In this document: positions 1-64,000 of the stretch, piece after piece
How the letters are laid out: the number at the start of each line of letters is the position of its first letter
Numbering within the stretch: position 1 is the stretch's first letter
Origin: an uncultured bacterium
Lineage (GTDB): Bacteria > Hydrothermota > Tepidihabitantia > CAYHGV01
Assembly (NCBI GenBank): GCA_964356135.1
Contig: CAYHGV010000001.1
Location: forward strand, 8,179 to 72,178
Direction of reading: 5' to 3'
Length of the DNA: 64,000 nucleotides
Position numbers and translations under genes: made by a program
Notes under the pieces: generated by a model
What the model was told of the DNA's origin: nothing
Seen by the model: the letters and a program-made list of their open reading frames with translations, nothing else
Databases searched by the model: none

Positions 1-68
1 TCCGGCTGTGGACGGTGCATCCGGGGCTGCACTGCCCGCATCGACATCCGAAAGATCATTCAAGCGGT

Positions 69-911
69 ATGATCGACAGACAGAGCAGAGGAGCCGTGAA
101 TCCCTACGAACCGAAGCAGGCGAAACTGCTGACAGTGATTGACGAGACCCCGACGATTAAAACCTTCGGATTAGAGGTTCGGCCGCCGATTGAATTTGAA
201 GCGGGTCAGTTTATTGAACTGACCGTGCCCGGCGTCGGTGAAGCGCCCTTTACCCCTTCATCTTCGCCGTCCGACCGGGATAAACTCGAAGTTACGATCA
301 TGAAGGTCGGCCAGGTTACTTCGAAGTTATTTGAATTAAAACCGGGTGCTTCGTTGGGGATCCGGGGACCGTACGGTAAGCGCTATCCGCTTGAAAAATT
401 CGAGGGCAAAGAGATTCTGATTGTCGGTGGAGGAGTGGGGCTGGCACCGTTACGAGCGCTTTTTTTTGCGTTGATCGCCGAGCCACTGCGGTATAGTAAA
501 ATCGTCGTTCGCTACGGTGCCCGGACGCCGAAGGATATTCTCTTTAAACCGGAGCTGGTCCGGTGGCGAGAACTGGCAGGAGTCGATTTTTTACAGACGG
601 TGGATGTGGCGGATGAGTCCTGGGCGGGAAAGGTGGGAGTGGTGACGACGATTCTCGATGCGGTTCCGATCAAGTCCCTGAACAATAGCGTCGCGGTGGT
701 GTGCGGCCCACCGTTGATGATGAAGTTCGTGACCGAGCGGTTATTAGCGATCGGGTTTCGAGGTTCCAATATTTATTTGTCGATGGAAAAAAACATGTCG
801 TGCGGTGCAGGAAAGTGCGGTCACTGCCGGATGGGAAGTCTGTTTCTCTGTGAAGACGGGCCGGTGGTGACCTGGGATGACGTGAAAGAGATTGAGGACC
901 CGTTCTTATGA
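69..911 (+). CDS. Hydrogenase gamma-subunit-like FAD/NAD(P)-binding oxidoreductase with a C-terminal 2Fe-2S site (HydG/AsrB/PyrK family). The frame is open back to the window edge (ORF track starts at 15), so the true start may lie upstream.
   Basis: Read by eye, it resembles P. furiosus sulfhydrogenase gamma: NPYxP...TFxL near the N-terminus, GIRGPYG, and a C-terminal CGAGKCGHCRMGSLFLCEDGP cysteine cluster. The stop overlaps the first unit of a 14-bp tandem repeat. Confidence 0.7.
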   Translation: MIDRQSRGAVNPYEPKQAKLLTVIDETPTIKTFGLEVRPPIEFEAGQFIELTVPGVGEAPFTPSSSPSDRDKLEVTIMKVGQVTSKLFELKPGASLGIRGPYGKRYPLEKFEGKEILIVGGGVGLAPLRALFFALIAEPLRYSKIVVRYGARTPKDILFKPELVRWRELAGVDFLQTVDVADESWAGKVGVVTTILDAVPIKSLNNSVAVVCGPPLMMKFVTERLLAIGFRGSNIYLSMEKNMSCGAGKCGHCRMGSLFLCEDGPVVTWDDVKEIEDPFL

Positions 912-961
912 AGGTGCCCTTATGAAGGTGCCCTTATGAAGGTGCCCTTATGAAGGTTGCA
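906..961 (+). repeat. 14-bp tandem repeat TTATGAAGGTGCCC: three perfect copies plus one diverged copy. It spans the hydG-like stop codon and the fdhA-like start codon.
   Basis: Direct reading: units at 906-919, 920-933 and 934-947, with a diverged unit at 948-961. Each unit carries an AAGGTG Shine-Dalgarno-like hexamer and an ATG, placed so that the AAGGTG of one unit sits 5 nt upstream of the ATG of the next. Confidence 0.85.
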
Positions 962-2584
962 CCGACGACCTGTCCGTTCTGTCTCTACGGCTGCGAACTG
1001 GGAATCGCCATCGACCAGGGTGCGATCAAAGGGGTTGAGTACCGCAAAGATTCAGAGATAAATCAGGGCCGGCTCTGCGCCCGCGGTAACGGCGCAGCCT
1101 GGCTGTTAGACCATCCCCGGCGGCTGACCGAGCCAATTATTGAAGGACGGAGGACCGATTGGCTGCGGGCGTGGACCGAGATCGAGAAAATTCTCAAAGC
1201 GACCAGGGTGCAGGAGATAGCCGTTACCCTCGATAAAAATCTGACTCAGGAAGAGGCGAGTGTGATTGCAGGATTTGCCCAGGCGTTCGGGATTGAAACC
1301 GTCGGCTCGAGTTATTTAGAACCGGAAGGTTATTTCCAGTATCGGCTGCCAGGGGTCAGATCCGCTCAATTGACTGACATCCGGGAGGCAGACCTTTTTA
1401 TTCTCATCGGCGATGTCCTGAACCAGATGCCGGTGCTGGCAAAGCCGGTGCTCGATGCCCGGTATCGGGAGCGGCAGCACCGGATCGTGGTGATCGATTC
1501 AATTCACACCCGGACCGGTTTTTTTGCAGACCGGTTCATCCGGGTCGAACCCGGCTCCGAGCCGTTGTTGCTGTTAGGGGTTTACGAGCGAGTTCAGGGA
1601 AAGCCCGCGCCGGCGACCGGCGATAAGATTGCCCAGGCATCGGGAGTCCCGATCGAGCAGATCGAAGGACTGTCAGCGATGGTGAATCAAGCCCGGCGGG
1701 TGGTGGTTGCTGCGGGAACGACGCTGGGCAGGGTAGAAATGCCGTTTCTCTTCGCTTTGGCGCCCCAGCTGCTTGCCTCAGTAGCTCCGGGCAAGATTAC
1801 ATTTTTAGCAGCTGGCGAAGCGCGGTGCCTGGTTAGCGGTAAAGGATTCGGGGAGATTATGTCGTTAGTAAAAAACAGAAAGATCAAGGTCCTCTGGAAT
1901 TTTGGCGAATCGTTTCCCTTTGATTATCCCCAGCTGGACCCGATATTGAAAAAATTGGATATGCTGATAACGACCGCAACCTTCATTCCGGGGAAAAAAG
2001 GTGGGGCATTGATTCTACCGGTACCATCCAACCTTGAGAAGACCGGTACGATTCCGACGTTGTGGGGGGAGGGCAGGCTGACCCAGCCGGTGGTGCCGCC
2101 CAGTGGCGTAAAGTCGATCGGCGAGATCCTGAACCAGACCGCTTCCCGGTTGGGCATCGGTTTCAGCCCCCGAGCGACTGAAATGAGCCGGCTGGTTGCG
2201 CCGGACGAGGTCTTGAGGGTTGCGGAGGATTATTTAGATGAACGGTTGAAGCCGAAACGGAGACGAACCTATCCATTTATTCTGGTCGGAGAAAAACCGG
2301 CAATAGAATTTCAGGGATTTTTTGTCGATTCGAAAAATCGGTTGAAGCTGAATCCGGTTGATTGCACCGCTTTAAATCTGAGAACCAGCGAGACGGTAGT
2401 GGTCGATACCGCGGAGGGGACGGAAGAATTCATTGTCGAGCGTTCGCCATCGGTGCCCCGAGCGGTCGTCGCTTGTTCGGTAAACCGGCGAGAGAACCGG
2501 CGGTTATTTGAGCCCGTGATTGACAAGACAACCGGCGATTGTATAATTCCATTCGCCCTTGCTAAGGTATGGAAAAAAATCTGA
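950..2584 (+). CDS. Molybdopterin-oxidoreductase family protein, formate dehydrogenase H (FdhF)-like. It has the N-terminal 4Fe-4S motif but no Cys or Sec at the catalytic position.
   Basis: N-terminal CPFCLYGCEL...C motif (CxxCxxxC...C). The middle domains align to E. coli FdhF by eye (e.g. HRIVVIDSIHTRTG against KIIVCDPRKIETA). There is no Cys and no in-frame TGA between residues 44 and about 290. The protein is 544 aa against about 715 for FdhF. Confidence 0.75.
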   Translation: MKVAPTTCPFCLYGCELGIAIDQGAIKGVEYRKDSEINQGRLCARGNGAAWLLDHPRRLTEPIIEGRRTDWLRAWTEIEKILKATRVQEIAVTLDKNLTQEEASVIAGFAQAFGIETVGSSYLEPEGYFQYRLPGVRSAQLTDIREADLFILIGDVLNQMPVLAKPVLDARYRERQHRIVVIDSIHTRTGFFADRFIRVEPGSEPLLLLGVYERVQGKPAPATGDKIAQASGVPIEQIEGLSAMVNQARRVVVAAGTTLGRVEMPFLFALAPQLLASVAPGKITFLAAGEARCLVSGKGFGEIMSLVKNRKIKVLWNFGESFPFDYPQLDPILKKLDMLITTATFIPGKKGGALILPVPSNLEKTGTIPTLWGEGRLTQPVVPPSGVKSIGEILNQTASRLGIGFSPRATEMSRLVAPDEVLRVAEDYLDERLKPKRRRTYPFILVGEKPAIEFQGFFVDSKNRLKLNPVDCTALNLRTSETVVVDTAEGTEEFIVERSPSVPRAVVACSVNRRENRRLFEPVIDKTTGDCIIPFALAKVWKKI

Positions 2585-3036
2585 TCGTCGATCTCGACTA
2601 CTGCATCGGCTGCCAATCCTGCGAGGCAGCATGTCGGGCTGCGTTTAAAGGTGAGGCGAGAATCCGCTACGGCTGGGTACGGCAGAGCGCATTGATACCT
2701 GCGCCCTGCCGGCACTGCGCAGACCCGCTGTGTGCGAAAGCCTGTCCCGAATCGGCAATGGTAAGAGACGAAACGACCGGTTTCGTCTATCGCCGGAGCT
2801 TTCTCTGTATCGGATGCCATTCTTGTATCTATGCCTGTCCGTTCGGGGTCTTAGAGCCGACGCTGGTGCGGCACGTGGTCATGAAGTGTGACTACTGTAA
2901 AGACCGGCACGAGGGTCCGCGCTGTGCCGCGAGCTGTCCTTCGGGTGCGCTTTCGTTCGTAGCGGCAGAGGAAACTGTCAAGTCACGGGTCGGCGCCCGC
3001 TCTATTTCGCATTCGTCCTTCTGGCGGAGGACCTGA
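2569..3036 (+). CDS. 4Fe-4S ferredoxin-type electron-transfer subunit, like HycB/HyfA/FdhB. It has four CxxCxxCxxxCP-type motifs.
   Basis: The motifs are CIGCQSCEAAC, CRHCADPLCAKACP, CIGCHSCIYACP and CDYCKDRHEGPRCAASCP. The gene overlaps the upstream gene by 16 nt. Confidence 0.8.
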   Translation: MEKNLIVDLDYCIGCQSCEAACRAAFKGEARIRYGWVRQSALIPAPCRHCADPLCAKACPESAMVRDETTGFVYRRSFLCIGCHSCIYACPFGVLEPTLVRHVVMKCDYCKDRHEGPRCAASCPSGALSFVAAEETVKSRVGARSISHSSFWRRT

Positions 3037-3127
3037 TAATGAATCACGGAGGGTCAAGGCGATTGACATGGAGTGACACGGACGAGTGTGCACGGTGGAC
3101 AGTGAACTTTTCATGTGGGGATTCCCG

Positions 3128-4051
3128 ATGGTAGGTTCGGTACTAAAAATACTCTTCTCCTTCCTTATTTTCCCGGGATTTTTATTCGCCGCGATTGTCG
3201 GGTTCTTCTTAACCTGGTTCGACCGGATGGTTTCCGCCCGCATCCAGTGGCGGGTCGGGCCGCCCTGGTTTCAGCCGTTTGCCGATTTTTTCAAGCTGCT
3301 CTTGAAAGAATCGACGATACCGGACGGAGTACCCCGGGTCATTTTTCTCGGTGCACCGATACTCAGTCTTACCGGCATTACGATAGCGGCGGCAATGCTC
3401 GGGTTTATGAATCTCTATCCCCGGAGTTCATTTATCGGGGATCTGGTCGTGGTGGTCTATTTTTTAGCTTTTGTTCCCTTAGGGATAGTTATCGGTGGTT
3501 CAGCTTCCAAGAATCCGTTAGGAGTGGTGGGGGCAATACGGGAGATGAATCTCTATTTCGCCTATGAACTGCCGTTACTGATCTGCGTCGTTCTGGCGAT
3601 AATCAAGACGCACAGCCTCAAAATCGGAGAGATGATTCTCTACCAGCAGGCGCACGGTCCGGTGCTGTATTCAGTATCGGGCGCAATCGCATTCGTTGTT
3701 GTGCTGATAGCGACCCAGGCGAAGCTGGGCTATGCGCCGTTCGATATTCCCGAGGCCGAGCAGGAGATTATGGCCGGACCGTATATTGAGTATTCGGGGG
3801 TGGCGCTGGCGCTGTATAAGCTTACCCGGGCAATCACTTTTTTTGTGATGCCGGTGTTGATGATCACTATTTTCTGGGGCGGCGTGCGCGACCTCTGGGC
3901 AATTCCAAAATTTATTCTCATTGTAGTTCTGGTCATTCTCATAAAAAATACCAATCCTCGACTGCGAATCGACCAGGCACTGAAATTCTTCTGGTTCGGT
4001 TTAGGAACGGCTTCCGCGGTCGGTATGATCCTGGCGTTAACCGGACTATGA
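3128..4051 (+). CDS. Membrane subunit of the NuoH/HycD/MbhM family. The ORF track begins at 3086; the ATG at 3128, which has a GGGGA hexamer upstream, is the more likely start.
   Basis: The protein is polytopic and hydrophobic, with RIQWRVGPPWFQPFADFFKLLLKE, which is the NuoH signature R.GP..G..QP.AD..K. The downstream gene overlaps it by 4 nt. Confidence 0.75.
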   Translation: MVGSVLKILFSFLIFPGFLFAAIVGFFLTWFDRMVSARIQWRVGPPWFQPFADFFKLLLKESTIPDGVPRVIFLGAPILSLTGITIAAAMLGFMNLYPRSSFIGDLVVVVYFLAFVPLGIVIGGSASKNPLGVVGAIREMNLYFAYELPLLICVVLAIIKTHSLKIGEMILYQQAHGPVLYSVSGAIAFVVVLIATQAKLGYAPFDIPEAEQEIMAGPYIEYSGVALALYKLTRAITFFVMPVLMITIFWGGVRDLWAIPKFILIVVLVILIKNTNPRLRIDQALKFFWFGLGTASAVGMILALTGL

Positions 4052-4464
4052 GAGACATCCGACGCTGGGGTTTGAAAAAGTCGCCCTGGGTTTTCCATGT
4101 TTCGGTCAGCTCGTGCAACAACTGCGACATCGAAATTCTCGACGCGCTCACCCCTCGTTTCGACCCGGAACGATTGGGGGTGGTGCTGGTCGGTTCACCC
4201 CGGCATGCGGACGTGCTGTTGGTCACCGGTGTTGTCAATCGGATGTGTGTCGACCGACTGCTGCGGGTTTATACCGAAACGGCAAAACCCTGTCTGGTCG
4301 TTGGGGTTGGAACCTGTGCCTGCGGTATCGGGATTTTCCAGGACGGCTACAATACCGCCGGGCCGTTAGACCGGCATATCCCGGTTGATGTCTACATTCC
4401 GGGCTGTCCCCCAAAACCGGAGGCGATTATTTTAGGGATTGCCAAACTGCTCGCAAAGATATGA
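4048..4464 (+). CDS. [NiFe] hydrogenase small subunit of the NuoB/HycG/MbhJ type, carrying the proximal 4Fe-4S cluster.
   Basis: CNNCDIE...GTCACGIG...CPP(K)P cysteine pattern typical of NuoB-like small subunits; 138 aa. Confidence 0.85.
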   Translation: MRDIRRWGLKKSPWVFHVSVSSCNNCDIEILDALTPRFDPERLGVVLVGSPRHADVLLVTGVVNRMCVDRLLRVYTETAKPCLVVGVGTCACGIGIFQDGYNTAGPLDRHIPVDVYIPGCPPKPEAIILGIAKLLAKI

Positions 4465-4913
4465 TTGTCGAAGAAATCAAACTGCGGTTTCCCGATTTTG
4501 AACTGCATGAGCACGCTGCCCGGCGGCTCTACCTCACCGTTCCCCGGGAACGGCTGGGCGAAGTCGGGCGCTTCCTGTTTCTGGAAAAAGGAGCGCGGCT
4601 CTCGACTGCGACCGGCACCGATACCCGGGCAGGTTTTGAGCTGCTCTACCATTTCTCCTTAGATACCGAGGGGACGTTTGTTTCGGTGCGAACGGTCGTT
4701 CCAAAAGACGATCCGAATGTTGAGTCCCTGGCGAGCTTTATGCCGGCGGCAAACTGGATTGAGCGTGAGATCTTCGACCTCGTCGGCGTGGTTTTTTTGG
4801 GCCATCCGAATCTGAAGCGGCTGCTTTCCGCAGAGGATGTGCCGGAAGACCACCGGCCATTGCGGAGGGATTTTGATGGGAATGACGATAAGATTAAACC
4901 ACCGAGAACATAG
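4461..4913 (+). CDS. NuoC/HycE N-terminal-domain-like subunit (the 30-kDa subunit). Here it is a separate gene rather than fused to the large subunit.
   Basis: NWIEREIFDLVGVVFLGHPNLKRLL matches the NuoC signature ExExxDxxGxxFxGHP. Confidence 0.8.
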   Translation: MIVEEIKLRFPDFELHEHAARRLYLTVPRERLGEVGRFLFLEKGARLSTATGTDTRAGFELLYHFSLDTEGTFVSVRTVVPKDDPNVESLASFMPAANWIEREIFDLVGVVFLGHPNLKRLLSAEDVPEDHRPLRRDFDGNDDKIKPPRT

Positions 4914-5077
4914 AGAAATGGTAATCGAGCAGAGAGAGTCTCCAGGTTATAGGGTAACGGTAACGATGCCCGTCCCGTCAGTCGTTGATGGGCAAGGGTA
5001 TTTACATGCCGTTACCGTAGCCCTGCTCCGAAACGGGCGTCATAACCCTGACCTGGTTATTTATAACTTAAATTCCC

Positions 5078-6268
5078 ATGGAAGTTAGTCGCAGAATCGT
5101 TCCGATCGGACCGTTCCATCCGCTCCAGGAGGAGCCGGAATTTTTCAAGCTGATAGTCGAAGGCGAAAAGGTGGTCGGGCTCGAAATTACTATCGGCTAC
5201 AACCACCGCGGCCATGAGCTGTTATGCCAGAATCGGACCTACGAACAGATTCCCTACGTGGTCGAACGGATCTGCGGGATATGTTCGAACTCCCATCCGT
5301 TGGCGTATGTGCTGGCGGTAGAAGATCTGGCAAAGATTGAGGTGCCGGTCCGTGCCCATTATATCCGAACGGTCATTGATGAGCTCCAGCGTATCCACTC
5401 CCATCTCTTATGGTTGGGTCTGGCCGGACACTTCATCGGCTACAATACGGTCTGGATGTGGTCCTGGCGCTACCGCGAGGATGTGCTCGACATTTTTGAA
5501 CTCATCACCGGTAATCGTCAGAATTATGCGATGAATAAGATCGGTGGTGTGCGCCGGGATATAGTGGAAGAGGATATTCCCAGGATTCATACGATGCTTG
5601 GCGGTCTCGAAGGGAAAATAAAAAGTTTCATCGGGATGGTTCTGGACGACCCGGTTATCCGGGCACGGTTAGAACGGGTTTGCATCCTGACGAAAGAGCA
5701 AGCCCGAGGTTACGGCGTGTTAGGACCGATCGCCCGGGCTTCGGGGATTGCGATTGATGTGCGCCGGGACGACCCCTATGCCGCTTCGGATTGGGTGAAG
5801 TGGGATATGGTGGTTTACAGCGAAGGCGATATTCTGGCGAAGGCAAAGGTCAGGCTGGTCGAGTGTTTGGAGTCAGTGAGAATTGTCAGGCAGTGCCTGG
5901 ACCGGATGGAAGAGGGGCCGATTGAAACGATGGTCACTGAGATCCCGCCGGGCGAAGGTATCGGCCGGGTTGAGGCGCCGCGCGGCGAAGTCTTTCATTA
6001 TGTACGCTCGGACGGTAGCAATATGCCCAGCCGTCATAAGATTCGGGCTCCGAGTTTCATGAATGTTCCTTCCAATGAAGTGGCGGTAGTCGGCTATTCG
6101 ATTGCCGATGCCGCGCTCTGCCTGGCCGCGGTCGACCCCTGCTACTGCTGTACCGAACGGCTGGCGGCATTTGAAAACGGGAACAAGAGATTCAGCTTTC
6201 AGGAGCTGATTAAGCTTTCCTGGGAAAAAACCGAGGAACTTAAAACTAAATTTAGGATATGCAAATAA
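5078..6268 (+). CDS. Group-4 [NiFe] hydrogenase large (catalytic) subunit, HycE/EchE/MbhL-like, with a C-terminal extension of about 35 aa.
   Basis: The N-terminal Ni-binding motif RICGICSNSH is present. The C-terminal motif is DPCYCCTER (DPCxxCxxR). The protein is 396 aa, and the tail after the C-terminal motif implies maturation by a HycI-type protease. Confidence 0.9.
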   Translation: MEVSRRIVPIGPFHPLQEEPEFFKLIVEGEKVVGLEITIGYNHRGHELLCQNRTYEQIPYVVERICGICSNSHPLAYVLAVEDLAKIEVPVRAHYIRTVIDELQRIHSHLLWLGLAGHFIGYNTVWMWSWRYREDVLDIFELITGNRQNYAMNKIGGVRRDIVEEDIPRIHTMLGGLEGKIKSFIGMVLDDPVIRARLERVCILTKEQARGYGVLGPIARASGIAIDVRRDDPYAASDWVKWDMVVYSEGDILAKAKVRLVECLESVRIVRQCLDRMEEGPIETMVTEIPPGEGIGRVEAPRGEVFHYVRSDGSNMPSRHKIRAPSFMNVPSNEVAVVGYSIADAALCLAAVDPCYCCTERLAAFENGNKRFSFQELIKLSWEKTEELKTKFRICK

Positions 6269-6397
6269 TACTAATGACAATGCTACGCGAAGCGTCCGTT
6301 GTTACTCGAAGAGTAGATGCGAGAGCATCACACAGCGAAACGAATGATTCGAATATTACAATATTATTATTCGCTATCATTCGGGTCATTCGCTCAA

Positions 6398-7822
6398 ATG
6401 GATAGACTGCTGGTGCTGCTGATCCTGGTGCCGATTGGCGCCGGGGTGCTGACTCCGCTTTTCGGTAGAATCCATCGGGTCGGCCGGGAAGTATGGGCGC
6501 TCTTGGTGAGCGGTAGCGCGTTCGGACTTTCGATACTGTTGCTGCGCACGGTTTTGATCGGTAAACCGTTATGGGCGTGGCGGCTTCCGGTGATGAGCGT
6601 TCTGCCGGCACCGCTCATGTATATCGACCGGGTGGGCGTATTTTTAGCCGTTCTTTTCAGTTTCGTTTTCTTTTTGACCACGCTCTACTCGACCGGTTAT
6701 CTTAAGGGTTATCCCCACCAGAGCGAGTATTATGGACTGCTCCTGGTTCTGCTGGGCGCGGTCACCGGTATTGTCTTTTCTGCCCATCTTTTGATGCTCT
6801 ATCTTTTTTGGGAACTGGCGACGCTGGGCACCTGGCGGCTGGTTGGATTCTATCGCAACCCCAATGAGATCCGGATTGCGGAAAAGATGTTTCTCTTGAC
6901 TTTTTTCGGGTCGGTTTTGATGCTGTGCGGGTTTGGGGCGTTGTATGTCAAATACCAGACGTTTAACATTTTTGACCTGTCCGGACTGCCGATCGATAGC
7001 TGGGTAGCGTTCTTAATATTAGCCGGAATTTTTGTCAAATCCGCCAGCCTGCCTCTCCATACCTGGCTGGCAGACGCCCATCCCGCCGCACCGTCGCCGA
7101 TGAGCGCGCTACTCTCGGGGATTATCGCCAAGATTGGGTTGGTCGCCTATATCCGAATCTTCATCCAGGGTGTTACGCCCCCTCCTTTTTGGGGCGGGAC
7201 GGTTGCGGCATTGGCAGTTGCCAGCGCAGTCGTGGCAGCGGGCTGTGCGTTGGTCGAAAAAGATTATAAACGGATTCTCGCCTTTTCGACCGTGAGCCAG
7301 TTGGGGTATATCTTTATCGGTTTCAGCCTGGCGACCTACTGGGGGGTGGTGGGCGGGCTGCTCTATCTGGCATCGCATTGCCTGGCAAAAGCCGGGTTGT
7401 TTCTGGCGTTCGGCATTGTCGAGCGGCAAACCCATGAGCGCAATGTCGATCAGCTGGGAGGACTTGTCCATACCTTGCCGGTCACCGGGATTTCGACGTT
7501 TATCCTCGCGTTATCGATAATCGGTATTCCACCGTTGTTTGGATTTTTCAGTAAAGTTGTGGTCGTGATAGCGGCGGCACAAAAGAGCATCATCGTTACC
7601 GCCGGTTTGGTGCTGGTAGCGATTTTCACCCTGCTCTACTTTATTAGAATTTTCAGCAAGGTTTTTTTAGGCCACCCCAAAGGGCGGACGACGGTGCGGG
7701 AGCCGGTGCTCCTGACCAGTGTGGTGGTGGTGCTGGCGGCGGTTTCGCTCGTGTTCGGGCTGGGGATCGGCTATCTGGTCGGTTTCTTTAACCAGGGTCA
7801 GGCGATATGCTCAATGTTCTAA
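6398..7822 (+). CDS. Antiporter-like membrane subunit (NuoN/MrpD/HyfB family). The ORF track begins at 6317; the start at MDRLLVLL (6398) is the more likely one.
   Basis: HTWLADAHPAAPSPMSALLSG motif typical of NuoL/M/N and MrpA/D; polytopic membrane protein. Confidence 0.75.
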   Translation: MDRLLVLLILVPIGAGVLTPLFGRIHRVGREVWALLVSGSAFGLSILLLRTVLIGKPLWAWRLPVMSVLPAPLMYIDRVGVFLAVLFSFVFFLTTLYSTGYLKGYPHQSEYYGLLLVLLGAVTGIVFSAHLLMLYLFWELATLGTWRLVGFYRNPNEIRIAEKMFLLTFFGSVLMLCGFGALYVKYQTFNIFDLSGLPIDSWVAFLILAGIFVKSASLPLHTWLADAHPAAPSPMSALLSGIIAKIGLVAYIRIFIQGVTPPPFWGGTVAALAVASAVVAAGCALVEKDYKRILAFSTVSQLGYIFIGFSLATYWGVVGGLLYLASHCLAKAGLFLAFGIVERQTHERNVDQLGGLVHTLPVTGISTFILALSIIGIPPLFGFFSKVVVVIAAAQKSIIVTAGLVLVAIFTLLYFIRIFSKVFLGHPKGRTTVREPVLLTSVVVVLAAVSLVFGLGIGYLVGFFNQGQAICSMF

Positions 7823-9708
7823 CCTTACCGATTCTGATTCCGACCGCGGCCGCGCTGTTGGGTTTTCTGATCAAGCGGCTGCGGAACGAGTTCGGGTTTG
7901 TCGGCGCTTTATTTACCCTCTACTATGCGGTCCGGCTCTTTTTGGTTTCCCGCTCGGCTACCCTCAGCTACGAGATTGTCCGCATCAAATCCCTCTCCTT
8001 CAGTCTGTTTGTCGATGGGTTCTCGGGTTTGATCATTCTCGCCTGTTCGTTCTTTGGTCTGTTGGTTCTCCTCTATTCATTCCGGTCGATGCGCATCTAT
8101 GCCCGGCTCAAAGGCTATTACGCCTATCTGCTGCTCACCCTTGCCTGCGCCAACGGTGTTAGCCTGGCGCACGATCTTCTGCTGTTACTCTTTTTCTGGG
8201 GGTTCCTCCTGGCACTGCTCTACGGGCTGCTCTCGATCGGCAAGGGTGAAACCGGTGATGCCGCGAATAAGGCGTTTACGGTCATCGGCATTTCCGATTT
8301 TCTTCTGCTCTTTGGCATTGCTCTGCTCGTGGCAAAGACCGGCAAAGCCGATATTGTCCTCGAATCGAAACTGGTGTTCACCGATCCCGTGCTTGTTGCC
8401 AGTTACATTCTGTTAGCCCTCGGGTGTTTCGGTAAAGCCGGGGCATATCCTTTCCATACCTGGATTCCGGAAGCGGCAAAAGTTGCGCCGGCAACAACGA
8501 TGGCGTTCATCCCGGCGAGCCTCGATAAACTGTTGGGGATCTATCTCCTGGCTCGGGTGAGCTACTCGATTTTCGATCTTACCACATCGCTTGCCCTGCG
8601 AATCTTTTTATTGAGCGTCGGTGCGGTCACCATTCTGGCTCCGGTGCTGATGGCGCTGGTGCAGAAGGAAGCGATGCGGCTCTTATCGTTCCATGCAGTT
8701 TCGCAGGTGGGCTACATGATTTTAGGAATCGGCACCGGCACGCCGATCGGTATTGCCGGTGCGATTTTTCATATGCTCAACAATTCGATTTACAAGTGCA
8801 GTTTGTTTTTGACTGTCGGTTCGGTTGAAGACCGGGCCAAGACCACCGACCTGGATAAGCTCGGTGGTCTTGGCCGGCAGATGCCGATTACGCTCTTTTC
8901 TTTTATTATTGCGGCGTTCGCCATCTCCGGGGTTCCTCCCCTCAACGGGTTCTTTTCTAAGTGGATGGTCTATCAGGGGATTTTAGAAACGGCGAAAGAT
9001 GGTAATAAAATTTATCCGATATTTTTAATTGTTGCTCTGTTCGGCAGTGTCCTGACTCTGGCTTCATTTCTCAAGCTGCTTCATTCGCTTTTCTTAGGCG
9101 AGCGGCCGTCCGGGCTGGCACGGGTCCGGGAATCGGGTTTTGTGATGTGGATTGTTACGGTCCTATTGGCGGCGATATGTATCCTCTTTGGCGTTTGGGT
9201 GCGGGTGCCGCTTAACCTGTTCATTTACCCCGCCATCGGATTCATAAAACCCGCGTTTATCGGCTTCTGGTCGCCTTCATTAGCCACCGGCATTATCATT
9301 ATCGGAATTGTGCTCGGGCTCGTCATCTACCTTCTCGGGACGGCATGGAAACCGATGCGCCGTCACGTATTTACCGGTGGCGAGCTGCTCGCACCGGACG
9401 AGGGTCACATTACCGGTCCCCATTTTTATAGTCCGGTAAAGGAACTCTTCGCAAAAAGCTATGAGTTTGGGGAGGGTGGAGCCTTTGACTTTTACAACTA
9501 TTCTACCGGTATCATTCGGGCGGTCAGTATGGTTTTTTCGCGGTTGATTGACCGCGGGTTTGACCGATTCTACGAATTCCTCGCCCGGTTAGGAAATCTC
9601 TTCGGAAGCGCGCTTTCGTTCGTTCATTCCGGAGAATTGCCGACCTATTTAGGCTGGATCTTTTTAGGAATGGCGGTAATTTTGATCGTGCTCATGTTCG
9701 GCGGTTAG
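7807..9708 (+). CDS. MrpA/NuoL-like antiporter subunit with a C-terminal extension.
   Basis: 633 aa, highly hydrophobic, with an HTWIPEAAKVAP...LGGL core. It overlaps the upstream gene by 16 nt. Confidence 0.75.
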   Translation: MLNVLTLPILIPTAAALLGFLIKRLRNEFGFVGALFTLYYAVRLFLVSRSATLSYEIVRIKSLSFSLFVDGFSGLIILACSFFGLLVLLYSFRSMRIYARLKGYYAYLLLTLACANGVSLAHDLLLLLFFWGFLLALLYGLLSIGKGETGDAANKAFTVIGISDFLLLFGIALLVAKTGKADIVLESKLVFTDPVLVASYILLALGCFGKAGAYPFHTWIPEAAKVAPATTMAFIPASLDKLLGIYLLARVSYSIFDLTTSLALRIFLLSVGAVTILAPVLMALVQKEAMRLLSFHAVSQVGYMILGIGTGTPIGIAGAIFHMLNNSIYKCSLFLTVGSVEDRAKTTDLDKLGGLGRQMPITLFSFIIAAFAISGVPPLNGFFSKWMVYQGILETAKDGNKIYPIFLIVALFGSVLTLASFLKLLHSLFLGERPSGLARVRESGFVMWIVTVLLAAICILFGVWVRVPLNLFIYPAIGFIKPAFIGFWSPSLATGIIIIGIVLGLVIYLLGTAWKPMRRHVFTGGELLAPDEGHITGPHFYSPVKELFAKSYEFGEGGAFDFYNYSTGIIRAVSMVFSRLIDRGFDRFYEFLARLGNLFGSALSFVHSGELPTYLGWIFLGMAVILIVLMFGG

Positions 9709-9709
9709 G

Positions 9710-10234
9710 ATGCTGCTCTTTTCGCTCTTTCTGGTTTTTATAATTATTGCCGCGATCGTGGCAATCGAAATCAAAGACCTCCTGGCGGCGACGATTGCAG
9801 TGGGTGCCGTGGGCTTCGGGGTGGCGATTATGTTTATCCTCACCCAGGCTCCGGATCTGGCGATTGTCCAGATTGTCGTCGAGGTTTTAACCGTCATCGT
9901 CTTTGTCGCGGTTGTGCTGCAGACGACCCACGAGGATACGACCGTCGGGATGAATCGAGGAATGATATTCCCCCTCGTTTCCTATCTGGCGTTCGGTTTC
10001 GTTTTTATTACGCTTGTGCTCTATACGTTCAAAGAGCTTCCACGGTTTGGCGAGCCACTGATCAAGGTTGCACAGTTCTACATCGCTGAGGGTCTTGCGA
10101 AAACCGGCGCGGCGAATATCGTTGCGGCGGTGATTCTTGATTTTCGGGGTTATGATACCCTGGGCGAAGCAACGGTGCTGTTCACCGCAGTAATCGGAGT
10201 ACTAACTATATTAAGAAAGGTAGGACGAAAGTGA
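9710..10234 (+). CDS. MrpB/MnhB-related small membrane subunit (N-terminal domain type).
   Basis: A protein of 174 aa with 4-5 transmembrane helices, placed between the MrpA-like gene and the MnhB-domain gene. The assignment rests on position and hydrophobicity. Confidence 0.55.
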   Translation: MLLFSLFLVFIIIAAIVAIEIKDLLAATIAVGAVGFGVAIMFILTQAPDLAIVQIVVEVLTVIVFVAVVLQTTHEDTTVGMNRGMIFPLVSYLAFGFVFITLVLYTFKELPRFGEPLIKVAQFYIAEGLAKTGAANIVAAVILDFRGYDTLGEATVLFTAVIGVLTILRKVGRK

Positions 10235-10268
10235 ACAATCTCCGCGTTCGTCCGCGTCCTTCCTCGCT

Positions 10269-10712
10269 TTGGCAGAAATGAGCGGAATGACCGTGATTGT
10301 TAAAACGATGGCGCGGATTACGAGCGGGCTGATTTTCCTCTTTGGCTGCTATATCGTGCTCCACGGCCACCTGACGCCGGGCGGAGGATTCGCGGGCGGG
10401 GTGATCATTGCTGCGAGTTTTGTTCTTTTGATATTAGCCTTCGGCAGCCGGGAATCGGGCGAGCGGCGTTCGTATACGGTCGCTTCAATTATGGAAAGTG
10501 TCGGCGGAATTCTCTTTTTAGCGATTGCCGTTTTGGGTTTGTTTGTCGGGAGCTGGTTCTTTTTGAATCTGTTGCCCCATGGCACGCCGTTACGCATCTG
10601 GAGTTCGGGGATTATTTTGCCCGCCAATATCGCGATCGGCATCAAGGTCGGCGCAGGCTTGGTTAGTATCTTTCTTGCGTTTGCCGCTACCAAACACGTC
10701 ACGAAGGAGTAG
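10269..10712 (+). CDS. MrpB/MnhB-domain subunit.
   Basis: LHGHLTPGGGFAGG matches the MnhB signature (GH..PGGGFQ.G). Confidence 0.7.
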   Translation: MAEMSGMTVIVKTMARITSGLIFLFGCYIVLHGHLTPGGGFAGGVIIAASFVLLILAFGSRESGERRSYTVASIMESVGGILFLAIAVLGLFVGSWFFLNLLPHGTPLRIWSSGIILPANIAIGIKVGAGLVSIFLAFAATKHVTKE

Positions 10713-10820
10713 CATTGATGAAAACTGAGAACAATCGATGGAGAGGTAAAGAATTCAGTTTACCTCGGTATCTATCTCAGTCTCAATCAATGCTCAATTC
10801 CTTTTTGAGCACGGGATAAG

Positions 10821-11159
10821 ATGCTCTTCTTTGTTGCATGCATTGTGCTGTTTCTGATCGGTCTCTATGCGGTCATAACCAAGAAGAACCTGATCAAGAT
10901 TGCGATCGGGTTCTCGATTATGGAGTATGCGGTCAATCTGCTGTTTGCCCTGATCGGCTTCAAAAAAGGCGCAATCCCTCCGATTATAACCTCGCTCTCC
11001 GCACCGAAGAATTTTGTCGACCCTCTTCCCCAGGCACTGGTCCTGACCGCGATCGTCATCGGTTTGTGCACAACCGCACTGTTGCTTGCGATTGCCCTCC
11101 GGCTCTACCAGCGGTACAAGACATTCGATATCACCGAAATCAAAAAACTACGTGGCTGA
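10821..11159 (+). CDS. MrpC/NuoK-like small membrane subunit.
   Basis: 112 aa with 3 transmembrane helices. The reading is based on position within the Mrp gene order and on NuoK-like hydropathy. Confidence 0.7.
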   Translation: MLFFVACIVLFLIGLYAVITKKNLIKIAIGFSIMEYAVNLLFALIGFKKGAIPPIITSLSAPKNFVDPLPQALVLTAIVIGLCTTALLLAIALRLYQRYKTFDITEIKKLRG

Positions 11160-11326
11160 TAATGGAACCACAGATGCACACAGATAGACACAGATTAAAC
11201 GAAAATGAATAAGGGAAATTCTTACCGATTGACTGTAGATCGAGTACTATTTAACCATTATGGCTCGTGCGGACCGCTTCGGTCCGAGCGAGCCGAACCA
11301 TTTAACCAATTTTTGGACTGTTTTTA

Positions 11327-12823
11327 ATGTCTAATATCTTTCTTCCGCTTTTTATTGCGCTGCCGTTAGCCGGTGCGTTTCTCATTCCGCTCGTAGCCCG
11401 GCTGTGGCATGGGCTGGCCGATATTATCGCCAATCTCATCACCGCCGCCCTGGTCGGGCTCTCGATTTACGCGCTCACGGTCCTCGCCTATCAGCCGATG
11501 GTGGTCTATAAACTCGGCGGCTGGCCGCCGCCGATCGGCATCGTTATGGGTTTTGATGCCCTCTCCGGGCTGATGGTTGTAACGATTGCGGTTATCAGTT
11601 TTGCCGCGAGTCTGTTTTCGATTCGCTATCTCGATTCCTATACCGGGCGCTGGAAGTTCTATACTTTGTTCATGCTGATCATTGCCGGATTGAACGGAGT
11701 CGCCATTACCGGCGATATCTTTAATCTGTTCGTTTTTGTTGAGATTACTTCGGTCGCATCCTATGCCCTGGTTGCATTCGGCACCAGAGACGAGGAGCTC
11801 GAAGCCGGATTTAAGTACATGGTGATCAGTGAGGTTGGCGGTATGACCCTGTTGCTGGCGTTGGCGCTCATCTATGCCAAGGCATCAACCCTGAATATGG
11901 CAGACCTTGCCCGGATAATTAGCCTGCACGGCATGAGCCCGTTCTTCTGGTTTGTGCTTGGATTGTTGGTCATCACGTTCGCGATTAAAGCCGCGTTAGT
12001 GCCGTTCCACTCCTGGCTGCCTGATGCCCACCCCGCCGCACCGACGCCGGTGTCGGCGATTCTCTCCGGGGTTTATATCAAGGTTTTAGGAGTCTATGCC
12101 CTGAGCCGGATTGTTTTCAATGTTTTCGGGCTCCACCGTGCCAATGCTCCGGTCTTCTTCAATCTCCTTTTGATACTCGGGCTGGTTTCAATCGTCGTCG
12201 GGGCATTTCTGGCGTTATCCCAGAAGGATTATAAGCGATTGTTGGCGTATTCGAGCATCAGCCAGGTCGGTTACATTATCGTCGGGTTCGGGATTGGTAA
12301 CTACTGGGGGGTGTTGGGAGCCCTCTTCCATATTCTCGCCCATGCGTTGAACAAAAGCTTGTTGTTTTTGACTTCGGGTTCAGTCGACCGCGCACTGCGA
12401 ACGCGCGACCTGGACAAGATGGGTGGTCTGGAAAAGAAGATGCCCGTAACGGCATGGAGTTTTATTGTCGGTTCGACTTCGCTTGCCGGTTTACCGCCGC
12501 TGGTCGGATTCTTCTCCAAGCTGCTGATCGTGCTCGGAGCACTGGCGGCGAAGATGTATCTGGTGGCGGTGGCGGTGGTTCTGTTGAGTGTCGTCACCCT
12601 CGGCTATTTTCTGAAGATCATCAAACAGGCGTTCTTTGGTAAAGAGGCGACCGAGGGAGCGCACGAAGCGCCACTGGCGATGGCACTGCCGATGATTATG
12701 CTTGCGGTGCTGGCGGTTGCCTGCGGTCTCGGATATTTTTGGCTTACTAAATTCGTAGTCGGTCCAGCCGCCGATGCACTGTTACGGGGAATCGACTATG
12801 CACGACTCATCTTCGGTGGATAA
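11327..12823 (+). CDS. MrpD/NuoN-like antiporter subunit.
   Basis: HSWLPDAHPAAPTPVSAILSG motif; 498 aa, polytopic. Confidence 0.8.
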   Translation: MSNIFLPLFIALPLAGAFLIPLVARLWHGLADIIANLITAALVGLSIYALTVLAYQPMVVYKLGGWPPPIGIVMGFDALSGLMVVTIAVISFAASLFSIRYLDSYTGRWKFYTLFMLIIAGLNGVAITGDIFNLFVFVEITSVASYALVAFGTRDEELEAGFKYMVISEVGGMTLLLALALIYAKASTLNMADLARIISLHGMSPFFWFVLGLLVITFAIKAALVPFHSWLPDAHPAAPTPVSAILSGVYIKVLGVYALSRIVFNVFGLHRANAPVFFNLLLILGLVSIVVGAFLALSQKDYKRLLAYSSISQVGYIIVGFGIGNYWGVLGALFHILAHALNKSLLFLTSGSVDRALRTRDLDKMGGLEKKMPVTAWSFIVGSTSLAGLPPLVGFFSKLLIVLGALAAKMYLVAVAVVLLSVVTLGYFLKIIKQAFFGKEATEGAHEAPLAMALPMIMLAVLAVACGLGYFWLTKFVVGPAADALLRGIDYARLIFGG

Positions 12824-12943
12824 TATGATACCAAATACTGACCGCAGATGGACGCAGATAGACACAGATAAGAATAACACGAAGTGCTTGGTAACCGGGG
12901 GTGGTTTGTTATTTTACCGATTACCATTTAACCATTTTTTAGT

Positions 12944-13426
12944 ATGATTATCGTCTACTTCATCTTCGGCTACGGTCTCTGGCTGCTGCTGACTTGGACG
13001 GTCTACTACCAGTCGCTCATCGCCGGTGTGCTGGTGACCGTTCTCGCGACCGTTGTTTTTGGCAATTACTTCACCGGCAGCCCGAAAAAATTCTTAGACC
13101 CGCGCCGCTATTTCTGGGTGCTGGTTTATATTCCGGTGTTTATCTACTACATGCTCCGGGCAAATCTCGATGTCGCATTCCGGGCGTTGCATCCCCAACG
13201 GCCGATACGTCCCGGGATTGTCAAAATTCGGACCACCCTCAAAACCGATCTGGCAAAGACCTTTTTGGCTAACTCCATCACCCTCACCCCGGGTACGATG
13301 ACGGTCGAGATTGACGGCGAGTATCTCTATATTCATTGGATTTTCGTCGAGACGACCGACATCGAAGAAGCGTCGAAGGTAATTGCCCGACCATTTGAAC
13401 CGTATCTCCGGAGAATATTCGAATGA
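12944..13426 (+). CDS. MrpE/MnhE-like subunit.
   Basis: SITLTPGTMTVEIDGEYLYIHW resembles the MnhE family, and the gene sits in the MrpE position. It overlaps mrpF by 4 nt. Confidence 0.65.
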   Translation: MIIVYFIFGYGLWLLLTWTVYYQSLIAGVLVTVLATVVFGNYFTGSPKKFLDPRRYFWVLVYIPVFIYYMLRANLDVAFRALHPQRPIRPGIVKIRTTLKTDLAKTFLANSITLTPGTMTVEIDGEYLYIHWIFVETTDIEEASKVIARPFEPYLRRIFE

Positions 13427-13677
13427 CCGGTTTAATGGTGGTCTTGGCGGTTGCGGCATTTCTCTGTTTGTACCGGATTTTCCAGGGGCCGACCATTTCC
13501 GACCGGTCAGTCGGAGTCGATATTATGGGGATTATTTTCGTCGGCATTACCGCGCTCACCGCCGTGATCTTTAACCTCTCCTATTTATTGGATTTAGCGA
13601 TTGCCCTGGCGATGCTCAGTTTTATCGGCGTTCTGGCACTCGCAAAATATTTGGAAAAGCGGAATTTAGATGATTAA
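13423..13677 (+). CDS. MrpF/MnhF-like subunit.
   Basis: 84-aa two-helix membrane protein in the MrpF position. Confidence 0.65.
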   Translation: MTGLMVVLAVAAFLCLYRIFQGPTISDRSVGVDIMGIIFVGITALTAVIFNLSYLLDLAIALAMLSFIGVLALAKYLEKRNLDD

Positions 13678-14023
13678 ATTCTTCGGCTGGTTTTTTATCT
13701 GGCTGGGTGTGTTTTTCGACCTCTTGGGCTGTATCGGCTTGGTCCGCTTCCCGGATGTCTATAACCGGCTCCAGGCAGCGACGAAATCCGTAACCCTGGG
13801 GACCTTAGGGATCATGTTCGGGATTTTTCTCCTGCATGGTTTCAGTCCGATGGGAATCAAGGCTCTGATCTGCGGTATGTTTATCCTGTTGACCGCGCCG
13901 GTTTCAGCGCACGCGTTAGCCCGGGGTTCGCTCATCTTCCGGTCGAAGATGTGGAAAGGTTCAACGGTCGATAGGTTCGGTGAAGATAAACTCGGCGGCC
14001 CGCAAATCGAGGATAAGGAATGA
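13670..14023 (+). CDS. MrpG/MnhG-like subunit.
   Basis: A 117-aa protein with LLGCIGLVRFPDVYNRLQAATKS..LG, which resembles the MnhG family. Confidence 0.7.
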   Translation: MIKFFGWFFIWLGVFFDLLGCIGLVRFPDVYNRLQAATKSVTLGTLGIMFGIFLLHGFSPMGIKALICGMFILLTAPVSAHALARGSLIFRSKMWKGSTVDRFGEDKLGGPQIEDKE

Positions 14024-14052
14024 AACCTTTAATTGTAAGATTGAACCACAAA

Positions 14053-14073
14053 TCCGCCAAGATTCATGGCGGA
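14053..14073. promoter_or_regulatory. Palindrome TCCGCCA-N7-TGGCGGA, copy 1. Other copies lie at 14841-14861, 24802-24822 (degenerate), 35155-35175, 44244-44264 and 44316-44336.
   Basis: Read directly: 7-bp perfect inverted arms with an invariant 7-nt spacer length, in six copies, all in non-coding DNA. Confidence 0.6.
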
Positions 14074-14164
14074 CACAAAAAGCACAAAGAAGATAATTAT
14101 TTAGGTGTCAAAGAAATTTTCTTAAACTTTGTGTCCTTTGTATCCTTTGTGGTAAAAATTTCAA

Positions 14165-14773
14165 ATGAAAAAACCTAAACTCCGTGAGTTAGCCGAAGCT
14201 CTGCGGGCGATCTTCACCGGTCCCTATACCCGGAAGTTTCCCAGGGAGCCTTCACCCGCATTCCCCCGCTATCGGGGAATAATCGCCTTTGATAAAGATA
14301 AGTGTCTTGGCTGCGGCGCATGCGTTGAGGTCTGCCCGGCTTTAGCCCGGGAAATGGTCGACGATAAAAAAAAGAAAATCAGGAGGAATATCCACTATCA
14401 GGACCGGTGCGTCTACTGCGGTCAGTGTGTCGCCTACTGCACCAATAAGTATGCCATCGTTCATACGCCGGAATACGATCTGGCAAATCTCGACCGCAGC
14501 CACTACGATAATTCTATCGAATTAGAGCTGGTGATGTGCGAGGTCTGCGGAGGGGTGATAACCACCCGGAATCACCTGCGCTGGATCGCCAACAAGGTCG
14601 GTGAACTGGCGTATGCCAATCCGACGTTGATGTTAATAAAATTGGGCGAGCTGGGTTTAGTCGAGGAAACTGTACCCCGAACCGAACCCGCGCCCTACCG
14701 TTCCGACACCCAGAGATTGCTCTGCCCCCGATGCCGCCGGGAGATTCATCTCACCGAGGTATGGGGGTATTGA
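14165..14773 (+). CDS. 2x[4Fe-4S] ferredoxin subunit (NuoI/HycF/MbhN-like).
   Basis: The motifs are CLGCGACVEVCP and CVYCGQCVAYC, with extra Cys pairs (CEVCGG, CPRCRRE). The protein ends EVWGY*, and the last codons are duplicated at 18598-18630. Confidence 0.75.
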   Translation: MKKPKLRELAEALRAIFTGPYTRKFPREPSPAFPRYRGIIAFDKDKCLGCGACVEVCPALAREMVDDKKKKIRRNIHYQDRCVYCGQCVAYCTNKYAIVHTPEYDLANLDRSHYDNSIELELVMCEVCGGVITTRNHLRWIANKVGELAYANPTLMLIKLGELGLVEETVPRTEPAPYRSDTQRLLCPRCRREIHLTEVWGY

Positions 14774-14861
14774 CGTTTTTTTCCCGAGAGATAAAATAAT
14801 ACCAGCGAACTAACATAGAACTTGAATTCTGACATAACCATCCGCCACGAGGTATGGCGGA

Positions 14862-15045
14862 CACACGAAGAAACACGAACGGGCACGAAAGGAATATTGG
14901 TAGTGAGCGAAATTCAATTTTCACCAATGAGGTGGAAAACAAAGAATGGTTGGTGGCGCTTCGCTCCACCTACTCTTCGAGTTTCGTGTCAATTCGCAAT
15001 CGTTCGTGTAAATTCGTGGTTTCTTATTTTAGGACTTGGGATAAA
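14862..15045. repeat. CACGAA-box element: a left arm with several ACACGAA/GCACGAA repeats and a right arm with matching TTCGTG repeats. Related copies lie at 23800-23910, 24620-24680, 44040-44200, 16640-16700 (partial) and 14074-14140 (a CACAAA variant).
   Basis: Read directly. The copies at 23800 and 44040 share a core of about 45 nt: GAAATTCG.AGAATAGAG.GA.TG.AAGGA.CTCAAA. Their termini are inverted (TTATCACG...CGTGATAA). Confidence 0.55.
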
Positions 15046-15065
15046 ACTTTAACTACAGGAGGCAG

Positions 15066-16551
15066 TTACATGAAACGAGTTTTTTTCGGATTGGCGATAG
15101 TAGTGGTTTCGCTTTTCGCCCAGACCGCGATCGAAGGTGCCTGGGAAGGAACAATTGTCGTTCTCGAGCAAGAGCTTGCGACCACGGTCAGTTTTTCAAA
15201 ATCGGGAGATAGCCTAACCGCAACCATCGATATTCCGCAGCAGAACGCAAGCAATCTCAAACTTGAGAAGGTGAGTTTTGATGGAACCAGGGTCCATTTC
15301 GAGCTTGCTGCTCAAACCAGGGTTATTTTTGACGGTAAGCTCGATACGGGAAAGATAACCGGTGATTTTACCCAGGCAGGGTTCAAGGGAACATTCGAGC
15401 TTGCGCCAGCCAAAAGAGTGGCAACCGGACCACCGCCGTATCGGGAAGAAGAAGTTTCGATAAAAGTAAACGCAGAAGTTACTCTTGCCGGGACGCTATC
15501 GCTGCCGCCCGATTCGGCGAAGCACCGGGCGGTGATACTTATCACCGGCAGCGGCCAGCAGGATCGCGATGAAAACGTCTTCGGGTTCAAAGTGTTCAAG
15601 GTTCTGGCAGACAGTCTTACCCGCGCCGGCATCGTAGTTCTGCGTTGCGACGACCGCGGCTTCGGCAAGTCGAAGGGCGGCGAAGGAGGGTGGAACAAGA
15701 ATACCTCCCGGGATTTTGCTCAGGATGTGCTTGCCCAGGTCGATTACTTGAAGACCCGTCCGGAGGTTGATACCGTTCAGCTCGGACTGCTCGGTCACAG
15801 CGAAGGTGCGCTCATTGCCGGTATGGTTGCGGTTGCTTCTCCGAGCGTTGCTTTTGTTGTTTTAATGGCGGGGTCGGCGGTTCGCGGTGACCAACTGCTG
15901 CTTGCCCAGCTTGAAGCGGTGATGCGGGCGGATAGTGTTTCCGAGAAAAAAATCGCTCGCCAGCGTGATATCCAGCGACGGATATTTGAGTTTGCTCGCA
16001 CCGGCAAAGGCGAAGAGGCGCTGCGCAAGGATATCGGCACATTGATGCTCGCCGATATCAGCGAGCTGCCCGCGGAGCAGCGCAAGGTAATAAGTAATAC
16101 GGAAGAGATTGTGAAAAAACAGGTCGATGGCCAGATTGCGGCCGTCACCAGCCCCGGTTTTCGGTTCTTTCTCGATTACGACCCCCGGTCCGACCTCGGC
16201 CGGATGCAGACTCCGATGCTGGCACTGTTCGGGAAGTTCGATGTTCAGGTTCCGGCCGAGATGAACGCCCGGGCGATGGAGGAGACGTTCAAAAAGGCGG
16301 GGAAGATCAACTACACCATCAAGACCTGCTGCCAGGCGAATCATCTGTTCCAGTCGGCGAAGACCGGCGGTATCTCGGAATACGGCAAGCTGCCGAAAGA
16401 GTTCACTCCCTGTTTCCTGCCGACCATCATCAACTGGATTCTGGGAAAGCCGATTCCGGAGAAGTGCGAGGGGGAGCAAGGTAATCCCCACGAGGGCTGT
16501 CCGAAGGCAGAGACCGGTAACTGCGCCGGCTGCCCGTATCACCAGAAATAG
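15066..16551 (+). CDS. Secreted alpha/beta-hydrolase (GHSEG nucleophile elbow) with a Cys-rich C-terminal tail.
   Basis: There is a signal peptide (MKRVFFGLAIVVVSLFAQTAIEG), then GLLGHSEGALIAG (GxSxG) with later Asp and His. The ORF track begins at 14854, but that upstream stretch is a repeat element and not coding. Confidence 0.7.
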
Positions 16552-16595
16552 ATTCGGGTTGTTATATTGAAATTTGTAAATGCGAATTAAAGAAA

Positions 16596-16625
16596 CCAAC
16601 AGGTTTTATTTTACACCTGTTTGGT
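16596..16625 (+). terminator. Hairpin (ACCAACAGGT...ACCTGTTTGGT) followed by a weak T-tract, lying 45 nt after the hydrolase stop.
   Basis: Inverted repeat read directly. Its core AACAGGT/ACCTGTT is the same palindrome found at 16797 and 18767. Confidence 0.4.
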
Positions 16626-16796
16626 GAATTTCGGAGTTGCTTAATTCTAAAATTCCCTTCGTGCCTATTCGGGTCTCTTCGTGTCAATTCGTGGTTAAGA
16701 CTGGATTCGGGTTGAACTAAGGATACTGAGTAGGTTCTCCAAGCGTTTTTTTGTCATTGCGCGCAATCTCAAGTGTAAATATCTCAAGACGATTGT

Positions 16797-16818
16797 AGCA
16801 ACAGGTCTTTAGACCTGT
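16797..16818. promoter_or_regulatory. Near-perfect 20-bp palindrome AACAGGTCTTTAGACCTGTT, about 75 bp upstream of the -35 box of the 16952 operon. A degenerate second copy lies at 18767-18788, upstream of the HNH gene.
   Basis: Read directly. Both copies sit within a conserved ~40-nt context (TGTAG.AACAGGTCTTT(T)AGAC.TGT...). Confidence 0.5.
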
Positions 16819-16951
16819 TGATGAGTTTGTAGGGTTAGAACGCGTCGCCAACTTTGTTTAATTTCACTAGGCTGTGCGTCGTCTTGACAAAAAGAGAAAA
16901 ATGGGTTATTAGTTAGTATGGGGTTAAAAGAAGGCCTGCCGAGAGGCGAAT

Positions 16952-17389
16952 ATGAATAGACCAAATCTAAAAAACAGAGCTCACGACCGGCAGGACAGGG
17001 TCGCGGTCTGGAGGATTACGGTCGATGAGAAACTGTCCGAGGATTATATCCGGCTGTTAGTCAGTCCATTAGACTCCGGCGTAAAAGACTTTTCCGACGA
17101 GAAGGATAATTGGGGTAGAGAGACGATAATGTTTGTCCAGTCCGAAAATTACGCCCAGATAATGAAAATACCGGCAAAATTTTCTAAAAAGATTCTGTGG
17201 TCGGACTTATGGGAAGGGCAGGTCTTTCTTGCTGGCAGATTCCGAATCGTGGGTAATAAAAAAACACCAGTGAAGTTTAGGGTTGACTCAAAACAGCAAA
17301 ATTTTCTTTCAATTTATGAATTGGCGAAGAAACAGATGAAACGCATCTATTTCCGCACGCTCGAGGGGAAGAGTGATGTCCCGAGTTAG
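16952..17389 (+). CDS. Hypothetical 145-aa protein encoded immediately upstream of, and overlapping, the MBL-fold gene.
   Basis: ORF with a sigma70-like promoter upstream (TTGACA at 16884). It overlaps the next gene by 17 nt, which suggests translational coupling. No recognisable motif. Confidence 0.5.
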   Translation: MNRPNLKNRAHDRQDRVAVWRITVDEKLSEDYIRLLVSPLDSGVKDFSDEKDNWGRETIMFVQSENYAQIMKIPAKFSKKILWSDLWEGQVFLAGRFRIVGNKKTPVKFRVDSKQQNFLSIYELAKKQMKRIYFRTLEGKSDVPS

Positions 17390-18461
17390 AATTGAGCCCC
17401 AAGACTTGGTCATTCATATCCTCAATGTCGGTTTCGGTGATACGATCCTGATCGGATTTCCAGCTCAGAACCTGAGCGCGCGGGCATACGGCTTGGTCGA
17501 TTGTAACGATGCCCGGAAGACGCTCGGCTATTTAAATAATTTGATACCGAAGCCAACCGAGAGGAAGCATCTGGCGTTTGTCTGTGCCACCCACCCGCAT
17601 ATGGACCATATCAGCGGTATCCAGGAAGTGCTTAAAGACCCTACGTATAAACCGTCTGAGTTCTGGGACAGCGGTTTCCGGCATAATTCACTCACTTATC
17701 GGGATAGCTTACTTGCAGTTTCAAGTGAAGGGATTAAGATGATTCAGGTTTCTTCAGGAATGGAATGGTATTTTGGCAGTGTTCGGATAACGGTATTGTC
17801 GCCGTCGGTGGCGCTTCGTAACCGATATGCGACCTATGGTGTTGATATGAATAACGCTTCGGTCGTTCTCCGGCTTGAGCATCACAGCGATGATATTTTG
17901 CTCACGACCTCGAGAGAATATAGCGGTAAGGCAAGCGAGGCGGTGGAACGGAATGCCGGTCAGTCGGTCGTTATACTCGCGGGTGACGCAGAATTCGACA
18001 GTTGGGCACAGATAGCTCAGGATTTTCCCAGGCTCGAACGGACGAGCGGTCATGACCCGCTCGTGAAGAAGATGATTAACTACCTCGCATGTTCGGCGGT
18101 GAAGGTTGCACATCACGGCAGCATGCACAGCGCACCCCTCGATATATATGAAAAGATGAAGCCCCAAACCGCAATTATATCGACCAAACAGGAAGTTAGT
18201 ACGAAACGAGGAACGGAGCAGGACTTACGTCGAGGATTATTTCCTCATTCCGCAACTACCATTGCCTTAGAAGAGTGCGATGCTCGGGTATTGACGACCG
18301 ACGGTAGTCATGAAGGGGAAGAAATCGGCGGCAAAATGAGGGCGCAGGAATTGAGCCATGAGGGGAGTGTCATACTGGTGGTGCCGCCGGCAGGCAAACT
18401 GCGCTGGTGCAAGCTCAATGATAAAGCCGATGAGATTCCTGAGCCGCCGACCGAGGTCTAA
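17373..18461 (+). CDS. Metallo-beta-lactamase-fold hydrolase of the ComEC/Rec2 type.
   Basis: ILNVGFGDTILI...VDCNDA...ATHPHMDHISG (HxHxDH)...VKVAHHGS are characteristic of the ComEC-type MBL domain. There is no membrane domain. Confidence 0.75.
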   Translation: MMSRVRIEPQDLVIHILNVGFGDTILIGFPAQNLSARAYGLVDCNDARKTLGYLNNLIPKPTERKHLAFVCATHPHMDHISGIQEVLKDPTYKPSEFWDSGFRHNSLTYRDSLLAVSSEGIKMIQVSSGMEWYFGSVRITVLSPSVALRNRYATYGVDMNNASVVLRLEHHSDDILLTTSREYSGKASEAVERNAGQSVVILAGDAEFDSWAQIAQDFPRLERTSGHDPLVKKMINYLACSAVKVAHHGSMHSAPLDIYEKMKPQTAIISTKQEVSTKRGTEQDLRRGLFPHSATTIALEECDARVLTTDGSHEGEEIGGKMRAQELSHEGSVILVVPPAGKLRWCKLNDKADEIPEPPTEV

Positions 18462-18836
18462 ATATGGACTGCGACTCATTTATTTAGAGATTTGATTCCA
18501 CTTTTGCGAAAAAGTGAAACAGGGAAGCTGAAAGTACAGAGGGCGGTGATGTAGGATGGTTCAGCATCAGCGATTATTGTATCCTCCGCTACCGGAGCGA
18601 AATTCACCTAACCCAGGTATGGGGGTATTAGGTTTCCGAGTTTGATAATTTTGAGTAAGGTAGCGGTGCGCTCGGACTGCTACAGTCCGCTATCGCACAC
18701 AGTAAAAGCAAATCTTGGTTTTTTCTCTTTCGTTAGGCGGTGGGAACTCTTCCAGAAAGCTGTAGAAACAGGTCTTTTAGACTTGTAGATTGTTTTGGGT
18801 ATCGTTTGGCTTGACAAATCTCCGATTCAAGGGTAA

Positions 18837-19616
18837 ATGTTACCTATGGAGGCTGAAGTAAAAGCTCCAAAAGAAGAAAAAGAAAACTGGTCAGAGCAAG
18901 AACTCGTTGTCGCCTTTAATTTGTACTGCAAGCTTCCTTTTGGTCAGTATCATAAACACAATAAAAAGGTAATTGAAATTGCTAAAATTCTTGGAAGAAC
19001 ACCGAGTGCGGTTGCGCTAAAATTATGTAATTTTGCAAGACTCGACCCGGTTCATCAAAAGCGTGGTATCAGGGGAATGAAACACGGGAGCAAACTTGAT
19101 GAGAAAATCTGGAATGAATTCAATCAAAACTGGGGTGGACTTTCATATCAGAGTGAAATTGCACTTGCCCAATTAAAAGGTCTTAAACATTACGGTTTGA
19201 TAAAAGACACGGAGAAGTTTCCCCCAGGTAAAGAAAAAGAAGCACTTGTTAAGGCGAGGATAAATCAGAATTTTTTTCGTGAGATGATATTGGCAGGTTA
19301 CAGAAATAGGTGCGCGATATGTTCTTTACCTGAAGTAAATTTATTAGTGGCTAGCCATATTATACCATGGTCTGAGAATGCGGATTTACGAATGAATCCA
19401 AGAAACGGAATTTGTATGTGTGTTTTACATGATAAAGCTTTCGATAAGGGTTTAATCACGATCAATGGTGATTATAAATTATTACTTTCGAAAATACTCA
19501 AAAGACTTTCTAAAGAACCAGCTATTCAAAGGGGATTCATTTTTTACGAGAGTTTTAAAATAAGACTACCTGATAAATTTATTGAATTCCATCGAAATGA
19601 GGTATTTATCGGATGA
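18837..19616 (+). CDS. HNH endonuclease-domain protein (restriction-enzyme-like HNH_2 type) with an N-terminal domain of unknown function.
   Basis: C-terminal RCAICSL...LVASHIIPWS...NGICMCVLHDKAFDKG (Cys pair plus the H-N-H core). Confidence 0.7.
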   Translation: MLPMEAEVKAPKEEKENWSEQELVVAFNLYCKLPFGQYHKHNKKVIEIAKILGRTPSAVALKLCNFARLDPVHQKRGIRGMKHGSKLDEKIWNEFNQNWGGLSYQSEIALAQLKGLKHYGLIKDTEKFPPGKEKEALVKARINQNFFREMILAGYRNRCAICSLPEVNLLVASHIIPWSENADLRMNPRNGICMCVLHDKAFDKGLITINGDYKLLLSKILKRLSKEPAIQRGFIFYESFKIRLPDKFIEFHRNEVFIG

Positions 19617-19763
19617 TAATCAGTACTTAACAATTCGATGCTGATTGAAGAGGAAGATATGAGGCAAGGTGGTCTTGACGAGATGTTGTTTTTAATTACA
19701 CTTATATCTAAGGAAACAAGTAATGAATTCCTATGCCTGTCGAAATGATTTCAAAGGATTATT

Positions 19764-20771
19764 ATGACAAAATTTGAGGTTAACCTGAACGAGAAATTTG
19801 CTTTGATTGCTGTCAGTACGTATGTTGACCGTGAATTACCATCTGAAAGACAGTATGCTCATGACCTTTGGGCAGTAAAGCTGCTACCTATCGGTGTCGG
19901 TAATCTCTGGGAGAAATGGCTGGGAAGTATCCTGATGGATCGATTAAAAAAAAGCAGTTTGTTTTTTATTGCCAAAGGCCCTTCGACCAATCCGGAACTT
20001 CTTGATGGAGACAACAAGAAATATATGAATCGAGTTTTTAATTTTTATAGGGGTTTGTTACTAAGTGGATTTCATATCGTAGATTCACCTATTCAATTAA
20101 CAGGGGTCAATAATGACCAAATAATAGATGTCCGAGAGATTGGCGAGCTTCCGAATCCTCGTTCTATCAGTGGTGAACATAACCAAAATGTCGATTCCAT
20201 ACAACTTATAGATGCTGCAAAGGTTGCCGATGCCATCAGGGATTTGCCAGGTCGAGGGAAGCTCTCGCGGTTTAAACGGATTTTGAATGCCTTTTTAGGC
20301 GGTATTGAAAGTTATTATGTGGAAGACAAAATTCATCAATTCTGTCGATGTATCGAAGGTTTCATCTACCCAGAGGTAGGGAAGACAAAGAGCCGATTCT
20401 GTTCACGAACTGAGTTGTTTCTCGGCCCACGCAATCATACGCTGATGGATCATTTGTATGATATTCGCAGTGCGGTAGAGCATATGCATAACCCACTGGA
20501 TGCAATTAGTGGCAGAAGTGGGAAGGAAAAGCGTCTTCTACTGTTACAGCGAAGCATCGAGGCAGAAGCGGTCGCTCGCTATTGCATTCGTCATCTGTTG
20601 CTGAATCGAAATTTATGGCAATATTTTGAAAATGAAAGCACACTAAATGACTTTTGGAAGAATAAGACAAATGCTGAACGGCAAAATATTTGGGGTGAGC
20701 CGTTTGATATCGGTGCTGTCTCAACCGGGTTCGATCCTACTATTTATAATGATGCGGACCTTGGTTTTTAA
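19764..20771 (+). CDS. Hypothetical protein with an Rx4H motif (RSAVEH); possibly a HEPN-like abortive-infection or RNase-type effector.
   Basis: The ORF contains YDIRSAVEHMHN (Rx4H), lies between the HNH and methyltransferase genes, and has lower GC than the flanking core genes. Confidence 0.45.
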   Translation: MTKFEVNLNEKFALIAVSTYVDRELPSERQYAHDLWAVKLLPIGVGNLWEKWLGSILMDRLKKSSLFFIAKGPSTNPELLDGDNKKYMNRVFNFYRGLLLSGFHIVDSPIQLTGVNNDQIIDVREIGELPNPRSISGEHNQNVDSIQLIDAAKVADAIRDLPGRGKLSRFKRILNAFLGGIESYYVEDKIHQFCRCIEGFIYPEVGKTKSRFCSRTELFLGPRNHTLMDHLYDIRSAVEHMHNPLDAISGRSGKEKRLLLLQRSIEAEAVARYCIRHLLLNRNLWQYFENESTLNDFWKNKTNAERQNIWGEPFDIGAVSTGFDPTIYNDADLGF

Positions 20772-20836
20772 AGGGAGCTTAGTAGGTGAGGGTGAAGAGT
20801 AAATGGATAATTTTGTGAATATTGAATTTAATAGGA

Positions 20837-22120
20837 ATGAATACATTACATAAAATAATCATCGGGGATTCGAGGGTAATGAAAGAGGTGGTGGATGAGT
20901 CGGTTCATCTGATCGTTACCTCTCCGCCTTACTGGCAGCTTAAGGATTATGGCAATGGGAAGCAGATAGGGTTTAATGATACCTACGAGGAATATATCAA
21001 TAATCTCAATCTTGTCTGGAATGAATGCCATCGGGTTCTGCATAAGGGCTGTCGTTTGTGTGTGAATATCGGCGACCAATTTGCCCGTTCGGTTTATTAT
21101 GGAAGATATAAGGTTATTCCAATAAGAACTGAAATAATCAAGTTTTGCGAAACGGCCGGTTTTGATTATATGGGTGCAATCATCTGGCAGAAGGTGACGA
21201 CCTGTCACACTACCGGCGGAGCAACGGTGATGGGTTCTTTTCCTTATCCAAGAAGTGGAATTCTTAAGCTTGATTATGAGTTTATTTTAATTTTAAAAAA
21301 ATATGGGGGTGGTCCGAAAGTTGGCAAAGAAGTCAAAGAACAATCGAGGTTAACACAAGAGGAATGGAATCAGTATTTTACTGGCCACTGGAATTTTGCC
21401 GGTGAAAAGCAGGATAAACACCTGGCGATGTTCCCGGAAGAACTGCCGAGGCGGCTTATCAAGATGTTTAGCTTTGTCGGAGATACCGTTTTAGACCCAT
21501 TTCTCGGCAGCGGCACGACCTCTTTAGCTGCTAAAAAGCTGAATCGTAATTCTATCGGCTACGAAATAAACGGCAGTTTTCTCAAAGTCATTAAAGAAAA
21601 GTTGGAAATAAGGCAGGGGTTAATCTTTCAAAACTCTCAATCTGAGATAATCGAGCAAGCGAAGTCTAAAACAGATTTCGCTGAAAGGATAAAAAGACTG
21701 CCCTATATCTTTAAGGACCCGATTAAATTCGATAAAATGGTTGACCCAAGAAAGTTAAAATTTGGCTCAAAGATTGATAATACCCATGCTGAACGGGAAA
21801 AGTATTATACGGTTAAAGAGATTGTCAGCCCGGAAATACTGGTTTTAAGCAACGGTTTAAAAATCAGGTTGATTGGAATAAGAGCGAAATCGGCAAAGAA
21901 TGAAGAAGCGATTCAATTTTTAAGAGAAAAAACCCGAGGGCAAAGGGTATTTATGAGGTTCGACGCTGTCAAATATGACGATAAAAATAACTTGTTGTGT
22001 TATTTGTACTTATGGAATAAAACCTTCATAAATGCTCACCTGATTAAAAATGGTCTGGTTGATGTCGATACGACTTTTGACTATAAATATAAGGCAAAAT
22101 TTTTATCGAAAGGAATGTAA
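20837..22120 (+). CDS. Beta-class DNA methyltransferase (N4-cytosine or N6-adenine) with a C-terminal degenerate SNase/OB-like domain.
   Basis: Motif IV (IVTSPPY) precedes motif I (VLDPFLGSGTT), which gives the beta-class order. The C-terminal ~150 aa fit the thermonuclease fold pattern (KIRLIGI...VFMRFD...NAHLIKNGLVDVD) but lack the DGD and D-PE catalytic residues. The ORF track begins at TTG 20822. Confidence 0.8.
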   Translation: MNTLHKIIIGDSRVMKEVVDESVHLIVTSPPYWQLKDYGNGKQIGFNDTYEEYINNLNLVWNECHRVLHKGCRLCVNIGDQFARSVYYGRYKVIPIRTEIIKFCETAGFDYMGAIIWQKVTTCHTTGGATVMGSFPYPRSGILKLDYEFILILKKYGGGPKVGKEVKEQSRLTQEEWNQYFTGHWNFAGEKQDKHLAMFPEELPRRLIKMFSFVGDTVLDPFLGSGTTSLAAKKLNRNSIGYEINGSFLKVIKEKLEIRQGLIFQNSQSEIIEQAKSKTDFAERIKRLPYIFKDPIKFDKMVDPRKLKFGSKIDNTHAEREKYYTVKEIVSPEILVLSNGLKIRLIGIRAKSAKNEEAIQFLREKTRGQRVFMRFDAVKYDDKNNLLCYLYLWNKTFINAHLIKNGLVDVDTTFDYKYKAKFLSKGM

Positions 22121-22122
22121 TA

Positions 22123-22827
22123 ATGCCAAAGGAATGGATAAAAGGCGTTGAGGGCTGCGCTCTAAAGTTCAAAAGAGAGGGTTTGTTAAACGCTGCGATG
22201 AACCGTTGGGGTCTTAATAAGGCGCACAGCGTTGATACGACTTCAGAACTGATACGACAATGTTCTCCTCGATCTTTTGCAGAATGGGAAAGGTTTTATT
22301 TTAGCAATGCGAAACAAAAGAAGCGGGACGGGGTTAGGATTACAAAAAAATATTTGAAAGATTTAGGAAGGAAGCTCTATATTAAATTAACGGAAGTTGT
22401 TCAGAGTGAAATAGAATCTATTACAGAGGAAGAATGCATAGATTATGTTTTTAATCTTGTATTGAATCGAACATTTGAGGGTTATCGGTCTGAAATCCGG
22501 ACCGTTTATGGACAATTGCAGGATGCCTTGGGAGTCAGTGTCGAACCCGCTCCCGATGAGTGGGATCGGGGTTATAATGTGGATTTTTTCATTAAGGTTA
22601 AGGATAAATACATTGGCCTTCAGATCAAGCCCGCAGGATTCGCTTACATTCCGCAAATCATTAATGAATTGGGGTTTCAGAAAAAGACCCATGAAAAATT
22701 TATTGCTAAATATGGTGGTAAAGTATTCTATATAATTTCAGTCAAGGAGGGTAAACAGAAAAAAATCCATAATACCGAAGTTATTGAAAAAATTAGGAAA
22801 GAGATTCAGAGGTTGGAAAAATTATAA
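22123..22827 (+). CDS. Hypothetical protein; candidate PD-(D/E)xK-type restriction endonuclease partner of the adjacent methyltransferase.
   Basis: It begins 3 nt after the methyltransferase stop, is 234 aa, and contains GYNVDFFIKVKDKYIGLQIKP, which may be a D...K/ExK-like core. There is no firm family match. Confidence 0.4.
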   Translation: MPKEWIKGVEGCALKFKREGLLNAAMNRWGLNKAHSVDTTSELIRQCSPRSFAEWERFYFSNAKQKKRDGVRITKKYLKDLGRKLYIKLTEVVQSEIESITEEECIDYVFNLVLNRTFEGYRSEIRTVYGQLQDALGVSVEPAPDEWDRGYNVDFFIKVKDKYIGLQIKPAGFAYIPQIINELGFQKKTHEKFIAKYGGKVFYIISVKEGKQKKIHNTEVIEKIRKEIQRLEKL

Positions 22828-22892
22828 TATTACCACTTCGCTTAGGGAGGTATAGCGGGTTACAAAGCCCTCAACCAAAAGGAGGCTATTCT

Positions 22893-23768
22893 ATGGTCAG
22901 AATTAAGCTGGTAGCCGTTGTGCTAATTTTACTGCTCAATGCCGGGTTGTGTGCCAAGCCGGCTCAGGATATTTCGGTGATAACCAAGCAGTTGGAGAAA
23001 TACGACTTGACCGATGTCAATTCGATCGGGACGGCGCTGGAGTTTGTCAAGAGTACCATCAACCGGTTGTCGCCGGCAGACCGGGATTCGGCGTTTTTCG
23101 CATTCTCCACCTTTTACTATACGACCATGAATGAGTTTAATGAAAAACAACTCTGGAGTAACGATAGTCTTACGAATAAGCTCTATGCCGATACGCTCAA
23201 TACTGACCCGGCAGTAAAGGCGCTCAAGCAGAAACTGGCAGCCAACGGCCTCGGTCTCTATATGACCGAAGGCAATTACTATGTCGATGCCCTGCCCGAT
23301 TACCTGTACGATAACTTTTCGCGCTCGGTTTCTCCTTCGGTTAAGGAATTTCTTCGAATCAGAAAAGGCGAACTGGCAGCCGGTTTCTCGGAGGATGCCG
23401 GTCTGGTAATCAGTTTCGAGGAGTTGGGGAAACGGGTCATTGCCTGGGAAAATTTTATTGATACCTTCCCCGATTCCCCATTAGTCGGCGAAGCAAAATC
23501 GAACTGGGATTTATATCTGTCAACCTTGCTCTCGGGAATGGACAATTCGAGGATTTTTGATTTTGACAGCAACCAGTTGATACCGGCAGTAAAGCAAGTC
23601 TATAATACCTTCCTTGAGAAATATCCGCAAACCAGGAGCGGGAAATTAATAGCAAAATTCTATAACTTCCTGAAAGAAAATAATTTCGAATATTCGGAGG
23701 CGGTGGAGGAGTTTTATGAAACAAATAAAATCCATTCAATGTTAGGAGTCCAGCCGCCGACGCGATAG
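22893..23768 (+). CDS. Secreted hypothetical protein.
   Basis: N-terminal signal peptide (MVRIKLVAVVLILLLNAGLCA); 291 aa. Confidence 0.5.
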   Translation: MVRIKLVAVVLILLLNAGLCAKPAQDISVITKQLEKYDLTDVNSIGTALEFVKSTINRLSPADRDSAFFAFSTFYYTTMNEFNEKQLWSNDSLTNKLYADTLNTDPAVKALKQKLAANGLGLYMTEGNYYVDALPDYLYDNFSRSVSPSVKEFLRIRKGELAAGFSEDAGLVISFEELGKRVIAWENFIDTFPDSPLVGEAKSNWDLYLSTLLSGMDNSRIFDFDSNQLIPAVKQVYNTFLEKYPQTRSGKLIAKFYNFLKENNFEYSEAVEEFYETNKIHSMLGVQPPTR

Positions 23769-23995
23769 CCGGACAAATTTGAGTAAGAAAAAGATTTCAT
23801 CACGAAAGTTATGAAATCACGAAAACACGAAATTCGTAGAATAGAGCGACTGGAAGGAGCTCAAATTCGCCAAGAAGTATTGCTGATTTCGTGGTAATTT
23901 TTATACTCGTCAGGGCTGTCCTTGAGCACTTGACAATCGACTTTTAAAGGGCACAATGGATTAATGAAACCACAAATAAAAAATTTTAAGGAGGT

Positions 23996-24592
23996 ATGAA
24001 AATGAAACTACGGTTCATAACAGCTGCGCTCCTCTTGGTCGGTTTGGTTTTCTTCGCCGGCTGCGGCGGCAGCAAAGCAAAACAGGAACAGTCGGCAACA
24101 CCGAAACCGGAGATACTCGAGATGCCGGCGCAAACGATGGCGGTGGCTTACACGAAAGGCGACCCGAATATGGTCGCCGGGCAGGCAGCGGCGGCGCTTT
24201 ACGCCTCGGTTTCGGCTTTGAGCGGTGAGCTTAAAAAGAAAGGTATCGATTTCCCGGTCGGAGTTTTGCGTGCACGCTGGCCGGATGTCGCGGGTACACC
24301 GAAAGACCAGTGGACCGGTATCTGGGGGCTGCCGATTCCGGATGATGTCGATTCGATTCCCAAAAAAGTTCCGGGCGTGGATGTTACGATCGAACGGTGG
24401 AACTACGGCACGATCGCGCAGATTCTCCACATCGGGCCCTATGATGCTGAACCGGCTACGATCCAGCGGTTGATGGATTTTATTGCCAAATCGGGATACG
24501 AAATCGCAGGCAGTCACGAAGAAGAATATCTGACGCCACCCGGGGTTCCGGAACAAAAGACGATGATTCGGTATCCGGTCCGAAAGAAGTAG
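23996..24592 (+). CDS. Lipoprotein with a GyrI-like small-molecule-binding domain.
   Basis: AAGGAGG ribosome-binding site, lipobox FFAGCGG, and a C-terminal HIGPYDAEPATIQRLMDFIAKSGYEIAGSHEEEYLT stretch typical of the GyrI-like fold. Confidence 0.6.
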   Translation: MKMKLRFITAALLLVGLVFFAGCGGSKAKQEQSATPKPEILEMPAQTMAVAYTKGDPNMVAGQAAAALYASVSALSGELKKKGIDFPVGVLRARWPDVAGTPKDQWTGIWGLPIPDDVDSIPKKVPGVDVTIERWNYGTIAQILHIGPYDAEPATIQRLMDFIAKSGYEIAGSHEEEYLTPPGVPEQKTMIRYPVRKK

Positions 24593-24885
24593 GATAATGT
24601 AAACTCGAATCCAGACGTAACCACGAATGGGCACGAAGAGAAACGAAGTAACACGAACGCCTCGTTTCGAGGCGAAATATTAGACTTGAAATGCGAAGCA
24701 TAAGTGGAGTGAAACGATACCTGCAAAACCCGATATTGACTAAATAGGTGAAAAATAAAAAATATTTTTCTTTAATTCGCAATCATTCGAGTAATCTGTC
24801 ACTCGCCATACAGAGTGGCGGGTAAGGCGGACGTGGTTTTTTATCGCTGGATTGAGGGTAAATAATAATTAAGGAGGTGTTGAAT

Positions 24886-25203
24886 ATGGCTTTTAAAGTC
24901 GCTTTTATCGCTCATGCGCCGGATGCCGAGCCGGATAAGCACCGATGCGTGATCGAAACCGGGAAATATAAACTGACGGTGGTGGTCGTCTCGAGCCAGG
25001 CACAAGCGGTGCTGGTTTGTAAAAACCTCGTCCAAACCGAAGGTGTGCACTCAATTCTCCTCTGCCCGGGTTTTACCCACAACGATGTCGCCGAAATAGC
25101 GGCGGCGGTTGGACCGGACGTCGGGGTGACGGTCGCACGCGGCGATGGCCCGTCGAGCCGGGCAACGAGTGAAGTAATGAAACGCGAAGGGTGGTTTTCA
25201 TGA
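24886..25203 (+). CDS. Hypothetical 105-aa protein.
   Basis: AAGGAGG lies 8 nt upstream of the ATG at 24886. The stop overlaps the next start (ATGA). Confidence 0.45.
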   Translation: MAFKVAFIAHAPDAEPDKHRCVIETGKYKLTVVVVSSQAQAVLVCKNLVQTEGVHSILLCPGFTHNDVAEIAAAVGPDVGVTVARGDGPSSRATSEVMKREGWFS

Positions 25204-25766
25204 ACACTAAGAGAATCGTCGATTTTTTTGTTGCCGGCTCAGGATTGTTGCTGGGTATCGTTCTGGGTGCGGGCTGCATCGGCAGAGGACCCCAACCGGC
25301 TAAAATTCGAGAGCCGATGCCGGCGGATTATCCGACGAGAATTGATCAGTTCGTTCACAACGGCTGGAATTTTAAAATGGGGAAAACGGCTGCCGAAATC
25401 AAAAAGAATTTAGGTCGACCGCTTCTGTCTTCAAGAAGAGCAGTCGAAAATATTCACTACCCGGAACGGACCGATGAAATTTATGAATTGGGTTACAGCG
25501 GTCTCGCGGTGACGATCTATAGAGTAACCGAAACACAGAAAGAAATCATAACCGATGTTGCTGTTACCAGTGGTCGGTATCGTTTAAAATGGGGAATAAA
25601 GGTAGGTAGTCCAATCGAGGATATCCAGAAAAATTTCGGCTATCCGACCGAAGAGCACGAGGGTGTTATCAGCTATGAAACCGGTGAAGAGGCACCGAGC
25701 TCGGTCAGTTTCTTTTTTAGAAACGGCGTCGTCTATAAAATCAGCTGGAGTTTTTACATCGATTGA
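25200..25766 (+). CDS. Hypothetical lipoprotein.
   Basis: Signal peptide plus lipobox LGAGC; 188 aa. Confidence 0.5.
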   Translation: MNTKRIVDFFVAGSGLLLGIVLGAGCIGRGPQPAKIREPMPADYPTRIDQFVHNGWNFKMGKTAAEIKKNLGRPLLSSRRAVENIHYPERTDEIYELGYSGLAVTIYRVTETQKEIITDVAVTSGRYRLKWGIKVGSPIEDIQKNFGYPTEEHEGVISYETGEEAPSSVSFFFRNGVVYKISWSFYID

Positions 25767-25798
25767 TATCGAGCCGGTGGAAGGAGGGGAAACGCCTG

Positions 25799-26827
25799 AT
25801 GGTTTACTGGTGGCAACAGGTAGCAGATGAATCAACGACCGAGACCATGAAGCACCGGGAAAAGAAGAACGAACCAGTGGCTTCGGAAGATGAGGCGGCA
25901 GTGCTCGATGCCTATTCACAGGTCGTGGTCGGGGTAGCCGAAAAGCTCAGCCCGGCGGTGGTGCATATCAATGTTAGCCAGCGCGACCGGGAACAGCGGG
26001 GAAGCGGTTCGGGGCTGATTGTTACACCCGACGGCTATGTGCTCACCAACCGGCATGTGGTTCATAACGCAAAAATCATCGAGGTCAATCTTAACGACGG
26101 CCGGGCATTTCCCGCCGAGCTGGTAGGCGAAGACGCCGCAACCGACGTCGCGGTGATCAGAAGTTCAGGTTCCGACCTTCCTGTCGGCAAACTGGGTGAT
26201 TCACAGACTTTAAGGGTTGGACAGCTGGTGGTGGCAATTGGTAATCCGCTGGGATTCCAGTGCACGGTAACCGCCGGGGTGATTAGTGCCGTCGGGCGTT
26301 CGATGCGCACCGAATCCGGTCGTCTGATTGAAAATATTATTCAGACCGATGCGGCGCTCAATCCGGGCAGTTCGGGAGGACCCTTGGTGAATTCACAAGG
26401 GTTGGTGATCGGAATCAACACGGCAATCATCTACCCGGCGCAAGGTCTCTGCTTTGCCATTCCGGTTAACACGGTCAAACGGGTGGCAGGGATGCTGATC
26501 ACCGTGGGCAAGGTCAGACGCGGCTACCTGGGTATCACCGCGCAGGTCGTTTCGCTTCATCCCCGCATCATCCGGGCATTGGAGCTCGCGCAGGCAGGCG
26601 GTATCGGGGTAGGGGATGTGGTCAGAGAGAGTGCGGCAGACCGAGCCGGTCTTCAGTCACGGGATATTATTTTGAAAATTGGCGGCAATCCGATTGCGAG
26701 TGTCGACGACCTGTACCGGTTTTTGGATGAACATCCAGTCGGCGAGCGTTACGAGATGGTCGTTCTGCGGAGTGGGTCGGTGAAGACACTCGTCGTCCAA
26801 CCGGACGAGGCGCCGACTTCGGAGTAA
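25799..26827 (+). CDS. HtrA/DegP-family trypsin-like serine protease with a PDZ domain.
   Basis: The catalytic triad appears in the contexts TNRHVV, ATDVAV and GSSGGPL. The PDZ-like domain reads GIGVGDV...ILKIGGNPI. GGAGG sits upstream of the ATG at 25799; the ORF track starts at TTG 25763. Confidence 0.8.
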   Translation: MVYWWQQVADESTTETMKHREKKNEPVASEDEAAVLDAYSQVVVGVAEKLSPAVVHINVSQRDREQRGSGSGLIVTPDGYVLTNRHVVHNAKIIEVNLNDGRAFPAELVGEDAATDVAVIRSSGSDLPVGKLGDSQTLRVGQLVVAIGNPLGFQCTVTAGVISAVGRSMRTESGRLIENIIQTDAALNPGSSGGPLVNSQGLVIGINTAIIYPAQGLCFAIPVNTVKRVAGMLITVGKVRRGYLGITAQVVSLHPRIIRALELAQAGGIGVGDVVRESAADRAGLQSRDIILKIGGNPIASVDDLYRFLDEHPVGERYEMVVLRSGSVKTLVVQPDEAPTSE

Positions 26828-26866
26828 AGAGTGGACAATTATACTATAAAGAGGAGGGGGTTATAA

Positions 26867-28621
26867 ATGAAGGATCGAAACCTGGTTATCAAGGTTTTCA
26901 TGGTGATATTTTTTATTGCGGGGGGTTCTTTTATCTACGCCGCCAGACGAAGCGACGAGCGGCCGGTCAGATTTGCGATTATCGGCGACCGAACCGGCAG
27001 TCATGTATCAGGAATTTACGAACAGATCATCGCCGAGGTCGAACGGCTGAAACCGGATTTTGTTATCACGGTCGGCGATATGATCGAAGGCTACACCGGC
27101 GATACGGTTGAGCTCGGTCGGCAGTGGAGAGAATATAAATCACTCGTCGCTCCGCTGACGATGCCTATCCATTTAACGCCGGGCAATCACGATATTACAA
27201 CCGACTCGGCACTTTCTTCCTATCAGCAGTATGCCGGCAAACCGTATTATTCATTTGATTACGGTACTCTCCATTTGATTGTTCTCGATGTCAGCCGTTG
27301 GGAGGCGAGTGATTCTCTCCCTGGAAAACAGCTGGAGTGGCTGATAACGGATCTGAAAAATAATCGACGAGCTACCTCTACCTTTGTTTTTTTTCACAAG
27401 CCTTTCTGGTTCGGAACGGTTGCCAATAACCAACCGGATACTCTGCACAGTTTATTTCGAAATTTCGGCGTCGATGCGGTGTTTAACGGCCATGTCCATA
27501 GCTATTTCAGCGGAAACTATGAGGGTATCGTCTATACCGCAGTGGGGAGTTCAGGCGGAGGCGCCGATCCCGGCATAACCGGTGTGCAGTACCATTTTAC
27601 CTGGGTAACGGTCGATAAGGATGGTATTTCGATTGCACCGATAAAGATCGGCAGCGTCTTATCCTGGGATGAGGTGACCGCAGCCGATATAAAAACGGTT
27701 AATAGAATCTATCTTACCGGAGTAGACTTTTCAAAATCGGTGCCGGTGGATGAAGATCTTATGCTGGGAGACACTACGGTTGCTTTAAAATTGAGAAATC
27801 TCAGTACGGAGATTGGAATTGAGGATACGGTGCACTGGGAAGTTCCGACGGGCTGGGCGGTGGAGCCAAATATTGTCCCGGTAAAAATCGAGCCGGGCGA
27901 CAGCAGCGAGATGAGATTTCGGGTAAAAAGAACCGGAAGTCTCTATCCGACACCGACGCTTGCAGTTCGTCTGCCCTATGCACAGGGTAAAAAATACGAG
28001 ATTAAGAAACCGCTGCCGATTGAGCGTCAAGTGGTATGTCAGCGAGCGAATGTGAAGCCGGTTATTGACGGCACCATAACCGAATCGTTCTGGCAGCATC
28101 CGGTTTCTCTGCTTTTCGCACCCGACGGCAGCCTAAGGAGCATTGATTCGGTCAGTTTTTACTTCGCCTACGATGAGCAGAATCTTTATCTTGCTGTCTA
28201 TTGTCGAGAATCGAAAATCGACTCGGTTGTAGCAAAGGTTACTGAACCGGACGGACCGGTTTATGGCGAAGACTGCGTCGGATATTTCCTCCAGCCAGAC
28301 CCCGGGCAAAGGATTTTCTATCAGATTTATTTTAATCCGTTAGGCACACCGTTCGACATGAAAATAACGATCGACCCGAAAGATCAAATTAATGCCGACC
28401 GAGCCTGGAACGGAAATTACGATGTCAAGACGACCAAAGGCGGCAACTTCTGGAGTATCGAAGCACGGATTCCGCTCGATCAATTCGGTATAATCGCACA
28501 ACCCGGACAGGAATGGAAGCTCAATTTCCGGCGAAAGCAGAAGCGGCTCAACAGTTCGGCCGACTGGCAAGTTCCGATCAGTTATGACCCCAAGCTGTTC
28601 GGGGTTTTGAAAATGAAATAA
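26867..28621 (+). CDS. Calcineurin-like metallophosphoesterase with a C-terminal CBM9-like domain.
   Basis: The phosphoesterase motifs are GDRTG, GDMIEG, GNHD and GHVHSY. The C-terminal VKPVIDGTITESFWQ stretch is typical of the CBM9/DOMON-like fold. There is a membrane anchor or signal peptide. Confidence 0.7.
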   Translation: MKDRNLVIKVFMVIFFIAGGSFIYAARRSDERPVRFAIIGDRTGSHVSGIYEQIIAEVERLKPDFVITVGDMIEGYTGDTVELGRQWREYKSLVAPLTMPIHLTPGNHDITTDSALSSYQQYAGKPYYSFDYGTLHLIVLDVSRWEASDSLPGKQLEWLITDLKNNRRATSTFVFFHKPFWFGTVANNQPDTLHSLFRNFGVDAVFNGHVHSYFSGNYEGIVYTAVGSSGGGADPGITGVQYHFTWVTVDKDGISIAPIKIGSVLSWDEVTAADIKTVNRIYLTGVDFSKSVPVDEDLMLGDTTVALKLRNLSTEIGIEDTVHWEVPTGWAVEPNIVPVKIEPGDSSEMRFRVKRTGSLYPTPTLAVRLPYAQGKKYEIKKPLPIERQVVCQRANVKPVIDGTITESFWQHPVSLLFAPDGSLRSIDSVSFYFAYDEQNLYLAVYCRESKIDSVVAKVTEPDGPVYGEDCVGYFLQPDPGQRIFYQIYFNPLGTPFDMKITIDPKDQINADRAWNGNYDVKTTKGGNFWSIEARIPLDQFGIIAQPGQEWKLNFRRKQKRLNSSADWQVPISYDPKLFGVLKMK

Positions 28622-28649
28622 AAACCGGGAGGGTAGCTTTCATACGAAG

Positions 28650-29552
28650 ATGAAACTCTCGGGCGTGCATCTCCTTGTGACCTACCGGTGTGACCTTGAG
28701 TGCGACCACTGTTTTGTTTTTGGTAGCCCCGGGCAGAGCGGCACGATGACGCTTGACCAGATCCGACAAATGCTGGGGCAGGCTAAAAAATTGGGAACGG
28801 TCGAATGGATTTACTTTGAAGGCGGCGAGCCTTTTCTTTTTTATCCGGTTATGCTCCGGGGAGTGGAAGAAGCCGCCCGCTTAGGTTTTAAAGTCGGAAT
28901 CGTTTCGGATTGTTACTGGGCGACAACGGTGGAGGATTCCCTCGAATGGCTGAAACCTTTTAGTGGATTGATTCATGACCTTGCACTGAGCGGTGATTGG
29001 TATCACGGGAATGAAGAGCCCAAGCCGGAAGTGAAAAACGCTTGTATGGCTGCAGAAAAACTGGGTATACCGGTCGGGGTCATCAGTATTGCTCGGCCGG
29101 AAAGAGGGGCAGCATCGGTGGTTGGGCAGCTGCCTCCGGGCAAATCCCGGGTTATGTACCGGGGACGGGCGGCAGAGAAACTCGTTTGCAGTGCAGTGCT
29201 TCGTCCCTGGACCGAGTTCACCGAATGTCCTTATGAAGACCTGCGCTCTCCAAAGCGGGTGCACATTGACCCGTTTGGAAATCTGCATATCTGCCAGGGG
29301 ATTGTGCTGGGAAATGTATTTGAACAAAGTTTGAGCGAGGTCTGCGCTGCGTATAACGCAGATACGCATCCCATTATCGGGCCGCTGCTTAAAGGCGGAC
29401 CAGCTGAGCTGGTGCGTTTGAATGGATTGGGTCACGAAGAAAAACATGCTGATGCCTGTCATTTGTGCTATGAAGCGCGCCGGATTTTACGGAGTCGATT
29501 CCCCGAAATCCTCAAACCCGACCAGATGTATGGGGTCACGGAACAACAGTGA
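28650..29552 (+). CDS. Radical SAM protein with an N-terminal CDLECDHC (Cx3Cx2C) motif and extra C-terminal cysteines.
   Basis: YRCDLECDHC at residues 13-21, plus further Cys residues (CPYE, CQG, CHLCYE) that could be an auxiliary cluster. Confidence 0.65.
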   Translation: MKLSGVHLLVTYRCDLECDHCFVFGSPGQSGTMTLDQIRQMLGQAKKLGTVEWIYFEGGEPFLFYPVMLRGVEEAARLGFKVGIVSDCYWATTVEDSLEWLKPFSGLIHDLALSGDWYHGNEEPKPEVKNACMAAEKLGIPVGVISIARPERGAASVVGQLPPGKSRVMYRGRAAEKLVCSAVLRPWTEFTECPYEDLRSPKRVHIDPFGNLHICQGIVLGNVFEQSLSEVCAAYNADTHPIIGPLLKGGPAELVRLNGLGHEEKHADACHLCYEARRILRSRFPEILKPDQMYGVTEQQ

Positions 29553-29577
29553 GATGGTTCAACGGACTTGACAAAAT

Positions 29578-29606
29578 TAAAAATTGTTTTATATTTCTGA
29601 CATGCA
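29578..29606 (+). promoter_or_regulatory. Sigma70-like promoter (TTGACA, 16-17 nt, TATATT) upstream of the nuoE-like gene.
   Basis: Read directly: cTTGACAaaattaaaaattgtttTATATTtc. Two direct CGGTTAAT repeats follow at about 29640 and 29690. Confidence 0.5.
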
Positions 29607-29674
29607 GAATCCTGATTACGTCTTAAAAATTCGATGCCGGTTAATCGACTTCGAGTTACATAAACTAAAGGTCA

Positions 29675-30151
29675 TTGTTGGACGCATCGGTTAATATATC
29701 CCAGATCAGGGAATTAGAAAAAACCCTCGGTAAATACAAAAACCCGAGTTCGAGTATTATTCAGATATTACAGGATATTCAGGCGGAATACAATTATCTA
29801 CCTCTCGAAGGATTAGAGTATCTTAGTTGGAAATTGCACATTCCGTTAAGCCATATTTACAGCATCGCTACTTTCTATTCCGCATTCAGCCTCAAACCGA
29901 AAGGTAAGCACATTTGCACGATATGCATGGGAACCGCCTGCCATGTCCGCGGTGCGCCGACAATCCTGAATGAATTTGAACGTCGCCTCGGCATTACCGC
30001 CGGTGAGAATACCGCGGATATGGAATATACCCTGGAAACCGTCAACTGCCTCGGCTGCTGTGCAGTCGGACCGATTGTGGTCTTTGACGGGACCTATCAC
30101 GGCGAATTCGAGCTCAAAGATGTGCCGCGGTTGTTAAAGGGTGAGCGATGA
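29675..30151 (+). CDS. NuoE/HoxE/HndA-like thioredoxin-fold 2Fe-2S subunit.
   Basis: CTICMGTAC...CLGCCAVGP cysteine pattern of the 24-kDa subunit family. Confidence 0.85.
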   Translation: MLDASVNISQIRELEKTLGKYKNPSSSIIQILQDIQAEYNYLPLEGLEYLSWKLHIPLSHIYSIATFYSAFSLKPKGKHICTICMGTACHVRGAPTILNEFERRLGITAGENTADMEYTLETVNCLGCCAVGPIVVFDGTYHGEFELKDVPRLLKGER

Positions 30152-31959
30152 AACCGACACTCATCATCTCGGCCGGAACCTGCGGATTGGCACGCGGGGC
30201 AGGGGCGATTGTCAAAACCGCCCGGAGTTACCAGCGAGAGAAACGACTAACCGATAAATTCAGCATTAAAATCACCGGCTGTCACGGCCTGTGCGAAGCG
30301 GAACCAAACATTGTCGCGGTCGTAGACAAGAAAAAAATATTCTACCAGAAGTTAAAGCCGGATGATGTAAAAGAGATTATCGATGCGACCATGCTCGAGG
30401 GTAAGATCGTCGAGCGATTGCTGTACCGTGACCCAAAGACCGACACAAGCTATACCGAGATTGACGAGGTGCCGTTTTATCGGAAACAGAAACGGCTCTT
30501 ACTCGGCAACAATCTCTGGGTTGACCCGAAATCAATCGGCGATTATCTTGCGATCGACGGCTATCAGGGTTTGAAAAAGGTGCTGAACGGGCTCGCACCG
30601 GAAGCGGTGATCACGCTGATAAAAGATTCGGGTTTGCGCGGTCGGGGCGGAGCGGGCTTTCCCGCCGGGAAAAAATGGGAGCTGTGCCGTCAGGCACGAT
30701 CGGATATAAAATATATTATCTGTAATGCGGATGAAGGAGACCCGGGTGCGTACATGGACCGGAGTCTGCTCGAAGGTAATCCGCACAGCGTGATCGAAGG
30801 CATGATTATCGGCGGCTATGCAATCGGTGCCGGCGAAGGCATTATCTATGTCCGCAACGAGTATCCGCTGGCGGTAGAGAATGTTGGCCAGGCGCTTGAG
30901 CAGGCATACAAAAAGGGATTTTTGGGTAAGAATATTCTGAAGAGTAAATTTAGTTTCGATATCCGGGTGGTGCGGGGGGCGGGTGCCTTCGTGTGCGGCG
31001 AGGAAACGGCACTGATCGCTTCGATTGAAGGGTCGGTCGGCAGACCGAGGCCGCGGCCGCCGTATCCGGTGGAGAAGGGTTTGTGGAACAAGCCGACGAA
31101 TAACAATAACGTCGAAACCTGGGCGAATGTACCGCTGATCGTCAACCAGGGTAATGATTGGTATCGTCAGATCGGAACCGCGGGAAGCAAAGGAACAAAG
31201 ATATTTTCGCTCGTCGGTAAGATCAGAAATACCGGTCTGGTTGAGGTGCCGATGGGGATTACGCTCCGAGAGATAATTTACGATGTCGGCGGCGGGATTC
31301 CGGGCGATAAAGAGTTCAAAGCGGTCCAGACCGGCGGGCCGTCGGGCGGTTGTATTTCGAAGGATTTTCTCGACCTGCCGATCGATTACGAAAGCCTGGC
31401 GGCAGCGGGTTCGATCATGGGGTCAGGGGGAATGATCGTGATGGATAACGAAACCTGCATGGTCGATGTCGCACGATACTTTTTGAATTTCACCCAGCAG
31501 GAATCATGCGGCAAATGTCCGCCCTGCCGCCTCGGAACCAAGCAGATGGTCGAGGTTCTCAATCGAATTACCGGCGGCAGCGGGAAGGCGGGCGATATCG
31601 AGATTTTGGAGGAGATGGGAATGAATATCAAGGAAGCGTCGCTCTGCGGCTTGGGCCAGACCGCACCCAATCCGGCATTGACCACCATCCGTTATTTCCG
31701 GGATGAGTATGCCGCCCATATCGAAGAGAAGCGCTGTCCGGCGCTGGTCTGCAAAAACTTGATTTCGTATGTCGTTATACCCGAGCGCTGCACCGGCTGC
31801 GTCGTCTGCGCCAAGAATTGTCCGACCGGTGCGATCGTCGGTGAACCGAAAAAGATCTATGCCATCCACCAGGATAAGTGTATCAAGTGTGGGATTTGCA
31901 TCTCGGTCTGCCCGCCGAAATTTCGGGCGGTAGCAAAGGTATCACCGGTAATACAATGA
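30148..31959 (+). CDS. NuoF/HoxF/HndC-like NAD(P)H- and FMN-binding 51-kDa subunit with C-terminal 2x[4Fe-4S] ferredoxin domains.
   Basis: GRGGAGFPAGKKWE; ESCGKCPPCRLG (the N3 cluster); C-terminal CTGCVVCAKNCP and CIKCGICISVCP. Confidence 0.9.
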   Translation: MKPTLIISAGTCGLARGAGAIVKTARSYQREKRLTDKFSIKITGCHGLCEAEPNIVAVVDKKKIFYQKLKPDDVKEIIDATMLEGKIVERLLYRDPKTDTSYTEIDEVPFYRKQKRLLLGNNLWVDPKSIGDYLAIDGYQGLKKVLNGLAPEAVITLIKDSGLRGRGGAGFPAGKKWELCRQARSDIKYIICNADEGDPGAYMDRSLLEGNPHSVIEGMIIGGYAIGAGEGIIYVRNEYPLAVENVGQALEQAYKKGFLGKNILKSKFSFDIRVVRGAGAFVCGEETALIASIEGSVGRPRPRPPYPVEKGLWNKPTNNNNVETWANVPLIVNQGNDWYRQIGTAGSKGTKIFSLVGKIRNTGLVEVPMGITLREIIYDVGGGIPGDKEFKAVQTGGPSGGCISKDFLDLPIDYESLAAAGSIMGSGGMIVMDNETCMVDVARYFLNFTQQESCGKCPPCRLGTKQMVEVLNRITGGSGKAGDIEILEEMGMNIKEASLCGLGQTAPNPALTTIRYFRDEYAAHIEEKRCPALVCKNLISYVVIPERCTGCVVCAKNCPTGAIVGEPKKIYAIHQDKCIKCGICISVCPPKFRAVAKVSPVIQ

Positions 31960-32094
31960 TTACTATAAATTCTAAATTCGAAGTTCGAAATTCGAAACAA
32001 GCACGCATAATCAAAATACAAAATTCAAAACTGCACTATTCAAATTTTGAGCACTTAGAATTTGGGTATTGTTCTGAATTGAACAGAGCGAGAA

Positions 32095-34266
32095 ATGGTT
32101 ACATTAAAAATTGACGATAAAGAGATAACCGCCCAGACTGGCGAGACGGTTTTAGCGGTCTGCGAGCGGGAAGGTATCTATATACCGAAGCTCTGCTATC
32201 ATAAAGAACTCGAACCCTACGGCGGCTGTCGGCTGTGCCTGGTGGAAGTGGCGGGGATGAAGAATCCGTTAGCGGCCTGCACCCTTTTTGTTCGAGATGG
32301 AATGGTGATAAAAACCGATACCCCCGAGCTTAAGCGGCTGCGCACGTTCAGTTTACAATTGATTTTATCCGAGCATCCCCATGCCTGCCTCGTCTGTACC
32401 AAAAAGGATGAGTGCGCTCAGTACCAGGAATGTATCCAGAAGTCGGCAGTCACCGTCGGATGTAAATTCTGCACCCGGAACGGCAACTGCGAATTGCAGA
32501 AATTAGTGGAGTATTTGGGCATTAAAGAAATTTCGGTTGCGGTCAGCTACCGCGGTCTCGGGGTTGAACGGTCAGACCCGTTCTTTGACCGGGACTACAA
32601 CCTCTGTATTCTCTGCGGCCGCTGTGTGCGGATGTGCGAGCAAGTGCGAGGGGCGGCAGTCCTGGCCTTCAGCAGTCGGGGTCCGGAAACCCGGGTCGGA
32701 ACCGCGTTCGGGCTCGACCATCTCGATGCCGACTGCCAGTTCTGCGGTGCCTGTGTTGATGTCTGCCCGACCGGTGCCTTGAGCGAGCGGTTCAACCGCT
32801 GGGAAGGGGCTGCGGATAGTTCGGTCAATACTGTCTGTCCTTTGTGCAGTATTGGCTGTGCGATCAATCTTAATATTAAAGAAAAGAAGGCGGTCAGCGT
32901 AACTCCGAATGAAAACCATATCTGTGTGCGGGGACGATTTGGTGTGGTTCCGCTCATCTATCATCCGAAACGGGCGACCACGCCATTATTGAAAAAAGCT
33001 AACCGCATGGTCTCGGTTGGCTGGGACGAGGCTCTCGGTTTTGCCCGAACAACCCTGAATGAAAACAGGGAAAAAACTGGCATCATCGTATCACCCCAGG
33101 TGACGGCGGAAACAATTGATGGACTTGTGAGACTGGCGCAGACGCTCGGCTGTGCAATAGCTTCTACCGGCACGAGTCACGGTACTCCGCTCCGGGTCGA
33201 ACAACTGGACCGGGATGGTGTTTATCTTTGTGTCAATACCGACATGGTCAGTGATTACTCGGTGCTCTGGTTGCAACTTCGGCACAAAGGCGGAAACCCG
33301 AAACTGGTCGTGATCGATTCGGTCGCGAACCGGAGTGCAAAGAAAGCCGACCTCTGGTTACGGCCGAAACCCGGCCAGGCAGCGGTGCTGGTCGAGTTGA
33401 TCATGAGCCGGCAAGAGAAGGTCAATAAAACCGGGGTGGCAAAAACCGATATTGAACGAGCCAAAAAATTGTTAGCCGGAAAAAAAATCTATCTCGTCAG
33501 TGATCCCGAGACGGCAGCCGGGATCAAGCTGCCAAAAACGGTTGAGCGTGTTTCCCTGGTCAGCCACATTAACGCATTTAAGATCGAACAGTCCGGCATC
33601 ACGGCGACGGTTGATGAACTGTTGAACAACCGGTCGATCAACTGTCTCTACGTGGTGGGAGGGATGCCGAAACTGAGACGACCGTACCCGACGGTCATTG
33701 TTCAGGACCTGTTTCCCGACGCCGGCCAGTGTGATCTGTTTCTGCCGGCGGCAAGCTTTGCCGAAGTGAACGGCAGTTTCGTCGATATGACCGGTGGGTC
33801 AAAAAAGCTCAGCCCGGCGATTGACCCGAGAGGTAACGTCAAGCCGGACGACTGGATAGTTAATGAAATCGCCAAGGGGCTCGGCACCAAACCGACTGAG
33901 ACCCGCATCGAAAAAAAGAAACGGACTACCCAGGCTGCACCGGTGGCGATTAAGCCCACGAAGAAATTTCCCTTTTATCTTGTGGTTCGGCCCAATGCGT
34001 ATAGCTATCGGAACCGACCGCTCGCTTCTCTGCTTCGAGGGTTTTCCCGGCTCCGTAACGATGACCGGCTCTGGATGAGCCCCAGGGATGCAAAAAAACT
34101 GGGCGTCAAGGATGGAGACCGGGTGACGGTCGAGAACGGTACTCTTAATTGCGTGCTGCCGGTAAAAATAACTGATGCGGTTTTGGAAGGAATGCTCCGT
34201 GCCGGCGAAGATGTAACGCTGGGGCTGACGCATGACGCAGCGGTGAGGGTGAAATGTATCGGGTGA
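32095..34266 (+). CDS. NuoG-like subunit. It has an N-terminal 2Fe-2S site, a His-ligated 4Fe-4S site and further 4Fe-4S sites, followed by a molybdopterin-oxidoreductase-like domain with no Cys or Sec at the active-site position.
   Basis: The iron-sulfur motifs are CYHKELEPYGGCRLC, HPHACLVCTKKDEC, CILCGRCVRMC, CQFCGACVDVCP and CPLCSIGCAINLN...CVRGRF. No [FeFe] H-cluster motifs are present. The position of the FdsA active-site Cys reads TSHG here. Confidence 0.75.
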   Translation: MVTLKIDDKEITAQTGETVLAVCEREGIYIPKLCYHKELEPYGGCRLCLVEVAGMKNPLAACTLFVRDGMVIKTDTPELKRLRTFSLQLILSEHPHACLVCTKKDECAQYQECIQKSAVTVGCKFCTRNGNCELQKLVEYLGIKEISVAVSYRGLGVERSDPFFDRDYNLCILCGRCVRMCEQVRGAAVLAFSSRGPETRVGTAFGLDHLDADCQFCGACVDVCPTGALSERFNRWEGAADSSVNTVCPLCSIGCAINLNIKEKKAVSVTPNENHICVRGRFGVVPLIYHPKRATTPLLKKANRMVSVGWDEALGFARTTLNENREKTGIIVSPQVTAETIDGLVRLAQTLGCAIASTGTSHGTPLRVEQLDRDGVYLCVNTDMVSDYSVLWLQLRHKGGNPKLVVIDSVANRSAKKADLWLRPKPGQAAVLVELIMSRQEKVNKTGVAKTDIERAKKLLAGKKIYLVSDPETAAGIKLPKTVERVSLVSHINAFKIEQSGITATVDELLNNRSINCLYVVGGMPKLRRPYPTVIVQDLFPDAGQCDLFLPAASFAEVNGSFVDMTGGSKKLSPAIDPRGNVKPDDWIVNEIAKGLGTKPTETRIEKKKRTTQAAPVAIKPTKKFPFYLVVRPNAYSYRNRPLASLLRGFSRLRNDDRLWMSPRDAKKLGVKDGDRVTVENGTLNCVLPVKITDAVLEGMLRAGEDVTLGLTHDAAVRVKCIG

Positions 34267-35078
34267 TCGAACGGCGAGAGCTGGTTCCCAATATCCATCT
34301 TTTGGTTATCGAATCGGGATTTATTCATGCCAATGCCCGGGCGGGTGAGTTCGTGGTGGTGCGGGCAGATGAGCCGGGCGAACGCATTCCCCTTAATCTG
34401 GTCGATTGGAATGATACGAGCGTGAGTACGGTTTTTATGGAGGTTGGAACATCAACCCGCAAGCTCGCCAGTCTCAATCCGGGTGATGCGATTCCGACGC
34501 TGGTCGGTCCGTTGGGTAAACCGACCGAGATTCCCGAGGGGAAGAACATTGTCTGCGTGGGGGGTTGCTACGGGATTGGAGCTCTCGCGCCGGTGGTTCG
34601 TGCTTTCAAAGAGAAAGGGAATCGAGTGAGGACGGTCATTGAAGCGAGAAGCAAATTCCTTCTCTATTGGCAGGACAAGCTGAAAAAATCCAGCGACGAG
34701 TTTTACGAAATTACCCGCGATGGTTCCGCCGGCAGGAAAGGGCATATCGACAGCTTTTTGACCGAGTATCTTTCTCGCGAGCAAACTGATCTGGTCTATG
34801 CCCAGGGCTGTACCTATCTTACCTACCTTGTTTCCGAGACGACCCGGCCGCTGAATGTCAAAACGATCGTCGGCTTGAACCCGGTGATGGTTGATGCTAC
34901 CGGTATGTGCGGGGTCTGCCGGGTGGTTGTTGACGGTCAGTTAAAATTTGCCTGCGTTGACGGTCCGGAATTTAACGGTCATCAGGTTGACTGGCCGAAT
35001 CTGCTTGCCCGGCGGCACACGTATATTGACGAAGAACGGATTTCATTAAGTTTCTACGAGTGTGAGCGCTATGGCTAA
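34254..35078 (+). CDS. NfnA/SudB-like FAD plus 2Fe-2S subunit (PyrK family).
   Basis: C-terminal MCGVCRVVVDGQLKFACVDGPEF cysteine cluster with a ferredoxin-reductase-type FAD/NAD fold. It overlaps the nuoG-like gene by 13 nt. Confidence 0.8.
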   Translation: MYRVIERRELVPNIHLLVIESGFIHANARAGEFVVVRADEPGERIPLNLVDWNDTSVSTVFMEVGTSTRKLASLNPGDAIPTLVGPLGKPTEIPEGKNIVCVGGCYGIGALAPVVRAFKEKGNRVRTVIEARSKFLLYWQDKLKKSSDEFYEITRDGSAGRKGHIDSFLTEYLSREQTDLVYAQGCTYLTYLVSETTRPLNVKTIVGLNPVMVDATGMCGVCRVVVDGQLKFACVDGPEFNGHQVDWPNLLARRHTYIDEERISLSFYECERYG

Positions 35079-35206
35079 GCATACTATAAAAACCACGGAA
35101 TACACTGAAAGCACTGAACAACAGATTCGGATAGTTCATTATTTTCCTTCCGTGTCCGCCATAGATCGTGGCGGATCCGTGGTTACATTATTTGTCCGGG
35201 GACTTG

Positions 35207-36607
35207 ATGGCTAACATCGTTCCGAAAAAGACCGCGATGCGGGAACAGCCGGCCCAGGAACGGGTCAAAAACTTCGAAGAGGTTCCGTACGGCTACAGCC
35301 CGGAGGAGGCAATATTCGAAGCCAAGCGGTGTCTGTTGTGCAAGCGGTCAACCTGTATTGGAGGCTGTCCGGTAGAAATTGATATTCCCGGTTTTATTCA
35401 ATTGATTGCCGAAGGGGATTTCAAAGGCGCGATCAAGAAATTGAAGGAAAAGAATGTCCTGCCGGCGGTGTGCGGGCGGGTCTGTCCGCAGGAGGACCAG
35501 TGTGAAAAGGTCTGCGCCCTGGCAAAAAAATTCGAACCGGTTGCCATTGGTCGATTAGAACGATTCGCCGCGGACTGGGAAGCTGCCCAGGGCGAGTCGC
35601 CCGTTCCTGAAAAGCCGGCCCCCACCGGGAAAAAGGCGGCGGTGATCGGCGCAGGTCCGGGCGGTTTGACGGTTGCCGGCGATTTAATCCGACTCGGACA
35701 TGCAGTAACTATTTTCGAAGCTCTGCACAAACCGGGCGGGGTGCTGGTGTATGGCATCCCCGAATTCCGTCTGCCCAAGGCGATCGTCTACCGGGAAGTA
35801 GATTACCTCGTTCGGTCCGGGGCGAAGCTCGTCCTCGATTTTGTCGTCGGCAAAACGGCGACGATTGACCAGCTGTTAAAAGAATTCGACGCGGTCTATA
35901 TCGGTACCGGTGCCGGCCTTCCCTGGTTTATGAATATTCCGGGTGAAAACCTGAACGGAGTCTATTCGGCAAATGAATACCTGACCCGCTCCAATTTGAT
36001 GAAAGCCTATCTCTTTCCGGAGTATGATACTCCGATTGTGCGCGGAAAGAATGTCGCAGTGGTCGGCGGCGGAAATGTAGCGATGGACTGTGCTCGGACG
36101 GGATTGCGGCTCGGTGCGGATGAAGTCCGGATAGTCTATCGCCGCTCGAAAACCGAGATGCCGGCTCGGATCGAGGAGATTCACCATGCGGAAGGAGAAG
36201 GAATAATCTTTGAATGGTTAACGTTACCGGTGAAATACTTCGGCGATGAAAAAGGCTGGATCAAGAGGATGGAGTGCATCAAGATGGAGCTGGGTGAGCC
36301 CGATTCATCGGGTCGAAGAAGGCCGGTGCCGATTGAAGGTTCCAATTTCATAACCGAGGTGGATACGGTGGTGTGTGCAATCGGCCAGAGTCCTAATCCA
36401 CTCATTCCCCAAACGACTCCGGATTTGAAGATTGGCAAATGGGGTAATATTGAAGTTGATCCAAAGACCAACCGCACGGCTAAAAAGGGTTGCTTTGCCG
36501 GTGGTGATGTTGTGCGGGGTGGGGCGACGGTGATTCTGGCAATGGGTGATGCCCGAGTCGCGGCGCGGTCAATGGATGAGTATATGAGAACCGGTATCTG
36601 GAAATAG
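35207..36607 (+). CDS. NfnB/SudA/GltD-like NAD(P)H-dependent FAD oxidoreductase with an N-terminal 2x[4Fe-4S] domain.
   Basis: CLLCKRSTCIGGCP and CGRVCPQEDQCEKVC motifs. The dinucleotide-binding sites are AAVIGAGPGG and VAVVGGGNVAMDCART. The ORF track begins at GTG 35168, inside a palindrome; the ATG at 35207 is the more likely start. Confidence 0.85.
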   Translation: MANIVPKKTAMREQPAQERVKNFEEVPYGYSPEEAIFEAKRCLLCKRSTCIGGCPVEIDIPGFIQLIAEGDFKGAIKKLKEKNVLPAVCGRVCPQEDQCEKVCALAKKFEPVAIGRLERFAADWEAAQGESPVPEKPAPTGKKAAVIGAGPGGLTVAGDLIRLGHAVTIFEALHKPGGVLVYGIPEFRLPKAIVYREVDYLVRSGAKLVLDFVVGKTATIDQLLKEFDAVYIGTGAGLPWFMNIPGENLNGVYSANEYLTRSNLMKAYLFPEYDTPIVRGKNVAVVGGGNVAMDCARTGLRLGADEVRIVYRRSKTEMPARIEEIHHAEGEGIIFEWLTLPVKYFGDEKGWIKRMECIKMELGEPDSSGRRRPVPIEGSNFITEVDTVVCAIGQSPNPLIPQTTPDLKIGKWGNIEVDPKTNRTAKKGCFAGGDVVRGGATVILAMGDARVAARSMDEYMRTGIWK

Positions 36608-36707
36608 GCTCAACAAAAACAATCGGCAGTTTTATCCACGAAGTGCTTTTAGAAAAACCCGGATTAAAAAATTAAATATCCCCGCGCCGACGCCGGGCGG
36701 AACTTTT

Positions 36708-37826
36708 CTACGATCCTCCTGCCCGTCCGGAATTCCTGTTATCGCGGCGGAATTTAGGCCAGGGACTCGAGGCGAGGGTGCCTGACCCGACCAGAGCGTA
36801 GAGGTAACTATCATACGAGCCGACATAGACGGTTCCATCCAGACCGAGAGCTGGTGACGACCAGATTTCATCGCCCGTTTTGTGTTTCCATTTCAGGCTG
36901 CCATCCGATTTGAGTGCATAGAGGTAGGTATCGCCGGACCCGACATAGATGGTGCCATCCGAACCGACCGCCGGTGATGACCAGATCGAACCACCGGTCG
37001 CATATTTCCACTTGAGCGTGCCGGTCGGGTTTATTGCATACAGGCAGTTATCCTCAGAGCCGACATAGATGGTTCCATCCGGACCAATCGAAGGAGCAGA
37101 CCAGATCCCTTTGCCGGTTGCGAAGCTCCATTGTAAGGTGCTGTCCGGGTTGAGCGCATAGAGGTTTTTATCCTCCGAGCCGAAATAGATGGTTCCAGCC
37201 GAGCCGATTGCGGGCGAAGAGATCAACTTATCGCCGGTTTGATATCGCCATTTCAAGTATCCGTCGGGCTGAAGGGCATAGAGACAGCTGTCCTCGGAGC
37301 AAAAATAAATTGTTCCATCCGAACCGATTGCCGGCGAAGACCGTATCCAGCCATTGGTTCTGAATTTCCATTTGGGACTCCCATCACCGGCTATGGCATA
37401 GAGGGCGTTATCAAGTGAGCCGAAATAGACGGTGCCGTCAGGACCGAGGGCGGGCGATGAACGGACCCAGCCGCCGGTTTTGTATTTCCATTTCAGTGTG
37501 CCGTTGGGGTTGAGCGCATAGAGGTAATCATCATCCGAACCGATATAAATCGTTCCATCCGGTCCGATGAGCGGAGAAGAGACGATCGAATAGTTTGTCC
37601 CGTATTCCCATAGTTTATTTCCGTCAGCCTTCAGTGCATAGAACTTGGAATTGATCGAGCCCACATAGACCGATCCATCGGGCGCGATTGCGGGAGATGA
37701 CGAAACCTGCCCGACTGTCCAGAATCTCCACTTCAGCTTCGATGATTTTTCCGTGCAGCCGAACATAAAAACTCCTGCCATCAAGATTCCGATGCAGGAG
37801 CCAACGAACAATTTATGCCTCAACAC
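36708..37826 (-). CDS. Lipoprotein with about 8 PQQ-like beta-propeller repeats (BamB-like fold).
   Basis: Lipobox MFGCTEK, then repeats of the form G.LKWKY.TGG.I.SSPA.G.DGTIY.GS.D..LYA. Confidence 0.75.
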   Translation of the reverse strand: MLRHKLFVGSCIGILMAGVFMFGCTEKSSKLKWRFWTVGQVSSSPAIAPDGSVYVGSINSKFYALKADGNKLWEYGTNYSIVSSPLIGPDGTIYIGSDDDYLYALNPNGTLKWKYKTGGWVRSSPALGPDGTVYFGSLDNALYAIAGDGSPKWKFRTNGWIRSSPAIGSDGTIYFCSEDSCLYALQPDGYLKWRYQTGDKLISSPAIGSAGTIYFGSEDKNLYALNPDSTLQWSFATGKGIWSAPSIGPDGTIYVGSEDNCLYAINPTGTLKWKYATGGSIWSSPAVGSDGTIYVGSGDTYLYALKSDGSLKWKHKTGDEIWSSPALGLDGTVYVGSYDSYLYALVGSGTLASSPWPKFRRDNRNSGRAGGS

Positions 37827-37996
37827 GCACCCCCTTTGGATAGTTTTTATAGATGCCCATAATCGAATTAAAATTACTAAAACCTCCTAAAATAGGTACA
37901 ATACACATTGTAAAATATATTATGTTATTTGTTCTGGTTTGTCAAGGGAGAAAATTGAAAGGTTCTATTTGAAGTAGCGCCTACCAAGGGTAGGCG

Positions 37997-38563
37997 CTAT
38001 CTGCGGTAGGTGGCTTTAATTACTCCCCAATCGGTAGTATCTTCTTTTAAATCTTCCCAGACCCGGATATACCAGAAATTATCAATTTTGACCAGGCTGA
38101 GCTTTAACTTGCCGGTGGCATATTGATAGACCGAAAGGTCCAGTCGGAGTTCGTACTGCTGATAAAAACTGGCACTGTCCGAGGACGAATCCTGGGAAAC
38201 AGGCGAGAGCTGCAAAAATAAAGGGGGTAGCAGCGAGGAAGTATCCAGAGCGGAAAAGATAGAGAGCGTGACCGATTCCTCGGCGGCAAAATTCCAATTG
38301 CGCAACCGACTGCCAAGATTGGGATCTAAAGTATCAACCGGATCGGCGTAGAAGACAAAAAGTTCCCGGTCAAAGCAGTCCCGATAGTTGTCGATGTTCC
38401 GGGCATTGTAGGCGGAGACGAAATTCTTAATGACAATGCCGGGGGATATCGGGGCTTGGAAATCGCCACCGCCACCTCCAGGTTGGGGCTCGCGAGGTCT
38501 AAAAAAGTCGCAGCTAAAAACGGTAATTAATAGAAATATTGACCAGCCAGTTTTCTTCGCCAT
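37997..38563 (-). CDS. Hypothetical lipoprotein.
   Basis: Signal peptide with a VFSCDF lipobox after the MAKKTG start, and a Gly-rich linker. It overlaps the upstream outer-membrane protein gene by about 50 nt. Confidence 0.45.
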   Translation of the reverse strand: MAKKTGWSIFLLITVFSCDFFRPREPQPGGGGGDFQAPISPGIVIKNFVSAYNARNIDNYRDCFDRELFVFYADPVDTLDPNLGSRLRNWNFAAEESVTLSIFSALDTSSLLPPLFLQLSPVSQDSSSDSASFYQQYELRLDLSVYQYATGKLKLSLVKIDNFWYIRVWEDLKEDTTDWGVIKATYRR

Positions 38564-40187
38564 AGCTCCTCCTGACATTTTTGATATCTCCGACTAATTC
38601 ACTCTGGTTGCCGGGTTTCCAGTTGATAGAAATTCCACCCGTCTTGTCCCACCAGGGTAACCGGCCCTGGGTATAGGGGTTGTAGTTTTCATTTTGAGAG
38701 AGTTCAAAGCTGGGCGTCAGTGAAAGATGCTGGGTCGGCAGATAGAGGATTGAGACGCCGAGTTGCTTTCTCAAAACTCCCAAGCTGAGTGCATACCGTC
38801 CCTCCTCGTGGCTGAAATAGTCTTCCCAGATTGCTCCGACCGTCAATTTGGGTAAGAGTATCGGATTGTCTTCGTAGATGGTGGTGAGACTGTAATCCTG
38901 AATTTGGGAATAGCTGTTACGTCTCGAACTAAACCGAAAGAAAAGGTAATCGAATTTACTTGAGAGGTTAGCAATAAATCGCACCGGTGACAAACCCCAG
39001 TCTACTTCCCCGTCCAGATTGTAAAAACGAGTGGTTCGGGTATTGCCGCTCATAAAACGTTCGACATAGATGAGGTCTTCGCTTGAACTCGAGAACTGGA
39101 GCCGGGACGAGAGATTGTTGCGAACGTTAAGTTGGAAATCAAGGTTCATCCGGTCGGTGAGAATATCGCGGTCATTTTTATTCAACGCATAGGGAGTGAC
39201 GACCGTTTCGAGCGAAAGGCTGCGCTTGAACGAGAGATGACCGCGGCGATACTGATAGTTGAACAGAGCGTTGAAGAGTTTTTTGTCCCGATTTTCGTCG
39301 CCGCGCCCCACCATCTTCGCTTCCAGGGTATAACTCCGCTCTAAATTTAATTTCAATTCGGTATGGGCAGACGGGTTTAAGTGGAGGCCGGTGCGCAACC
39401 GCCGATTGTTCGATGCGATATCATTCGAGGTAATGAGCCGATAGCGGGCATTGGAGAACGATGTTGCTTCTTCAAAATTGATGCTGCCGATATTGAAGAT
39501 CGGGTACTGGAGTTTAACGGAGCCGGCTAACCCAGCGAGGTTTTTATCCTCAAGATTTTGAGCTAACGGATAGGATTCGCGGTTTGTCTCGCCGTTAACC
39601 GTGAAACCGAGTCGGAGTTTTTCCCAGCTGATTTCCTGGACCGGTTCGATGCCGAAATAAGCTCTTCGGTTCATCGACTGGGCAAGGGAGTAATTGGTCA
39701 ACCCGCCGATGAAGAGAACATTACCGAACTGACCCTTCAGCTCGTGTTCTTCTTCAATCCCGCTGCCCGGGATGTCGAGAGCTTTGAAGATCCGCTGGCC
39801 AAGGCTGTTTCGAAAATAAAAATTCTGGTTCTGGAGGATGAGTTCGCCGGCTAAGAGACTATTTTCGGTTTTGAGGAGATAGGCGCCAGCCTGATAGCGA
39901 TTCAAACCGCCGTTGGAGACGAGATTAAAACTGAGGAACGGCAGCGGATTGAAATAGAATTTCAAATTATAACCGGAATCTTTTATTAGCTGATTGAAAA
40001 CTCGATTCTCCCGGTCGGTCCGAATAATCTCCACATCGAGGCGGTGTTTGCCGATTTTGAATCCGGAGAGATAGAAATGATGGTTTAAGAAGGCGACATC
40101 TCTATATGATGAATAGGAAGAAGTGAAATTTCCTAATCCCCAAACGCTGCTATAAACGGAGACGAGCCAGAGCGTCAGCGAGCGCAC
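38514..40187 (-). CDS. Putative outer-membrane beta-barrel protein.
   Basis: N-terminal signal-like sequence, alternating beta-strand pattern, and a C-terminal aromatic residue (..INYRF), which is the outer-membrane-protein signature. Confidence 0.5.
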   Translation of the reverse strand: MRSLTLWLVSVYSSVWGLGNFTSSYSSYRDVAFLNHHFYLSGFKIGKHRLDVEIIRTDRENRVFNQLIKDSGYNLKFYFNPLPFLSFNLVSNGGLNRYQAGAYLLKTENSLLAGELILQNQNFYFRNSLGQRIFKALDIPGSGIEEEHELKGQFGNVLFIGGLTNYSLAQSMNRRAYFGIEPVQEISWEKLRLGFTVNGETNRESYPLAQNLEDKNLAGLAGSVKLQYPIFNIGSINFEEATSFSNARYRLITSNDIASNNRRLRTGLHLNPSAHTELKLNLERSYTLEAKMVGRGDENRDKKLFNALFNYQYRRGHLSFKRSLSLETVVTPYALNKNDRDILTDRMNLDFQLNVRNNLSSRLQFSSSSEDLIYVERFMSGNTRTTRFYNLDGEVDWGLSPVRFIANLSSKFDYLFFRFSSRRNSYSQIQDYSLTTIYEDNPILLPKLTVGAIWEDYFSHEEGRYALSLGVLRKQLGVSILYLPTQHLSLTPSFELSQNENYNPYTQGRLPWWDKTGGISINWKPGNQSELVGDIKNVRRSYGEENWLVNISINYRF

Positions 40188-41001
40188 AGAATTCCTGTAT
40201 GGAAAGGGTTTCCGCCCGGCGGCTTAAACTGATGCCGGTCGCCGATTCGACCTCGACAAGCTTCGATTTATCGATTGCCAGGTTTCGGGCGAGACTGTTG
40301 GCTAAGGTCTTACGCCGCTGAGCAAATGAAGCCCGGACGACGCGGAAGAAAAAATCTTCGTTCGCGGGGATCGTCGGACTTTTCGTTCTTTCCACCCGGA
40401 TGGCGGCAGATGAAACCTTAGGACGAGGCGAGAAAAACCGGGGCGGAATTGAGAAGAGCGGTTTCCGCCGGGTATAGAGCTCAAAAACAACCGTAATTGA
40501 GCCGTACTCCTTGGTTCCCGGCCGGGCACAGAGCCGCCGGGCGAATTCTCTTTGCAGGGTTAAGACGGCACAATCCCAGTAATCCCGATAGTGCAAGAGG
40601 TGAAAGAGAATCGGGGTCGACAGGGAATAGGGGAGATTGCCGATAATTTTTAGCGGTCCAAAGGTCGAGAGGTCAACCTTCAGTATATCTTCATTTATAT
40701 TTAGAACATTTGCAAACTCTTCGGTCGCATCGATGAGGGCGGCGAACAAGAACCGGTCAATTTCGACCGCATAGACCTGCTTCGCTTTTCTGGCTAAGCG
40801 CCGGGTAAGCATCCCTTTGCCGGCACCAATTTCTAACACAACATCATCGGATTCAATCCCCACTGCTTCGACCAAACGGTCGGCAATTCGATTCGAAGTG
40901 AGAAAAACCTGACCCCAGCGCTTCTTGGGATGGAATTTAACCCCGATTTCCCGGACTCGCGCTTCACCAGCCGGCACAGCACCAGGGTAAGGGTAGTTCA
41001 T
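40150..41001 (-). CDS. rsmA: 16S rRNA (adenine1518/1519-N6)-dimethyltransferase.
   Basis: WGQVFL (the FGQNFL motif), LEIGAGKGMLT, and IIGNLPYSLSTPILF. Confidence 0.9.
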   Translation of the reverse strand: MNYPYPGAVPAGEARVREIGVKFHPKKRWGQVFLTSNRIADRLVEAVGIESDDVVLEIGAGKGMLTRRLARKAKQVYAVEIDRFLFAALIDATEEFANVLNINEDILKVDLSTFGPLKIIGNLPYSLSTPILFHLLHYRDYWDCAVLTLQREFARRLCARPGTKEYGSITVVFELYTRRKPLFSIPPRFFSPRPKVSSAAIRVERTKSPTIPANEDFFFRVVRASFAQRRKTLANSLARNLAIDKSKLVEVESATGISLSRRAETLSIQEFCALADALARLRL

Positions 41002-41061
41002 GTGAATTACTGGTTAAATTCCGCAGTTATCGAAACCCCGATCGGCGATGAATACTCGGGG

Positions 41062-41838
41062 TTAACTGATGCTGAAGCACCGTTTGCCATTTTCACAGGT
41101 AACCTGCGCAAGTTCGCCGCTCGCGATCCCACGTGCCTGCGCCATCGCCTCCACGACAAAGCTGACAAACCGGGGTTCATTCCGTTTGCCGCGCTCGGGT
41201 TGGGGTACGAGATAGGGGCAGTCGGTCTCGGCAAGAAGCCGGTCGATGGGCGCAGTTTTAATAATTGATTTGAGTTCCAGACCGTTGAATGTTATCGAAC
41301 CGGAAAAGGAAAGGAAGAAGCCGAGGTTGAGAGCTTCCCGGGCAAACGGCTGGTCGCCGGAGAAGCAGTGCATTACGCCGCTACAATAGTTTTCCGCTTT
41401 CAAGATCTTGAGCGCTTCACTGTGGCCGTTGCGGATGTGGATAATGAGCGGCAGGTTCAATTCTTGGGCTAACCGAATCTGGTGTGTGAATGCCCGGTGC
41501 TGGTTTTCCGGTTTTGAATAGTTGCGATAGAAGTCAAGGCCGGTCTCGCCAATCGCTTTGACCTTCGGATGGCGGGCAAGCTTTTTCAGGTCTTCGATAG
41601 TTTCTTCGGTCCAGGAATCGGCGTCATGGGGGTGAACCCCGACTGCGCCGTAGATCTGAGGATACCGGCTGGCGAGTTCAATCGCGCTCCGGCTCGTTGG
41701 CAGGTCATAGCCGACACAGAGGATATAGGCGATTCCTTGTTCAAGGGCTCGATTGATGACCGCATCCCGGTCATGGTCGAATGCTCGGTCGGTTAGATGG
41801 GCGTGAGTGTCGAAAAGGCAGGGATCAGGGGTGAGCAT
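41062..41838 (-). CDS. tatD: TatD-family metal-dependent DNase/hydrolase.
   Basis: N-terminal LFDTHAHL, an internal GETGLD stretch, and a C-terminal ETDCPYL stretch. Confidence 0.85.
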   Translation of the reverse strand: MLTPDPCLFDTHAHLTDRAFDHDRDAVINRALEQGIAYILCVGYDLPTSRSAIELASRYPQIYGAVGVHPHDADSWTEETIEDLKKLARHPKVKAIGETGLDFYRNYSKPENQHRAFTHQIRLAQELNLPLIIHIRNGHSEALKILKAENYCSGVMHCFSGDQPFAREALNLGFFLSFSGSITFNGLELKSIIKTAPIDRLLAETDCPYLVPQPERGKRNEPRFVSFVVEAMAQARGIASGELAQVTCENGKRCFSIS

Positions 41839-41992
41839 TTAGGAGTTAGGAGACATCAGTAAGATGCAGTGTATCCGCGTTATTCAGTGTCAAACTCCGT
41901 GGTTATCTGCGTTTTCGATAAAGTTGTGGGATTTTCTACTTCGTGAGACATAGATGTCGAAGAAACAGGAAGTTGAGTTTCAACATTGAGGG

Positions 41993-43978
41993 TCAGGAGA
42001 CCGGGGTGCCGGGTGGTGCCTCTCGATCCAGTGTCACCAGGGAGATATCTTTGCCATCGGTTGCAGCCAAGAGCATGCCGTGCGAAACCAGGCCGCGGAT
42101 CTTTGCCGGTGCGAGATTGGCAACGAGGACAATGCTTCTGCCGACCAGACTTTCCGGGCTGTAAGCCTGTGCGATACCCGCGACGATCTCGCGCGTTTCC
42201 GTGCCCAGGTCGACCTCGAGGTGCAGCAGCTTGTCCGCGCCTTCGACCTTTACCGCCGAGATGATTTTGGCGACCTTGAGTTCTAACTTTTTGAATTCGT
42301 CAAACGATAGTTCCACCGTTACCTCCTGCGGTTTAGTTAATTTGGCGATCTGGACGTCGATTTTTTCGTCGTCAATTTTATTAAAAAGAATTTTTATCGG
42401 ACCGACCTCGGTGGGCAGAGCCGGGTCTTCGGACTGGTCCCAGTTCCGCTTGCCGAAACAGAGCATCTCGTTGATTGTCCCGGCGGTAAAAGGGAGATAG
42501 GGTTGGGCAAGAATGCCGAGCGCAGAGATTAATTTGAAACAGCAGCTGATCGTCCGCTCACAGGCTTCGGGGTCGGTCTTGATCGTCGACCAGGGCGCCT
42601 GGTAATCGAAGTAGCGGTTGCCCTCCGCCGCAAGCTTCATAATTTCTTTCAAGCCGTTTTTCAATTCGAAGCGCTCAATCAGGGTAGTGAGATTTTTTGA
42701 CGTCTCTCGAATCATGCCCGTAATCCGCTGGTCGACCTCACGGTCGGGATGATGCTTTGGTACTCTGCCGCCGTAGTATTTCTTGGTAAAAAGCACTACC
42801 CGGTTGATAAAATTGCCCAGGATATCGGCAAGCTCATTATTGTTGCGGGCTTGAAAATCCTTCCAGGTGAAATCGACATCCCGGTTTTCGGGGAGGTTTG
42901 CCGCCAGGGTGTAGCGCAGCGGGTCGGGTTCAAATTCGGTTAAATACTCCGGCAGCCAGACCGCCCAGTTACGGGAGGTGGAAAGCGGTCGGCCCTCAAG
43001 GTTCAAAAACTCGTTAGCGGGGATCTCGGCGGGCAATATATAGTCGCCATACGCCATCAGCATTGCCGGCCAGACCATGGCATGAAAGACGATATTGTCC
43101 TTACCGATAAAATGGACGAGCTTTGTGTCCGGGCTCTGCCAGTATTCCTTCCATGCATCCGGTGTGCCCCTTTTTTCCGCCCACTCGATGGTCGACGAGA
43201 TATAACCGATGGGTGCGTCAAACCAGACATACAAAACTTTACCCCGGGCTTCGGCTAACGGCACCGGTACGCCCCAGTTCAGGTCCCGGGTTATCGCTCG
43301 CGGCTCTAATCCTTCTTTGAACCATCCGGCACAGAATTTTAAGACATTATCTTTCCAATCGGTTTTGGTCTGTAGCCAGTCGGCTAACGGTTTCTGGAAT
43401 CGGTCTAAGAGGAAAAACCAGTGGGTGGTCTCGCGTTTTTCCGGGGTGGTCGAGCAGATTTTGCAGCGGGGGTCTTTCAGCTCGAAAGGCTCGAGCCACC
43501 TTCCGCAGGTTTCGCACTGGTCGCCCCGGGCACCGGCTGTTTCACAATGGGGACAGGTCCCTTCGACGTAGCGGTCGGGCAGGAATCGGGAACATTTCGG
43601 GCAGTAGAACTGGGTGAGGGTTTTCGGTTGAATGTAACCTTTCCCGTAGATTTTAAGAAAGAAATCTTGGGCGAGTTTATAGTGGAGGGCGAGGGTGGTG
43701 CGGGAGAAATTGTCGAAGCTGATGCCGAACCGCTCAAAGCTTTCTTTGATGCTCTTATGATAGCGGTCGACGACTGCGCGCGGGGTTGTCTTTTCGGCTT
43801 CGGCTTTTAAGGTTGCGGGTACGCCGTGTTCGTCGGTGCCGCCGATATGAATTACCTCCCGTCCTTTCAGTCGTTGATAGCGGGTATAGATGTCGGCGGG
43901 TAGGTAGCAGCCGGCAAGGTGTCCTAAGTGGATTTCGCCATTGGCATAGGGTAAGGCGCTCGTAACGAGAATTTTCAT
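41993..43978 (-). CDS. metG: Methionyl-tRNA synthetase with a C-terminal EMAP/tRNA-binding domain.
   Basis: N-terminal PYANGEIHLGHL (the HIGH motif), a Zn knuckle CPKC...CPHC, and a C-terminal AKIRGLVSHGMLLAA tRNA-binding domain. Confidence 0.9.
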   Translation of the reverse strand: MKILVTSALPYANGEIHLGHLAGCYLPADIYTRYQRLKGREVIHIGGTDEHGVPATLKAEAEKTTPRAVVDRYHKSIKESFERFGISFDNFSRTTLALHYKLAQDFFLKIYGKGYIQPKTLTQFYCPKCSRFLPDRYVEGTCPHCETAGARGDQCETCGRWLEPFELKDPRCKICSTTPEKRETTHWFFLLDRFQKPLADWLQTKTDWKDNVLKFCAGWFKEGLEPRAITRDLNWGVPVPLAEARGKVLYVWFDAPIGYISSTIEWAEKRGTPDAWKEYWQSPDTKLVHFIGKDNIVFHAMVWPAMLMAYGDYILPAEIPANEFLNLEGRPLSTSRNWAVWLPEYLTEFEPDPLRYTLAANLPENRDVDFTWKDFQARNNNELADILGNFINRVVLFTKKYYGGRVPKHHPDREVDQRITGMIRETSKNLTTLIERFELKNGLKEIMKLAAEGNRYFDYQAPWSTIKTDPEACERTISCCFKLISALGILAQPYLPFTAGTINEMLCFGKRNWDQSEDPALPTEVGPIKILFNKIDDEKIDVQIAKLTKPQEVTVELSFDEFKKLELKVAKIISAVKVEGADKLLHLEVDLGTETREIVAGIAQAYSPESLVGRSIVLVANLAPAKIRGLVSHGMLLAATDGKDISLVTLDREAPPGTPVS

Positions 43979-44470
43979 AGATGAGAGTAACGGTTTTTAT
44001 CACAACTGTCAAGTTAAGCCATTGAGAGCTCTGCGAAACTACAAAAATTATCACGAAAGCACGAAAGGACGAAATTCGAAGAATAGAGTGATTGCAAGGA
44101 ACTCAAAGCCACGAAAAAATAAGCGTAGTATTTTCAAAAAGTTAGAACCTTTCGTGTTTTCCGGATTTCGTGGTTCACGTGATAAAAAGGACTTTTTCAG
44201 GGGTCTCCCATTAGAACTATGATTAACCACAGAAGACACTGAATCCGCCATAGTGCGTGGCGGAACGGAAGGGTAATTGTTTGTATTTCATTATAATTAT
44301 TCGGTGAGTTCCGTGTCCGCCATGTTGCGTGGCGGATCAGTGGTTAAAAATGATTTTTCCAGGGTGGCCATTTGTTTCGCAGCGTGTAGCAGAAGCAAGA
44401 ATCTACGAGTTCGTATAATCAGTCTTATCAGGACTGGATAAAAATCAGGTCTGTCCCGTGCAACGAGGGA

Positions 44471-45151
44471 TTACTTAAAAACTATAACCTTCTTCACGCT
44501 CCTTAACTTTCCGGCAGTAAGGTTGATAAAATAGACCCCCTGCGCATTACCGGTCATATCCAGTTGGAGATGATAATTTCCGCGTTCCTGCACGCCATCC
44601 GCCAGCCTCTTGATTTCTCGTCCGGCTATATCGTAGACGCTTAATGCAACCTCACCTCTTGCAGGTATTTGATAGCTGATTGTCGTTGTCGTGGAGGTTG
44701 GATTTTGACCAAGACGCAGATTTGGACTCTCTACTGTGAGATTTGAATTTTCCTCCACACCTCCTTCCGGACCTAATCTGATGAGATAAACATCAGCCCC
44801 ACCTGCCCCGTAAGAAGTAGTCATGCCTGCGATGATATAACCGCCATCATCGGTCTGCACCACTGAATTGCCCCTATCTCCACCACTGCCGCCACAGGCT
44901 TTTGTCCAGAGTGTATCGCCATTGGCATCAGTCCTGATGAGATAAACATCACCACTACCTTTGGTGTAATACCCGATCATACCCGCTATAATATATCCAC
45001 CATCACCCGTCTGCGCCACTGAATGGCCTGCATCCCAATCACCGCCGCCATATGTTTTTGTCCAGAGCGTATCTGGTGGTTGGGCAGGTACCGTGTTCGG
45101 AAATAGCACTGCTACCATTACCACTAAACCTAATATTTTTATTCTCTTCAT
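44471..45151 (-). CDS. Secreted beta-propeller-repeat protein with a type IX secretion C-terminal sorting domain. It is a paralogue of 49403..50392.
   Basis: Signal peptide MKRIKILGLVVMVAVLF. Repeats of the form DTLWTKTYGG..D.G.SV.QT.DGGYIIAG. A C-terminal NPTSTTTTISYQIP...GVYFINL...KKVIVFK, which is typical of the T9SS sorting domain. The ORF track extends to 45328, but that stretch is unlikely to be coding. Confidence 0.7.
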   Translation of the reverse strand: MKRIKILGLVVMVAVLFPNTVPAQPPDTLWTKTYGGGDWDAGHSVAQTGDGGYIIAGMIGYYTKGSGDVYLIRTDANGDTLWTKACGGSGGDRGNSVVQTDDGGYIIAGMTTSYGAGGADVYLIRLGPEGGVEENSNLTVESPNLRLGQNPTSTTTTISYQIPARGEVALSVYDIAGREIKRLADGVQERGNYHLQLDMTGNAQGVYFINLTAGKLRSVKKVIVFK

Positions 45152-45552
45152 TTTTCCTCCATGTTTTTGCTCATTTTGGTTATTGCCCATTAAGTGCGGT
45201 GTTCCCCTGAGACCTTCCTTTGAATCCTCTGTTTGGGACAAACCATCATCACCGATACTTGTTCTGTAACCCATATAATTCCTTGCCTTACGACAAATTA
45301 AGCCGTAAAGCGGTTTTGCCAAGCACAATATTTGGTAGGTTTTTCAATGGCTTTTTTATAACTTCCTGGTTATAGACGGCTACCTCAACCTCAACCGGTA
45401 AGTCTTTTTACGGAATATTTGACATAGTGCGAATCGAGCCCTAGATTAGAGCGCAGGACGTCAAATAGATTACCTACAATTTAATGAGAAAATTCTCAGG
45501 AACTTTTTCCGAGTTGTGGCTTCAGCGCAATCTTAAATCTGTCAATTAAATT

Positions 45553-45757
45553 TTAAGCAATCTGTACTACTGATGCTGAAACAAGACAATTGCCGGAAAT
45601 ATCGTAGGTCTTCAAGGAAACCGTCGTCGCAGTCGGAGGCTGATACTCGAGGGTGGTCGTCGTGAAGAACGGATTGGGCGCGATTCCGTTAATGCCAAAG
45701 GTAAAAAAGGGGACCGCCTGGATAAACTCCACGCGGCCCCCGGAATTTAAAAATTCG
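45553..45757 (-). pseudogene. Orphan, truncated T9SS C-terminal-domain fragment, out of frame and downstream of the 1066-aa gene.
   Basis: The translation ...APNPFFTTTTLEYQPPTATTVSLKTYDISGNCL matches the start of a T9SS sorting domain, but it ends after about 45 aa and there is no upstream body in frame. Confidence 0.4.
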
Positions 45758-48700
45758 TCAGCGAATAAGAGTGAACTTTCTTGTGGCAGTATAGTGCGAC
45801 GTCTCCATCCGAACGAAGTAAATGCCCATTGCCACCGCTTGCCCCTTGTCATCAATACCACTCCAGGTGATGGTTCTATAACCCGGGTCGTGATTGATTC
45901 CCTCCTCCAAAGTTCGAACCTGTTTACCGGTGATGTCATAAATCCCGAGCCGCACCACGGTTCGATGAGGCAACCCATAGCGAATCTCAACCGTGCCCGG
46001 GCTTGGGTTAGACTGAAGCAAAGTCATAGAGAAACTTTTCGGGACCTCGTCGCTCTGCTCCTCTACGCCCACAGCAGTCAACCAGACCGACTTCGAATCG
46101 TTCGCCGAAGCTGTATCGCCACTCCACTGAGTTGTGACGGTCATCTGGAATAACCCCCGACCGGATACAGTCCAATTTGGAAAAGAAATCTTCTGAGTTG
46201 TATCAGCACCGAGTGTAGCTACTGAAACAGTGTCGTCATAAACCGATGTTACGCCTTTGACAATTTTACACGTAACATCGAAACTGACTGGGGAGGTACC
46301 GTAGTTTTTAACCGTTGCTTGTGGAATATAACTACGGTTAACCTGGACTGGTGAAGTGGGGACGTCAATCGAAACAACCCCCACATCGCCTTTATTGTCT
46401 ACCGCAACGACATCCCATGATAGTTGGTCATCACTCGCGTCCTGGTCATTGGGCAGTGAAGTCCAGGCGGTGATGATATAGGTCGTGCCTGCCGGCGGCT
46501 CGACCGTCCACGTTTCGAAGCTCTGGCTTTTCACTTCGCTTCCGTTCAATCCAGCACAGTCCTCGCTCACGAGGTAGATGACCGTGCTGCCGTCTTCTAT
46601 CTTCAACGAACACGGAAAACTTTCGGTCGCACCCGGTGTCATATTAGTCAATTCGACTGTCGGCGTATAGTCATTGCCGACAACGACTGTGTCCAGGGGC
46701 TCAAGCGGATTTGTAACCGCAACCCCGCCCGTCGTATAGTAAGTTTTCGCCTGCCAATTATTACTCGGGTCGACATCGTTGGTGATGGTCGTGTAGACCG
46801 AATCACGATAGATGACACCGATGCGCTTAAATGTTGTCCACGGAGAAAAAGTAACTTCCCGGCTTTCGCCTGGAGCGAGGTTTTTGACGAGAGTTGGAAA
46901 CCTATGCACGGACACGCTGTTAGTATCGACCTGCCAAATTAGAGTAAAACTCTGGGGAGTCGTGCCGAGATTCACAACAGTCGCCTTCGGGTCATACTTA
47001 TAACCGGTCCAGAGGGTATCCTTGGTGGGATTAGTGATAGCGGTCACGGCGATATCGATCGGTGGAGCCGCCCCAGTAAAGCGCAGTACCCAGAGTCCAG
47101 CATGCCCGGCCGCGAGGTAGATTAAGGTATCCTGCACCACATCAATCCCCCAAGCATGATCGGTTGTTATATAAAAACCGGCGCCGAGAAACGAACCCGG
47201 TGTCGTGACATCAAAAACAAACAATCCATTGTATGCTGCCAGGTAAGCATAATCTCCCGCGACAATAACATCATGAGCAGGGCCGGTGCCTTCACTCCCG
47301 ACATCCGAAGGGCTCGCTGGATTAGAGACATCGAAGCAATGGATGCCGGTCGCTCCTCCATAGTCCGCGATATACGCGTAGTTGCCACTAACCCAGACCC
47401 CTTGCGCATCATCTAATCCGCTGCCTGAGCCCACCAGCGTCGGACTCGCCGGGTTAGCCATATTTAGAATCTCGAGTCCGCCGGTGCCGTCCGCGACATA
47501 GAGCAGCGTATCCCGGCAAAACAGCCCGGATGCCTGACCGGGCGTGTCATAAAAACCAATTTCGGTGAATGGCGCCCGGTAATCAATCACCCGTACGCCG
47601 TTATCGCCTGCCGCCACAATCATGAGCGAGTCATTGTAGTGAATTACATCGTTTGCCCGACCCGCCGTTACCAGACGACCCAATTCCAGTGGCACCCCTG
47701 GGATGGTAATATTGTAAGTCGCAACCCCGGAATCTCCATCCGCGGCAAAGAGCGTATCTAAGTAGGTATTGACACCAGTGAGGTCACCCGGGGTATTCGA
47801 ATAACTATAGATAGGCAGGTTTACCGGGTCCGAGCCATCAAATATAACCAAACCGTAAACCCCGTCCGCCAAGCACGCCAAGGGTGGCGAAAAAGCGGTT
47901 TCGACTGTAACATCCCTGGCAATATCCGGTGTTACATGGACTCCTACTTGAACAGGATAACCAGGGTTCGACATGACATCGAAAATTCGCAGCCCCCCTT
48001 CTTCGGCTGCGACATAACCATAATTGGCATCAGCCCACACCCGGTCTGCACTCCCGACCGTCGCAACGGTAGAAACCACCGAAGGATTGGAGGGATTCGA
48101 TACATTGACCGTAACCAGCCCGGCCGTTCCATCGGCGACATAGGCAAGTGAGCCGACTACATAGATATCGTTCACCCCTGCGGTCAGGGTAGTACGCCCT
48201 ACCCGAGTGGGTGCGGTCGGGTCGGAAATATTGATAACATCGAAAGTCTGGGAACCAAATGGCACATACCCACCAGTGTAAGCATAATTACCCGAAACAA
48301 AAATACAAGAGCTGTTATCACTATAAGTCCCGACTTTAGTGGGAGCTGCTGGGTTTGAGATGTCAAAAATAACGAGACTGGTGGGACCTGCCACATAGAC
48401 ATAATTACTCTGGACAGCAACCCCGATTGCTTCGACGGGCTCGGTTGTCGAAGCGACCTCGGTCGGGTTCGTAGGGTCCGAAATATCGACGACCCGGAGA
48501 TGGCCAGACTTATCGGCAATATACGCGTAGTTGCCGGCGATATCAATTCCTACTGCTTCCCCCGGTGTATCGAGTCCCCCAAGCACCACCGGATTCGACG
48601 GCGTTGAGATATCGTAAATAACAATCCCATTCAATCCGTCAGCCAAAAAGGCAGTATTGCCAACGACCTTGAGGTCATATATCACACCCGATGTTGGCGA

Positions 48701-48958
48701 TTGCCCGGTTAGCGTCGGGCTCGCTGGATTGGATACATTGACCGCCTGAAATCCACCCCAGGCTCCAGTATAGGCATAACCGTTGGCTGCCCAGACTGAA
48801 CGACAAGGGCCGTAAGACCATCGACCAATCGAATAGACATTCAAGGAATCCGCGCCGACGGTCCAGAAGAGCGCCGAGGAGAAAACCATACCCACCATTA
48901 ACGCCATCTCTCCCCAACTCTTTTTTATAATATTATTTTTCTTCATTCGATCGATCAT
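45758..48958 (-). CDS. Large secreted T9SS cargo protein with N-terminal LVIVD beta-propeller repeats, CARDB-like domains and a T9SS C-terminal sorting domain.
   Basis: The protein is 1066 aa. It carries repeated blocks of the form YAY(I/V)AD..GL.I(F/V)DISNP..P. The C-terminal ...GIYFVRMETSHYTATRKFTLIR is the sorting domain. Confidence 0.7.
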   Translation of the reverse strand: MIDRMKKNNIIKKSWGEMALMVGMVFSSALFWTVGADSLNVYSIGRWSYGPCRSVWAANGYAYTGAWGGFQAVNVSNPASPTLTGQSPTSGVIYDLKVVGNTAFLADGLNGIVIYDISTPSNPVVLGGLDTPGEAVGIDIAGNYAYIADKSGHLRVVDISDPTNPTEVASTTEPVEAIGVAVQSNYVYVAGPTSLVIFDISNPAAPTKVGTYSDNSSCIFVSGNYAYTGGYVPFGSQTFDVINISDPTAPTRVGRTTLTAGVNDIYVVGSLAYVADGTAGLVTVNVSNPSNPSVVSTVATVGSADRVWADANYGYVAAEEGGLRIFDVMSNPGYPVQVGVHVTPDIARDVTVETAFSPPLACLADGVYGLVIFDGSDPVNLPIYSYSNTPGDLTGVNTYLDTLFAADGDSGVATYNITIPGVPLELGRLVTAGRANDVIHYNDSLMIVAAGDNGVRVIDYRAPFTEIGFYDTPGQASGLFCRDTLLYVADGTGGLEILNMANPASPTLVGSGSGLDDAQGVWVSGNYAYIADYGGATGIHCFDVSNPASPSDVGSEGTGPAHDVIVAGDYAYLAAYNGLFVFDVTTPGSFLGAGFYITTDHAWGIDVVQDTLIYLAAGHAGLWVLRFTGAAPPIDIAVTAITNPTKDTLWTGYKYDPKATVVNLGTTPQSFTLIWQVDTNSVSVHRFPTLVKNLAPGESREVTFSPWTTFKRIGVIYRDSVYTTITNDVDPSNNWQAKTYYTTGGVAVTNPLEPLDTVVVGNDYTPTVELTNMTPGATESFPCSLKIEDGSTVIYLVSEDCAGLNGSEVKSQSFETWTVEPPAGTTYIITAWTSLPNDQDASDDQLSWDVVAVDNKGDVGVVSIDVPTSPVQVNRSYIPQATVKNYGTSPVSFDVTCKIVKGVTSVYDDTVSVATLGADTTQKISFPNWTVSGRGLFQMTVTTQWSGDTASANDSKSVWLTAVGVEEQSDEVPKSFSMTLLQSNPSPGTVEIRYGLPHRTVVRLGIYDITGKQVRTLEEGINHDPGYRTITWSGIDDKGQAVAMGIYFVRMETSHYTATRKFTLIR

Positions 48959-49141
48959 TTAATTCAACTCGGCTTGCCATAAAACCATTATTGTCAAATT
49001 AAACAAAGTTAACTTTTTGTCAAGGTGCAAAATGTGCGGTGTCCAAGACATACTATACACTTTATGAGATTTGGGTATTCATAATATGTCAGAAAAGCCT
49101 TACAATTGGCACGGGTTGGCTAATCCAGGAGGTGAAACACC

Positions 49142-49387
49142 GTGCAGTGTGGAACCCGTATCAGTTATAAGCAGCTCCGAAAGATCAATCCCGAGGCGGC
49201 CCGGCTGGCAGTCAGGGAGTACCTCAGGACCAATGGTCATAACATCGCACACACGGCTCGGGCCTTCGGCATTACCCGGCCGGTCATCTATGATATCATC
49301 AGGAAAGAGCACGAAGGCAATTACGAGATCGCTCCAGCGTTCCCCATCACCAACCCCGCAAGACATACAACCTTTCAAGCAAATTAG
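49142..49387 (+). mobile_element. Remnant of an IS481-family transposase N-terminal helix-turn-helix domain (81 codons, no catalytic domain).
   Basis: Compared by eye with IS481 transposase N-terminal HTH domains: KINPEAARLAVREYLRTNGHNIAHTARAFGITRPVIYDIIRKEHEG resembles ARLTP.GR..LV.R....G.SV..AA..FGVS..TVYKW. It lies between two paralogous minus-strand genes. Confidence 0.4.
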
Positions 49388-49402
49388 CAATCAGAAATTC
49401 AA

Positions 49403-50392
49403 CTACTGCAAAACTATAACCTTCTTCACGCTCCTTAACTTTCCGGCAGTAAGGTTGATAAAATAGACCCCTTGAGCATAACCGGTCAGATTTAGTTGCA
49501 GATGATAATCACCACGCTCCTGCACATTAGCCACCAACCTCTTGATTTCACTTCCGCTTATATCGTAGACGCTTAATGAAACCTCGCTCCTTACAGGTAT
49601 TTGATAACTGATTGTCGTTGTCGTGGAGATTGGATTTTGACCGAGACGCAGATTTGGACTCTCTAATGTGAGATTTGAATTTTCCTCAACGCCTGTTTCA
49701 GGGCCTAACCGGATGAGATAAACATCCCGATCACCTGCTCCGAAAGACTCGGTATAGCCTGCAATGATATAACCCCCATCACTGGTCTGGGCCACTGAAC
49801 GGCCCCCATCATTATCACTCCCGCCGTAGGTTTTTGTCCAGAGCGTGTCGCCATTGGTATCGGTCCTGATGATATAAACATCAACATCCCCTGCCCCGAA
49901 AGAACCGGTCTCGCCAGCGATGATATAGCCGCCATCATCAGTCTGCACCACAGACCAGCCATATTCATCGCCCTCACCGCCATAGGTTTTTGTCCAGACG
50001 GAATCGCCATTGCCATCGGTCTTGATGAGATAAACATTTCCGTTATTTTCTACGTAAGGCCGAGTCCGACCAGCAATGATATAGCCTCCATCACTTGTCT
50101 CGACCATTGAGTATGCCTTATCTATATAACTACCACCATAGATTTTTGTCCAGCACATGTCTCCAAGGCTATCGGTCTTGATTAGATAAATATCACTACC
50201 CTCTGCCCCGTAAGATGTATAACCTGCGATGATATAGCTGCCATCTGCGGTTACTTCCACTGTATACCCCATATCATTTGCGCTACCTCCGTAGGTTCTT
50301 GTCCAGAGCGTGTCCGGTGGTTGAGCAGGGGCCATGTTCGATAATAGCACCACTGCCAATACCACTAACCCTAATATTTTTATTCTCGTCAT
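49403..50392 (-). CDS. Secreted beta-propeller-repeat protein with a T9SS C-terminal sorting domain (5 repeats). It is a paralogue of 44471..45151.
   Basis: Signal peptide MTRIKILGLVVLAVVLL; five repeats; a sorting domain that is nearly identical at the nucleotide level to that of the 44471 gene (about 85 nt around 49403-49490 against 44471-44560). Confidence 0.7.
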   Translation of the reverse strand: MTRIKILGLVVLAVVLLSNMAPAQPPDTLWTRTYGGSANDMGYTVEVTADGSYIIAGYTSYGAEGSDIYLIKTDSLGDMCWTKIYGGSYIDKAYSMVETSDGGYIIAGRTRPYVENNGNVYLIKTDGNGDSVWTKTYGGEGDEYGWSVVQTDDGGYIIAGETGSFGAGDVDVYIIRTDTNGDTLWTKTYGGSDNDGGRSVAQTSDGGYIIAGYTESFGAGDRDVYLIRLGPETGVEENSNLTLESPNLRLGQNPISTTTTISYQIPVRSEVSLSVYDISGSEIKRLVANVQERGDYHLQLNLTGYAQGVYFINLTAGKLRSVKKVIVLQ

Positions 50393-50822
50393 TTTTTCCT
50401 CCCTTCCCTGCACATTTTGGGTCTTAAACATTGATTGTGGAGTTGCGTTGAGGTCGTCGCATAAATTCCCCACTTTCGATAATCCAATACTCCCTGTAGT
50501 TTTTCTGTAACCCATTTCGCTCCTTACGACAAAATAAGCTATAAAACGGTTGTGTCAAGTGCAAATTATTATCTTAATGGCTCGTCTGTTAATGAATGGT
50601 GGAGATTGACTTTGAGAACACAAAAATCAAAAAGTTATGAGTTCGTATAATCCCTCTTATCAGGACTGGATAAAATTCTTTCAATAGACCGCTCTGCTCC
50701 ATTCTCTATCCGGTCCAGGGCGTGGACATGGGTCGAGTGGTGGTCAATCGGATTTATTCGACTTTCCCGGCTATTGGTTTAACATTGACAAGGCCAGTAT
50801 TTTCAATGAGAATGTAATCACA

Positions 50823-51803
50823 ATGATTAAAATAATGGCAGGGTTGCTCTTGATACTATTGTTGATGCCGAATTGCAGCAAAAAAGAAGATATCGATTAC
50901 GAACAGGCGATGGTTGATTTTGTCGTCGGCATCGCCGATTCAGCACGTGCTCAAAATCTGGATTTCGGCATCTTCCCCCAGAATGGTTCGGCATTGGGAA
51001 GTCATCCTGAGTATTTGTCGGTCGTAACCGGCATCGGCCAGGAGGATGTATACTATGGCTACGATGGCGATGGTATCGCTACTCCGGCAGCGGTAACGGC
51101 TGAGCTTGAAACCAATCTCGATGTTTTTCACAACGCCGGGAAATTGGTGCTAACGATTGACTATCCTTTTCCGCCGGGTTCACACTTCCCGGTTTTTGAT
51201 GCGCCGACCCGGGCGAAAATCGATAGTGCCTATTCCCGGGCCGAGACCAAAGGGTATGTCTCTTACTGCACGGTTCGGGATTTGGATTATCTTGTGGTTA
51301 ATCCCGGCCATGAGCCTACCTCCAACATTCCTGCCGTCACTCAATGGGATGAAGTCAAAGAATTTGCCTACCAGCTACAACCGACCGAAGGGGTGAGCCG
51401 GCAGGCACACCTTGCCGCCTTAGCCCAGTCGAAATTCGATTTGATTGTTATCGATTATTCGTTCGATGGGTCGGATGAGCAGGCATATACGAACGGCGAG
51501 ATTGCCTCGCTGAAACAGAGTCTGGGTGGAAAGATTCTCGCTTATCTTTCGATTGGCGAAGCGGAGAATTATCGCTGGTTCTGGCAGGAGAGCTGGGATG
51601 AAAACCAGGACGGAAAACCGGATGCCGGCGCGCCGGACTGGCTTCGTAACCAGAATCCGGACTGGCCGGGTAATTATAAAGTGCAATACTGGGAGCCGGA
51701 ATGGCAGGCTATCATCTTTCAGTATCTTAATAAAATCATTGATGCCGGTTTTGACGGAGTCTATTTAGACCTGATTGATGCCTACGAATACTTCGCCCAA
51801 TAA
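50823..51803 (+). CDS. Lipoprotein of the GH114/TM1410-like TIM-barrel glycosidase family.
   Basis: Lipobox LMPNCSK. LAYLSIGEAENYRWFW and DGVYLDLIDAYEYF resemble the GH114 (PelA-like) family. Confidence 0.6.
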   Translation: MIKIMAGLLLILLLMPNCSKKEDIDYEQAMVDFVVGIADSARAQNLDFGIFPQNGSALGSHPEYLSVVTGIGQEDVYYGYDGDGIATPAAVTAELETNLDVFHNAGKLVLTIDYPFPPGSHFPVFDAPTRAKIDSAYSRAETKGYVSYCTVRDLDYLVVNPGHEPTSNIPAVTQWDEVKEFAYQLQPTEGVSRQAHLAALAQSKFDLIVIDYSFDGSDEQAYTNGEIASLKQSLGGKILAYLSIGEAENYRWFWQESWDENQDGKPDAGAPDWLRNQNPDWPGNYKVQYWEPEWQAIIFQYLNKIIDAGFDGVYLDLIDAYEYFAQ

Positions 51804-51968
51804 TAAGTTATTATACACAGAGAGATACAGAGGATTAAATTCTAAATCCCAAATTCTATACCCTAAACAATTTTTAAATCTCAATTTCTTAAATTCCAAA
51901 AGGGTTTGGATATTGATAATTTTTGATTTGTTTAGGATTTCGGATTTAGAAATTAGAATTTATTAAAG

Positions 51969-52766
51969 ATGTATTTAGTCGATTGCCACATCCATTCCCA
52001 GTTCTCCAAGGACTCGAAAATGTCGGCGGAAGAGGTCTGTGAAACGGCCAAACGGATTGGGATAAAAGAACTCTGTTTCCTGGAGCACCTGGATTTTGAC
52101 CCCAACGATGTCAGCTACGGTTATTACAATTACGAAAAGGCGATGGCGGAAACGGAACGGTTGAAGACCGTCTATAAAAATTCGTTAAAAATCTACGGCG
52201 GCGTGGAGGTGAGCTATCAAGAGGAATATTACGACCAGATCACAGATTATTTAAAAAATAAGGTTTTTGACCTGATCGTCGGGTCGGTTCATTTCGTTCA
52301 AAGAACGTTTCTTGCCGATTGGATTCCTGCAAGAGAATCCTCAAATCAGGAGAAACCTTATCTGCCCTATTTCCAGGAGTTAAAAAAGACGGCGGCGAGC
52401 GGAATCTTCGACGTTATCGGCCATTTCGATTACTTCCGGCGCTATTCGACAAACCCGGGTACGATCAAGCTCAACGATTATTACGGCGAGATTGCCGACA
52501 TTTTAGATGTTATGGTCGAAAACAATATCGGGCTTGAGGTCAACACCTCGGGCCTGCGCCATCCCAATCAGACGATTTTTCCGGAAGCGGAGGTTGTCAG
52601 AAAATTTAAAGAACGCGGCGGCACAATCGTGACGATCGGTTCAGATGCCCACCGTACCTCCCACCTCGGCATCGGTTTCACCCAGGCGTTTGCGCTGCTC
52701 AAACAGGCAGGCTTTAATTCAATCGCAGTCTTCGAGAGGCGAAATCCGAGATTTGTTAAGTTGTAA
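51969..52766 (+). CDS. PHP-family histidinol-phosphatase (HisK-type).
   Basis: DCHIHSQFSKDS N-terminal metal site, with GSVHF and GSDAHR motifs. Confidence 0.8.
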   Translation: MYLVDCHIHSQFSKDSKMSAEEVCETAKRIGIKELCFLEHLDFDPNDVSYGYYNYEKAMAETERLKTVYKNSLKIYGGVEVSYQEEYYDQITDYLKNKVFDLIVGSVHFVQRTFLADWIPARESSNQEKPYLPYFQELKKTAASGIFDVIGHFDYFRRYSTNPGTIKLNDYYGEIADILDVMVENNIGLEVNTSGLRHPNQTIFPEAEVVRKFKERGGTIVTIGSDAHRTSHLGIGFTQAFALLKQAGFNSIAVFERRNPRFVKL

Positions 52767-52779
52767 AAAAATAGAACCT

Positions 52780-52808
52780 TGACAACTATTTTCAAAATCG
52801 TTAAACTT
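52780..52808 (+). promoter_or_regulatory. Sigma70-like promoter (TTGACA, 17 nt, TAAACT) for the vapBC operon.
   Basis: Read directly; an AAGGAGG ribosome-binding site follows at 52826. Confidence 0.5.
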
Positions 52809-52838
52809 TTTTAATATTTGTAAAACTAAGGAGGAATT

Positions 52839-53093
52839 ATGGCAGTAGTCAAGGTATCATCTAAGGGTCAGGTCGTTATCCCAAAGGAACTCCGGAAAAA
52901 GTATGGAATAAAACCTGAGACCGAAGTCCTGATTTCGGACGTCAACGGAAAGATTGTTGTCGCTCCGTTGTTGGAAGACGCGGTCCGCCAGTCGAAAGGA
53001 GTTTTAAAAGGTGGAAGGTCTTTGACTAAGGCATTGCTTGCAGCAAGAAAATTAGAGCGCGAACAGGATGGGAAAAAGATACGTTATAGATAG
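52839..53093 (+). CDS. vapB: AbrB/MazE/SpoVT-type antitoxin.
   Basis: SKGQVVIPKELRKKYGIKP swapped-hairpin motif. It overlaps vapC by 26 nt. Confidence 0.8.
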   Translation: MAVVKVSSKGQVVIPKELRKKYGIKPETEVLISDVNGKIVVAPLLEDAVRQSKGVLKGGRSLTKALLAARKLEREQDGKKIRYR

Positions 53094-53460
53094 CTTTGCT
53101 TTGCTTGCCTATCTTCAAGGCGAAGCCGGAGCTGAGTTGGTGGAAAAAGTCCTTAAGGATAAAGATTGCGAGGTGTTCCTGTGCACTATCAATTTAGGCG
53201 AGGTCTATTATGTCATCGCTAAAGAGCGGGGTGAGGACGAGGCTGAAAAGGCGCTTCTGATTATCGAGCAGCTGCCCATAAGACAAGAGGATTCGACCAA
53301 AGAATTGACTTTGAAGGCGGCAAGGATTAAAGCGAAATTCCCAGTTGCGTATGCCGATGCGTTTGTAGCAGCAATGGCGCAAGAGAAGGGTGCTGTCATT
53401 CTTACCGGTGACCCGGATTTTGAGAAAATCGAAGGGATTAAAATTGAATGGCATAGGTGA
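53068..53460 (+). CDS. vapC: PIN-domain ribonuclease toxin.
   Basis: YVIDSFALLAYL (D4), E..., ADAFVAA and GDPDF acidic residues of the PIN fold. Confidence 0.85.
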   Translation: MGKRYVIDSFALLAYLQGEAGAELVEKVLKDKDCEVFLCTINLGEVYYVIAKERGEDEAEKALLIIEQLPIRQEDSTKELTLKAARIKAKFPVAYADAFVAAMAQEKGAVILTGDPDFEKIEGIKIEWHR

Positions 53461-53503
53461 CAGGCGCCAGTTGACAAATCGATAAAAACCGGTAGATTTA
53501 ATC

Positions 53504-54805
53504 ATGCAACGGATTTTAACATCCCAGGTTAAAGATTTCGTCGGTAAAGAGGTGTTCCTCCAGGGCTGGATTCATCAGATCCGCGCTCTGGGCAAGATGA
53601 CGTTTATCCTCCTGCGCGACCGTGCCGGCATCGCCCAGGGGATCGTGCTTGACCCGAATATCAAAACAGCGGATTTGGAACGGGAAACGGTGGTCGGCAT
53701 TCGGGGACTGGTAAAAGCCGAACAGCAGGCGCGGGGTGGGGTGGAAGTTGAAATTAAAGAGATTCAATCTATCTCCCGGCCGGTGGCACCGGTTCCGTTC
53801 GAGGTGAATCGGAGTCTGGAGAAACTAAATATCAAGCTCGACACGATTCTCAATCACCGTGCGTTCTCGCTGCGCCATCCTGAAATCGGTAAGGTTTTCA
53901 AAGTTCAGGCAGAGATTGTTAATGCCTTCCGGGAATACCTGCGCACGAACGGTTTTTTAGAAATCCACACCTCGAAGATTGTCGCAACCGGCACCGAAGG
54001 CGGGACCGCTCTCTTCCCGATTCAGTATTTTGACGAGAAGGCATACCTGGCGCAGAGTCCCCAATTCTACAAAGAGATGCTGGTCGGCGCCGGCTATGAG
54101 CGGGTGTTCGAAATCGGTTTCGTCTATCGGGCGGAAGACCATGCCACCGCCCGGCACATCAACGAGTATCTAAGCCTCGACTACGAAATGGGATTCATCG
54201 ATTCGGTCCAGGACGTGATTAAGATGGAAATCGGGTTTTTGAAATATCTATTTGAAGTGCTCAGACAAAACTGCGCGGATGAGCTTGCCCAATACAAGGT
54301 TACGCTGCCCGAGATAAAAACCGTTCCCCAGCTTACGATCAGCGAGGCAAAGGCGATCTTAAAAAAAGAGTTTAATAAAGAACTGGCGATGGATGATGAC
54401 CTCGACCCGGAAGGCGAGCGGCTGATCTGCGAATATTCGAAGAAGACCTTCGATTCCGATTTTATCTTTATTACCCACTATCCGACTGCGGTGCGGCCGT
54501 TTTATACGATGGCCGACCCGACCGACGGCAGGTTCACCCTGAGCTTCGACCTTTTATATAAAGGTCTGGAAGTGACGACCGGCAGCCAGCGTATCCATGA
54601 TTATGAGATGCTCGTGAATAATATTAAAAAAGCGGGATTGAATCCGGAGAATTTCGAATTCTATGTAGAGATTTTCCGGTATGGGATGCCGCCCCACGGC
54701 GGTCTGGCGATCGGCACCGAACGGTTGACCCAGCAGATTCTGGGATTAAAGAATGTCCGCGAGGCGAGCTTTTTCCCGCGCGACCGGTTTCGGCTGACAC
54801 CCTGA
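53504..54805 (+). CDS. aspS: Class IIb aspartyl- (or asparaginyl-) tRNA synthetase, short archaeal/non-discriminating type.
   Basis: N-terminal OB-fold domain, FRAEDHATARHINEYLSLDYEM (motif 2) and GMPPHGGLAIGTERL (motif 3). Confidence 0.85.
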   Translation: MQRILTSQVKDFVGKEVFLQGWIHQIRALGKMTFILLRDRAGIAQGIVLDPNIKTADLERETVVGIRGLVKAEQQARGGVEVEIKEIQSISRPVAPVPFEVNRSLEKLNIKLDTILNHRAFSLRHPEIGKVFKVQAEIVNAFREYLRTNGFLEIHTSKIVATGTEGGTALFPIQYFDEKAYLAQSPQFYKEMLVGAGYERVFEIGFVYRAEDHATARHINEYLSLDYEMGFIDSVQDVIKMEIGFLKYLFEVLRQNCADELAQYKVTLPEIKTVPQLTISEAKAILKKEFNKELAMDDDLDPEGERLICEYSKKTFDSDFIFITHYPTAVRPFYTMADPTDGRFTLSFDLLYKGLEVTTGSQRIHDYEMLVNNIKKAGLNPENFEFYVEIFRYGMPPHGGLAIGTERLTQQILGLKNVREASFFPRDRFRLTP

Positions 54806-54840
54806 GAACAACCATCATATTCGGACTACTCGTTCTACCG

Positions 54841-55215
54841 ATGGTATTTTCGAATTGCTGCCTGATTCCGGAGCCATCCTCTTGTATACTGGGTTGCTGT
54901 CTTACGAGCGGGGTTGGTATTGGGGGAACCAGCTACGGCTACGCCACCTGGTATGGCAGAGAGTTCAACGGCAGGAAAACCGCTTCCGGTGAAATCTACG
55001 ATATGCACGGATTGACCGCCGCCCACCGGACTTTGTCGTTTGGGTCCAAGGTAAAAGTCACCAATTTAGAGAACAATCGGAGCGTTACCGTGCGCATCAA
55101 CGACCGCGGTCCGGTGCCGAGAAAATACTGCATCGATTTATCCTACGGTGCGGCAAAGCAAATCGGCTTGGTCGAGCGGGGAGTGGTGAAAGTCCGACTG
55201 GAGATTCTGCCGTAG
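54841..55215 (+). CDS. rlpA: RlpA-like double-psi beta-barrel lytic-transglycosylase-domain protein.
   Basis: YATWYGREFNGRKTASGEIYDMHGLTAAHRTLSFGSKVKVTNLENNRSVTVRINDRGP matches the RlpA family. Confidence 0.75.
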   Translation: MVFSNCCLIPEPSSCILGCCLTSGVGIGGTSYGYATWYGREFNGRKTASGEIYDMHGLTAAHRTLSFGSKVKVTNLENNRSVTVRINDRGPVPRKYCIDLSYGAAKQIGLVERGVVKVRLEILP

Positions 55216-55344
55216 AGTAATGCCCGCTGAAAATCGGAGCGGGATCACAATCGGGCTCGCGAGATTTCATTGATAATTTATAGCCAATTAACCTATCTTG
55301 ACAGACAATTATTTCTCCCGTATAACTAAAACAAGGGGGTGTAT

Positions 55345-56172
55345 ATGGAAATAAAGCCATTAAGTGAGAGAGCATTATTGAATGAAGCTTTGTGCGGGAG
55401 CGGTGAGCTGCTCGTTAAATCCAAACTGACCAACCAGGAACAAATGAGACTGAGTGCGGCAGAAATAAAAGTAAAATGGCTCAAAAAGATGATGCCCGAA
55501 GGGCTTGCCGCTCAAATCGCCTATGATGGAGGAACGCAGATCGGCTTCATCGAATATATGCCGATCGAGCTGTCAAGCTTTTATAAAGGAAAAGACCTCT
55601 ATATCCTAAACTGTCTGGATGCACCCCACACCCCGCCGTGGGCGAAAACCAAGAGCAGGAGAATGCCCGGTTGTGGGAGTGCGTTAGTCAACGCAATGAT
55701 CGATGATATCAAGAATAAATGCAACGGGATTGTAGGAGCTTACGCCATCGCCTACACCAGCAATCTTCAAAAGTTTTTTGCTAAATTCGGATTTGAAGAA
55801 TTTGAGAGCAAAGGAATAAAAAAATTAATTAAAAAATTTGCACCGTTTGAATTCCCGGAACGGGTAGAATACGAAAACAAATACCGGTTCCAACCGGTCC
55901 CGGGTAAAGTAGTTGTCGATGCGTTCTGGCGTTCGTTCTGTCCGTCCGGTCCTCTCTCCTTGCTCAATCTGCGGGAAGTATGCAAGGAGTTCGGCGAGCG
56001 GGTCGTTTTAAACGAATTTAGCGTCGATGATACAAAGGAATTGGAGAAGAATGGGGTGGAGGGTGTAACCTATTTTGATGGTTCAACTGCTAAGTATTCG
56101 TATGAACTGCATGAAAAGGAAAATGTTCGGGAGATTCTGAGAAATTGCCTGGAAGAATGTCCTGAATGTTAA
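55345..56172 (+). CDS. Hypothetical protein with a possible GNAT-like N-terminal half and a Cys-containing C-terminal half.
   Basis: AAGGGGG ribosome-binding site 6 nt before the ATG at 55345. Low-confidence GNAT-like stretch (GTQIGFIEY...GSALVNAMI). Confidence 0.4.
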   Translation: MEIKPLSERALLNEALCGSGELLVKSKLTNQEQMRLSAAEIKVKWLKKMMPEGLAAQIAYDGGTQIGFIEYMPIELSSFYKGKDLYILNCLDAPHTPPWAKTKSRRMPGCGSALVNAMIDDIKNKCNGIVGAYAIAYTSNLQKFFAKFGFEEFESKGIKKLIKKFAPFEFPERVEYENKYRFQPVPGKVVVDAFWRSFCPSGPLSLLNLREVCKEFGERVVLNEFSVDDTKELEKNGVEGVTYFDGSTAKYSYELHEKENVREILRNCLEECPEC

Positions 56173-56205
56173 GCCTGACTCCATTCCTACAATGTAAGTG
56201 TTGGG

Positions 56206-56676
56206 TTATCGATGTAATTCTTCAACGAATTTTTTTGCCTTTTCCGAATAATTTTCTCCGAGAACTTCTTTGTTGGTCAGTCCGAGTAAAGCGAGGGGCT
56301 TTTTCCCGCAGAAATCTTCCATGTCGGCGAGCAGTCCCTCGTGGTTCGAACCGCCCGAGGTGCAGAAGAGCGCTATTTTTTGAAAACGGTCTTTATTTTT
56401 AGCAATGTAGGTCCGGGTCGCGGCAGCCATCTTCGAACCGAAGTTCGGCGTTCCAAGGATGACGATATCGTACCGCGCCGGGTCGAGCTGTGTTTCTTTG
56501 ATGACGGTCAACCGTTTACGCATCGCATCCCGGCCGGAGGTCAACCAGCCCCACAGACCTTTCCGATTTTTGGTATCGATGATTTCTTCGCTGTCGCATT
56601 TGAGTGCAGCGGAAATTGTTTCCGCGACTTTTTTTGTCGTTCCGCTTCGGGAATAAAATGCAACTAATGCTTTCAT
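56206..56676 (-). CDS. Flavodoxin-like fold FMN-binding protein (NADPH-dependent FMN reductase/WrbA-like).
   Basis: N-terminal KALVAFYSRSGTTKKVAE (FMN phosphate-binding loop) and LGTPNFG. Confidence 0.7.
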   Translation of the reverse strand: MKALVAFYSRSGTTKKVAETISAALKCDSEEIIDTKNRKGLWGWLTSGRDAMRKRLTVIKETQLDPARYDIVILGTPNFGSKMAAATRTYIAKNKDRFQKIALFCTSGGSNHEGLLADMEDFCGKKPLALLGLTNKEVLGENYSEKAKKFVEELHR

Positions 56677-56721
56677 TGATATTCCTCCTTGGTCAAAGTT
56701 ATTCGATTATTTCTTATATTG

Positions 56722-56982
56722 TCAAATACTTTCAGTCTCGGGTTCGAGATTATAGTAGTTTGTCCAGAAAACGACGGTTTTGTGTGCTAACCCACGTTTG
56801 GCTTTAACCACCTGTTTCAGGTTAGTATCGGAATAGGTCCGGCGCAACCAGTTGAGTGCACGCACATCACCGAAATCGAGCACCCGCCGGATGATGAATT
56901 GAGAATGGCGGTCGATGTCAACCGTTTCCTTTCGGACATCCCAGAAGAGACGCTGGACATAGGAGGGGATGAGCCGTTTCAT
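56722..56982 (-). CDS. Hypothetical 86-aa protein. It is about 90% identical to the product of 57703..57969.
   Basis: ORF. The paralogue pair was noted by direct comparison. No family is recognised. Confidence 0.45.
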   Translation of the reverse strand: MKRLIPSYVQRLFWDVRKETVDIDRHSQFIIRRVLDFGDVRALNWLRRTYSDTNLKQVVKAKRGLAHKTVVFWTNYYNLEPETESI

Positions 56983-56985
56983 TAA

Positions 56986-57207
56986 TTAAATGCTCAGTTC
57001 CACCATTTCTGCATTTGGTTTTGCCCGGATGAAACCTGCCAGAACTTCACCGAGGAACCTACTCGCATTTAATATCTCAACTTCGATCGGTTGGTTTTTG
57101 TCGTCATAGTTGATGATTATTTGACCGAAGTCTTCGCCGTGGTGAATTTGTCCATCGTTTAAAAGGAGATCTAATGTATCTCCTTGAGCGTCATATCTTA
57201 TCTTCAT
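56986..57207 (-). CDS. DUF2283-family small protein (putative antitoxin partner of DUF4258).
   Basis: MKIRYDAQGDTLDLLL...IIINYDDKNQPIEVEILNAS matches the DUF2283 pattern. Confidence 0.7.
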   Translation of the reverse strand: MKIRYDAQGDTLDLLLNDGQIHHGEDFGQIIINYDDKNQPIEVEILNASRFLGEVLAGFIRAKPNAEMVELSI

Positions 57208-57447
57208 ATCTCCTCCTTTCAGCTGGATATAATGTTACTATAATTTTATCACCAGCCTTCTCTTCGTATATTACTCTTAATACCAAATCATCAGTCAGTA
57301 CAGTTTGGGCAATCTTGCGCCCCAAGTAGCCATCGGCAATCTTCTCTGGTTTTTCAATTACCTTGACGACCTTCTCCTTCGTAATCCCGATTTCCTTCAG
57401 ACGAGATAGTTTATCTTCGGCATGGGGGGGGTAAATTTAACAGCCAT
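57191..57447 (-). pseudogene. DUF4258-family (toxin-like) gene interrupted by a C8 homopolymer tract (G8 on the plus strand at 57424-57431). Adding one C restores an 85-codon ORF.
   Basis: Minus strand: ATGGCTGTTAAATTTACC then C8 then ATGCCGAAG... With 9 C's it reads MAVKFTPPHAEDKLSRLKEIGITKEKVVKVIEKPEKIADGYLGRKIAQTVLTDDLVLRVIYEEKAGDKIIVTLYPAERRRYEDKI*. With 8 C's it reads MAVKFTPPMPKINYLV*. Confidence 0.55.
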
Positions 57448-57702
57448 TGAACAATGGTAACTAAAGACAAATAGGTGTCAAGTTTTGGTTTAAAAACTGG
57501 CCGGTGCATAGGAATTCAAAAATAAATAAGTGATTTGGTCTTTATTGCGCCGATCCGTTTCTGCGGTGCCGACCTCCTGCCCGTGTCAACTCGATACTCG
57601 TTCAAGGTGATATAGAACCAACTCTTGGGCGAAAAGCGGTATTACTTCTTTACTTATGCCTGACCCCATTAACCTGACCCTGGTTCTTGGGAAAGGACTT
57701 CG

Positions 57703-57969
57703 TCAAACACTTTGGGTTTCGGGTTCGAGGTTATAGTAGTTTGTCCAGAAGACAACGGTTTTGTGTGCTAACCCGCGCTTGGTTTCGACAATGTTTTTTA
57801 ACTTAGTATCAGAATAGGTCCGGCGAAGCCAGTTGAGTGCACGCGCATCACCAAAATCGAGCACCCGCCGGATGATGAATTGAGAATGGCGGTCCGGGTC
57901 AACCGTTTCTTTGCGGACATCCCAGAAGAGACGCTGGACATAGGAGGGAATTGACCGTTTCATAGCCAC
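57703..57969 (-). CDS. Hypothetical 88-aa protein, paralogue of 56722..56982.
   Basis: ORF with about 90% amino-acid identity to the 86-aa paralogue. It is preceded by a ~120-bp repeat that is also found at 57545-57665. Confidence 0.45.
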   Translation of the reverse strand: MAMKRSIPSYVQRLFWDVRKETVDPDRHSQFIIRRVLDFGDARALNWLRRTYSDTKLKNIVETKRGLAHKTVVFWTNYYNLEPETQSV

Positions 57970-58261
57970 ACTATAAATCGGATATCACCAAAGTCAAGTT
58001 TTCGATCGGTTTTTGACCGTTTACTGAATTTGGGTCAAAAAAAGGGGAGTTTATTCTACCGATCCGTCCTTATGGCACCGATCGGTTGCCCGTGTCCACC
58101 CGATACTCATTCAAGGCGGTTTAGACCCACCTTTTGGGCGAAAAGTTGTTATATTTCTTTACTTGTCCTGCCACAGGATTTCCCTTGGGAAAAAAGGTCG
58201 CTTTTCCCATTTTCCTGTCCCAAAAAATAGTCACTGCTTCCTATCAGCCCCAAAGTCAAAA

Positions 58262-59290
58262 CTATTTCTGTGATTTAATAAGTTTGAGCGAACGATTCAA
58301 CTGTAAAAGGAGAATAGCTTGAATCCCTTTGGGAGTTATGTAAAAATGATTAGCAACTTTCGCTAAAAACTCTAATTCACAGGCATAATTTGAGAAAATA
58401 TAAGTAGCAGTCTCTCGTGCTCTGTCTGTTTTCCAGGTTTCACCTTTACCGACGGATTTCACGAAATAATCTTGGACGGCATCCTTGGGTACTGGATAAA
58501 CGTTTTTCGCTAATACAAAGACAGACTCAACAATGGAAAAAATGGTATAAGTTATTGAAGAATGGAATGGATTTTCTTTTACAAAATCTGATAATAATTC
58601 AATCTGTTTATCATTTAATCTATCATCTACCATTCCACCACCTGCGTCTAAAAGGGCATTCCCAAGATCTGTTAAAAAATATTCCTGCTTAAATTTAGCG
58701 ACAAGGCCCAGTAATGTCGCTACTGATAAACGATTTCTGACAGTCTTTTCTGATCTGTTTTCAATGGTGCAAATATCTTTAATGTTTTTGCCTTGAGCCA
58801 ATATTTGTAATATAGGATTAAGTAGACCGAGTCTGACCATACCATAGTCGCCAGATTGTATTTTCAGAAAATACGAAAGCTCTTTGAAATTTTCATAGTA
58901 TTTCGAGAGAACGAATTCGGGTTTATAGGTTAGAAGTGTAATAGAGTTTTCTTTACATCTTTCAATATCTTCAGTTCTAGCCTCTGTTACCAGTATAAAT
59001 TTTCTGATTTCTACATTTATTAATTTATGTTGGGTTTGTAAATCTTGTAGATCCTTGAAATACGCGTTAATTTGACAAATTATATCACTGCAAAAAGCAC
59101 CGATTTTCAATTCAATGAGAAGTAATTCATCTTCATGCAGATAGATTAGGTCAAGTTTCCCAGTTTTTAAGATTTTTTGACGGGCTATAAAACTTAAGTT
59201 AGCAGGATTTGCCGAAAGAATTTCCGCTAAAATGGATTTATCGGCGCTCAAAATATCCTCAATCATTTTTTCTGAAATCAAATCATTCAT
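58262..59290 (-). CDS. Hypothetical protein with an N-terminal PD-(D/E)xK nuclease-like motif, encoded in an AT-rich island.
   Basis: GKLDLIYLHEDELLLIELKIG (D...ExK). GC content is about 33%, against about 55% for the flanks. Confidence 0.55.
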   Translation of the reverse strand: MNDLISEKMIEDILSADKSILAEILSANPANLSFIARQKILKTGKLDLIYLHEDELLLIELKIGAFCSDIICQINAYFKDLQDLQTQHKLINVEIRKFILVTEARTEDIERCKENSITLLTYKPEFVLSKYYENFKELSYFLKIQSGDYGMVRLGLLNPILQILAQGKNIKDICTIENRSEKTVRNRLSVATLLGLVAKFKQEYFLTDLGNALLDAGGGMVDDRLNDKQIELLSDFVKENPFHSSITYTIFSIVESVFVLAKNVYPVPKDAVQDYFVKSVGKGETWKTDRARETATYIFSNYACELEFLAKVANHFYITPKGIQAILLLQLNRSLKLIKSQK

Positions 59291-59511
59291 TCTTCGATAT
59301 ATGGGTAAAAATTTTGCTCGTCGGTAATTTTAAGCCCTTCGACTAACCATTCTCTTATTATATCTCTAATCTCTCCAATCATTTCTATGTCCCATTCGAT
59401 ATTTTTCTTGGTAGGATTTACCATTAGAATAAGTTGATAAATAGCATTATCAACAAAATCTTGTCTATCAATTTGTTCACGCGTCAATTTTTTCATGTCG
59501 TTTCTACTCAT
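59287..59511 (-). CDS. Hypothetical 74-aa protein. It overlaps the start of the PD-(D/E)xK gene (ATGA) within the same AT-rich island.
   Basis: ORF with a 4-nt overlap to the downstream gene and matching low GC. Confidence 0.4.
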   Translation of the reverse strand: MSRNDMKKLTREQIDRQDFVDNAIYQLILMVNPTKKNIEWDIEMIGEIRDIIREWLVEGLKITDEQNFYPYIEE

Positions 59512-59846
59512 AGGTAGAGAATTGCTTTGCTGTTAGGGTCCAATTTCGCCGAATTTCTTTAAGCCAAGTTGACCTCACATTCTCTGTTTCATCAATCTGG
59601 TTCATTATTCAGTCCCTTTTTTAACTCTCATAGCTGTAATATACAGAAAACATCTGAGTTGTCAACTAAAAAAATGGGGATTTCTGAAAAAGTCATCAGA
59701 AATCTTGATTACTCGGCACCAAAGGTGCCGCGCGATTATATGACGATGCCGGTGATACAATCCCTTGAATTTCCATCGCTGCAATCGTTTCCCTCATCGC
59801 CGGAATCAATGAGAGCGAGTTTTTCAGAGCTCTCGAAGGTTTCCCT

Positions 59847-59874
59847 TGACAAAATTCTTGAATTTGCTATACTT
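59847..59874 (+). promoter_or_regulatory. Sigma70-like promoter (TTGACA, 16 nt, TATACT) for the cold-shock protein gene.
   Basis: Read directly; an AAGGAGG ribosome-binding site follows at about 59914. Confidence 0.55.
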
Positions 59875-59931
59875 AGTTAAGTCTGAACCTTATGGTTAAA
59901 TCTTAGGCTTGCAAGGAGGATTGATAATCCT

Positions 59932-60132
59932 ATGTTTGGTAAAGTCAAATGGTTCGATGGAAAGAAGGGCTATGGTTTCGTCGAACTGGAAGACGGTAGT
60001 GGCGATGTATTCGTTCACTTTCAGGATATAGTGGGTGAAGGATATAAAACCCTTAATGAAGGCGAAAAAGTTAGTTTTGATATAACTGACAGCCCGAAAG
60101 GTAAGAAAGCCACAAACGTTGCACGGGCGTAA
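59932..60132 (+). CDS. cspA: Cold-shock protein (CspA family, S1-like cold-shock domain).
   Basis: GKVKWFDGKKGYGFVELEDGSGDVFVHF contains the RNP1 and RNP2 motifs. Confidence 0.9.
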   Translation: MFGKVKWFDGKKGYGFVELEDGSGDVFVHFQDIVGEGYKTLNEGEKVSFDITDSPKGKKATNVARA

Positions 60133-60153
60133 AAAACCCAGTTAGCCCACAAT

Positions 60154-60187
60154 GCCCCTCTGCTCAAAGCGGAGGGGCTTTCTTTTT
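60154..60187 (+). terminator. Rho-independent terminator (GCCCCTC...GAGGGGC plus TTTCTTTTT).
   Basis: 7-bp GC-rich stem with an 11-nt loop, followed immediately by a T-tract, 22 nt after the cspA stop. Confidence 0.7.
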
Positions 60188-60257
60188 ACCGGTAGTGATA
60201 GAGGCAAGACATAGGTTGCTTCACGACCGATAGCTTAACCCGCCTCCCCGACTTTCT

Positions 60258-60590
60258 TTAACCATAGATAACATTCCCTTCGTCTTTAGCCGCGTTGATT
60301 ATTATAGAATCGCCTTGCTCCCATTCGGTATCCGAATAATACATAATGTCAAACGGTTTTTCGGTCTTTTTTACCAGTTCTCTATTTACGCCGGTTGTCA
60401 TATCCACCCTTTCAAATATGTCTTTATTCCGAAAATCTTTAGAAACAATTATTATATCGATATCACTATTTTTGTTATGATTGCCTTTTGCGTATGAGCC
60501 GAAAACGATTATCTTTGAAACCCGGATGCTTCGGTCTTTGAGCAATTTTAATAAGAGGTCGGTTATTTTTATCTTCTTTGTTCTAACCAT
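60258..60590 (-). CDS. Minimal nucleotidyltransferase (MNT-type, Pol-beta superfamily) without an adjacent HEPN partner.
   Basis: IIVFGSYAKGNHNKNSDIDIIIV shows the GS...DxD nucleotidyltransferase motif. Confidence 0.7.
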   Translation of the reverse strand: MVRTKKIKITDLLLKLLKDRSIRVSKIIVFGSYAKGNHNKNSDIDIIIVSKDFRNKDIFERVDMTTGVNRELVKKTEKPFDIMYYSDTEWEQGDSIIINAAKDEGNVIYG

Positions 60591-60646
60591 GAAAGCAACT
60601 CCTTTGTTTCAATATCAAAATTCAAACCTGACCGCTGTGACCTCGC

Positions 60647-62770
60647 TCAAAAATAAACGAGGTATTTTATCTTTATCGCTCCAACCTGGTTCTGGAGTGC
60701 GAGCCGACCGTCGGAGGCTTGCTGCCGGTAGTCGGTAATGGCTATGTAGAACCAGGACTTAGGTCGAAAGTTCCATGAAAAGAGCAGACCGAAACGGTTG
60801 GCGGTAAAATCGACCTCGCCTAAGTTGGTTTGGGGAATGGAAAAGACGAGCTGGTCAAAGATGCCGATACTCATCGTATTGGTTATAATAAAATCGACCC
60901 GCGGAGTCGCGGTCGGGGTCAGCGCCAGAACTGAATTCAGTGTATCCCACTCAACCCAGAGGTTGGAAGCGAGGGAAAGGTTCAACAGCGAGATTGTGTA
61001 ATTCATCGATAACCACTGTGAACCCTGGTAGGCAAGAAATCCCCGGAGCCAGTTGTAACCGTACCACACGGTGCCACCAAAATTGGCATTAAATTTTGAG
61101 CTGCTTGCCCAGACTACCAGATTGGCGCTGCGGCTCACGTAATGGGTGTCCGCTTCATAATAATCGCCTGCCCCGCCATCGAGATTGAAACCCCAGTTGC
61201 TGCGGAAATTGACATTGACCACACCAAAAGCCGTTTTCGACCAGTTCGCCGAGCCCGGTTCTTGAACGATTCCGGCACCCGGACCGAACCAGAAACTCCG
61301 GACTGCGCCCTGGGGGTAGATGGTGAACGGTCCGGTTAATGTCTTAAACGTTTTTCTTCCTGCCCAGGGAACATAACCGATATCGCTGACGTCAAAGGAA
61401 TCGTCGATAACTTCAGCACTCGCCATCAAGAGAAAGTTCTTGATGAAACCATTGTAGCCGGATGAGAACGCCCAGCCGGGTTTACGGTTTTTATCGCTCA
61501 CCGCCGCCTGGGCAATGAGCTGGTTCGCACCGGAATGGTAGACACCATCCAGACCGAGGGCGTAATTGTAGTTGTCCCGGTCAACCGCAGTAGCGCTGGA
61601 TAAAAGCCCGAGGTCGAGTGTCGGCAGAAGCTTGTGCCGGGCACGGACAACGGCAAACGCCCGTTCGGGTTCGACCGTTGTCTGTAAGGTATCGTCAATC
61701 AATTCATGAACCCGACCGGTGTAAGCGCCGAAGCCGCCGAGATTCCAGGTTTCGGTTTTACCCGTGATTTTAAGGCCTCCAATGATCGGTACCGCGGAAT
61801 TACCAATCGACTTTCCGATCCGGCGCGAATAGAAAATTGACAGCGGTGAATAGAATTCGCTTTCGTCGCCAAAATCTGACATTCGGAAGATGTCTTTTCC
61901 CTCAAGAAAGAATGGACGCCGTTCAGAAAGGTAGGTTTCGTAGCGCGACAGGTTGATGGTGTAGGGGTCGGATTCGATCTGGGCAAAATCAGGCAAAACG
62001 GTGCCGTTAAGGGTGACCTCGGGGGTTATATCCCATTTGACATTTAAACTTGCGCTTGCTTTAACCTTGCCCCGTTGTTCTTCTATTCGGTCAGCGCGCA
62101 CAAAACCTTCGGGGTAGAGTTCAAAATAGTAACCGGTGGATTGGGGTTGTATCGACCGCAGGACTCCAAATTTTGAGACCAGGAATCCTTCTTTTTGGTC
62201 GTATTCGGTCCAGAAGGTATTCTCCTGGTTCTCGGCAAAATACCGGCGAAAATTTATTCCCCATTCGGACAGGTTCTTTTTATAACGGATCGACTTGAAC
62301 GGAATTTTGAATTCGACTTCATACCGGTCATCATAGACCTTGACCGCATAGAACCATACCCCATCCCAGGAATCATCCGAAGTCCGGCCATCGTCCAGTA
62401 TCCAGCCATCCTGAGCGCAGCCGGTCGGGGTTAATCGAAAGTAGTAGGCGGTTGTCTTGCTGCCAAAGGGGTCAATGAAGAGGACTACCCGGTCTTCATA
62501 CGCGCTGAGCGAGACGACCGGTTTGAGCTTCTTCGCCCAGCATCGGAATGCGACATAGAGATTGTGCCTGTCCTGTAAGAGATAGACGACGGTTGGGTCA
62601 GAGGCTGGGACCTTTTCATACGGTTGGTGCTGGATAAAATCGAACGCCGAGTCCGCTGCCTGCCAGATTTCTTCAATAAAGCCATCGATGACGGGCGGCG
62701 TGTCGGCAATCCGCATCTCGACCGATTTGGGACTGCCTATAATGAAAAAACACAGTGCTAAATAATTCAT
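60647..62770 (-). CDS. Outer-membrane protein with an N-terminal CBM9/DOMON-like domain and a C-terminal beta-barrel (DUF5916-like).
   Basis: TPPVIDGFIEEIWQ resembles the CBM9-like fold. The protein is 707 aa and ends KYLVYF, a C-terminal aromatic. Confidence 0.6.
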   Translation of the reverse strand: MNYLALCFFIIGSPKSVEMRIADTPPVIDGFIEEIWQAADSAFDFIQHQPYEKVPASDPTVVYLLQDRHNLYVAFRCWAKKLKPVVSLSAYEDRVVLFIDPFGSKTTAYYFRLTPTGCAQDGWILDDGRTSDDSWDGVWFYAVKVYDDRYEVEFKIPFKSIRYKKNLSEWGINFRRYFAENQENTFWTEYDQKEGFLVSKFGVLRSIQPQSTGYYFELYPEGFVRADRIEEQRGKVKASASLNVKWDITPEVTLNGTVLPDFAQIESDPYTINLSRYETYLSERRPFFLEGKDIFRMSDFGDESEFYSPLSIFYSRRIGKSIGNSAVPIIGGLKITGKTETWNLGGFGAYTGRVHELIDDTLQTTVEPERAFAVVRARHKLLPTLDLGLLSSATAVDRDNYNYALGLDGVYHSGANQLIAQAAVSDKNRKPGWAFSSGYNGFIKNFLLMASAEVIDDSFDVSDIGYVPWAGRKTFKTLTGPFTIYPQGAVRSFWFGPGAGIVQEPGSANWSKTAFGVVNVNFRSNWGFNLDGGAGDYYEADTHYVSRSANLVVWASSSKFNANFGGTVWYGYNWLRGFLAYQGSQWLSMNYTISLLNLSLASNLWVEWDTLNSVLALTPTATPRVDFIITNTMSIGIFDQLVFSIPQTNLGEVDFTANRFGLLFSWNFRPKSWFYIAITDYRQQASDGRLALQNQVGAIKIKYLVYF

Positions 62771-62943
62771 ACCAGACCTCCCCGGCTATGCCGGTTTTAG
62801 CGATGAATCTACGATAACTGGTTTTAGTGATAATAATGTAATTATTGTGAAGGTCAAGAAAAAATTAATGGCGGTGTTACGTTTAATTCCTTTTTACCGT
62901 TCTTCGGTTTTTGTCCTTGGGAAATAAATTTTACGAGATCCGT

Positions 62944-62971
62944 TTGACATCTTCGGCTCAGCGTCTATAAT
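62944..62971 (+). promoter_or_regulatory. Consensus sigma70 promoter (TTGACA, 16 nt, TATAAT).
   Basis: Read directly. An AAAGGAGG ribosome-binding site at 62984 precedes the ATG at 62996. Confidence 0.6.
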
Positions 62972-62995
62972 AATTGGAACCTTAAAGGAGGCATC

Positions 62996-64000
62996 ATGAA
63001 TAACCCAAATGATTTGCGTACATCGAAGAAACTCTTCCAAATGTCGGGCTGTTTGCTTCCATTGGTGCTGCTCATCATCGGAATTTTTTGCACCAAAGCC
63101 TACGGCATTGAAATGGAACGGGCTGCGGTCATGGAAATGGGATATGTCGGTGTTGGGACTGTCCCGTTTGAAAAAGAAGGGATAAAGGCAGTGCAGATAA
63201 TGACAATAAGACCAGGGAGTCCTGCCGAAAAAGCCCGGTTCCAGGTTGACGATATCGTCCTTGAAATCGATGGCCAGGGTATTGACAGCCCGGCTGCATT
63301 CACCGAATACATGAACCAGACCAAAGCCGGACAAAAATTGACCTTTACAATCCTGCGGGACGGCAAAAAGAAAAAAATCAGTGTCGTTCCATCCCGGCTG
63401 GCGCCCGTATCCCTGCGGGCTAAGCTAAGAAACCGACTCGGGGTTTCGCTGCGGGACCAAGCAGAAGCGGCACGTGCAAAAAAAGAATTCGACCGTGCGA
63501 TTGAATATTACCAGCAGTGGTTGGCTGCCGACCCCTTGGATAAGAACTCCTGGTATAACCTTGCCTGTGCCTATGCGCAAAAAGGAGAAACGGATAAAGC
63601 CCTTGAAGCATTCGAGAGTGCGGTCGATGCCGGCTGGGATGATGTCAGCCGGTTCCAACAAGACAGCAGCCTTGTTTTGATCCGGGTAGAAAAGAGGTTC
63701 AAAGCAGCTCTGGAGCAGGCTGCTGAAAACAAAGCTTTCGACGAACCCGAAGGATATACCCGGCACTTCATCCAGATGAACAGCCTGGGGACGTACATCG
63801 TTATGCTCCCGCCCGATTATGAAACATCCGAAAAAAAATATCCGCTGTGTTTAATTCTCCACGGGCACGGGTCAACTGAAACCAGTCATGGGAAACTGGC
63901 AGACGAATTGAACCGGGAGGGTGTTATTTATGTTGCGCCGCGCGATCCCTACCCGCACACCGAAGTCTTCATGGATATGCGACAACCGGGCTGGACCGCA
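62996..64000 (+). CDS. Partial CDS running off the window: signal-anchored PDZ-domain, TPR and alpha/beta-hydrolase (esterase/S9-like) protein.
   Basis: Open frame from the ATG at 62996 to the window end, translated by eye: signal/TM; PDZ-like (GIKAVQIMTIRPGSPAEKARFQVDDIVLEIDG); TPR-like (YYQQWLAADP...YNLACAYAQKGE); esterase (LCLILHGHGS). It is absent from the ORF track because no stop falls inside the window. Confidence 0.6.
   Translation, partial: MNNPNDLRTSKKLFQMSGCLLPLVLLIIGIFCTKAYGIEMERAAVMEMGYVGVGTVPFEKEGIKAVQIMTIRPGSPAEKARFQVDDIVLEIDGQGIDSPAAFTEYMNQTKAGQKLTFTILRDGKKKKISVVPSRLAPVSLRAKLRNRLGVSLRDQAEAARAKKEFDRAIEYYQQWLAADPLDKNSWYNLACAYAQKGETDKALEAFESAVDAGWDDVSRFQQDSSLVLIRVEKRFKAALEQAAENKAFDEPEGYTRHFIQMNSLGTYIVMLPPDYETSEKKYPLCLILHGHGSTETSHGKLADELNREGVIYVAPRDPYPHTEVFMDMRQPGWTA

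Follow-up and report, generated by a model that had tools for sequence, protein, structure and literature searches.

An ordinary, decaying locus of paralogous surface proteins: predicted T9SS cargo genes around an insertion-sequence stub and a gene fragment

When two neighbouring paralogues are most alike at their 3' ends, have those ends been exchanged recently or have they simply changed less than the rest? The question is raised by two genes, A and B, that lie on the same strand on either side of an LVIVD/CARDB gene of probable T9SS type, within a 64,000-nucleotide stretch of bacterial DNA (the whole of which is called the window here). The earlier note read the locus as a product of recent recombination or gene conversion among the sorting-domain-encoding 3' ends, perhaps with cassette-like shuffling of surface proteins aided by a decayed insertion sequence. 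Our analysis points elsewhere: the locus, which comes from an uncultivated bacterium of the FCB group, is probably a cluster of predicted T9SS cargo genes in which A and B are old, tandem-oriented paralogues.

44471–45151, minus strand: gene A (226 aa), encoding a signal peptide, two SBBP/DUF5122-type propeller blades and a T9SS type A sorting domain (CTD, 44474–44779)
49403–50392, minus strand: gene B (329 aa), encoding a signal peptide, four propeller blades and a T9SS type A sorting domain (CTD, 49406–49711)

The CTDs of A and B pass the curated cutoffs of two family models, with 41.2 and 35.7 bits, respectively, against TIGR04183 (cutoff 23) and 37.1 and 37.8 bits against PF18962 (cutoff 27), and the match reaches the end of the protein in each case (residues 149–224 of 226 in A, 252–327 of 329 in B). 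On sequence grounds, both are thus predicted to be T9SS type A cargo. An N-terminal Sec signal peptide, identified by inspection only, is present in both (M(K/T)RIKILGLVV..AVL....(V/A)PAQ, with GGAGG before it, in gene A 7 nt ahead of the ATG), and in the AF2 model of gene B residues 2–18 form a helix. In their Sec signal peptide, modular repeated passenger and conserved CTD of ~80 aa, A and B resemble other type A cargo (TIGR04183/PF18962), such as that encoded by P. gingivalis rgpA, kgp and hagA. The P. gingivalis paralogues combine common adhesin modules, in varying numbers and combinations, with a conserved CTD (PMC5266723); the same paper states, citing Kozarov 1998, that the repeat number of hagA differs between strains. 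Unlike the cleaved-adhesin domains of rgpA/kgp/hagA, the passenger of A and B consists of propeller blades, and the divergence of the two genes (dS about 0.35) is far above that of the near-identical gingipain adhesin modules. The CTD subtype of A and B is confined to a small clade and occurs on no other cargo type among 1.84 billion representatives; a word-index search with the CTD alone gave no matches, and in JGI metagenomes a degenerate DNA pattern for GVYFINLTAGK gave 0 matches and a CTD-alignment scan nothing above 39% identity.

As the earlier note had it, both genes are built from the same type of repeat, a unit of 156 nt (52 aa); its count of two for gene A stands, but gene B has four and not five. 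The AF2 model of gene B (mean pLDDT 91) shows about 4 x 4 strands and then a beta-sandwich, with 15 blade strands in all, the N-terminal WTRTYGG segment not being modelled as a closing strand, and its closest fold matches are the CylK propeller and PorZ. Gene B belongs to the DUF5122 family by score (31.8 bits, cutoff 27) and matches the delta-60 repeat with E = 1.6e-11 and 43.9 bits, under the cutoff of 76.5; gene A alone reaches 17.5 bits against DUF5122, under 27, but its blades nonetheless align with those of gene B. Propellers of the SBBP/DUF5122/delta-60 type (CylK, PDB 7ron and 7fh6) share with A and B the 52-aa blade and the pattern W-T-K-T-Y-G-G ... D-G-G-Y-I-I-A-G, and P0030, a homologue from another metagenome, matches a CylK chain by sequence (E = 3e-19). 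Unlike CylK-type propellers, A and B have only two and four blades and no catalytic or Ca-binding N-terminal domain.

In a typical member of the family, a Sec signal peptide is followed by seven SBBP/DUF5122-type blades and then by a type A sorting domain; P0030 and P0008, the latter a homologue on another contig, have seven blades each. P0008 contains a perfect internal duplication of blades, which indicates that blade number changes in this propeller family. Only the last blades are positional equivalents, with a mutual identity of 67–73% between A2, B4 and blade 7 of P0008 and of P0030; the internal blades have no one-to-one correspondence. Neither two blades nor four can close a seven-bladed propeller, yet dN/dS values of 0.26–0.69 point to purifying selection on both genes. 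It is conceivable, if far-fetched, that A and B are natural 'fragment propellers' kept by selection instead of decaying leftovers, which, once exported by the T9SS, would form closed propellers on the cell surface as homo- or hetero-assemblies, their expression being coordinated via the 54-nt palindromic element and the conserved upstream block described below.

Taken at face value, a comparison of nucleotides bears out a higher identity at the 3' ends: the 306 nt that encode the CTD are 87% identical between A and B, against 70–75% in the blades. The description of the sorting-domain ends as near-identical fits the last 62–85 nt and not the CTD as a whole (87%). Over the last 85 nt, identity is 93%, and this includes a perfect run.

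44478–44539 (gene A) and 49410–49471 (gene B), minus strand: perfect 62-nt tract common to both, encoding GVYFINLTAGKLRSVKKVIV, with 0 differences

Synonymous sites do not follow the same gradient. Between A and B, dS is 0.34 in the signal peptide, 0.38 in the last blade and 0.35 in the CTD, estimates that draw on 22–72 synonymous sites per segment and have wide errors, and a Fisher test of synonymous change in the CTD against the last blade gives P = 1.0. Minus its last 22 codons, the CTD has a dS of 0.47. The corresponding dN values are 0.13, 0.26 and 0.09, so that the higher nucleotide identity at the 3' ends arises because purifying selection is stronger on the CTD than on the last blade, and also because the figure for the blades comes from aligning internal ones that are not equivalent (dS is 0.87 for A1/B3 and saturated for A1/B1). 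As dS is flat over positionally equivalent segments, conversion is not needed to explain the likeness of the CTDs. Nor is a dS of about 0.35 recent, being similar to the divergence from P0030, for which comparison with gene A gives 0.45 in the CTD and 0.15 in the signal peptide. At the protein level, every pairing among the CTDs of A, B and P0008 gives the same identity, 83.3%, so that A and B show no concerted evolution there. A general caution is that higher nucleotide identity at the conserved domain of paralogues is no proof of gene conversion unless the synonymous sites agree.

Within the recombination or conversion suggested for the 3' ends, against which the flat dS speaks, only the perfect terminal tract hints at exchange. 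None of its 14 synonymous sites has changed (P about 0.002–0.01), and only 0.007 runs of such length are expected at 87% identity; a short conversion event could explain the tract.

Further clues to the history of the locus come from what lies between the two genes.

45758–48958, minus strand: gene for an LVIVD-repeat/CARDB protein of 1066 aa with a CTD-like C-terminus (LVIVD 259.8 bits in 10 stretches; CARDB; FlgD_ig)
45703–45741, minus strand: intrinsic terminator (GC-rich hairpin plus U6) belonging to the LVIVD gene, past its stop codon and ahead of the relic
45556–45705, minus strand: orphan CTD relic, the N-terminal half of a sorting domain by sequence and profile match, with recognisable homology at 45589–45684
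49033–49387, plus strand: one-ended IS481-like remnant, comprising the left terminal sequence TGTGCGGTGTCC (49033–49086) and the decayed N-terminal HTH of a transposase (49142–49387), with the DDE domain and the right end missing

The 1066-aa LVIVD-repeat protein had been recognised correctly. It is a probable T9SS cargo: its C-terminus, 30% identical to the CTD of gene A, scores 21.1 bits against TIGR04183 (cutoff 23) and 17.7 against PF18962 (cutoff 27) and matches FlgD_ig at residues 1000–1054 (E = 1e-7). The gene has a promoter-like site at 49023–48995 (TTGACA-N17-AATTTG) and its terminator folds at -30.1 kcal/mol (z = -5.0), with 0/200 shuffles folding as well. The orphan fragment beyond is a genuine partial CTD, as had been proposed. 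At 45589–45684 it is 53% identical to residues 23–54 of the CTD of gene B (E = 3e-7 within the window), it matches positions 1–36 of 72 of TIGR04183 (E = 4e-4), and its protein identity to the live CTDs is 48–53%, whilst the cargo part and the C-terminal strands are gone and no further CTD-like sequence was found beside it in the window. The ORFs that overlap the relic have no family match and it is thus not part of a larger gene in another frame.

The insertion-sequence remnant was placed at 49142–49387, where an 81-aa ORF does correspond to a transposase N-terminus, but its extent is larger, with a left end (TGTGCGG...) at 49033. That end is 89% identical to L082:3888–3941 over 54 nt, and the similarity begins exactly at 49033. 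HTH_28 is found in the ORF, of which only 81 codons of the HTH part are left, and the start region has decayed too, with in-frame stops upstream. Against NF033577 the remnant itself gives E = 0.042 (positions 2–46 of 284); its homologues P0122–P0133 are 56–75% identical to it, and one of them, P0126, matches positions 2–107 of that model with E = 8e-16, models for IS630, IS3 and IS21 scoring worse. The left end starting in TGT, the N-terminal HTH_28 and homologues that carry HTH_28 and HTH_32 and match NF033577 best are features of the IS481 family. Unlike complete IS481 elements, the remnant measures ~350 nt and lacks the DDE (rve) domain of a transposase of about 300–400 aa, a right inverted repeat and any identifiable target duplication. 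An inverted copy of the left end was not found in the window, and neither was any other piece of the IS or of a transposase. The break in the element lies about 15–27 nt or less from the stop codon of gene B, and the homology between A and B ends within about 30 nt of it. A one-ended stub of this kind fits a single IS-adjacent deletion or rearrangement and not a mechanism of shuffling.

Upstream of A and B, and at the outer edges of the pair, lie five further features.

45152–45328, minus strand: promoter-like site of gene A (TTGGCA 45322–45317, N17, AATTTG 45299–45294) and 5' leader of ~140 nt, homologous to the region upstream of gene B
50393–50564, minus strand: promoter-like site of gene B (TTGACA 50558–50553, N17, ATTTTG 50535–50530) and 5' leader, from sequence match
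45375–45441, minus strand: non-coding block ahead of the promoter of gene A, conserved in two L081 copies (starts 6902 and 8526) with 55/67 and 54/67 identical
44393–44446, no strand assigned: copy 1 of repeat M, with core TCTTATCAGGACTGGATAAAA and palindrome TTATC-N7-GATAA, starting 25 nt downstream of the gene A stop codon
50625–50678, no strand assigned: copy 2 of repeat M, upstream of both the homology block ahead of gene B (by 60 nt) and a divergent GH114 gene (by 145 nt)

That the 5' UTR and promoter regions of A and B are similar was rightly noted before: homology begins at about 45328/50564, and identity over the 43 nt of the promoter core reaches 81%. The leaders are 62% identical with a pN/pS near neutral, which indicates that they are not coding. 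The block at 45375–45441 has no counterpart upstream of gene B. The block is in the same reading frame as the CTD relic, and three copies have a stop at the same place; even so, we rejected the idea that it is what remains of the relic's C-terminal end, because the best-conserved bases follow that stop and nothing CTD-like precedes the copies in L081.

The motif that had been seen near 44405 and 50640 is a 37-mer (44407–44443 and 50639–50675) in which all 35 specified bases are identical, the copies differing solely at two central positions that are N in the search pattern. It is part of a direct repeat, M, that extends to 54 nt, with 46/54 identical and a perfect core of 21 nt; it occurs just twice in the window and never in 100 shuffles. 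Rfam gave no match over 43500–51500, the motif regions fold no better than shuffles, and M was not found in L081. Repeat M lies outside the A/B homology block, upstream of B and downstream of A, and has diverged by 15% against 28% at synonymous sites, so that a single promoter-to-stop duplication does not account for it. The copies of M are homologous DNA, most likely a protein-binding site or the scar of an earlier tandem array.

Could recent conversion of the CTD-encoding ends, with the fragment and the IS as parts of or helpers in cassette-like shuffling, nonetheless explain the locus? We consider this unlikely. The contrast between CTD and blades, the unchanged 62-nt tract at the extreme 3' end, and the presence of a truncated CTD and a truncated IS between paralogues whose homology stops so close to the IS break all speak for it. 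Against these stand a CTD dS equal to that of the signal peptide and last blade (and higher once the last 22 codons are set aside), a P0008 CTD equally close to those of A and B, which are no closer to one another, the restriction of the CTD subtype to one cargo type, and the absence from the window of a second IS copy or a right end. Silent-cassette systems of antigenic variation include Neisseria pilE/pilS, Treponema tprK and Mycoplasma MgPa. The locus is like them in having a promoterless partial surface-gene segment near expressed paralogues. Such systems have several near-identical promoterless donors and mosaic expressed genes, however, whereas here there is one truncated and decayed fragment, ~50% identical, behind a strong terminator, with no array, no flanking conserved recombination tracts and no observed variation. 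Cassette-like shuffling aided by the decayed IS thus finds no support.

Two other explanations turn on repeat M. The identity of the 62-nt tract and of the 54-nt motif might be held by a function in DNA or RNA, such as a regulator-binding site or an antisense promoter, without any recombination. The core of M is a perfect palindrome and both copies lie ~107–115 nt upstream of a minus-strand -35-like hexamer, the identical tract contains a plus-strand promoter-like match (44503–44532 and 49435–49464), and few synonymous sites have changed in the same 20 codons of P0030 (2/13). These promoter matches are to consensus only, however, there is neither an RNA family match nor a fold signal, L081 lacks the motif, and the counts are too small for significance; we think such constraint very unlikely. 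Slighter still is the chance that the 6.2 kb between 44393 and 50678 form an island that was inserted or can be excised, with the 54-nt repeats as att-like target-site duplications. M does bracket A and B exactly, and the flanking genes are of housekeeping type (metG at one end, GH114 and PHP at the other), but the segment and its immediate surroundings contain no integrase, recombinase or tRNA (0 tRNA by ARAGORN in the entire window), the IS stub is the only trace of a mobile element, the repeats are already 15% diverged, and the base composition matches the rest of the window (GC 0.487 in the segment, 0.494 in the window, with unremarkable skew). Because of this ordinary GC and skew we also rejected a horizontal origin of the segment. 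We likewise rejected an assembly artefact, given the difference of two blades between the paralogues and the 4.2 kb of unique sequence that separates them.

The reading that we prefer is that of old paralogues, whose proposed history runs as follows. A promoter-to-stop segment was duplicated, with homology limits from about 45328/50564 down to the last sense codons. The copies have since diverged by ~0.35 synonymous substitutions per site over their entire shared length and have come to differ in blade number, 2 against 4. The latter change is most likely due to unequal homologous recombination, in frame, among the blade repeats of 156 nt, a process that keeps both ends intact and scrambles the interior. 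The CTDs are more alike only through a lower tolerance of amino-acid change, and one short gene conversion may have homogenised the last 62 nt. An IS481-like element appears to have inserted 9 nt upstream of the -35 hexamer of the LVIVD gene and to have lost all beyond about codon 80, perhaps in a deletion or rearrangement with its other end just 3' of gene B, and a former cargo gene between the LVIVD gene and A may have shrunk to half a CTD behind the terminator. The order of events and any polymorphism in blade number are inferred and not observed, because no closely related genome or strain was retrieved for comparison: with MetRS as synteny anchor in GTDB species genomes, the matches listed were only ~50%-identical Bacteroidota, and look-ups of identical proteins led to no retrievable contig for the product of gene A (at 226 and at 267 aa) or gene B (329 aa; P0002), or for the LVIVD protein, MetRS or P0008.

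The locus therefore shows ordinary turnover of a surface-gene family among a dead IS stub and a dead gene fragment, and not recent cassette shuffling. It matters little beyond annotation, although it offers a clean small example of turnover in repeat-built T9SS cargo families, in which blade number shifts in frame between an anchored signal peptide and an equally anchored last blade and sorting domain, with scars of IS elements and pseudogenes gathering between the paralogues. For annotation, gene B should be given four blades and the IS stub should start at 49033. In the databases, gene B corresponds to P0002 and gene A to P0135 (267 aa, starting 41 codons upstream); the 41-codon N-terminal extension in P0002 and P0135 evolves nearly neutrally and is probably not translated.

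The locus around genes A and B, two minus-strand paralogues encoding surface proteins with a type IX secretion (T9SS) sorting domain, is nothing out of the ordinary for paralogous surface-protein genes and has partly decayed; it contains one stretch that may be a short conversion tract and a 54-nt repeat of uncertain role. We infer its history from a single sequence and one distant locus (L081, the contig of the homologue P0030, from another metagenome). The region's genes between the two copies of the 54-nt motif, together with metG, lie on the minus strand, the exception being the IS stub on the opposite strand, and the base composition of the A–B segment is ordinary.

Features of the locus in minus-strand reading order (coordinates, strand, feature)
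50678-50625: 54-nt motif copy 2, first element
50564-50393, minus: gene B promoter-like site and leader
50392-49403, minus: gene B
49033-49387, plus: IS stub, on the opposite strand
49023-48995, minus: promoter-like site of the LVIVD gene
48958-45758, minus: LVIVD/CARDB gene, 1066 aa
45741-45703, minus: strong intrinsic terminator (-30.1 kcal/mol, z = -5.0)
45705-45556, minus: partial sorting-domain relic
45441-45375, minus: conserved non-coding block
45328-45152, minus: gene A promoter-like site and leader
45151-44471, minus: gene A
44446-44393: 54-nt motif copy 1, 3' of gene A
Between gene A/motif copy 1 and metG: two REP-like hairpins
43978-41993, minus: metG
Other side of the region, beyond gene B, plus: GH114-type gene and PHP-domain gene

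That A and B are paralogues is confirmed. In each, GGAGG precedes an N-terminal signal peptide and the T9SS type A sorting domain (CTD) exceeds curated cutoffs. As the earlier note held, both encode the same repeat type, here resolved as 52-aa blades with a 156-nt period, and A carries two of them; for gene B the count is four rather than the five repeats claimed, both from WT[KR] units and from copies of a 98-nt repeat. The blades fall within the SBBP/DUF5122/delta-60 propeller group and P0030 matches a CylK propeller chain in sequence (E = 3e-19). For gene B, an AF2 model (mean pLDDT 91) has roughly four blades of four strands each, then a linker of low confidence and a CTD folded as a beta-sandwich, with CylK and the T9SS protein PorZ as its best fold matches. 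Relatives are mostly 480-520 aa long with seven blades. Seven are also found in P0008, the closest homologue of gene B (69% identity; NCBI contig of 16,315 nt), where blades 2-3 and the start of 4 recur perfectly as blades 5-6. This indicates a very recent internal duplication, and blade number is thus labile in the family. Because a deletion between 156-nt repeats preserves the reading frame, intact ORFs alone are no proof of function; nevertheless, the dN/dS values of 0.26-0.69 show that purifying selection has acted for most of the period since the genes were duplicated.

The database proteins of gene A (P0135, 267 aa) and gene B (P0002, 370 aa) begin 41 codons before the Shine–Dalgarno-preceded ATG. 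This extension (45152-45274 and 50393-50515, minus) shows 62% nucleotide identity and near-neutral pN/pS (0.35/0.49) and would bury the signal peptide, and is thus probably an annotation artefact.

The A/B homology block runs from ~45328/50564 to the last sense codons, ending at the stop codon. The similarity reported for the promoter and 5' regions is confirmed (promoter core 81% identical, leader 62%), although part of this signal is simply the organism's promoter consensus, since a promoter-like architecture, TTGRCA-N17-AWTTTG, is common to all three cargo genes (45322-45294, 49023-48995 and 50558-50530, minus). Within the coding sequence, identity is 84% in the signal peptide and higher in the CTD (87%) than in the blades (70% for A1 against B3, 75% for A2 against B4). 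The last 85 nt are near-identical, as noted earlier, at 93%, and 62 nt of them match without a break (44478-44539 = 49410-49471).

Recent recombination or gene conversion had been proposed to explain this 3' likeness. We compared A and B part by part, pairing positional equivalents, and counted synonymous and non-synonymous changes separately by the Nei–Gojobori method. Values were dS 0.34 and dN 0.13 for the signal peptide, 0.38 and 0.26 for the last blade (A2/B4), and 0.35 and 0.09 for the CTD, with no difference in synonymous change between CTD and last blade (P = 1.0, Fisher's test). Only the internal pair A1/B3 has a higher dS (0.87), with A1/B1 saturated, as would be expected if internal blades lack one-to-one equivalence; in a blade-by-blade matrix including the seven-blade P0008 and P0030, the last blades alone form a group (67-73%). 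Since dS is flat, the greater 3' likeness reflects fewer amino-acid changes tolerated in the sorting domain, and recent homogenisation of the whole CTD-encoding 3' end is not upheld. In agreement with this, any two of the CTDs of A, B and P0008 share 83.3% identity, and A is about as far from P0030 (dS 0.45 in the CTD, 0.15 in the signal peptide) as from B. What survives of the proposal is a possible short tract in the terminal 62 nt. This perfect run is the one anomaly: the expected number of such runs at 87% identity is 0.007, and 0/14 synonymous sites are changed (P ~0.002-0.01, before correction for window choice). These figures can fairly be read as a short conversion tract; alternatively, the run, unchanged at its synonymous sites, may have been kept by constraint at the DNA level. 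The numbers behind both readings are small.

The LVIVD protein between A and B is confirmed, its sorting domain falling just below curated thresholds. The orphan fragment is genuinely part of a CTD (it matches profile positions 1-36 of 72 and is 53% identical to the CTD of gene B), and overlapping ORFs have no family support that would place it within a larger gene. It is single and truncated, without the C-terminal strands bearing the conserved domain end, and lies directly behind the LVIVD terminator, only ~50% identical to the live CTDs. Among the best 120 relatives of gene B, CTDs more than 43% identical to that of gene A occur only in P0002 (gene B itself), P0008 and P0030, and when 1.84 billion cluster representatives were scanned exhaustively with HMMER, this CTD subtype turned up nowhere beyond A, B and their clusters, so no other type of cargo is seen to carry it. 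Cassette-like shuffling of surface proteins, as suggested earlier, finds no support in such a relic and CTD distribution, and the A/B locus does not qualify as a silent-cassette variation system.

The IS481-like remnant is real: homologues of its 81-aa ORF are 56-75% identical, sit on short contigs or contig ends, and include one that matches the IS481 transposase model (E = 8e-16). It is longer than had been noted, starting at 49033, with 49033-49086 (TGTGCGGTGTCC...) being 89% identical to the region upstream of a homologous copy in L082 and the similarity beginning exactly at TGT. The rest of the element, including the inverted right end, was not found within the window; the IS is a remnant and not a transposition-capable member. 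Homology to transposase genes fades at ~49365-49375 and A/B homology ends at the gene B stop codon (49403-49405), which places one breakpoint within ~30 nt of the gene B 3' end. The stub does mark a rearrangement, and the breakpoint is consistent either with one deletion adjacent to the IS or with a junction left by placement of the gene B copy. Neither is a sign of a recurring mechanism by which the IS would assist shuffling.

The short motif reported beside both genes is also real, its 37-nt form extending to 54 nt (46/54 identity, direct orientation) around a perfect palindromic core, TTATC-N7-GATAA. Only two copies occur in the window, and none in shuffles. Both lie outside the homology block, 3' of gene A and upstream of gene B, and their 15% divergence is below that of synonymous sites. 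As a direct repeat bracketing a 6.2-kb segment they might be read as an att site, but no recombinase or tRNA was found near this segment; a putative regulator-binding site, or the scar of an older (motif-gene)n array, appears more likely. The motif is absent from L081 and gave no RNA-family match or folding signal.

Upstream of the gene A promoter, a 67-nt non-coding block (45375-45441, minus; GGGCTCGATTCGCACTATGTCAAATATTCCGTAAAAAGACTTACCGGTTGAGGTTGAGGTAGCC...) has two counterparts in L081 (6902-6968 and 8526-8592; 81-82% identity), one of them upstream of a different CTD-bearing gene, and is more conserved than synonymous sites. In L081 the distal A-type upstream region (block, promoter and 'ATGGGTTACAGAA' leader) lies ~2.9 kb from the proximal leader and gene (6902-7106 against 9992-10366), the stretch between them encoding a periplasmic-binding protein and a further protein with a CTD. 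Rearrangement has therefore affected the homologous locus there too.

This is a pattern known from T9SS cargo families built of repeats. The P. gingivalis genes rgpA, kgp and hagA have common repeated modules, varying in number and order, and a conserved CTD, and the repeat number of hagA differs between strains (PMC5266723). Unlike these, the A/B modules are propeller blades, and the paralogues are much older and known here from one sequence. Taken together, the earlier note was largely correct in observation, save for blade count and IS extent, and its interpretation is mostly not needed.

A hairpin, TCCGCCA-N7-TGGCGGA, with a perfect 7-bp stem, occurs five times in the window against 0.3 expected (14053-14073, 14841-14861, 35155-35175, 44244-44264 and 44316-44336). 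The copies, which all appear intergenic, share flanking bases (ccgtgTCCGCCA...TGGCGGAtc.gtggtta), and two of them lie between gene A and metG at a spacing of 72 nt. The appearance is that of a dispersed element, REP-like or terminator-like. AT-rich inverted repeats (51836-51962; arms 44-47 nt, 70-75% complementary) occupy the gap between the GH114-type and PHP-domain genes. At 52839-53460, an 84-aa ORF, whose N-terminus (MAVVKVSSKGQVVIPKELRKKYGIK...) resembles an AbrB/SpoVT-type antitoxin as judged by eye, overlaps the start of a 130-aa ORF, and the two may form a putative toxin–antitoxin pair.

Follow-up and report, generated by a model that had tools for sequence, protein, structure and literature searches.

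Does a run of eight cytosines near the 5' end of a small toxin-like gene switch that gene off and on, is it an error of sequencing, or has the gene been broken? The question is raised by one locus in a 64,000-nucleotide (64-kb) stretch of DNA from an uncultured bacterium, the whole of which is called the window here. On the minus strand the sequence reads ATGGCTGTTAAATTTA, then C8 (CCCCCCCC), then ATGCCGAAG (starting ATGCCG), and the gene interrupted in this way lies upstream of an intact gene of the DUF2283 family. The initial annotation took the run for a candidate phase-variation tract that would reversibly inactivate the toxin of a toxin-antitoxin pair, and named a homopolymer sequencing error as the alternative. 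We favor the possibility that the run marks a genuine, recent, lineage-specific frameshift that inactivates the toxin of a leaderless toxin-first module, an explanation that we consider probable. The features of the locus, in the order of transcription, are these:

57476..57481, minus strand: -35 hexamer TTGACA of the operon promoter (TTGACA-16 nt-TACCAT)
57454..57459, minus strand: -10 hexamer TACCAT of the same promoter, ending 6 nt before the ATG
57397..57447, minus strand: reading frame as present, from the ATG through 16 codons (MAVKFTPPMPKINYLV) to a TGA stop
57424..57431, minus strand: C8 run (G8 on the plus strand), codons 6-8, a net +2 nt relative to orthologues
57191..57424, minus strand: body of the DUF4258-like toxin gene, from CAT (His) to EDKI and TGA, out of frame with the ATG
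57212..57216, minus strand: GGAGG Shine-Dalgarno sequence of the DUF2283 gene, inside the ERRR codons of the toxin and 4 nt before the DUF2283 ATG
56986..57207, minus strand: intact DUF2283 gene, 73 aa, presumed antitoxin or partner, with a PF10049 match
56722..56982, minus strand: DUF6922 gene, starting 3 nt after the DUF2283 stop

Translation of the sequence as it stands, from the ATG at 57447, gives MAVKFTPPMPKINYLV and stops after 16 codons, just as the initial annotation had described for a gene reading into eight C's. The 85-aa protein that it quoted for nine C's is indeed what the 9C allele encodes; 6C (84 aa) and 12C (86 aa), which it did not mention, restore the frame as well, and runs of 7, 8, 10 or 11 are out of frame. 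Its run length of eight was correct but the string that it quoted (TTTACC followed by eight C's) was not, since this overcounts by two and the sequence has exactly C8 after TTTA. Codons 6-8 hold a repeat tract, C8, whose length sets the reading frame. Downstream of it the toxin body begins with the His codon CAT (57424-57422, minus strand) and carries no second lesion; the nearly invariant family residues H4, A5, V22, P29, A42, R53, V54, T67, Y69 and Y76 are all kept, and dN/dS relative to two related loci, L001 and L012, is 0.08-0.16. Given the absence of a second lesion and these low ratios, the lesion, if the gene is a pseudogene, must be very young. The C run does not correspond to normal coding usage, as the dicodon CCC-CCC is not used for any of the 20 Pro-Pro pairs that 18 long ORFs of the window encode.

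An alternative in-frame start 3' of the tract was considered and rejected. The frame that leads into the His opens after a TAA with just ATT TAC CCC CCC, and the first ATG, GTG or TTG in the frame of the toxin body is a TTG that yields a 44-aa C-terminal fragment without the conserved His. At the other end of the gene, the toxin stop (TGA, 57191-57193) lies beyond the DUF2283 start (ATG, 57205-57207), so that the two genes overlap by 17 nt, an overlap that had already been pointed out. The GGAGG of the DUF2283 gene is kept in L001 and L012.

With regard to the identity of the toxin, its assignment to DUF4258 by the initial annotation stands at the level of family and fold, and not by the Pfam threshold for the gene's own sequence. 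The repaired protein scores 18.0 bits against PF14076 (E 0.0036, profile positions 7-70 of 71) and the frame as read from the window scores 18.3 bits, whereas the gathering score is 25. When 1.8 billion representative proteins were searched with a profile, 495 toxin relatives were found at E<=1e-3, and 27 of 40 aligned relatives matched DUF4258 (E<=0.01; best E 1.6e-10), the next families among these 40 being PBECR3 (3 members) and BrnT (2 members). An AlphaFold2 model of the toxin on the relatives' alignment (pLDDT 91.7) predicts a compact alpha/beta fold in which two N-terminal helices are packed on an antiparallel sheet, consistent with the BECR/RelE-ParE fold. There was no match for either gene of the pair in NCBIfam or PADLOC, and no sequence match of the toxin to solved structures. 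[quoted passage not shown] The toxin is presumed to be an RNase.

The DUF2283 protein is presumed to be the neutralising partner of the toxin. That its gene is intact, as was originally stated, is clear from a match to the whole of PF10049 (42.5 bits, E 7e-11, profile positions 1-49 of 49; gathering cut-off 23). Pfam recognised no DNA-binding domain in it, and a protein 100% identical to it is present in NCBI (P0155). Look-ups of the exact DUF2283, MetRS and DUF6922 proteins, aimed at other assemblies of the strain, gave no record. DUF2283 has been equated with the ICE activator FseA in one paper, which is not relied on here. In the papers searched, we found no experiments on this toxin/DUF2283 pair.

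For comparison we used 91 loci that encode relatives of the toxin and three further loci (L092-L094) that were reached via the partner gene, giving a set of 94. The sources are Bathyarchaeia, a Thermococci MAG, Candidatus Stahlbacteria and, for many loci, metagenome contigs without an assignment. In 87 of the 91 loci, in bacteria and archaea alike, the toxin is followed directly (at -40 to +120 nt) by a DUF2283 homologue, and two of the four loci that lack it are cut by a contig end. Type II toxin-antitoxin loci consist of two small genes in the same orientation that overlap or abut and that stay paired across unrelated genomes, and both the 17-nt overlap and the pairing seen here conform to this. 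The position of DUF2283 in these loci points to a tight, toxin-first, two-gene module of DUF4258-like and DUF2283 genes, and the earlier view of the pair as a module is upheld. As defined here the module would extend across Bathyarchaeia and several bacterial lineages, and it is unlike the antitoxin-first DUF4258 arrangements in the literature. The DUF6922 gene at 56722..56982 is probably co-transcribed with the pair. It is absent 3' of DUF2283 in L012 and L092, and is not a conserved part of the module.

A sigma-70-like promoter of the form TTGACA-16/17 nt-TAnCAT, ending 6 nt before the start codon, is common to the window and its three closest relatives (57454-57481 on the minus strand of the window, 126-155 in L001 and about 3881-3910 in L092). 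In the window, TTGACA-16 nt-TACCAT matches the consensus at 10 of 12 positions. CTTGACA is kept in L001, L012 and L092, the counterparts of the -10 hexamer at the same distance are TATCAT in L001 and TAGCAT in L092, and the sequence farther upstream diverges. No Shine-Dalgarno sequence was found before the toxin ATG. Because the -10 hexamer ends only 6 nt before this ATG, the mRNA of the module is probably leaderless or nearly so.

The site of the C run can be followed through the whole comparison set. In every related locus (94/94) the encoded motif is [F/L]-[T/S]-x-His-Ala, in which a single residue separates [T/S] from the nearly invariant His. None of the 94 has a poly-C tract at this site and none has a C run there longer than 4-5 nt. 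In the nearest relatives the site reads ACGCCCCAT and ACACCCCAT, where C4 is interrupted by G or A, and the codons are ACG CCC CAT in L001 (whose toxin is 81-82% identical to that of the window at the amino acid level), ACA CCC CAT in L012 and ACC CCG CAT in L092. When aligned as DNA, TTTACCCCCCCCATG of the window stands against TTTA--CGCCCCATG and TTTA--CACCCCATG, and the window is longer by 2 nt exactly here. It follows from this difference that the canonical in-frame state corresponds to the 6C length. The 6C allele would encode the canonical Thr-Pro-His, but a -2 change is needed to reach it from C8. The 9C product would contain Thr-Pro-Pro-His, and this Pro-Pro-His spacing is absent from the 94 loci and from 154 family representatives. 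The absence of the run from relatives, together with the two additional nucleotides at the site, indicates that the run is a lineage-specific product of substitution and slippage and not a conserved feature. The C8 run is the sole G/C run of at least 7 nt in the window; between 0.2 and 0.7 G/C runs of at least 8 nt are expected per window, depending on the Markov order (an analytic estimate), and finding one such run in 64 kb is compatible with chance. Its position exactly at the 2-nt length difference from in-frame orthologues is not.

These findings bear directly on slipped-strand phase variation, in which the C run would be a contingency tract with the toxin OFF at 8C and ON at 9C or 6C. 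An 8-nt tract at the 5' end of an ORF, here codons 6-8, is in the classical position for such a switch, and the ORF is otherwise intact with a low dN/dS. Furthermore, to get from the ancestral spacing to eight, the run must have slipped by 2 nt at once or slipped two or more times, which means that it has been unstable. Even this reading has precedent: homopolymer-tract indels recur in M. tuberculosis, including in the toxin-antitoxin bicistrons that encode vapC2 and mazF6 (PMC10334774). However, orthologues of a contingency locus retain the tract at varying lengths and no relative has it here, the ON allele that is a single step away would have the unprecedented Pro-Pro-His, and the canonical allele is two nucleotides away. 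There is just one long G/C run in 64 kb, with no need to invoke more than chance for the count. In addition, the relatives lose the toxin by stops, deletions and other frameshifts, which looks like neutral decay rather than regulated switching, and the organism appears to be an environmental bacterium of the FCB group and not of the host-adapted type that is typical of contingency loci. We therefore regard phase variation as unlikely, and the main claim of the initial annotation is not borne out, given that the tract and the spacing of its ON allele occur in no relative and that the toxin is lost by other means in roughly 10% of loci. If phase variation were nevertheless at work, it would amount to bet-hedging of toxin, persistence or defence activity, and the partner would be produced in either state. 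Distinctly unlikely, in our view, is a young but functional slipped-strand switch of a BECR-fold toxin, with DUF2283 made constitutively, in an uncultured environmental bacterium of the FCB group. Such a switch would mean population-level bet-hedging of a toxin-antitoxin or defence module outside the host-adapted pathogens with known contingency loci, and heterogeneity of the tract, if real, would be a rare example of toxin homopolymer switching in an environmental bacterium.

The same run could also be a product of sequencing or assembly, the true genome having nine C's (or six) and an intact toxin. This would fit with the ORF behind the run being fully preserved: purifying selection on it is strong, and none of the nearly invariant residues is missing. 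Several platforms are known to perform poorly on G/C homopolymers of 8-9 nt, and C8 is the longest single G/C run in the window; moreover, some related MAGs have indels in the toxin gene, L010 for example, part of which may be assembly noise. Our reasons for nevertheless judging an error at this position to be unlikely are that: (i) the window has no second long homopolymer at which a frame is broken, and no split genes were found in it; (ii) five of the six A/T 8-mers (at 460, 14366, 19946, 27387 and 33480) are inside intact ORFs, and most A/T 7-mers and other G/C 6-mers are also inside intact ORFs, of 150-730 aa; (iii) every gene of the window with a Pfam match spans the full profile (for example MetRS 1-390/391, RrnaAD 5-261/263, TatD 1-253/253) and (iv) a -1 error from a true C9 needs an additional Pro immediately ahead of the conserved His, a spacing seen in 0/94 loci and 0/154 representatives, and a true C6 would need a +2 error, rarely made by any platform. 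The location of every other long in-ORF run in an intact ORF makes a systematic homopolymer error unlikely, and, with in-ORF runs of at least 7 nt in intact long ORFs and Pfam matches over full profiles, the alternative offered by the initial annotation is weakened.

It might further be supposed that the 8C template still yields full-length toxin, through -1 ribosomal frameshifting at C CCC CCC or slippage of RNA polymerase on the run. C-CCC-CCC does fit the pattern X XXY YYZ, and a tandem -1 slip on it would lead to exactly the 9C product, MAVKFTPPHAEDK... Against this, a stimulatory structure is missing downstream (all 200 shuffled sequences fold better than the 108 nt that start at the ATG, z = +2.4), no SD-like element lies upstream, and the slippery site is present in no relative. 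All-C heptamers and G/C runs are also poor substrates for -1 frameshifting and transcriptional slippage, which favor A/U. Recoding is therefore very improbable. As a candidate in its own right, a programmed -1 frameshift site was rejected, the heptamer being present but the downstream structure and the conservation being absent.

That the toxin gene can be lost while its partner is kept is evident from the related loci. Lesions in the toxin were found in 9 of the 91 loci (approximately 10%), and in eight of these nine, L082 being the exception, the DUF2283 homologue is still directly downstream:

L001, the nearest relative: TAT>TAG premature stop, which removes the conserved YPxRRxRYE tail
L023: in-frame TGA
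L010, L084, L085, L086, L087 and L091: frameshifts or deletions
L082: broken 3' end

Single-lesion copies are the commonest state among the broken relatives. In L092-L094 all that is left of the toxin is a 28-codon stub abutting the DUF2283 ATG, and DUF2283 is 84% identical to that of the window. Taking the closest lineages together, the toxin has been lost in three of four (the window, L001 and L092), through three kinds of lesion, and the partner has been kept in all of them. Toxin losses that vary in kind with the partner kept are the asymmetry expected of toxin-antitoxin decay, and no switch is needed to account for them. The broken-toxin rate of approximately 10% also provides a base rate against which any single frameshift in this toxin family can be judged.

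Several details of these loci are recorded here as separate observations. The stub of L092, MAIILTPHAKDKLLRLVEIGITKEKIIK*, is located at 3916-4003 behind the same conserved promoter and ends at the DUF2283 ATG. L092-L094 are on the JGI contigs Ga0346505_10757265, Ga0346702_10714820 and Ga0401129_0000668, where the orphan DUF2283 gene lies between a cytidine deaminase gene and a gene for a T9SS-tailed protein. In L010 (MAG CAWDYC010000003.1, Bathyarchaeota), the toxin has two single-base gaps at 3960-4005 relative to the near-identical L008, which may be real or assembly noise. Some representative proteins, P0070, P0078 and P0118 for example, are visibly translations of frameshifted toxin copies.

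A plausible scenario for a genuine and recent frameshift in the window is as follows. The ancestral codons would have been Thr-Pro-His (ACN CCC CAT), with a C4 run as in the nearest relatives. A change at a third position could have turned this into a C6 run, and replication slippage would then have added two C's, although we infer the order of these steps. Translation from the sole available start would end after 16 codons, with the protein from the conserved His onward not being made, and DUF2283 would still be translated from its own GGAGG. This would represent the usual first step of toxin-antitoxin decay, in which loss of the toxin is harmless and loss of the partner is not. A run of eight C's is within the length range in which slippage is frequent in some bacteria. 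C8 would thus be intrinsically prone to slippage, and rare C9 or C6 revertants are conceivable; we see no sign of a selected switch. Also in favor of decay is a neighborhood in flux, with two remnants of DUF5916 3' ends, duplicated DUF6922 genes flanking the pair and toxin-antitoxin-like genes nearby. The intact toxin body and the low dN/dS count against decay, and the same picture would be expected from a selected switch or from a sequencing error. As regards annotation, the locus is best described as a frameshifted DUF4258-like toxin pseudogene with an intact DUF2283 gene beside it, rather than as a phase-variable system.

The surroundings of the pair are as follows. Two DUF6922 paralogues, at 56722-56982 and 57703-57969 (both minus strand; 86 and 88 aa, 55-57 bits), are 87% identical in DNA and form direct repeats 981 nt apart that flank the toxin/DUF2283 pair, which looks like a cassette inside a duplicated unit. 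At 57516-57655 and 58050-58164 there are two 115-nt direct repeats (76% identical) that are decayed remnants of a DUF5916-type C-terminal end (...PKSWFYI...GAIKxKxLxYF*), the second copy with stop codons; an intact DUF5916-type gene is located at 60647-62770. An intact MazE-type antitoxin and PIN-domain toxin pair (VapBC-like; 52839-53093 and 53068-53460, plus strand) sits between a PHP-domain gene and an Asp/Asn-tRNA ligase gene. The gene at 60258-60590 (minus strand) encodes a small MNT-like nucleotidyltransferase (PADLOC PDC-S09, 7.6e-14) with no recognised HEPN partner, and the 103-aa ORF that adjoins it (59569-59880, plus strand) had no matches. The 342-aa protein encoded at 58262-59290 (minus strand) belongs to no Pfam family and has faint CARF/Csa3-like PADLOC matches (E about 3e-4); a 74-aa ORF that precedes it with a 4-nt overlap (59287-59511, minus strand) had no matches.

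Farther away, the genes at 44471-45328, 45758-48958 and 49403-50515 (minus strand) encode secreted proteins with T9SS C-terminal sorting domains (Por_Secre_tail, FlgD_ig) and nine LVIVD repeats. Sorting domains of this kind suggest that the organism belongs to the FCB group. The rest of the window contains housekeeping genes (nuo-type complex I genes, MetRS, KsgA, TatD). Neither tRNA genes nor Rfam families were found in the 64 kb, and hence neither an integration site nor a riboswitch offers an explanation.

In comparison with known systems, the toxin resembles DUF4258 (PF14076) in its size of approximately 80 aa, its N-terminal His-Ala motif and its RVVYEE...VITxYP core. The modules differ, in that those described for DUF4258 are antitoxin-first, with MqsA-type fusions (PMC11980606), whereas the subfamily in the window is toxin-first with a DUF2283 partner; the DUF4258 example from Synechocystis pairs with HicB. 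What the window shares with the contingency loci of Neisseria, Haemophilus, Campylobacter and Helicobacter is an 8-nt G/C run early in an ORF, the length of which sets the frame. Unlike in those loci, the tract of the window is not conserved in orthologues, such runs are not enriched in the 64 kb, and both the gene class and the type of organism are atypical. Decaying chromosomal type II toxin-antitoxin modules share with the window a disrupted toxin beside an intact partner that has its own ribosome-binding site, independent lesions in relatives that end in a stub (L092), and a location among toxin-antitoxin-like genes (MazE/PIN, MNT, DUF6922) and gene remnants. The one difference from such modules is that the lesion in the window is in a homopolymer and would, in principle, revert more readily than a stop or a deletion.

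Follow-up and report, generated by a model that had tools for sequence, protein, structure and literature searches.

Three described kinds of protein come closest to the locus presented here, namely NucS/EndoMS in its catalytic fold only, the DpnI class in its architecture and the type IIS endonucleases in their overall layout, and the locus has full membership in none of them. NucS/EndoMS (PF01939; PDB 2vld, 5gke) is a vertically inherited repair gene whose product carries its nuclease at the C-terminus, together with an N-terminal dimerisation and ssDNA-binding domain. DpnI is about 254 aa long, and its cassette also holds a small gene of unknown function. In DpnI, FcyTI and Psp4BI, an N-terminal PD-(D/E)xK domain is followed by one or more winged-helix readers (PMC11037411), and the genes of this class usually stand alone without a methyltransferase; specifically, 87% of modification-dependent nucleases have no methyltransferase within three genes, and 13% do (Helbrecht et al. 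2024, PMC11037411). The type IIS enzymes FokI, the N.BspD6I/Nt.BstNBI large subunit and PaqCI tether winged-helix-type recognition modules to a separate cleavage domain. A fourth point of comparison is provided by the C proteins of restriction-modification (RM) systems, which are small Xre-type HTH dimers (about 80-100 aa) and have C-box operators.

The window, by which we mean the whole 64-kb stretch of DNA analysed, contains two overlapping minus-strand genes for proteins of 74 and 342 aa, exactly as the sequence-only reading had described them (Table 1). Their ORFs overlap in an ATGA and are translationally coupled. GC content falls to 33.2% over 58262-59511, which makes this the lowest 1.25-kb stretch of the window (z = -3.4; window mean 49.4%, standard deviation of 1250-nt windows 4.8%). 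Third-position GC (GC3) is 0.28 in the 342-aa gene and 0.29 in the 74-aa gene, compared to 0.55-0.64 in the AspRS, 707-aa and DUF6922 genes, so the deviation exists at the codon level and is not an amino-acid effect alone. Sliding-window GC and codon usage thus both bear out the compositional break that had been proposed. The figure of about 55% GC given for the neighbours was too high, however, as the immediate flanks of the insert lie at 40-49% and 55% is reached only far off.

On one side, the AT-rich island is bounded by a host-type repeat block, D2' (58050-58164), so that host-type DNA is back by about 58165, and on the other side GC climbs past about 59700, where the csp promoter region starts. 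The 115-nt block repeats the region upstream of a DUF2283-DUF6922 operon; as a flanking repeat of the insert this D2 repeat was rejected, because it is part of the adjoining duplicated DUF6922 operon. A search for direct or inverted repeats bracketing the insert, which the sequence-only reading had suggested as a check, returned none beyond chance-level 15-mers, and neither a transposase match in Pfam nor terminal inverted repeats nor a target duplication was found at the insert. Across its family, the small protein measures 69 aa and begins at what is the sixth codon of the window copy, which places the true start of the small gene probably at its second ATG, at 59496. The pair apparently has its own promoter, judged from a consensus match alone in a region where sigma-70-like consensus sites do not exceed chance in total.

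Table 1. Positions of the insert, its two genes and the domains of the large protein, in window coordinates.
Feature	Position	Strand	Basis
AT-rich island, approximate extent	58166..59700		100-nt GC profile
342-aa nuclease and winged-helix protein, whole gene	58262..59290	-	ORF; 332 same-length homologues; AF2 model
N-terminal NucS/RecB-like PD-(D/E)xK nuclease domain, residues 1-136	58883..59290	-	core motif at 59099-59161
First winged helix-turn-helix, residues 154-206	58673..58831	-	AF2 model
Second module (winged-helix-like) plus long C-terminal helix, residues 269-339	58274..58486	-	secondary structure, conserved block
74-aa acidic small protein (type A)	59287..59511	-	ORF; coupled to 342-aa gene via ATGA
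Promoter-like site TTGACA-16-TATATT	59638..59665	-	consensus match 11/12; ~125 nt upstream of small gene

The AF2 model of the 342-aa protein, built from 31 homologues (pLDDT 80.8), shows the alpha-beta-beta-beta-alpha-beta core fold of the PD-(D/E)xK superfamily in its NucS/RecB-like branch. A disordered linker (residues 139-150) connects this nuclease domain to the first winged helix-turn-helix (wHTH), which is canonical, and about residues 269-318 form a second, winged-helix-like module inside a helical region that ends in a long C-terminal helix. Residues 269-339 are the most conserved part of the protein, with the near-invariant block TPKGIQAILLLQLNRS.KLI. An HTH region, previously suspected at the C-terminus, does exist, but the first wHTH is central. 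The proposed D-x(n)-ExK core likewise proved correct: it falls in the motif GKLDLIYLHEDELLLIELKIG (residues 44-64), and D47, E60 and K62 are invariant or nearly so. Across 25 sequences reaching down to 20% identity, no variation occurs at E7, D47, E60 or Y77, and D12, K62 and Q73 are conserved in at least 90%. The window copy has every catalytic residue (E7, D47, E60-x-K62, Q73xxxY77), and the pattern E...D...ExK...QxxxY is the full site of RecB/NucS-type nucleases. As such, the large gene is predicted to encode a catalytically competent DNA endonuclease.

Profile searches place this protein in no curated family. For the 342-aa protein, no match in Pfam, NCBIfam, PHROGs or PADLOC reached the curated cutoffs, and its sub-threshold matches comprised a YhcG-type PDDEXK region (residues 21-88) and a winged helix (residues 160-215), the best nuclease match being YhcG_C (E 0.008, below cutoff). 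Among the 25 relatives, NucS_C was matched in six and HTH_45 in nine; the window protein itself has no NucS_C match and stands outside the NucS family proper. A PDB profile search by sequence returned only marginal LuxR/GerE HTH matches. With regard to known defense systems, the best matches in PADLOC-DB 2.0 (E 2.6e-4 to 6e-3) cover the wHTH or the nuclease core only, so that this part of the proposed defense-system screening matched no system at a meaningful level. The suggestion of an Mrr-like type IV effector was not upheld either, since Mrr_cat is absent from the window protein and from every relative, weak Mrr_N matches occur in only 2/25 relatives, and the domain order, with the nuclease N-terminal and the wHTH after it, is the opposite one.

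The closest fold match is NucS/EndoMS, but the nuclease is N-terminal in the window protein, and the NucS N-terminal domain is missing, with two winged helices present instead. The fusion of a nuclease with winged helices, in the same order, is shared with the DpnI class, although no sequence similarity to DpnI was detected and the window protein, at 342 aa and with two winged-helix modules, is larger. The gene can stand alone without a methyltransferase, as it does in this window. The largest structural coverage is provided by N.BspD6I (256-264 aligned columns), compared to 167 residues for FokI, and residues 269-339 give extended matches to the type IIS enzymes FokI, N.BspD6I and PaqCI. Winged-helix-type modules tethered to a separate cleavage domain are thus found here as well, but the domain order is reversed and the window protein is much shorter.

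A word-indexed search of ~5.8 billion protein clusters returned 332 close homologues, nearly all of them unnamed, 340-345 aa long and 60-78% identical. When 1.84 billion representatives were searched exhaustively with an HMM, 166 matched, of which ~30 were full-length. By these sequence counts, the nuclease family is small and compact. It spans more than 12 bacterial and archaeal phyla, with genome loci in Desulfobacterota, Ignavibacteriota, Bacteroidota, Armatimonadota, Planctomycetota, Nitrospirota, Chloroflexota, Spirochaetota, Marinimicrobia, WOR-3, Acidobacteriota and Cloacimonadota as well as in archaeal Altiarchaeales and Methanoperedens. The phage collections INPHARED and IMG/VR contained no match to the family, plasmids contributed one distant match only, and a full-text literature search found no description of it. 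The homologues are AT-richer than their flanks in all 35 genome loci with flanking sequence and in nearly all of the 80 loci from metagenomes; where flanks are available, the nuclease gene lies 5-22 GC points under its surroundings with sharp edges, and at two loci (L022, L018) an AT-rich island with sharp limits amid housekeeping genes consists of the nuclease gene alone. Together with the GC and GC3 deficits in the window, the AT-rich homologue loci and the distribution over more than 12 phyla including archaea support the horizontal acquisition that had been suspected. The same observations bear on the reading as a housekeeping-type repair nuclease, for instance one for NucS-like mismatch or flap processing that was sporadically acquired. 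Such a role would account for the NucS/EndoMS-like fold and for the strong purifying selection described below, but it is very improbable, given the patchy spread across phyla, the persistent compositional foreignness, the embedding in RM operons, the reversed domain order without the NucS N-terminal domain and the tiny size of the family, with 166 representatives among 1.84 billion proteins. NucS is a vertically inherited repair gene, whereas the window family is mobile and RM-linked.

In other genomes, the pair typically sits in a same-strand four-gene operon that consists of an N6_N4 methyltransferase, a small protein, the nuclease gene and an endonuclease of the MvaI/BcnI family (Pfam E 5e-64), and in which stop and start codons often overlap. 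The combination of a methyltransferase with a second small nuclease recalls heterodimeric BspD6I. The first position of the operon is filled by five unrelated methyltransferase architectures, and a sister clade at 30-45% identity, represented by 80 metagenome loci, has the same partners, including the methyltransferase and the MvaI_BcnI endonuclease. In a haloarchaeal clade (~27% identity), Dpd-like 7-deazaguanine DNA-modification genes adjoin the nuclease gene in 4/4 contexts. Specifically, one context contains a TGT-family (DpdA-like) transglycosylase together with QueC, QueD, QueE and FolE, while each of the other three contains a TGT-family gene, which in two of them neighbors a BrxC/D-like ATPase, and helicases or an additional nuclease are nearby in two of the four. 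A tie of the nuclease family to DNA modification and restriction thus recurs consistently, across systems that differ in chemistry, and the link to restriction and defense proposed for the window pair is supported by its placement elsewhere in MvaI/BcnI-type RM operons or Dpd-like clusters.

Within these operons the genes decay differently. Among 115 non-redundant loci, 80 of them informative for the methyltransferase, the nuclease is intact in 94 and broken in 18 (absence does not apply). The methyltransferase is full in only 7, partial in 36 and without trace in 37, and the corresponding counts for the MvaI/BcnI endonuclease are 9, 26 and 49; only three loci retain the full set of three genes intact. 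A classical type II endonuclease that is sensitive to methylation could not persist in this way without its methyltransferase, whereas the window family does. A full or partial methyltransferase lies directly upstream in 43 of the 80 informative loci, compared to the 13% reported for modification-dependent nucleases (PMC11037411). By the criterion of that study, such a presence, at roughly every second locus where the upstream sequence suffices, would weigh against modification dependence, while in the window no methyltransferase is adjacent. In syntenic Ignavibacteria that have lost the RM genes and keep at most a 41-codon methyltransferase stub, the dN/dS of the nuclease gene is 0.055-0.065 at dS 0.84-1.4, indistinguishable from that of the flanking pta and ydeI-like genes. 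The gene is thus vertically inherited in these loci and kept by purifying selection after RM loss, which argues against a classical methylation-sensitive enzyme, a dedicated controller of the endonuclease (R) and a gene that serves mobility only.

As regards the second of these readings, the nuclease gene of the intact cassettes L008 and L031 immediately precedes R and runs into its start, which is the usual position of a C gene. The protein could then govern the RM or modification operon as a large C-protein analogue, whose winged helices on an operator would time endonuclease expression and whose nuclease fold would act as a sensor. Its two wHTH modules, comparable to the HTH-type DNA-binding module of C proteins, and its ties to two unrelated modification chemistries, N4/N6 methylation and Dpd-like, agree with such a role. 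We consider it unlikely all the same: a mere sensor would not need the full catalytic set that is kept down to 20% identity, and a dN/dS of ~0.06 is maintained after both R and the methyltransferase (M) were lost, when a dedicated controller is useless. Compared to C proteins, the window protein is far longer at 342 aa, has a conserved nuclease site and survives the loss of R, and no conserved operator-like motif was found in the 130 nt upstream across 27 loci.

The small partner is exchangeable and is shared with other systems. The 74-aa protein had zero matches in scans of Pfam, NCBIfam, PHROGs and PADLOC, and the predicted model of its type (type A) is a two-helix hairpin without a structural relative. 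Across the family, at least four unrelated small acidic proteins (pI 4.1-4.6) are found beside the nuclease gene, overlapping its start or stop: type A, type B, which is a 4-Cys zinc ribbon, and types C (DUF551-like) and D, both encoded downstream of the nuclease gene. In related Ignavibacteria, types A and B swap for each other next to an orthologous nuclease gene. Type-A proteins 70-77% identical to that of the window also head HinfI-type RM operons without the nuclease, in the order type A, 532-aa methyltransferase, HinfI endonuclease, and the type-A gene stays behind when this RM system decays. Conversely, the nuclease gene is intact without any small partner at six loci (L014, L022, L024, L023, L028, L045). 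The 74-aa protein, which the sequence-only reading had taken for a possible small partner, is thus not a dedicated one.

These data also bear on an addiction module, in which the nuclease would be a toxin and the small acidic protein its inhibitor, such that loss of the small gene kills the cell. The acidic small gene overlapping the nuclease gene would suit this model, and unrelated partners swapped at one position, even at an orthologous locus in related Ignavibacteria, resemble toxin-antitoxin (TA) systems. Each gene occurs without the other, however, so the pair is not the obligate two-gene unit of a type II TA system, and the non-exclusive partner together with the nuclease loci that have no small gene weakens a strict TA interpretation. 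Under addiction, moreover, the antitoxin rather than the toxin would be selected for, yet it is the nuclease that shows core-gene-like constraint, and the small protein has no DNA-binding fold. An addiction module is therefore an improbable account of the pair.

The decay around the unit is polar. Shortened methyltransferases always retain their 5' part and lose the side next to the small gene, whereas shortened endonucleases almost always retain their 3' part and lose the side next to the stop codon of the nuclease gene. On both sides the junctions lie 0-45 nt from the unit, with ~17 distinct cases per side against 0-2 in the opposite direction. This pattern could reflect selection to keep the pair expressed, in a non-polar manner, from the methyltransferase promoter while the R start is removed, or it could result from breaks or recombination anchored at the borders of the unit. 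A retained terminator was rejected as the cause of the 3'-biased endonuclease remnants, as L006, L008 and L019 contain no intrinsic terminators. The identities of nuclease and R correlate only weakly (r = 0.37), which rejects strict co-inheritance as one unit and favors modular shuffling at the borders.

Border-anchored events would be expected of a mobility or recombination nuclease that moves and rearranges the cassette by cutting at the borders of the unit, comparable to a homing endonuclease or an Rpn-type protein. The polar remnants, the exchange of five methyltransferase types and four partner types around the nuclease, the weak correlation of nuclease and R identities (r = 0.37) and the sharply bounded islands formed by the gene alone at L022 and L018 all point in this direction. 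Set against them are the lack of terminal inverted repeats, target duplications or a conserved border motif (none was found after the stop codon), an orthologous position held for dS ~1 under strong purifying selection, and the absence of the family from phages and its near absence from plasmids, while the polar truncations could instead arise from selection for expression of the pair from the methyltransferase promoter. Mobility as the function of the nuclease thus appears quite unlikely.

In the window itself, tblastn detected no remnant of a methyltransferase or an endonuclease next to the pair, and the only related methyltransferase lies in a separate AT-rich island at 18.8-22.9 kb. With no RM remnant adjoining it, the pair represents an end-state orphan. 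Its neighbors are a DUF2283/DUF6922 pair, a second (duplicated) DUF6922 gene, the csp cold-shock gene and an MNT-type nucleotidyltransferase with 35% GC and no HEPN partner. The defense cluster that had been seen in the pair together with the putative TA and nucleotidyltransferase genes is only a juxtaposition of small accessory genes, with nothing that ties them functionally to the pair, and the alternative description as remains of a mobile element is better put as the surviving core of a decayed mobile RM cassette. The window copy is an ordinary orphan member of its family, and the feature is real, foreign and intact.

The available data is best accommodated, tentatively and with a probability that we would place somewhat short of even, by a model in which the insert is the remnant of an acquired type II RM cassette of the MvaI/BcnI kind and encodes a self-sufficient restriction-type nuclease with a modulating partner. 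In this model, a horizontally acquired cassette would carry the pair between an N4/N6 methyltransferase and an MvaI/BcnI-like endonuclease. After transfer, the methyltransferase and endonuclease genes would decay, while the pair would be kept by purifying selection. The nuclease, composed of a PD-(D/E)xK domain, a flexible linker and two winged-helix DNA-binding modules, and the small acidic two-helix protein would be made from the same transcript. The nuclease would be safe for the host without the methyltransferase of the cassette and useful on its own, with its winged helices most likely steering it to foreign DNA, such as DNA that is modified, nicked or otherwise marked, and the small protein may modulate its activity or expression. 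Several observations count against this model: the cassette has its own endonuclease, which leaves the need for a second nuclease unexplained, the family is absent from PADLOC models and from phages, and the polar truncations of methyltransferase and endonuclease are not predicted by it. Every rival explanation accounts for part of the data, and at least one of the features tested contradicts each of them.

A related but doubtful possibility is that the small protein and the nuclease-winged-helix protein form an autonomous rider on mobile RM and DNA-modification cassettes that outlives or even erodes them, or else a new stand-alone class of restriction nucleases whose small protein modulators are exchangeable. 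In the eroding version, the nuclease would act at its own borders and leave as its mark the border-anchored loss of methyltransferase 3' and endonuclease 5' parts, and the unit would then represent a new kind of selfish or domesticated element that parasitizes RM systems.

The nuclease family is uncharacterised, and it is unusual in that it is embedded in RM operons, outlasts them and is surrounded by polar decay. If the preferred model of a self-sufficient nuclease left behind by an RM cassette holds, a third nuclease component would have gone unrecognised in the whole class of MvaI/BcnI-type RM systems and in archaeal Dpd-like systems, and long-term selection on this component would be stronger than on the canonical M and R genes. 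The defense and restriction repertoire would thereby gain an uncharacterised family of nuclease-winged-helix proteins and several families of small partners, and new nucleases specific for a sequence or a modification could be obtained. The polar decay, furthermore, presents a concrete and testable oddity of RM genome dynamics. Taken together, these findings bear on the question of how mobile RM cassettes establish themselves, decay and leave useful genes behind.

The cassettes that carry the nuclease-wH gene, R-M operons with a methyltransferase, a small protein and an MvaI/BcnI-like endonuclease, bear traces of rearrangement. Specifically, L017 is the sole locus in which the 5' end of the endonuclease gene (~35-46 codons) is retained, where it runs straight into an M1-type methyltransferase reduced to its 3' two-thirds. 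Because this stub is fused to an M1-type fragment despite an upstream methyltransferase of type M2, the junction suggests that two different cassettes recombined.

Insertions have also reached the nuclease gene and its 3' flank. The ~1.3 kb insertion that interrupts the homologue in L030 bears an oppositely oriented ORF of 366 aa and is probably an IS element. The ~500 bp insertion of L015 and L013 encodes two ORFs of 64-70 aa and is bracketed by an 86-nt direct repeat, in which the beginning of the ydeI-like gene further downstream is duplicated; the related locus L016 has no such insertion.

The type-A small protein, the family of the window's 74-aa gene product, also heads HinfI-type R-M operons in Nitrospirota-like contigs, where it measures 69 aa and is 70-75% identical to the window's copy. 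Where the HinfI-type R-M has decayed or been swapped out, the type-A gene is still there, next to RNR and TA genes.

Within the window, the only relative of the studied cassettes' methyltransferases is the 'SPPY' enzyme of a second AT-rich island, which is probably a further R-M or defence cassette. Beside the 342-aa nuclease-wH gene, a DUF6922 gene and its upstream block are duplicated, and only the first DUF6922 copy retains a DUF2283 partner. Host-type DNA starts again at the second block, ~100 nt away from the stop codon of the nuclease-wH gene. The nucleotidyltransferase gene forms a small AT-rich patch of its own adjoining the cold-shock protein gene, and neither flank holds a HEPN partner for it.

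Coordinates of features in the window and in loci of other genomes or metagenomes
Feature	Location	Details
AT-rich island no. 2	window 18837-22827	GC 0.36-0.41; four ORFs: HNH-type 259 aa; 335 aa; methyltransferase 432 aa; 234 aa
N4/N6 'SPPY' DNA methyltransferase	window 20822-22120	432 aa
DUF6922 gene, two copies	window 56721-56982; 57702-57963	87% identical
Block upstream of DUF6922 gene, two copies	window 57541-57655; 58050-58164	115 nt; 76% identical
Cold-shock protein gene	window 59932-60132	
MNT-type (MntA-like) nucleotidyltransferase	window 60258-60590 (-)	110 aa; GC 0.35
Endonuclease stub fused to methyltransferase fragment	L017 9014-9643	
Interrupted nuclease homologue	L030 6531-8912	~1.3 kb insertion
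Insertion immediately 3' of nuclease gene	L015 5231-5900; L013 9050-9710	~500 bp
Type-A small protein with HinfI-type R-M	L050 4001-6623; L051 1284-3906; L048; L049	

In the haloarchaeal clade of the nuclease-wH family, each of the four contexts (L047, L133, L134 and L135) has a TGT-family (DpdA-like) gene as a neighbour of the nuclease-wH gene. The first of these, Halobaculum marinum plasmid NZ_CP119991, additionally has queC, queD, queE and folE, and a BrxC/D-like ATPase is present in L133 and L135. The haloarchaeal setting is a Dpd-like DNA-modification cluster, of which the nuclease-wH protein may be an undescribed component.
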